13,171 bases of DNA from an uncultured archaeon (GTDB lineage Archaea; Asgardarchaeota; Jordiarchaeia; Jordiarchaeales; Jordiarchaeaceae). The notes beneath the pieces are model-generated. The model was not told the DNA's origin. It saw only the letters and a list, made by a program, of their open reading frames with translations, and ran no database searches. The DNA lies in contig CAZECW010000144.1 of NCBI GenBank assembly GCA_964510585.1, positions 1 through 13,171 on the forward strand, in the 5' to 3' direction. Shown piece after piece: positions 1 through 13,171 of this stretch (within the stretch, counting starts at the first letter, position 1; every line of letters begins with the position of its first letter). Position numbers and translations under genes: made by a program.

Positions 1-630
1 GCCGGAGGGAACCAGCCAGGACAACACACAGTGGCCAGAGGAGTCCGTAGCAGACGCATTAAGACTAACATTCTGGTGGTTGAACAAGCACACCAGCTGG
101 TCTGGAAGCGAACTGTTAGCGTCGTCCCTCAGATCCGCCTCAGCAATTAAAATTTCTCCGGGGTAGGCTGATGTGGTGTGGGTGAGGTTTCCAAAATTTG
201 TTCTGGCTTTAATGAAGAGGTCGATGTAGACGGGTATAGCGTCAGGTCTACTGGGACAGGAAGCATTAATAATTGCCAGGCCGAGAGAATGATTGTTGGG
301 GATTCCCCATTCCAATACTGCGTATCCACTAGAGTTGGTGTATGCGCCTCCAATCATCATGCCGTTTGTTGTATCATAAAAAAGAGCTAGCTCTCCGACG
401 ATTGGATCCGTTTCATTTTGTATTCTTGCAATTAGTGTTACAGGTTCTCCCCTGTAGCAGATCTGATAGTCTTTATAGTTGAGATGTTGGTGTGTTGGGA
501 AACTGTAAAAGTAGAAAATGTGGGGTGTCGTGCAGAGAGTAAATGTGATGACCAATATTAGGACCAAAATTATGGTGAAGATGCTTGATTTTTTAGTAAC
601 GACGCCGCCCTTCTTATTTTGAGGAATCAT
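1..630 (-). CDS. Secreted or membrane-anchored surface protein with tandem Ig-like repeats (C-terminus truncated by window edge)
   Basis: Hand translation gives a stop-free frame from ATG at 630 to base 1 (210 codons): MIPQNKKGGVVTKKSSIFTIILVLILVITF...TDSSGHCVLSWLVPSG. Basic N-region plus hydrophobic stretch; 8 N-x-S/T sequons; motif T[ND]SSG[YH]xVL[ES]W repeated 97 aa apart. An in-frame TAA lies just upstream of the ATG. Confidence 0.8.
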   Translation of the reverse strand, partial: MIPQNKKGGVVTKKSSIFTIILVLILVITFTLCTTPHIFYFYSFPTHQHLNYKDYQICYRGEPVTLIARIQNETDPIVGELALFYDTTNGMMIGGAYTNSSGYAVLEWGIPNNHSLGLAIINASCPSRPDAIPVYIDLFIKARTNFGNLTHTTSAYPGEILIAEADLRDDANSSLPDQLVCLFNHQNVSLNASATDSSGHCVLSWLVPSG

Positions 631-659
631 AGTGACCCGTAAAGAATTCTGGAGTTAAC

Positions 660-667
660 TATTTAAA
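660..667. promoter_or_regulatory. Candidate shared TATA box of the divergent 630(-)/716(+) genes
   Basis: Reads TATTTAAA on + and TTTAAATA on -; about 30 nt from the ATG at 630 and about 50 nt from the ATG at 716. Confidence 0.4.
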
Positions 668-715
668 CGCAACACTTAGATTTTTAACCTAATGTTCACC
701 GGAAGGTTGTTGTAA

Positions 716-2344
716 ATGAAGCTGGATGAGCGTATAGAAATTTATGGGAAAATGTCTTTGGCGCTTGAATATATTGAGTCTTGCAAAGAATTCGCCAGTC
801 TCATTCCTGAGGTGAGAACAAATCTGGTTTATGCGAGGACAGATCCTAAAACCCCAGAAGATGTCTTAGCTGTTGAGGGACGCATAACTGTGATAAACGG
901 TATGCCTCACGCTGCGGGGAAGCTAAAGTTTGGAGCGTCAAGCCACATGGCAAGGCTAATCATAGAAATAAACAGGAATGACCCCTCAATAAGAGCTGGC
1001 ATAAACTTTGCCTGCAACCCCGAGCTAATAAAGTGGCTTGAAAGGTACTGTGAGAAGAAGGGTTGGGTGTTTAGTGTAATCGACCGCTCCAAGGAGCCCG
1101 AGGAAGTCAAACAGGTAGAGGGTGCATCTATGCCTTGGAAGGTGAAGGAAACCATTCGGGCGGCAGGAGGGAGGGTGCCTAAGGTTTTCTACGAGGCGGG
1201 GGCTGTAGGCAAAGAAGACCTCACAGTGCTGGTGGGGAAGGATCCAATAGAAGTTGCAATGGATACCTGTGAATTAGCGAAGGAATACGCCAAGAGTCTT
1301 AGGCCTCCACCTAAAGTGGGCAAAATTGACTTGGAAACGTTTACCAATTATTTACTGCAACGCCTTGGGAAAAGGGATGAAACAGTTCTTGTGCCCCCCT
1401 TAACGGGTGTTGATGCCGCGGTAATTGATATAGGTAATAATAAAGTTCTCGTTGTGGCTGAGGATCCAATATTTTCTATTCCGAAGCAGCCGTTAGAGAT
1501 GTTTGGATGGTACACTGTTCACATTGGGGCGAGTGATATTGCCGTTATGGGAGTTAAACCCCGCTACATGACCTATTCGCTTTTGATGCCTCCAGAAACT
1601 AGGGACGAGGAGTTTAGAACCATTGTGGATTCCATTCATCAGACTGCCGTGGAGCTCGACATTGCCATAGTTGGAGGACATACCGGCTACTATCCCGGAT
1701 TTGCTTCGCCCACCATCGGGGGAATAGCAGTTTTTGCCATTGCAGACAAATACAGTTATGTTACAACGGCAGGCGCAAAGCCCGGTGATGACGTTATACT
1801 GACTAAGGGGCCTGCTATAGAGACAGTGGGAATACTGTCTGTTCTGCGTGAGCCAGAATTACTGGAGAAATATCCTAGGTCACTTGTGGAAAAGGCGAAG
1901 GCTCTGTGCAAAGAGATGACCGTGGTTAAGGACGCATTAACCGCAATGGAGGTGGGCGGCGTCACCGCAATGCATGATGCAACAGAAGGAGGAGTGATAG
2001 GGGGACTATTTGAGATAGCGAATGCTAGCAATGTGGGCATGGAGATTGATGAGTCCTCATTCATTTATCCAGAAGAGGTGAAAATGGTGTGTGAGGCATT
2101 CAACATTGACCCAGTTGCAGCAATCGCTGAAGGTTCCCTGCTCATCACCGCCAAACCGACGCACTCCCGACAAATAATCAAAAGACTTGGGGAAGTGAGG
2201 ATAAAGGCGTCCATTATTGGAAAAGTTACAAGCGACACAAAAACAAGAACAATGAAAAGAATCGACGGAAGGAAAGTACCATTAGAAATCCCGAGACAAG
2301 ACCCCTTCTGGCCAGTATTCTTCGAAGGCGTAGAAAAAGGGTAA
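716..2344 (+). CDS. thiN: ThiN-type thiamine-phosphate synthase domain (aa ~1-190) fused to an AIR-synthase-related PurM/HypE/ThiL-fold domain (aa ~200-542)
   Basis: ThiN motifs IPEVRTN, EGRI, FGASSHMAR, DRSKEP, EGASMPW, GAVGKE. After the linker RPPPK: GKI..., GVDAAVID, VVAEDP, ASDIAVMG, IVGGHT, AKPGD, MHDATEGG, typical of the uncharacterised PurM-like subfamily. Confidence 0.88.
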   Translation: MKLDERIEIYGKMSLALEYIESCKEFASLIPEVRTNLVYARTDPKTPEDVLAVEGRITVINGMPHAAGKLKFGASSHMARLIIEINRNDPSIRAGINFACNPELIKWLERYCEKKGWVFSVIDRSKEPEEVKQVEGASMPWKVKETIRAAGGRVPKVFYEAGAVGKEDLTVLVGKDPIEVAMDTCELAKEYAKSLRPPPKVGKIDLETFTNYLLQRLGKRDETVLVPPLTGVDAAVIDIGNNKVLVVAEDPIFSIPKQPLEMFGWYTVHIGASDIAVMGVKPRYMTYSLLMPPETRDEEFRTIVDSIHQTAVELDIAIVGGHTGYYPGFASPTIGGIAVFAIADKYSYVTTAGAKPGDDVILTKGPAIETVGILSVLREPELLEKYPRSLVEKAKALCKEMTVVKDALTAMEVGGVTAMHDATEGGVIGGLFEIANASNVGMEIDESSFIYPEEVKMVCEAFNIDPVAAIAEGSLLITAKPTHSRQIIKRLGEVRIKASIIGKVTSDTKTRTMKRIDGRKVPLEIPRQDPFWPVFFEGVEKG

Positions 2345-2447
2345 ACCAACCCAACCCTATATGTAATACTTATTTATTAAAAGAGTGGAATTTCCAGCAT
2401 AAAATAATTAGGTATTTCCTTAGTTGTTGGAATGAGAGGTTTTTGGA

Positions 2448-3206
2448 ATGTTGCGAAAGAGCGTTGAGGTGGAGATTAGAGATTTGCTCGGCAGGGATGG
2501 TTTTCCAATATTTGGTGTTGCAGCTGTGACCAAGCTCCCCTCATTGCCAGTAGAGTTTTCATACCAAGCCCTATTGGAGGGTGCCAAATCGATTATCTGT
2601 TACGGAGTGCCCGTTCCAAAGGGGATAATATATGCTAAAGAGAGTAGTCTTGCCTTATACTGGCGTTATTGTAATATGTTGTATAGAACCCTCGACTCAG
2701 TATCAAACAAAGTTTGTATAATTTTAGAAGAGAGGAGTTATCCGACTGTTCCCGATTATGGATGTTATCCTTGGAGGATAGTGAACCGAGAATTTTGGGG
2801 ACTTGTGCCTTTGGTTTACTGGGCTGAGCAGGCGGGCTTGGGTAAACTTGCAAAATGTGGATTACTCGCTAATCCCGCCTATGGCACCAGAATTCTATTA
2901 GGCGGTGCGGTTACCACAATCGAGTTAGAACCTTCCGAAAAACTAAGCTGTGAAATCTGCCCGCCGGGCTGCTTCGAATGTATAAATGCCTGTCCCGTTA
3001 AGGCCATAGAAAAAACAGGAAAAGTTAATCATGGTCTATGTATAAGTTATGCAGACTCCAATCCCCTTTTGGCCCATTTACTTGGAGACAAATCTTGGAT
3101 GGAAAAATTTTCTTTTGAAACATTAATGAATACCGTGGGTGTCGATGATCATAATAGCTATTCCTGTTATGAGTGTCTAAAAGCATGCTCATTAAATAAA
3201 AAATAG
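2448..3206 (+). CDS. Epoxyqueuosine reductase (QueG)-like / reductive-dehalogenase-like 4Fe-4S protein
   Basis: GAKSIICYG, AEQAGLGKLAKCGLLANPAYGTRILLGGAVT, CPPGCFECINACPVKA, and a C-terminal C...CYECLKAC split ferredoxin-type motif. Confidence 0.8.
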   Translation: MLRKSVEVEIRDLLGRDGFPIFGVAAVTKLPSLPVEFSYQALLEGAKSIICYGVPVPKGIIYAKESSLALYWRYCNMLYRTLDSVSNKVCIILEERSYPTVPDYGCYPWRIVNREFWGLVPLVYWAEQAGLGKLAKCGLLANPAYGTRILLGGAVTTIELEPSEKLSCEICPPGCFECINACPVKAIEKTGKVNHGLCISYADSNPLLAHLLGDKSWMEKFSFETLMNTVGVDDHNSYSCYECLKACSLNKK

Positions 3207-3231
3207 AAATGAAGTGGTGAGGAATAAATAA

Positions 3232-3759
3232 TTGCCTGTTAAAGAAGTATTGCTTCTTGGAAATCCGAAACTATATGAAGTATCGGAGGAAGTTAGAGAG
3301 GAAGAATTGGAAGAGCTTAAACCTGTTATAGAGGATTTGCATGACACTCTGATGGATTTCAGAAAAAGATATGGTGCTGGGAGAGCAATAGCCGCTCCAC
3401 AGATAGGGGTCATGAAAAGACTCATTTACATGCACATCTCGGAACCAGTGGTTTTCATTAATCCTCGACTTGAATTTGAAAGCAGTGATATGATGGAGAT
3501 TTGGGACGACTGCATGTGCTTTCCAGATTTGCTTGTAAAGGTGAAACGCTACCGCAGATGCAGAATCCAATATAGGGACATAAATTGGGAGGAAAAAAGC
3601 ATGGAACTGGAGGGCGGCCTTTCAGAGCTACTGCAACATGAATACGACCACCTTGAAGGCATTCTTGCCGTATCCAGAGCCATAGATGGAAGGTCATTCT
3701 GCCTAACCAGCCAAAGAAGATTTATAACACAGGTAGCAATTCAAAACCCTAAAAAATAG
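3232..3759 (+). CDS. def: Peptide deformylase family protein with atypical motifs 1 and 2
   Basis: LLLGNPKL, GRAIAAPQIG (motif 1), INP, DDCMCFP (motif 2 variant of EGCLS), QHEYDHLEG (HExxH). TTG start with GGTGAGG RBS. Confidence 0.9.
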   Translation: MPVKEVLLLGNPKLYEVSEEVREEELEELKPVIEDLHDTLMDFRKRYGAGRAIAAPQIGVMKRLIYMHISEPVVFINPRLEFESSDMMEIWDDCMCFPDLLVKVKRYRRCRIQYRDINWEEKSMELEGGLSELLQHEYDHLEGILAVSRAIDGRSFCLTSQRRFITQVAIQNPKK

Positions 3760-3801
3760 CGTCAACATCACCAAACCATAACTTAAATTGGAGGCAAAAA
3801 T

Positions 3802-4592
3802 TTGGACGAACCAGTAAAGCTCAAAAAAGAAGGTGAAATAGCCGTACTACTGTTAAACCGCCCAGAAAAGTTTAATGCATTTGACCTAGATTTGATTGAG
3901 CAATTCGCGAACCATTTAATATCTCTAGCAGTAGACAATGAAGTGCGAGCCGTAGTCATATCCGGTGAAGGTAAAGCCTTCTGTGCCGGCGGTGATTTGA
4001 AGTGGATGCTGGAATATCCACAAGGACCACATGCAGCCATTCACCAACTAGCCGCCCGATTTCACCAAGCAGTTTCAGAGATTCGTCGGATGAACAAGCC
4101 GGTCATAGCAGCAGTTAATGGAATAGCAGCCGGCGGTGGATTCTCCCTAGCCTTAGCTTGCGACTTTCGGGTTATGGCTCGATCCGCCATCCTGAGACAA
4201 GCATATACTTCGTCTGGTCTAACCCTTAACGGCGGGGTTACGTTCACCCTTCCTAGACTTGTGGTTTAGCCCGAGCCCTAGAAATTGTGGCGTTTGACAA
4301 GCCCATTTCATCCGAACAAGCCTTGGCATGGGGACTGGCAACAAAAGTGGTGGATGACGGTCAGACCTTGGAGGAAGCCATAAAAATGGCAAACCAGTTA
4401 TCAAGCATCTCCCTTAACGCTTTTGGATTATCAAAGAAGCTCCTCACAGACTCTTTTGACACATCATTCGAAACCCAACTAGAGCGAGAACGAGAAGGAA
4501 TAAGAGAATGCGCAGCACATCCCGAAGGAAAGGAGGGAATAAAAGCCTTCACCGAGAAGCGTAAACCAAAATTTAGAGGCGAACATAGATAG
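3802..4592 (+). pseudogene. Enoyl-CoA hydratase/isomerase (crotonase, PaaG-like), split by a 1-nt deletion at ~4263 (pseudogene or assembly error)
   Basis: ORF 3802-4269 has AFCAGGDL and AAVNGIAAGGGFSLALACD. Adding one G at GTGG^TTTAGCC gives LPRLVGLARALEIVAFDKPISSEQALAWGL, continuous with ORF 4287-4592 (EGKEGIKAFTEKRKPKF); 263 aa in total. Confidence 0.85.
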
Positions 4593-5000
4593 ATGGAATC
4601 AATACATTGCTAGGATGTAGGTGTCATCTAGGATGAGAAGATAAGGGATATATCGCTACTGTTCTGAAGCTTCCTAGCTGTTCCGTCCTCGGAAAATTAT
4701 GGAAGAAAATTAAGTCAAAATGGCTGTGAACCTCCTGACTTAATACTGGAAAAAAGGGTTGATGAAGCCCCAAAACCCGGATAGGTTAGAAAAGCTAGTG
4801 TTTATTAGACATTCCCATTAAAAAATAGGGTGATAAATTAAATCCATCATCAAAGAGACTTCTCCAGAATTGGAATGTTTCCAACCTTTACATGATACCA
4901 ACAAATCTTATAACTCCAAGAGGACCCTTGCTAGTTAAGGGAATTTGGCGTTGTTAACGTTCTTCCTAAGTGGAAGAATTTTTGAGAATGAGGCATCATC

Positions 5001-7064
5001 ATGGATAGGGACATGATGCAAAGTAGAATACTAAAAAAATTGGGAGTAGAGCCTGCTACTAGTGAGAGCTTTCAAATCTTGATATCTAGTTTAAGCACAA
5101 TCCTAGGCTATAGTGAAGATGAACACTTGGAATCGTTGAAGGCTTTGAATTCGCCCATATCGCAAAATTTAAACAAGCTGGATCCAGACGAAATCGGGTT
5201 TATCGAGTCCGAGTTGTCAGGAGCGAATATTCCCATCAATGAGTGCCAAATTCGAGTGCAAAGATTGATTCCTAACAATAAAAGGAAAAGGTTTGCAGCT
5301 TATTATACTATAGATCAGGGTACCCGCTTCATGGAATCTGTTGTTTATGAATATTTGAAAATATATGAAAAGCAGAGAGTTGTTCTTGCGGACCCCTTCC
5401 TTGGTTCTGGTCGCACCTTAACTGCAGTAATTAATAAAATTGGAAGCGATAGAATAGAAGCAGTTTGGGGCATAGAGCCACTAGTTTTACCCTCCCTAGT
5501 TGCATACGCATCACTACTACAAGCAATGAGAGGAAAAAAAGACAAAATCATAGTTATAGTTGGGGACACATTTAAAGAAGTACCTAAAGCTTTTTCGCCC
5601 TTCACTCATTTCGAATTACCCCGAGCAGATATTGTTTTGACCAATCCACCGTTTACTAGATGGAAATATTTGGAGAAAGGCTACCGGGACTATTTACTCA
5701 AAGTTATAAGTGGATTGGGTTATGAGGAATTTTTAACCAGACGGGAGGTTAGTCTTCAAACCGTATCTATGTTTCTTTCCGATTATATTCTTAATAATGG
5801 TGGTCTTCTGGTATCCGTGCTTCCAGCATCCACATTCTATACGATTTATGGGAGGGGTTACAAAGCCCTCATAAAGGAAAGTTATGAGACCCTTGGACTG
5901 GTAGAACTTACATCTAGACCTTCCTTCTCTGAAGACAGCGGATTTAAAGAGGTTATAATAGTTGCAGTTAAGGATGGAAATAGAAGCAGACAAACCCTAC
6001 TCACAGAATTAAATAATAACTATGAAGAGATGGCTAAAGTCATTATTTTGGGGCAAAAAACAGAGGAAGTAAACGCGTTTAACATCCACAGGTTACCACG
6101 GTTTATGGACATAAATTGGCTGGCCCTCTTTGGAAAAAATAAGCTTAGGGATATTATCGCGAACATATTCGAACAGGGGTTAAAAAAGGGTACATTAGAT
6201 TATTGGGAAAACGTATTAGGTAGGGGAAGCATAATCAGGGGAGTCGAAATGTATGGGCCAGAATTCTTCTTCATTCCAAATAAGCACTGGTCCATTTCCA
6301 GAGAAGATGAGGAAACCGTGGAAATAGAAAACAAGGGAAATGAATTAAAATTGATTTTAGGCAAAGAATTTCTCACCAGAACTCTTAGAAAACCTAGTCT
6401 ATACAGCAACATAATTGAGGCAAATGTTGAAAGCTACATGCTTACAGTTCCACAAAAAGAACTCCAAGATTTGCCCGGGGATCTAAAGAATTATATTGAA
6501 TGGGGAATCAATTCCAGAACCGCTAGGCCAGCAATAAGAGCCTATGGTAAATACTGGTTTAGTCATGTTCATAAACAAATGGCTACAAAAAGGCCTTTCG
6601 GACAGGTATTCATACCGGACAAGGTAGATTTATCTTTTAACCGAAGAGGCGTTTTTGCCAATTATACAAGAGAAAAAACTGCCGCATCTAAAAATTTCTA
6701 CATAGCAAGAGACGAAAACCAAACTATTACAAAATTGCTGGTAGGCTGGTTTAACAGCACCCTCTTTATTTCAACACTTATTCTGCTGGGCAGAAAAATT
6801 TCAGAAACATGGACTAGGTTCTTGGAAAACGATTATTTAGAATTACCAGTAATCAATGTAAACTCAACTGATAAAGACAGCATATTAGAAGTATGTGATA
6901 AAATAGATAACTTGATAAGCAAACCTCTACCTCCCTTATGGAACCAAATGGATGAAGAATACAGATACCTGCTCGACTTATCTATAGCTGAAGCAACCAA
7001 ATTAGGCGAGCCTCAAAAAGTTGTGGAAGACCTTCATCAAACTCTAACCACTTATTTTAAATAA
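5001..7064 (+). CDS. N6-adenine DNA methyltransferase (gamma class, TaqI/Eco57I-like) with C-terminal target-recognition region
   Basis: AYYT (motif X), DPFLGSG (motif I), TNPPF (motif IV) in gamma order; long C-terminal region with the GWFNST and LELPVIN pattern typical of TaqI-C-like domains. Confidence 0.88.
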   Translation: MDRDMMQSRILKKLGVEPATSESFQILISSLSTILGYSEDEHLESLKALNSPISQNLNKLDPDEIGFIESELSGANIPINECQIRVQRLIPNNKRKRFAAYYTIDQGTRFMESVVYEYLKIYEKQRVVLADPFLGSGRTLTAVINKIGSDRIEAVWGIEPLVLPSLVAYASLLQAMRGKKDKIIVIVGDTFKEVPKAFSPFTHFELPRADIVLTNPPFTRWKYLEKGYRDYLLKVISGLGYEEFLTRREVSLQTVSMFLSDYILNNGGLLVSVLPASTFYTIYGRGYKALIKESYETLGLVELTSRPSFSEDSGFKEVIIVAVKDGNRSRQTLLTELNNNYEEMAKVIILGQKTEEVNAFNIHRLPRFMDINWLALFGKNKLRDIIANIFEQGLKKGTLDYWENVLGRGSIIRGVEMYGPEFFFIPNKHWSISREDEETVEIENKGNELKLILGKEFLTRTLRKPSLYSNIIEANVESYMLTVPQKELQDLPGDLKNYIEWGINSRTARPAIRAYGKYWFSHVHKQMATKRPFGQVFIPDKVDLSFNRRGVFANYTREKTAASKNFYIARDENQTITKLLVGWFNSTLFISTLILLGRKISETWTRFLENDYLELPVINVNSTDKDSILEVCDKIDNLISKPLPPLWNQMDEEYRYLLDLSIAEATKLGEPQKVVEDLHQTLTTYFK

Positions 7065-7325
7065 TCAATATTCTAAAAATTAATACAGTTTATTCCCCAA
7101 GTATCCTTCAATGGTGAAAATTGGAAATGTGATTGGTTTTCTTGATTACTTCACCATTCTCAGAAATTTTTATGCGTTTGCCCAAGGTTACATTTTTCCA
7201 CGAATTCATCCAACCTTTTTGGCACTAGAATTTCTTAATCGAAAAGATTTTTGATTCTGAAATCAACTTTATTGTCATCAAATTTAAAACAGGATAGTCT
7301 AAGGAAAACTAGGAGTTGCAATTTT

Positions 7326-8194
7326 ATGAATAGGAATATTTTGAGGATTGTGGCACATGGAGACTGGGATGGGGTGGTGGGAGCGGGGCTTCTCTCACGC
7401 GTTTATGCCGTGCCTCTGGAGTTTCCTTTCGAATTAGCGGGTTTAAATATTGAGAATGCAGCCTGTATTGAAATTACTCCTGGCCGTGTAAGCAGTATAC
7501 GGAACTCAGTCATAATCGACCACCATGCAACTGAGGAGCATAAATATACAGATGAACAGGGAAATGTATGGATTCTAAAGCCGGAGTACCGGGCGGTTTC
7601 CTCCCTAATAGCAGACCAATGGTCACTAGAATTTCCAAGTGAGTGGAGAGTCGCAATAGAGGAGGTGGACACAGCAAATCTCAACTCACCACTGAGCAAA
7701 ACATTATGGAGAGCCTATCGTGTGGACGCTAAAGGTTTTCCCCGCCAAAAAGTTGCAGAAATGGTCAGGAAAGGAGAATGGGAACAACTCGGCAAATTGG
7801 CCCACGAGAAACAAGAGGAGTACCGGAAAGTGGAGGAAAAACTAAAGAGCTCCTCGACAAAAGCGCTACACTAACTTCGGAGTCGGTCTATTTCACTTTC
7901 AAGTTCAATGACCGCTGGGAGAGGGGAGCCTCCAAGGACGCCATGCTCCTACTGGAAGAAAAAAATCCCATAGTGGTCGCCATAGCGGTTGAAGAAAAGG
8001 GCATCAAGGGTGGAACCATAGCCACAAGGAGAAACATTGACCTTGCCAAAGCCTACGAACACCTGAGAAAAAAAGGTTACACTTCCTGCGGCCACAGAAA
8101 CGTTGGAGGCTTCCAAGCCTTAAAGCCAAAAACCTTGGAGCAGGCCCTAAGGGATTTGAAAAGTGCTCTAGAAAATCTAAAAGAAGAAACTTAG
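7326..8194 (+). pseudogene. DHH/DHHA1 family phosphoesterase (NrnA/RecJ-like), split by a 1-nt deletion in the A5 run at 7837-7841
   Basis: AHGDWDG (DxD), IIDHH, and C-terminal CGHRNVGG (GGH-like). One extra A joins KVEEK to TKELLDKS, giving 289 aa. The ATG at 7326 has an upstream AGGAG, so it is preferred over the track's 7251 start. Confidence 0.82.
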
Positions 8195-8237
8195 TAGAAT
8201 ACTTGTTTCTCGTTTTTCGGATTATTCTAGTCTTTCT

Positions 8238-9464
8238 TTAAATCAGCTCCATTATAAGTATGGAGACCAGTAGGGCTAGGGAGGTTATAGTGTCTGCAAG
8301 CGAGGTTTCAACTGGAATAACAAAATTGTCTGGGTCTAATCCCCTCTTAAAGGTTAAGATGGCAATGAAAAGGGTCAGCAAAAGTATTATGGAAACCGCA
8401 ATTAGATTGGTGAGCAACAGTAACGCTGTGAGCCTCAAAAACTTCTGTAGGGTAAAGATGTTGTTTATAACTAGGGAGCATAAGGCGTATATAAGAAACA
8501 TTATTATTGAGGCGATCCATGTTGAAAAAATTCTCCCGGCATGTTTTCTCATGCTGGAGAGGGATGGTTCAAGAAGGCCAAGCATAAGCTTTGTGGTGGC
8601 AGTGGAGCCGATAATCGAGCCAACATCGCCCACAGTGTCAATTAAAGCCGGGTACACCGTGTAAATTTCCAATCTGCTGCCCACGGTTTCGCTGATTCCC
8701 CTCAAAATCGTCCCAGTAAAGTTCACAATAAATGCCACCAGCACTAGTGTGAGCAGAGACTCCTTTATTGTTTTTAGAAACTCCCGCTCACGGAAACTTT
8801 TTGGCAAAACAGCTAACGACAATACTAGCAGCAACATTCCAAATAGGATAGTCGCGTACCTGCCTCCGGGCCCGGACAGGAAAAACAGGTTAAGCGTAAA
8901 GGAATAACACAGGGTGATGAAAATGTCCGCCACCGTAGACATTACAGGATAGGTAATAATGTCGGGATCTAAACCCTTTTTAAAAGAGATAAATGAGACC
9001 TGGACAGTTATCAAAGACAAAGCCAAACCCAAAAACATGGTGGAACACACGACGGTAAGAATATCCCAAAAATCCCCAAAAGTTAAACCCCAAAAAAAGA
9101 CTCCCACAAAAACAGAAACTAAACTTATCACAAAACTCGATATTAATGTCAAAACTATTGCTGCTTTGAAAAGCAAGTAGAAATCCTTGGTGTTTCCCAA
9201 AAGCCTTGGATAAGCAGTACCCATATGCAGAGCGGTTCCTAAACGTCCACTAAGCAAACCACTAATCATACCCCTCACAGTTAAAATCCCCGGATAAATG
9301 GCCAGAGCCCAAGTGGAAAGCTGAAACACGTCAAGCTGGTAAGCCACAGTGAAGCCCGCAACAATCCCGCCAAGATTAAAAAGGAGAGCTAACAGAGCCT
9401 CCCCGAAGTATCCCGGCAAAAGAATATTTCTCCAAGAAATGAGTGTAGCCTTGACAGACTTCAT
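8238..9464 (-). CDS. mgtE: MgtE/SLC41-type divalent cation transporter, two tandem MgtE membrane domains, no CBS domains
   Basis: Two copies of the signature: KKGLDPDIITYPVMSTVAD and KRGLDPDNFVIPVETSLAD; many hydrophobic helices. Start moved to the ATG at 9464, which follows GGTGGGCGG. Confidence 0.88.
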   Translation of the reverse strand: MKSVKATLISWRNILLPGYFGEALLALLFNLGGIVAGFTVAYQLDVFQLSTWALAIYPGILTVRGMISGLLSGRLGTALHMGTAYPRLLGNTKDFYLLFKAAIVLTLISSFVISLVSVFVGVFFWGLTFGDFWDILTVVCSTMFLGLALSLITVQVSFISFKKGLDPDIITYPVMSTVADIFITLCYSFTLNLFFLSGPGGRYATILFGMLLLVLSLAVLPKSFREREFLKTIKESLLTLVLVAFIVNFTGTILRGISETVGSRLEIYTVYPALIDTVGDVGSIIGSTATTKLMLGLLEPSLSSMRKHAGRIFSTWIASIIMFLIYALCSLVINNIFTLQKFLRLTALLLLTNLIAVSIILLLTLFIAILTFKRGLDPDNFVIPVETSLADTITSLALLVSILIMELI

Positions 9465-9502
9465 ACCGCCCACCTTCCAATAACAGTGGAGCCACACCAG
9501 AA

Positions 9503-9723
9503 TTATTCAAGCACGCTACAAATTACAATGCTCGAAACTCTGGAGTCCACACAGCCCACAAGGGGAGGCAACATTAGAAATTTTACATGTTCATTGCGCC
9601 ACCTTCACTCTGTGTAGTTGCTCTTAAAGCATTACAAACCCATTACCACCAAAGGAGAATAGCAAACAAAGTACACCAACACACTCACAATCCTTGAGCA
9701 ATCACCTGCCTGAAAGCTTCCAT
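9503..9723 (-). pseudogene. Possible decayed remnant of a second MgtE-like gene
   Basis: Fragments in shifting frames: MEAFRQVIAQGL*, VLCLLFSFGGNGF (compare LLALLFNLGGIVAGF in the downstream MgtE), and FLMLPPLVG. Similarity judged by eye only. Confidence 0.25.
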
Positions 9724-10337
9724 ACCCTTACTTAGGAATATCTTCGAAAAGTTGACGCAAAACCAAAATATAAGGTTAACCCCGTTTCGACACTGCCCCC
9801 TCTAAGCATTACCTATTGCCGGGTGGCGCTGTTTCACGTCTTCTCCCTGCCCTTTGCACCTTAAATTTGTATTTCCCCCATAAAATTCGATTTCAAAACT
9901 TTCTAAACAAATGAGTATCTATCCTACCACCAATAAGTGACACTGAATTAACAACGCTACCTATTCTGGCAATACTGAGGACGGTATACTTCTAAACTTT
10001 TGGTGCTAATGATTTTTTACTTTTAGGGCACTAAGAGGGGTACCAGTTCTCAAATTAATAATTCCACGCTTCTCTGGAGCTTTTTGAAAAAACACCAAAC
10101 AGTAAATACCAAAATTCCTTTTGCACTACGTCATCATCTTTACATTAATCTAATAGATGGTTGGCTGATTTTCTTAATGACAATTTTTATATGTACTTTT
10201 TCATTTTGTATAGCGTAATACAGTTCGTTTATTAATCAATTTTTAAATAATTCTTGCACTAATGGTTTATTTTGTGGAGGGCATAGTTATTGGCTTTATC
10301 TAGTTGTTTGTGCTCATGACGCTTTTGGGGTGATGTT

Positions 10338-11732
10338 TTGGTTGAAGAGTTTGATGTTATAGTGGTTGGTTCTGGTTCGGGAATGATTGTGGCTTCGAAT
10401 GCTGTTGAGAGCGGTTTGAGAGTGGCTTTGGTTGAGAAGGGACCTCCCTTAGGTGGAACCTGCCTCAATTGGGGTTGCATTCCTTCAAAGATGCTCATCT
10501 ACCCTGCTGATGTTGTAACAATGATTAGGGAAGCGGAAAAAATTGGCATCAAGGCCAAAATAGAGAAAATCGATTTTCAAAAGATTATGCACCGAATGCG
10601 TCATCTCATCAGCGAGGAGAATCAAGGAATGGCTTTAGGTGTGGAGCGGGATCCAAATATTAAGTGGTTTAAAAACATAGGTGAATTCGTCTCTGATTAT
10701 ACTATAAAGGTGGGAGACCAAAAGATTAGGGGCGAAAAAATCTTCATAGTTTCTGGTGCTAGACCTTTTATTCCTCCAATTAAGGGGATTGATGGTGTAA
10801 ACTATTTAACCAATGAGACCGTGCTAGAATTAGAGGAGCTACCTCAAAGCATTATCATCATTGGTGGAGGGTACGTGGGCTGTGAGTATGGCCACTTCTT
10901 TGCGGGAATGGGTAGTGAGGTTACAATAGTGGAGTTGGGTCCCAGACTTGTGCCAGGAGAGGAGCCTGAAATATCAGAGCTACTCCAAAAGGAGATGGGA
11001 AAAAGAATGAAAATACTCACGAACCACCAGGTGGTTGAAGTTATGGAGAAAAATAAGATAAAGAAGGTGGTGGCCAAAGAAACTACTAGTGGGAAGGTTA
11101 AAGAGCTGTCGGCTGAGGCCTTAATGGTCGCTGTGGGTCGCAAACCCAACTCTGACCTACTTAAGCCTGAGAAAACTGGTGTAGAGGTAGATAGTAAGGG
11201 ATTCATAAAGGTGAACGATTATCTGGAAACCACCAAGAAGAACATTTGGGCTTTTGGAGACGCCATCAATAAACAGATGTTTAGACACGCAGCCAATTAC
11301 GAGGCACAGGTGGCATGGCACAACGCCTTCAGCGACCACAAGGTGCCAATAAACCTCTCTGCAACACCCCACGCGGTTTTCACACATCCCCAAATAGCAT
11401 CGGTTGGCTTAACCGAGGAACAGGCAAAAAAGGAAGGCCGAAAAATTTTGGTAGGTTACTACCACTTTAAGGACACCGCCAAAGGCTCCGCAATGGGAAA
11501 CCCGGAGGGATTCGTGAAGGTCATAGTAGAACAAAATACGGGGAAAATTCTGGGCGGACACATAATTGGCCCCTTCGCACCTGAACTAATACAGGAGATT
11601 GTAAACGCTATGGCCTATGGAAATGGTTCCTACGCCCCCATCATTAGGGCTATGCACATTCACCCCGCAGCCACAGAAACAGTTAAGTGGGCCTTTGGAA
11701 ACCTGAGACCAGTAGGCGGTGATTCCATTTAG
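10338..11732 (+). CDS. Class I pyridine nucleotide-disulfide oxidoreductase (dihydrolipoamide dehydrogenase / mycothione reductase-like)
   Basis: GSGSG FAD loop, GGTCLNWGCIPSK redox-active disulfide, GGGYVGCE nucleotide loop followed by VELG (acidic residue, NAD-type), WAFGD, C-terminal HIHPAATE. TTG start with GGGGTGA RBS. Confidence 0.92.
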   Translation: MVEEFDVIVVGSGSGMIVASNAVESGLRVALVEKGPPLGGTCLNWGCIPSKMLIYPADVVTMIREAEKIGIKAKIEKIDFQKIMHRMRHLISEENQGMALGVERDPNIKWFKNIGEFVSDYTIKVGDQKIRGEKIFIVSGARPFIPPIKGIDGVNYLTNETVLELEELPQSIIIIGGGYVGCEYGHFFAGMGSEVTIVELGPRLVPGEEPEISELLQKEMGKRMKILTNHQVVEVMEKNKIKKVVAKETTSGKVKELSAEALMVAVGRKPNSDLLKPEKTGVEVDSKGFIKVNDYLETTKKNIWAFGDAINKQMFRHAANYEAQVAWHNAFSDHKVPINLSATPHAVFTHPQIASVGLTEEQAKKEGRKILVGYYHFKDTAKGSAMGNPEGFVKVIVEQNTGKILGGHIIGPFAPELIQEIVNAMAYGNGSYAPIIRAMHIHPAATETVKWAFGNLRPVGGDSI

Positions 11733-11740
11733 GAAGTGAT

Positions 11741-12031
11741 GTGGAAATGGACGTGGTAAAAGTTCCAGGTAGCAATAGGAAGCATAAGGTTCGCATGTAC
11801 GCTTTGAGCACCTGTATCTGGTGTAAGCGGACAAAACAGTTTCTGAAGGATAACAACATAGAATACGAATACGTGGATGTGGACCTGGCCAATAGAGAGG
11901 ACTATGAACAAATCAGGCAGGAGATTTTGGACAGGGGAGGAAACCTCTCCTTCCCAGTTATAATAATAGATGATGAAAAGTTAATTAATGGTTTTCGTGA
12001 AAGCGATTTGAGGGAGGCTTTGGAAATTTGA
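11741..12031 (+). CDS. Glutaredoxin/NrdH-like protein, methanoredoxin-like (CIWC)
   Basis: YALSTCIWCKRTKQFL, SFPVIII, INGF; starts 8 nt after the upstream stop; true start may be the ATG at 11747. Confidence 0.9.
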   Translation: MEMDVVKVPGSNRKHKVRMYALSTCIWCKRTKQFLKDNNIEYEYVDVDLANREDYEQIRQEILDRGGNLSFPVIIIDDEKLINGFRESDLREALEI

Positions 12032-12576
12032 CCACTCTGGAAGAAGTCCGAAAAAGAGCGGAGAGCGACGCAAAAACTTACGGCTACTACCTAAACCCAG
12101 ACCCAGAATTTCTCAAAGGACTCATAGAGGGACTTAAGAAGAACTGGGACCGCTATGGTTACCCCTCCTGCCCCTGCAGGTTGGCTTCAGGAAATCTTGA
12201 AATCGACCGCGACATAATTTGTCCCTGTGACTACCGAGACCCTGACGTGGCAGAGTATGGACAGTGTTACTGCTCCCTATACGTCAGTAAAGAGGTGTAC
12301 GAGGGTAAGGCTCCTCTAAGGTCAATTCCAGAACGCAGACCCAAAGAAAAGCAAATCAGATCCTTCGAAGCCGCAAGAACCCTCAAAAAGGAAAAAGTTG
12401 AAGAGGAGACAAAATTGGAAGCCGAAAAACCCATCACAATTAAGAAGAAGTTATGGTACTGTAAGCAGTGTGGCTACGTAGTCTACAGGGAGGATCCACC
12501 ATACATTTGTCCCATATGTAAAGCGAAGAGGGAAATGTTCTCGGAAATAAGCATAACCATCTCCGAGAAGGGATAA
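12028..12576 (+). CDS. Ferredoxin:thioredoxin reductase catalytic-chain-like protein with C-terminal rubredoxin-like domain (ferredoxin:disulfide reductase, FDR-type)
   Basis: YGYPSCPCR, ICPCDY, QCYCSLYV (CPC/CPC/CYC), then WYCKQCGY...CPICKA. The TTG start overlaps the glutaredoxin TGA (TTGA). Confidence 0.92.
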   Translation: MTTLEEVRKRAESDAKTYGYYLNPDPEFLKGLIEGLKKNWDRYGYPSCPCRLASGNLEIDRDIICPCDYRDPDVAEYGQCYCSLYVSKEVYEGKAPLRSIPERRPKEKQIRSFEAARTLKKEKVEEETKLEAEKPITIKKKLWYCKQCGYVVYREDPPYICPICKAKREMFSEISITISEKG

Positions 12577-12652
12577 AAATAGGGAACAAGAGGATAATTT
12601 TCCAAAAAATAGATCTTTAATTGAGAACTTTAAATATTAAGTTGTTCCCCCT

Positions 12653-12940
12653 TTATTTTTTTGCCTTCTGTCGTTCTTCTGTGCCTCGTGTGCAAAAGTA
12701 GACCTTGTTGAATTTCATTTCTTTCCATACTTGGCAATCTGGACACTGGCAGCCTACTTCCTCAGTTATTTTTTTACTTTTCCCTCTGAGAGGGTGGCAG
12801 TATGCTATGTAGGTGTCTGGTTCCCCGAGACTAGCGTAAGTTGGACAGTCTCTGCAGATGCACATTTTTTCAAATTGCTTCAACTTCTCTTCCGGAGCCT
12901 TCCCAGATTTTTCCCCGCGTGATTTAGACGTAGGATTCAT
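12653..12940 (-). CDS. DUF2769-like cysteine-rich small protein
   Basis: Eight Cys in the pattern CICRDCPTY...YC...GCQCPDC...YFC; AGGAGG RBS and TTTATAAG TATA box upstream. Confidence 0.78.
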   Translation of the reverse strand: MNPTSKSRGEKSGKAPEEKLKQFEKMCICRDCPTYASLGEPDTYIAYCHPLRGKSKKITEEVGCQCPDCQVWKEMKFNKVYFCTRGTEERQKAKK

Positions 12941-12986
12941 CTCATTTTAACCCTCCTAAAATGTTAGGTATTAGAATAAATTTTAA

Positions 12987-13001
12987 CTTATAAACCTTTA
13001 C
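12987..13001 (-). promoter_or_regulatory. BRE-TATA promoter of the DUF2769 gene
   Basis: Minus strand reads GTAAAGG TTTATAAG, about 47 nt upstream of the ATG at 12940, with AGGAGG in between. Confidence 0.65.
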
Positions 13002-13051
13002 AAAACCTTGGCGAGAAAGCCCCCGACTTTAGTCGTGGGGATGAATCGCCA
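13002..13051 (+). mobile_element. Left end of an IS200/IS605-family element (HUH-transposase hairpin); the element continues beyond the window
   Basis: TTAC (12998-13001), then AAAACCTTGGCGAG, AAAG (13016-13019), then hairpin CCCC-CGAC-ttta-GTCG-(T bulge)-GGGG (13020-13040), with outer pairing TGGCGA/TCGCCA. This parallels the H. pylori IS608 left end as I recall it (TTAC target, AAAG guide, T-bulged hairpin). Confidence 0.82.
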
Positions 13052-13064
13052 GAAAGTTTATTTG
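13051..13064 (+). promoter_or_regulatory. Candidate BRE-TATA promoter inside the IS left end
   Basis: Purine-rich AGAAAG followed by TTTATTTG; standard archaeal spacing predicts a start near 13084-13087. Confidence 0.5.
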
Positions 13065-13085
13065 AAAGTATGGTACATAAATAGT

Positions 13086-13171
13086 TGTTGGTAGCTGAAG
13101 GGTTTGGCTTGGGCTTAAGAGGCTAAACAAGACGCAGCCCCCATGAGGGTGCCAACATAGACGCCGTTCCC
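13086..13171 (+). ncRNA. Candidate structured non-coding RNA at the IS200/IS605 left end (probably extends past the window)
   Basis: Hand folding: 13086-93/13150-57 (8 bp), 13094-97/13135-38 (4 bp), 13102-10/13120-28 (9 bp, two G-U), 13140-42/13147-49 with ATGA loop. All three + frames hit stops. Confidence 0.55.

Follow-up and report, generated by a model that had tools for sequence, protein, structure and literature searches.

The gene at positions 716..2344 (+ strand) of the 13,171-nucleotide stretch of archaeal DNA analyzed here (the window) encodes a 542-amino-acid protein (P0001) in which a ThiN domain, predicted to be a TMP synthase, is fused to a PurM-like C-terminal half. This half is a member of a large uncharacterized branch of the PurM/ThiL/HypE/SelD superfamily, and its subfamily is strongly tied to thiamine metabolism. 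The two parts are found fused in either order, TPP riboswitches precede the gene in three phyla, and homologues take the slot of ThiM in operons with thiE, thiD and tenA; these independent lines point to one job beside TMP synthase. The substrate of the PurM-like half is what we infer from this context. In our preferred reading, whose chance we put a little below even, it is a thiazole-branch kinase that would provide thiazole phosphate for the TMP synthase and act as an analogue of ThiM, and it seems rather unlikely that it phosphorylates another thiamine precursor instead.

The fusion protein is encoded by a single open reading frame with an ATG start and without internal stop. It starts with a complete ThiN domain (PF10120, residues 13-182, 752..1261, +), followed by a Pro-rich linker RPPPK (residues 196-200, 1301..1315, +), an AIRS N-terminal domain (PF00586, residues 232-338, 1409..1729, +) and an AIRS_C domain with the motif MHDATEGG (PF02769, residues 355-510, 1778..2245, +). 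The original prediction of a complete ThiN, a Pro-rich linker and a complete AIRS/AIRS_C part in one frame agrees with the open reading frame and the Pfam matches, and every motif it had named was recovered in place (GASSH 73-77, EGASMPW 135-141, GGHT 320-323 and HDATEGG 420-426). The PurM-like half opens with a VGKID motif (1316..1330, +), in which G202 and K203 are invariant columns, contains GVDAAV, AEDPIF, GASDIA and GGHT in the AIRS domain and carries a conserved C-terminal DPFWPVFF tail (2300..2326, +), in which D529, F531, W532 and F536 are invariant. In the AF2 model of the fusion protein (mean pLDDT 91.8, pTM 0.71) the linker, which differs in length and sequence between homologues, is flanked by helices 177-195 and 206-216. 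A short A/T-rich region precedes the gene (660..715, +) and contains a TTTAAA and a TTTTTAA box about 30-50 nt 5' of the ATG, which, judged from the letters only, are a possible archaeal promoter. As expected for an archaeal host, the window contains no riboswitch; the Rfam search matched no family anywhere in it.

The ThiN half reaches 173.8 bits (cut-off 25) and covers profile positions 2-161 of 165. With IPEVRTN, Arg56 in EGRIT, His77 in GASSH, EGASMPW and GKE it keeps all motifs of ThiDN-type domains, which points to a catalytically competent TMP synthase. Arg56 and His77 are 21 residues apart and do not vary among 56 fused homologues, and the conserved Arg (GRI) and His (GASxH) are reportedly essential in the ThiN of P. 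calidifontis. The counterparts of both residues are gone in degenerate solo ThiNs of Methanoregulaceae. The C-terminal domain of P. furiosus ThiDN (PDB 2pb9) matches the ThiN half by sequence (E 3e-29) as well as by fold when the AF2 model is compared (TM 0.94, rmsd 1.4 Å).

ThiN is reportedly a ligand sensor in ThiR, a non-catalytic protein that is said to lack the full-length helix/Met region, and allosteric control by TMP had been offered in the original prediction as one of two options for the fusion. In such a scenario the ThiN half would be a non-catalytic thiamine or TMP sensor controlling a PurM-like enzyme of a different pathway, e.g., Fe-S or sulfur metabolism, and the sulfur-gene neighbourhoods described below are compatible with this. 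The protein resembles ThiR in that ThiN is fused to a partner other than ThiD, but it matched no HTH family, ThiN begins at residue 13, and the segment DRSxEP...EGASMPW is whole, whereas ThiR-like sequences are shortened there by deletions. The catalytic-type motifs, which are partly lost in ThiR-like and Arg/His-less ThiNs, are all kept and invariant, and the PurM-like gene is riboswitch-controlled on its own, in operons with thiE, thiD and tenA. Both observations argue against a sensor, which we regard as very improbable, and allosteric control is unsupported.

ThiDN, a bifunctional HMP/HMP-P kinase and ThiN TMP synthase, is known from archaea and Thermotoga. Our fusion shares with it the ThiN domain including its motifs and the principle of joining the TMP synthase to a partner that uses ATP, but the partner in our fusion has the PurM fold and not the ribokinase fold of ThiD, and ThiN comes first. 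Furthermore, a quick tree places the ThiNs that partner with PurM-like proteins in one clade (SH-aLRT 100) separate from the ThiNs of ThiDN. The same clade includes ThiNs with Thi4 as downstream neighbour in the place of the PurM-like gene.

PurM membership of the C-terminal half is based on matches to AIRS (64 bits) and AIRS_C (80.7 bits), both above cut-off, and the AF2 model predicts a two-domain PurM fold with Foldseek matches to HypE, SelD, ThiL and PurM at E 1e-16 to 1e-23. The acidic ATP/metal-binding motifs of the superfamily are invariant in the family, D250, D274 and H322 of the AIRS domain are invariant as well, and M419-G426 does not vary in 22 family members, a clade of 45-50% identity included. 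The HypE model TIGR02124 gives 99 bits (cut-off 251.6) and the SelD model TIGR00476 92.7 bits (cut-off 125) with a match that begins at residue 200. A SelD-type N-terminal Cys/Sec is not present, the motif being VGK, although the Gly-Lys of VGKID resembles the Gly-Lys in the N-terminal loop of SelD. The nearest solved relative both by sequence (E 2e-15) and by fold (TM 0.80-0.86) is HypE, the carbamoyl dehydratase of hydrogenase maturation (PDB 2z1e, 3wjp), but the substrate-carrying C-terminal Cys of HypE (PRxC) is missing in the fusion protein, which ends with ...EGVEKG. A true HypE ending with PRVC is encoded on contig C60 of the host genome.

According to the other option of the original prediction, the PurM-like half would phosphorylate TMP, so that one chain, with a ThiL isozyme as its second part, makes TMP and then TPP. 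Among thiamine enzymes, none but ThiL is known to have the PurM fold, its model TIGR01379 scores best of the NCBIfam models on the C-terminal half (103 bits), the DATEGG motif resembles the D-x-S-D-G of ThiL, and the fusion of consecutive steps is common; riboswitch control and adjacency to thiE would equally fit an enzyme that consumes the product. The ThiL structures (PDB 3c9t, 5cc8) also share superfamily, fold (TM 0.70-0.77, normalized to the target), ATP dependence and the role in thiamine metabolism, but identity is only 18-20%. With 103.2 bits the half stays far under the ThiL cut-off of 184.15, which bears out the accompanying statement that it is not a canonical ThiL, and in sequence and fold HypE and SelD are at least as close to the half as ThiL is. 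The real ThiL of the host (G000:C140:31021-32196) scores 241.7 bits. ThiL is found above cut-off in 31 of 35 other genomes that carry the family and in pieces in 2 more. Most of the phyletic counts given here, also those on which the preferred reading draws, derive from related lineages and from MAGs whose completeness is not known, and they are not phylogenetically independent. A TMP kinase activity would thus be redundant almost everywhere. Replacement of ThiL was rejected because the canonical enzyme co-occurs in the host and, depending on whether the pieces are counted, in 31-33 of the 35 other carriers, and a TMP kinase is distinctly unlikely.

The fusion is not restricted to one genome. 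More than 90 clusters (90% identity) of full-length ThiN+AIRS+AIRS_C proteins, 53-97% identical to P0001, were found in Jord-/Freyarchaeia, Methanomassiliicoccales, WOR-3, Aminicenantaceae and others, and 12 fused loci were verified frame by frame. Occurrence in this assembly only, which had been named as an argument against the prediction, does therefore not apply, and the fusion is no assembly artefact. Among 85 related loci, 12 are fused, 33 have both genes adjacent on the same strand, 4 or 5 have them adjacent in reversed order and 30 are without ThiN. Most of the 33 adjacent pairs overlap by 1-56 nt. L056, L064, L065 and L085 have adjacent genes and no fusion, ThiN was located by tblastn in L028, L041 and L044, and split pairs occur, for instance, in the cultured Methanocrinis natronophilus and M. 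alkalitolerans (L059, L053). A true fusion in reversed order also exists as AIRS-ThiN-isochorismatase, and this was the sole further architecture that a search for larger PurM-like fusions turned up. At least 590 stretches of species-representative genomes encode a PurM-like relative, and 1,641 protein clusters of the family were scored at E <= 0.001.

The association with thiamine does not depend on the fusion. At six bacterial loci from three phyla the PurM-like gene is immediately preceded by a TPP riboswitch (RF00059), namely in Chloroflexota (L107, L109, L111), Spirochaetales (L097, L102; 57-58% identical to the PurM-like domain of P0001) and Bacillota (L139). In L102 and L097 the riboswitch is followed by the PurM-like gene, thiE, thiD and tenA, and in L109 by the PurM-like gene and thiE. 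The salvage operon of S. aureus has the order tenA-thiM-thiD-thiE (PMC2766623). Compared with this set, the PurM-like gene takes the place of thiM. Together with the invariant Arg and His of ThiN, these unfused homologues support the Rosetta-stone link to thiamine metabolism drawn from the fusion. A canonical thiL elsewhere in the genome had been named as evidence against the prediction if unfused homologues had no thiamine link; the first part is true, but riboswitches and thi operons provide the link. No riboswitch was detected near homologues of Aminicenantes and Eubacteriales at 15 loci, a point against the preferred reading; in its favour, neither ThiM nor ThiL is encoded within 10 kb of the family at any of 86 loci. 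A Moco riboswitch is located elsewhere in L057. The genes 3' of the module in L111 (Chloroflexota) are part of another operon, for the cobalamin nucleotide loop, and are uninformative for the role of the PurM-like gene.

In the preferred reading, the ThiN half would form TMP and PPi from HMP-PP and thiazole phosphate, and the PurM-like half would use ATP to make one phosphorylated substrate of this synthase. Most likely it would convert THZ, the thiazole alcohol, or a closely related thiazole precursor, e.g., its carboxylate, to thiazole phosphate, so that the half would be a non-homologous stand-in for ThiM and the fusion would parallel ThiM-ThiE, yeast THI6 and ThiD-ThiN. The likeness to ThiM-ThiE and THI6 lies in the pairing of a kinase, predicted here, with a synthase, in homologues that sit in the slot of ThiM and in the lack of ThiM in most carriers. 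The difference is that the PurM-like half is unrelated to ThiM in sequence and fold, with no match of the fusion protein to PF02110 (ThiM, ribokinase-like HK), and that the synthase is ThiN and not ThiE.

The gene content of the host fits such a module. ThiC, Thi4, a canonical ThiDN and ThiL are present, ThiM, ThiE and TPK are absent, only two ThiN matches were found and a ThiR-type gene was not found. The absence of thiL, thiE or thiDN, considered in the original prediction, thus holds for ThiE, but both ThiL and ThiDN are there. As the host has the de novo route but no ThiM, ThiE or TPK, the fusion could serve as a thiazole-salvage and condensation module which passes TMP to the separate ThiL. 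ThiM is absent in 29 of 36 carriers, the host included, and in the other 7 it occurs as ThiM-ThiE; where present in carriers, ThiM always adjoins ThiE. The absence of TPK in all 36 carriers belongs to the same pattern. The ThiN clade in which the neighbour is either the PurM-like gene or Thi4, and the lack of Thi4 and ThiG in many carriers (counts below), also speak for a place in the thiazole branch, and so do the invariant acidic motifs and the PurM fold for an ATP-using enzyme. In the 7 genomes with ThiM-ThiE, and in the host with regard to Thi4, the function would be partly redundant, which counts against an analogue of ThiM. Furthermore, we know of no member of the PurM superfamily (ThiL, SelD, PurM, PurL, HypE) that phosphorylates an alcohol; the known precedents target phosphate, selenide or amide oxygen.

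The phosphate-to-diphosphate chemistry of ThiL is also that of an HMP-P kinase, and a PurM-like HMP-P (or HMP) kinase would make the fusion a second, non-homologous ThiDN that mirrors the known ThiD-ThiN fusion. ThiD is absent in 10 of 35 carriers and, among 121 Methanomicrobiales sampled, in 7 of 11 carriers vs 11 of 110 non-carriers (Fisher p = 1e-4). However, eleven ThiD-less Methanomicrobiales have ThiC-like genes without the PurM-like family, which makes the enrichment resemble a lineage-specific trait; the methanogen "ThiC" matches may include benzimidazole-synthase paralogues. ThiD or ThiDN is present in 25 of 35 carriers, the host included, and in L102 and L097 one riboswitch operon encodes both ThiD and the PurM-like protein, so that an HMP-P kinase would be redundant there. 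A simple replacement of ThiD as general role was rejected in view of the Spirochaete operon and the eleven genomes, and an HMP-P kinase is quite improbable.

A thiamine kinase (thiamine to TMP) or another salvage kinase for the intact vitamin, feeding ThiL, would suit the absence of TPK in all 36 carriers and the nearly constant presence of ThiL. It would also suit G029, in which the PurM-like gene and ThiL occur in the absence of ThiC, ThiD, ThiE and ThiN; this genome is, however, one MAG. The tight coupling to ThiN and ThiE suits a supplier of substrate better, and the riboswitch operons examined contain no thiamine transporter. We therefore think that there is little chance of a thiamine kinase.

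A plain kinase does not explain the sulfur-related genes that recur around the family, which also counts against an analogue of ThiM. A cysteine desulfurase was found near the family gene at 17 loci and Rrf2 regulators at 14, in several phyla. Other recurrent neighbours are FdhD, PP-loop ATPases (TtuA-like, NAD-synthase-like), ThiF, MoaE and NifU and, in archaea and bacteria, cysteine-synthase-like PALP and SAT-like genes. The tie to cysteine desulfurase and Rrf2 could mean that the chemistry is more unusual than that of a kinase. The PurM-like half might then carry out ATP-dependent formation or repair of the thiazole ring in anaerobes and replace Thi4/ThiG; ATP would activate an amide or carbonyl oxygen as in PurM/HypE, and the neighbouring cysteine desulfurase would supply the sulfur. 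HypE as closest solved relative, sulfur and Fe-S genes in the vicinity in both archaea and bacteria, NadA among the neighbours, the isochorismatase (amidase-family) domain fused in one lineage and the alternation of ThiN>Thi4 and ThiN>PurM-like inside one ThiN clade are consistent with this. Thi4 and ThiG are missing in most carriers tested: ThiG is absent in 4 of 4, Thi4 in 20 of 28 archaeal carriers, whereas it occurs in 5 of 5 Methanomicrobiales that are typical non-carriers. One of the 4 genomes without ThiG, the 2.1-Mb single-contig G005, has ThiC, ThiDN and ThiL but neither Thi4 nor ThiM. Thi4 is, however, also missing in eight non-carriers, and the contrast is not significant if all tested non-carriers are counted (p = 0.11), which counts against the preferred reading too. 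No sulfur-type neighbour is universal, and a large part of the sulfur context stems from lineages of Halobacteriota that are related to each other and share synteny. Moreover, the Spirochaete and Chloroflexota operons contain salvage and condensation genes only, and this reaction has no chemical precedent. Such a non-kinase role is accordingly an unlikely one; if true, a third, ATP-dependent thiazole route would explain the lack of both Thi4 and ThiG in most carriers and the iscR-nifS-nifU-type neighbourhoods.

Thiamine salvage is far less mapped than synthesis, and many anaerobic archaea and bacteria, among them the cultured Methanothrix/Methanocrinis, Methanoregula and Methanospirillum, have an incomplete thiazole branch that lacks ThiM and often Thi4 or ThiG. 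If the thiazole kinase holds true, it would add a new fold for the activation of thiamine precursors, allow vitamin B1 auxotrophy to be predicted better for communities of sediments and digesters and correct a widespread misannotation as HypE. Full-text literature searches yielded no account of the ThiN-PurM-like architecture or of the family, in line with the original remark that no described fusion of this kind was known to its author, yet it is common in databases under generic names. The labels given to the family are limited to "AIR synthase family," "HypE" and "thiamine-phosphate synthase family," many members are named HypE by JGI, and the look-alikes in the ESM Atlas carry only generic AIRS/HypE names.

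The fusion gene (716-2344, plus strand) is one uninterrupted ORF encoding 542 amino acids, in which Pfam places a complete ThiN domain at residues 13-182 (173.8 bits), an AIRS domain at residues 232-338 and an AIRS_C domain at residues 355-510. This confirms the architecture read from the sequence, and a motif position check found GASSH, EGASMPW, GGHT, HDATEGG and the RPPPK linker (nt 1301-1315) all at their predicted positions. The PurM-like domain had also been judged not to look like a canonical ThiL, which is borne out by a score of 103 bits for the C-terminal half with the NCBIfam ThiL model (cut-off 184); the HypE and SelD models scored about equally, all three below cut-off. An AlphaFold model based on an alignment of 56 homologues was confident (mean pLDDT 91.8, pTM 0.71); in it, the N-terminal half matches the P. 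furiosus ThiDN structure 2pb9 (ThiN domain) at a TM of 0.94. The C-terminal half matched HypE with a TM of 0.80-0.86, ThiL with about 0.75 and SelD with about 0.72, at just 18-25% identity. Scoring below all three cut-offs in combination with these low-identity fold matches, it is a branch of its own in the PurM superfamily. The fusion protein belongs to ThiN as well as to the PurM superfamily and does not qualify as a ThiL, HypE, SelD, ThiM or ThiR. The family is labeled "thiamine-phosphate synthase family", "AIR synthase family" or "HypE" in databases, and no publication describing the family or the architecture came up in our literature searches.

Judged from its conserved residues, the ThiN half appears to be catalytic. 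It has Arg56 and His77 at a distance of 21 residues, the spacing of the Arg and His reported to be essential in P. calidifontis ThiN, and both are invariant in 56 fused proteins. An alignment of these module ThiNs with ThiDN, ThiR-like and other stand-alone ThiNs revealed that every ThiDN motif is kept in the module, that ThiR-like sequences carry deletions around EGxSMPW and that a solo ThiN of Methanoregulaceae has lost both Arg and His. In a quick maximum-likelihood tree all partner ThiNs fall into one clade (SH-aLRT 100), apart from ThiDN, ThiR-like and degenerate ThiNs; nested within this clade are ThiNs from three Methanoregulaceae genomes that have Thi4 instead of the PurM-like gene as their downstream neighbor. 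The Arg/His-less paralogue (L119:5620-6225, also in loci L120 and L124) is flanked by the DNA primase large subunit / PCNA genes on one side and dapA-dapB on the other, and is probably non-catalytic.

Full-length fusions are common, with more than 90 clusters at 53-97% identity, and thus not confined to one assembly; relatives are encoded in at least 590 stretches of GTDB species-representative genomes. Frame-by-frame inspection of 85 loci revealed 12 fusions (Jord-/Freyarchaeia, Methanomassiliicoccales, Archaeoglobus, Thermoplasmatota, WOR-3 and Aminicenantaceae) and 33 loci with two separate genes on one strand, ThiN ahead of PurM-like and mostly overlapping it, among them Methanothrix/Methanocrinis, Methanoregula, Methanospirillum and Altiarchaeales. 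Separate genes in the reverse order occur in four loci and in a fifth that is truncated by a contig end (Chloroflexota, WOR-3 and Nitrososphaeria; 45-50% identity). In 30 loci, from Aminicenantes, Eubacteriales, Spirochaetales and Planctomycetota, the PurM-like gene has no ThiN partner. One protein, from Bacillota, is a fusion in the order AIRS-AIRS_C-ThiN-isochorismatase. The occurrence of both gene orders, and of fused as well as split forms, across two domains of life speaks for a functional coupling of the two parts.

That the fusion places this orphan subfamily in thiamine metabolism is supported by an Rfam screen of related loci. It detected a TPP riboswitch immediately in front of the PurM-like gene at three loci of Chloroflexota and two of Spirochaetales, and likewise in front of the triple fusion of Bacillota. 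The Spirochaetales unit reads riboswitch > PurM-like > thiE (4-nt overlap) > thiD > tenA, and one Chloroflexota locus riboswitch > PurM-like > thiE; taken with the ThiN-containing units, this indicates that the partner of the PurM-like gene is the TMP synthase at hand, be it ThiN or ThiE. Compared with the classical salvage operon tenA-thiM-thiD-thiE (PMC2766623), it stands where ThiM would. In the Bacillota MAG, L139:375-2838 spans the riboswitch and the 757-amino-acid triple fusion, whose amidase-family domain could point to an additional step of salvage or hydrolysis. An Aminicenantes contig has a molybdenum-cofactor riboswitch (L057:2998-3116) some 7 kb upstream of its PurM-like gene.

In the host assembly (3.78 Mb, 96% complete), contig C137 carries ThiC and Thi4, C146 a canonical ThiDN and C140 a canonical ThiL (241.7 bits); no ThiE, ThiM or TPK was found. 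Of the three genes whose absence was to be checked, thiE is thus absent, and ThiL and ThiDN are both present; the fusion is needed for no canonical thiamine step in this host, where TMP-to-TPP conversion is already covered. One circumstance named as refuting the proposal had two parts: a canonical thiL elsewhere does exist, and a missing thiamine link of unfused homologues is contradicted by the TPP riboswitches in front of some of them. Phyletic counts from 35-36 carrier genomes, comprising MAGs and related lineages, showed canonical ThiL in 31 of 35 (plus two fragmentary), so that a TMP kinase would be redundant in almost all carriers and the originally suggested TMP-to-TPP kinase is unlikely. 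ThiD is present in 25 of 35, which makes a role as HMP-P kinase redundant for the majority of carriers, as it also is inside the Spirochaete operons. ThiD-less genomes are enriched among Methanomicrobiales carriers (7/11 versus 11/110 non-carriers, p = 1e-4), but eleven ThiD-less Methanomicrobiales with ThiC-like genes have no PurM-like family member, and the enrichment looks like a lineage effect. In total, 18 of 121 sampled Methanomicrobiales (Methanoregulaceae-like genomes such as G008, G015, G021, G052 and G108) have ThiC-like genes, often in two to three copies, but not ThiD. Thi4 is missing from many of them as well, and ThiG is absent in the three tested. Either this lineage uses its "ThiC" copies for benzimidazole synthesis, or its HMP-P kinase and its thiazole synthase are yet to be recognized.

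ThiM is absent in 29 and TPK in all of 36 carriers. Thi4 is missing in 20 of 28 archaeal carriers and present in 5/5 typical non-carrier Methanomicrobiales, a contrast that is no longer significant once every non-carrier tested is counted (p = 0.11), and ThiG was absent in 4/4 carriers tested. The single-contig carrier G005 has ThiC, ThiDN and ThiL and lacks Thi4, ThiG, ThiM and ThiE. We infer that the least redundant and best-placed role is to provide the TMP synthase with thiazole phosphate, in its simplest form as a THZ kinase, although no PurM-family enzyme is known to phosphorylate an alcohol. The PurM-like half would activate the thiazole and the ThiN half would act as TMP synthase, a bifunctional enzyme that we propose tentatively, at slightly less than an even chance. 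In function it would most resemble ThiM-ThiE/THI6 or ThiDN, with an ATP-dependent substrate supplier joined to the TMP synthase.

The thiazole-kinase reading leaves a recurring sulfur and Fe-S context unaccounted for. Clustering of 1,308 neighbor ORFs, together with Pfam-annotated contigs, revealed cysteine desulfurase in 17 loci, an NAD-synthase-like PP-loop ATPase in 16, Rrf2 regulators in 14 and FdhD in 12, besides a Cys/Met PLP enzyme, NadA, SAT-like/FeS_assembly_P, TtuA-like, ThiF and MoaE. In one WOR-3 locus the gene order is PALP > fusion > Rrf2 > Cys_Met_Meta_PP > small ORF > NifS > NifU, and in another Rrf2 overlaps the start of the PurM-like gene. This context, which is largely shared synteny among Halobacteriota and is seen in bacteria as well, may reflect regulation or, although this seems improbable to us, may mean that the enzyme carries out sulfur-linked thiazole chemistry and is not a plain kinase.

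Elsewhere in the host genome, a second orphan PurM-like protein (C126:7997-9019, minus strand), which shares 36% identity with the fused domain and lies outside the thiamine-linked family, carries HDPTEGG and GGHTE and adjoins an Amidohydro_2 gene and a double-wHTH regulator. A SelD-like gene (C193:53401-54411, plus strand) has one in-frame TAA within its conserved N-terminal domain, which recurs in sister genome G001. The closest loci are Candidatus Jordarchaeia MAGs (96% identity). The clear peptide deformylase (3232-3759, plus strand, 131 bits), found here in an Asgard archaeon, is conserved beside the fusion gene in the sister MAGs (L030). The following enoyl-CoA hydratase gene is split into two plus-strand ORFs in different frames (3802-4269 and 4287-4592; ECH_1 positions 3-144 and 157-250) by a frameshift or assembly error; the Freyarchaeum relative (L022) has one intact 261-aa gene at this place behind the fusion gene. 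A DHHA1-like gene is apparently split as well (7251-7874 and 7778-8194, plus strand, overlapping ORFs in different frames), with a single 289-aa gene on the 96%-identical Jordarchaeia contig (L030). Between MgtE and a pyridine-nucleotide disulfide oxidoreductase, 840 nt (9498-10337) hold no ORF of at least 60 aa and no Rfam match; the first half is C-rich (GC skew -0.26), and a minus-strand ORF (10259-10498) extends into the last 80 nt. Finally, a ferredoxin-thioredoxin reductase catalytic-chain domain is fused to a rubredoxin-like domain at 12028-12576 (plus strand).

Follow-up and report, generated by a model that had tools for sequence, protein, structure and literature searches.

Introduction

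The described systems closest to the locus considered here are IS608 of Helicobacter pylori, the omegaRNA of ISDra2, the omegaRNA-bearing PATEs and the non-coding RNAs of archaeal tnpB genes. IS608 inserts 3' of TTAC, and its signals are TTAC for C_L, TCAA for C_R and AAAG for G_L (PMC3201880). The scaffold of the ISDra2 omegaRNA is 116 nt long, with several stems and a pseudoknot, and it ends at the right-end boundary; in the complex, the 5' region of that RNA (-231 to -117) is disordered, and cleavage does not require it (PMC10097598). PATEs, which were first given that name in Haloquadratum walsbyi (PMC3119063), often encode omegaRNAs that are used in trans by TnpB, and omegaRNA-bearing PATEs have been noted in Geobacillus stearothermophilus (Meers et al. 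2023, PMC10055086). In Halobacterium, the omegaRNAs/sotRNAs of IS1341-type tnpB genes are expressed (PMC12558985).

In this study, we analysed a 13,171-nt stretch of DNA (hereafter the window) from an Asgard archaeon belonging to Candidatus Jordarchaeia, the last bases of which carry one end of an IS200/IS605 element. Like the PATEs of G. stearothermophilus, the mini-element found there is protein-free, has IS200/IS605 ends, would rely on TnpA in trans, and carries an omegaRNA scaffold with its guide in the right flank. OmegaRNA-bearing PATEs are thus already known. What is new, and sets this family apart from the known ones, is: its host, an Asgard archaeon; the large number of copies (~70-80 in 3.8 Mb); the exact fusion of a tnpA promoter to the predicted RNA start, with the putative BRE/TATA of tnpA kept 29 nt before the RNA; and an extra 72-nt junction 5' of the scaffold. 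As in the Halobacterium sotRNAs, we are dealing with a non-coding RNA at the right end of an archaeal IS200/IS605 element, although the sotRNAs overlap an intact tnpB gene, whereas the mini-element has no gene and its RNA is a predicted one.

The window copy ends inside a short repeat

A first-pass annotation of the window had described a multi-stem RNA with its own promoter just inside the left end of the element, and held that an RNA starting about 85 nt inside that end fits neither of the two known layouts. Upon checking the sequence, the left-end features including the hairpin, the motif AGAAAG-TTTATTTG and the four helices (P1 to P4) were all found to be present at the coordinates below, the helices pair as described, and the segment indeed lacks an open reading frame, with stops in every frame. 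The features, as read here, are as follows.

12998..13001, + strand: TTAC target, left cleavage site C_L and expected TnpB TAM (21 of 21 aligned complete copies; IS608 precedent)
13002..13056, + strand: left end (LE), with a fold at z -5.1; the same LE precedes tnpA on contigs C169, C7 and C162
13051..13064, + strand: BRE/TATA-like AGAAAG-TTTATTTG, a putative promoter by homology to that of the parental tnpA
13065..13085, + strand: promoter-to-start spacer, derived from the tnpA leader and the most variable part of the element
13086..13157, + strand: 72-nt three-way junction, proposed 5' accessory domain of the omegaRNA (RNAalifold, conservation pattern)
13158..13171, + strand: first part of the omegaRNA core (5' arm of stem-loop 1), derived from the 3' end of tnpB and truncated by the contig end

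The segment from position 12998 onward recurs across the host assembly (3.78 Mb in 217 contigs), in which a search for further copies by BLAST returned 133 matches. Of the copies, 29 are complete and internal to their contigs; a further ~50 left halves and ~40 right halves are located at contig ends, and from all of these we estimate about 70-80 insertions in the genome. The copies are 94-99% identical. When 21 internal copies were extended and aligned, the shared similarity proved to be only ~276-280 nt long, with TTAC and TCAA as its abrupt left and right limits and unrelated DNA beyond both, and the 3' end of the element reads ...GAGTGTCAA. For numbering along the element, a reference copy of 288 nt, which includes 4 flanking bases on each side, was used, with q equal to the window coordinate minus 12993 (q161 of the reference copy is window position 13154).

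The contig that contains the window, C144, ends at base 170 of the ~276-nt repeat, or at base 174 when TTAC is counted, and positions 12998-13171 are the left ~170 nt (two-thirds) of one copy of a gene-less IS200/IS605 mini-transposon. Going by the 29 complete copies, about 106 nt of the element, up to its right end, are missing beyond the window edge. That an RNA with its own promoter seemed to lie at the "wrong" end of such an element is an artefact of the contig end, arising because the contig happens to stop inside a tiny repeat. The first-pass annotation had also considered a TnpB-derived nuclease gene beyond the edge. No tnpB, iscB or tnpA was found there in any of the 29 complete copies, in all of which unrelated flanking DNA begins about 106 nt on, and no nuclease gene was found adjoining any copy among those with aligned flanks. 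Its third option, the RNA core of a non-autonomous mini-element, is the one that agrees with a protein-free repeat of ~276 nt.

Element ends and class

The left hairpin (13020-13040) is bulged, with T13036 extrahelical and a TTTA loop, and is enclosed by an outer stem (13008-13014/13046-13052). The left-end fold has a predicted energy of -25.1 kcal/mol, and none of 200 shuffles was as good. The first-pass annotation had suggested looking for a right-end hairpin, and one was seen in the complete copies, with GAAT on its 5' side and TCAA at the end. The two hairpins, CCCCCGAC-TTTA-GTCG(T)GGGG on the left and CTCCCGAC-TTTA-GTCG(C)GGAG on the right, share one strand and one orientation; the element thus has a subterminal imperfect hairpin at both ends and lacks terminal inverted repeats. 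AAAG, the left guide tetranucleotide, is located at 13016-13019, directly 5' of the left hairpin foot. As to GAAT, Barabas and colleagues are said to have described it in 2008 as the G_R of IS608. Each of the 21 aligned copies is preceded by TTAC, ends in TCAA, has unrelated flanks and shows no target-site duplication.

The ends therefore resemble those of IS608 in having TTAC, TCAA, AAAG, GAAT and a bulged T in the hairpins, as well as in the lack of inverted terminal repeats and of a target duplication. Small differences were noted in spacing: TTAC is 18 nt from the hairpin foot in the mini-element and 19 nt in IS608, and cleavage falls 8 nt after the right hairpin foot rather than 10. Unlike IS608, the mini-element has neither tnpA nor tnpB (there is no open reading frame within it, stops being present in all six frames), and its putative promoter is of the archaeal type. 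Similar ends on the same strand, the lack of an open reading frame and the occurrence of the same LE before an intact tnpA (see below) identify the element as a non-autonomous IS200/IS605 derivative, or PATE, to which the transposase would be supplied in trans.

Parent element and putative promoter

An LE that is 88-98% identical to that of the mini-element precedes an intact tnpA gene, followed by tnpB, on C169, C7 and C162, and truncated starts of the parental element with this LE are present on six further contigs. The parental tnpA product is a Y1 transposase of 129 aa (Y1_Tnp, E 9e-35). In the assembly, the closest TnpB family is broken up, and the parental tnpB is present as fragments; the sole complete tnpB, on C81, belongs to a family that is only ~45-50% identical and carries the OrfB_IS605 and TNB domains. 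The parental TnpB is carried by a sister genome, Candidatus Jordarchaeia archaeon QZM_A3. By sequence comparison, then, the mini-element is identified as having arisen by internal deletion from a tnpA-tnpB insertion sequence present in the same genome.

In nine parental left ends, the motif of the mini-element aligns with AAAG-TTTATAGG ahead of tnpA, and in the parental insertion sequence the tnpA start codon lies 41 nt after AAAG-TTTATAGG. This alignment suggests that AGAAAG-TTTATTTG represents the archaeal BRE/TATA of tnpA, kept in the mini-element. Counted from the first T of the TATA, P1 begins 29 nt away in 83 of 84 copies, and the corresponding distance is 30 nt in a metagenomic copy that is 86% identical; given this fixed spacing, the RNA would be predicted to start at T-G 13086-13087. 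The proposal in the first-pass annotation of a dedicated promoter with a start at P1 is thus plausible, judging from motif homology and spacing. A scan for sigma-70 promoters and terminators returned nothing, as expected for an archaeon, to which the bacterial model does not apply.

The spacer of ~20 nt between the putative promoter and the junction is homologous to the tnpA leader, as only 3 of 2000 shuffles scored as high when the 86%-identical metagenomic copy was compared with C169. One subfamily of copies departs from the others almost solely within this spacer (13065-13085). A second TATA-like motif, TATATAAA, is present in most copies at 13074-13081 and was considered as the main promoter; it was rejected, being unconserved and lacking from the window copy and from a whole subfamily.

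A TnpB omegaRNA scaffold follows the junction

Apart from the first bases of the core, the tnpB-derived core and the right end are past the window edge for this copy, and are known from the complete copies. In these, one frame 3' of the junction reads ...GANIDAV..VNWVMAHPL..., as compared with ...ALNIGAV..VNWAMAHPL... at the C-terminus of TnpB (tblastn E 1e-5). The relic peptide gave no Pfam match. The region q161-283 is 77% identical to the DNA right behind the TNB domain of TnpB on C8, and both Jordarchaeia QZM_A3 and a Hadesarchaea MAG have the same scaffold of ~112 nt 3' of tnpB, so that a scaffold homologue is found directly 3' of tnpB in three genomes. A degraded tnpB or tnpA reading frame had been raised in the first-pass annotation as something that would speak against its RNA. 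From about 13140-13154 onward the DNA is in fact a degraded tnpB frame, but it represents the 3' part of the gene and not, as had been supposed there, the 5' part.

An alignment of the core was made from the mini-element, the three tnpB-linked scaffolds and four PATEs of a sister species. The consensus consists of stem-loops in which seven pairs are changed on both sides, that is, in a compensatory manner. A long-range, pseudoknot-like pairing of UGGCAC with GUGUCA is predicted beside the guide position; these bases are invariant and thus uninformative on pairing. When folded as a whole from P1 to TCAA (192 nt), the RNA had a predicted energy of -82.5 kcal/mol and a z score of -5.1, and no shuffle of 200 was as good. 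Based on this homology, we identify the ~119-nt core as a TnpB omegaRNA scaffold and a relic of the 3' end of tnpB.

As the RNA would continue into a right-end omegaRNA scaffold, its layout becomes a normal one. Contrary to what had been claimed for an RNA so placed, the arrangement is most likely canonical, with the RNA at the right end of an element of only ~276 nt, directed outward and taking its guide from the flank, if it is transcribed as we suppose. Rfam searches showed no described family that accounts for the segment. The window had no match at the gathering score, a permissive search of 12900-13171 gave only chance-level matches (E > 0.5), and no match with E <= 1 was obtained for one complete copy and three tnpB loci, the families searched including HEARO/IscB omegaRNA, IS605-orfB, RAGATH and the small ribozymes.

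The arrangement can be compared most closely with that of the ISDra2 omegaRNA (Karvelis 2021, PMC8612924; Nakagawa 2023, PMC10097598). Both have a scaffold of ~116-119 nt that runs to the right-end boundary and an extra region on its 5' side; in the mini-element, the bases just 5' of the guide are predicted to pair with an upstream loop, which would resemble the pseudoknot of ISDra2. No sequence similarity was detected. By position, the counterpart of the junction is the 5' region that ISDra2 can do without. However, the latter is tnpB coding sequence and disordered, whereas the junction is non-coding and tightly closed, and lies right behind the putative promoter.

Fold and conservation of the junction

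The junction is made up of P1 (TGTTGGTA/TGCCAACA, 13086-93/13150-57), P2 (GCTG/CAGC, 13094-97/13135-38), P3 (GTTTGGCTT/AGGCTAAAC, 13102-10/13120-28) and the P4 hairpin (CCC-ATGA-GGG, 13140-42/13147-49). RNAalifold, when applied to 35 distinct full copies, recovered exactly these four helices, and 97.3% of the pair cells of the junction are paired. Folded alone, the + strand of the junction gave -25.7 kcal/mol and a modest z of -1.64, with 11 of 200 shuffles as good, while its opposite strand (z +0.63) folded no better than chance.

Since the strand active in transposition is also that of the RNA, this asymmetry cannot separate folding of an RNA from folding of single-stranded DNA. IS200/IS605 elements move as top-strand single-stranded DNA with their hairpins on that strand (PMC3201880), and closure of P1 would loop out 72 nt and shorten the distance between the ends; the junction and the other hairpins might thus act at the DNA level, approximating the two ends or protecting the circle intermediate. 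However, the helices need three to four G-T/G-U wobbles, which are weak in DNA, and the stems downstream covary with the tnpB-linked omegaRNA scaffolds, a known RNA. Moreover, the full-length parents of 1.7-2 kb transpose without any such compaction, and the IS608 literature consulted names no need for internal structure. We consider a role as single-stranded DNA to be highly improbable.

The distribution of variants bears on whether the junction has a function at all. Non-consensus cells are least frequent in the junction (1.5%), followed by the core (2.1%), the left end (2.3%) and the spacer (8.0%). Variants shared by at least 2 copies occur at 0.06 per site in the junction stems, compared with 0.29 per site at the unpaired bases of the junction (Fisher p 0.013) and 0.70 per site in the spacer (p 1.5e-7), and 2 of the 3 shared stem variants preserve pairing. 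In one of the P1 pairs, 96/161 in q numbering, C-G replaces T-A both in the diverged copy C49b and in the 86%-identical copy. The latter, which resides on a 427-kb metagenomic contig, keeps all four helices, and its other junction changes are mostly in loops.

The same data were weighed against the notion that the junction is functionless passenger DNA left from the formation of the mini-element, either a scrambled relic of tnpB or tnpA or an internal duplication, and that its conservation reflects nothing more than a young family derived from one master copy. Copies that are 94-99% identical have had little time to diverge, which is consistent with this notion. So is the check for covariation: formal covariation in the junction was not significant, with one double-changed pair whose value was reached by 63 of 500 shuffles, and the variant types seen among copies of the family divide into 8 that keep a pair and 7 that break one, about the ratio expected of neutral transitions. 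However, private (singleton) variants are evenly distributed along the element, whereas the shared ones, which come from lineages still transposing, are 5-fold rarer in the stems than at unpaired junction bases and over 10-fold rarer there than in the spacer. Also speaking against passenger DNA are the strand-specific fold with its G-U pairs and the copy from another population, in which four helices, one compensatory pair and loop-biased change are seen together. We hold with moderate confidence that the junction is a real RNA structure.

A copy of the sister species (G004:C77) was considered as a source of covariation in P1 and P3. It was discarded: once aligned, its P3 is better accounted for by a different local hairpin and its P1 by a shifted register.

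Distribution and origin of the junction

No significant similarity was detected between the junction and the 3' coding region of tnpB (shuffle test on four loci) or the 5' coding region of tnpA, and no source for it was found elsewhere in the genome, in which it never occurs outside the mini-element. A homologue is absent from all of the tnpB-linked scaffolds examined, and in the sister-species PATEs, which are ~210 nt long, the tnpA leader is joined almost directly to the core. The omegaRNA core can thus do without the junction, and the fact that these PATEs function, or in any case survive, in its absence is a further point in favour of passenger DNA. Between q133-156 and the beginning of the core (q160-184), 18 of 25 positions agree when one gap is allowed (p ~0.07); this resemblance would suit an internal duplication and is no more than suggestive of one. 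All considered, it is fairly unlikely that the junction is passenger DNA; the conservation pattern described above weighs against it.

When 400 Asgard genomes were searched for the junction pattern, it was found in this genome (38 matches) and in one decayed copy of the sister species, and it was not found in the 398 others; a DNA search likewise gave nothing beyond this genome and the decayed copy. The decayed copy retains the left end and the junction and has no right end. This is what one might expect if the junction were a separate small RNA with its own 3' end before the core, such as a regulator or, as raised in the first-pass annotation, a tracr-like partner or the leader of a neighbouring gene. 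The junction is also a closed and self-contained domain, and the end of P1 coincides exactly with the start of the tnpB-derived core. Nevertheless, neither a terminator-like signal nor a T-run is present behind P1, and in every copy a linker of just 3 nt connects P1 to the first core stem. The confinement of the junction to the element and to so few Asgard genomes, the lack of an Rfam match and the lack of a nuclease gene beside any copy likewise oppose such an RNA, which we regard as a very doubtful candidate. A by-eye check of the junction for known shapes turned up neither a hammerhead core, the linkers measuring 0, 1 and 0 nt, nor a kink-turn (tandem G-A beside a 3-nt bulge is absent), a bulge-helix-bulge or a tRNA-like four-way shape.

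Proposed mechanism and significance

The best reading of these data, in our analysis, is that the junction would form a closed 5' domain, accessory to the rest of the primary omegaRNA transcript, and would be neither a separate RNA nor part of the nuclease-binding core. Taken together, the explanation that the window copy is a truncated PATE, with its junction as the 5' domain of an omegaRNA placed canonically at the right end, is one that we think probable. The observations behind it are the element structure, copy number, ends, parentage, core homology and conservation pattern.

These considerations suggest a mechanism in which: TnpA from autonomous copies would move the mini-element as single-stranded DNA; the retained tnpA promoter would start an RNA at ~13086-13087; this RNA would cross the 72-nt junction and the omegaRNA core, and then pass TCAA into the right flank; and TnpB made elsewhere in the genome would load the guide RNA and re-cut the empty site, TTAC plus flank, thereby restoring the element. 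The junction would most likely serve as a closed, nuclease-resistant and independently folding 5' cap outside the TnpB-binding core. Going one step further, the junction may be a functional, lineage-specific add-on to the omegaRNA, acquired by the mini-element and kept by selection for stability or loading of the guide RNA or for recruitment of a host factor, an idea that we put forward only tentatively. If this were true, the element would be more than a deletion remnant: a self-promoted and self-stabilised mobile guide-RNA gene in a hot-spring archaeon. More generally, a functional junction would mean that omegaRNAs can acquire accessory domains outside the nuclease-binding core.

The family is a clean, high-copy guide-RNA-only mini-transposon of an Asgard archaeon. 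It combines a defined TTAC motif and what is probably its own promoter with some 70-80 natural guides, and it could serve as a natural data set on the use of guides by TnpB in trans. Mobility is suggested by the ~70-80 sites with differing flanks, by the many contigs broken within the repeat and by the presence of the mini-element in several metagenomes.

Conserved complementarity next to the guide

Positions marked q are bases of the 288-nt reference copy of the mini-element (window coordinate minus 12993). In the omegaRNA core, the loop of the second hairpin is complementary to the six bases located immediately 5' of the guide (UGGCAC...GUGUCA):

~q205-210 with q277-282, past the window edge (A2 columns 46-51 with 120-125): UGGCAC/GUGUCA complementarity, invariant in alignment A2

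The mini-element shares this complementarity with three tnpB-linked scaffolds and with the PATEs of the sister species, all aligned in A2. The two complementary segments are a candidate counterpart of the pseudoknot in ISDra2 omegaRNA.

The sister species, Ca. Jordarchaeia QZM_A3, carries a separate family of ~210-nt PATEs (loci L072-L078), which consist of a left end, the tnpA promoter and leader, an omegaRNA core of ~112 nt, and a right end. Unlike the mini-element in the window's own assembly, these PATEs do not have the 72-nt junction; one variant of ~270 nt (L075) has a different, unrelated insert where the junction would sit.

Origin and variation of the junction region

The 3' part of the junction is similar to the start of the omegaRNA core:

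13126-13149: 3' part of the junction, AACA-AGACGCAGCCCCCATGAGGG
q160-184 (13153-13171 plus bases past the window edge): start of the omegaRNA core, AACATAGACGCCGTTCCCTTAAGGG

The two segments agree at 18 of 25 bases if a single gap is allowed (p ~0.07 only in a shuffle test), a hint that a tandem duplication gave rise to part of the junction.

A subfamily of the mini-element, represented by full copies or left halves, is present on contigs C97, C134, C94, C124, C35, C98 and C64 of the window's assembly. Nearly all its differences from the main mini-element fall in the spacer of ~20 nt that separates the TATA motif from P1, the remainder being nearly identical, which suggests that this spacer is free to vary or has been swapped by recombination.

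Copies in metagenomes

A complete copy lies on the 427-kb metagenome contig Ga0315314_1000007, whose host is presumably another Jordarchaeia population:

L146:299-584, minus strand: complete mini-element copy, 86% identical

Near-identical copies are found in several further JGI metagenomes (L107, L149, L152, L153, L160, L176 and others).

An apparent tnpA-tnpB fusion

On contig C81 of the window's assembly, a degenerate tnpA and a complete tnpB share one open frame:

C81:5075-7000 (L034:1315-2988), minus strand: single tnpA-tnpB open frame, 557 codons

The HUH motif of this tnpA reads Y-I-Q, not H-L-H. Past tnpB, the frame stays open across the omegaRNA region as well as the right-end hairpin, with its stop codon just beyond TCAA. 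The arrangement looks like an in-frame fusion between tnpB and a tnpA that is decaying.

Neighbouring genes

The window also contains two gene fusions and a divergently oriented gene:

716-2344, plus strand: single gene for ThiN thiamine-phosphate synthase together with an AIR-synthase-like (ThiL-type) domain
12028-12576, plus strand: single gene for a ferredoxin-thioredoxin-reductase beta chain together with a rubredoxin-like domain
12653-12940, minus strand: DUF2769 gene

The mini-element is located 58 nt from the DUF2769 gene, on its upstream side.
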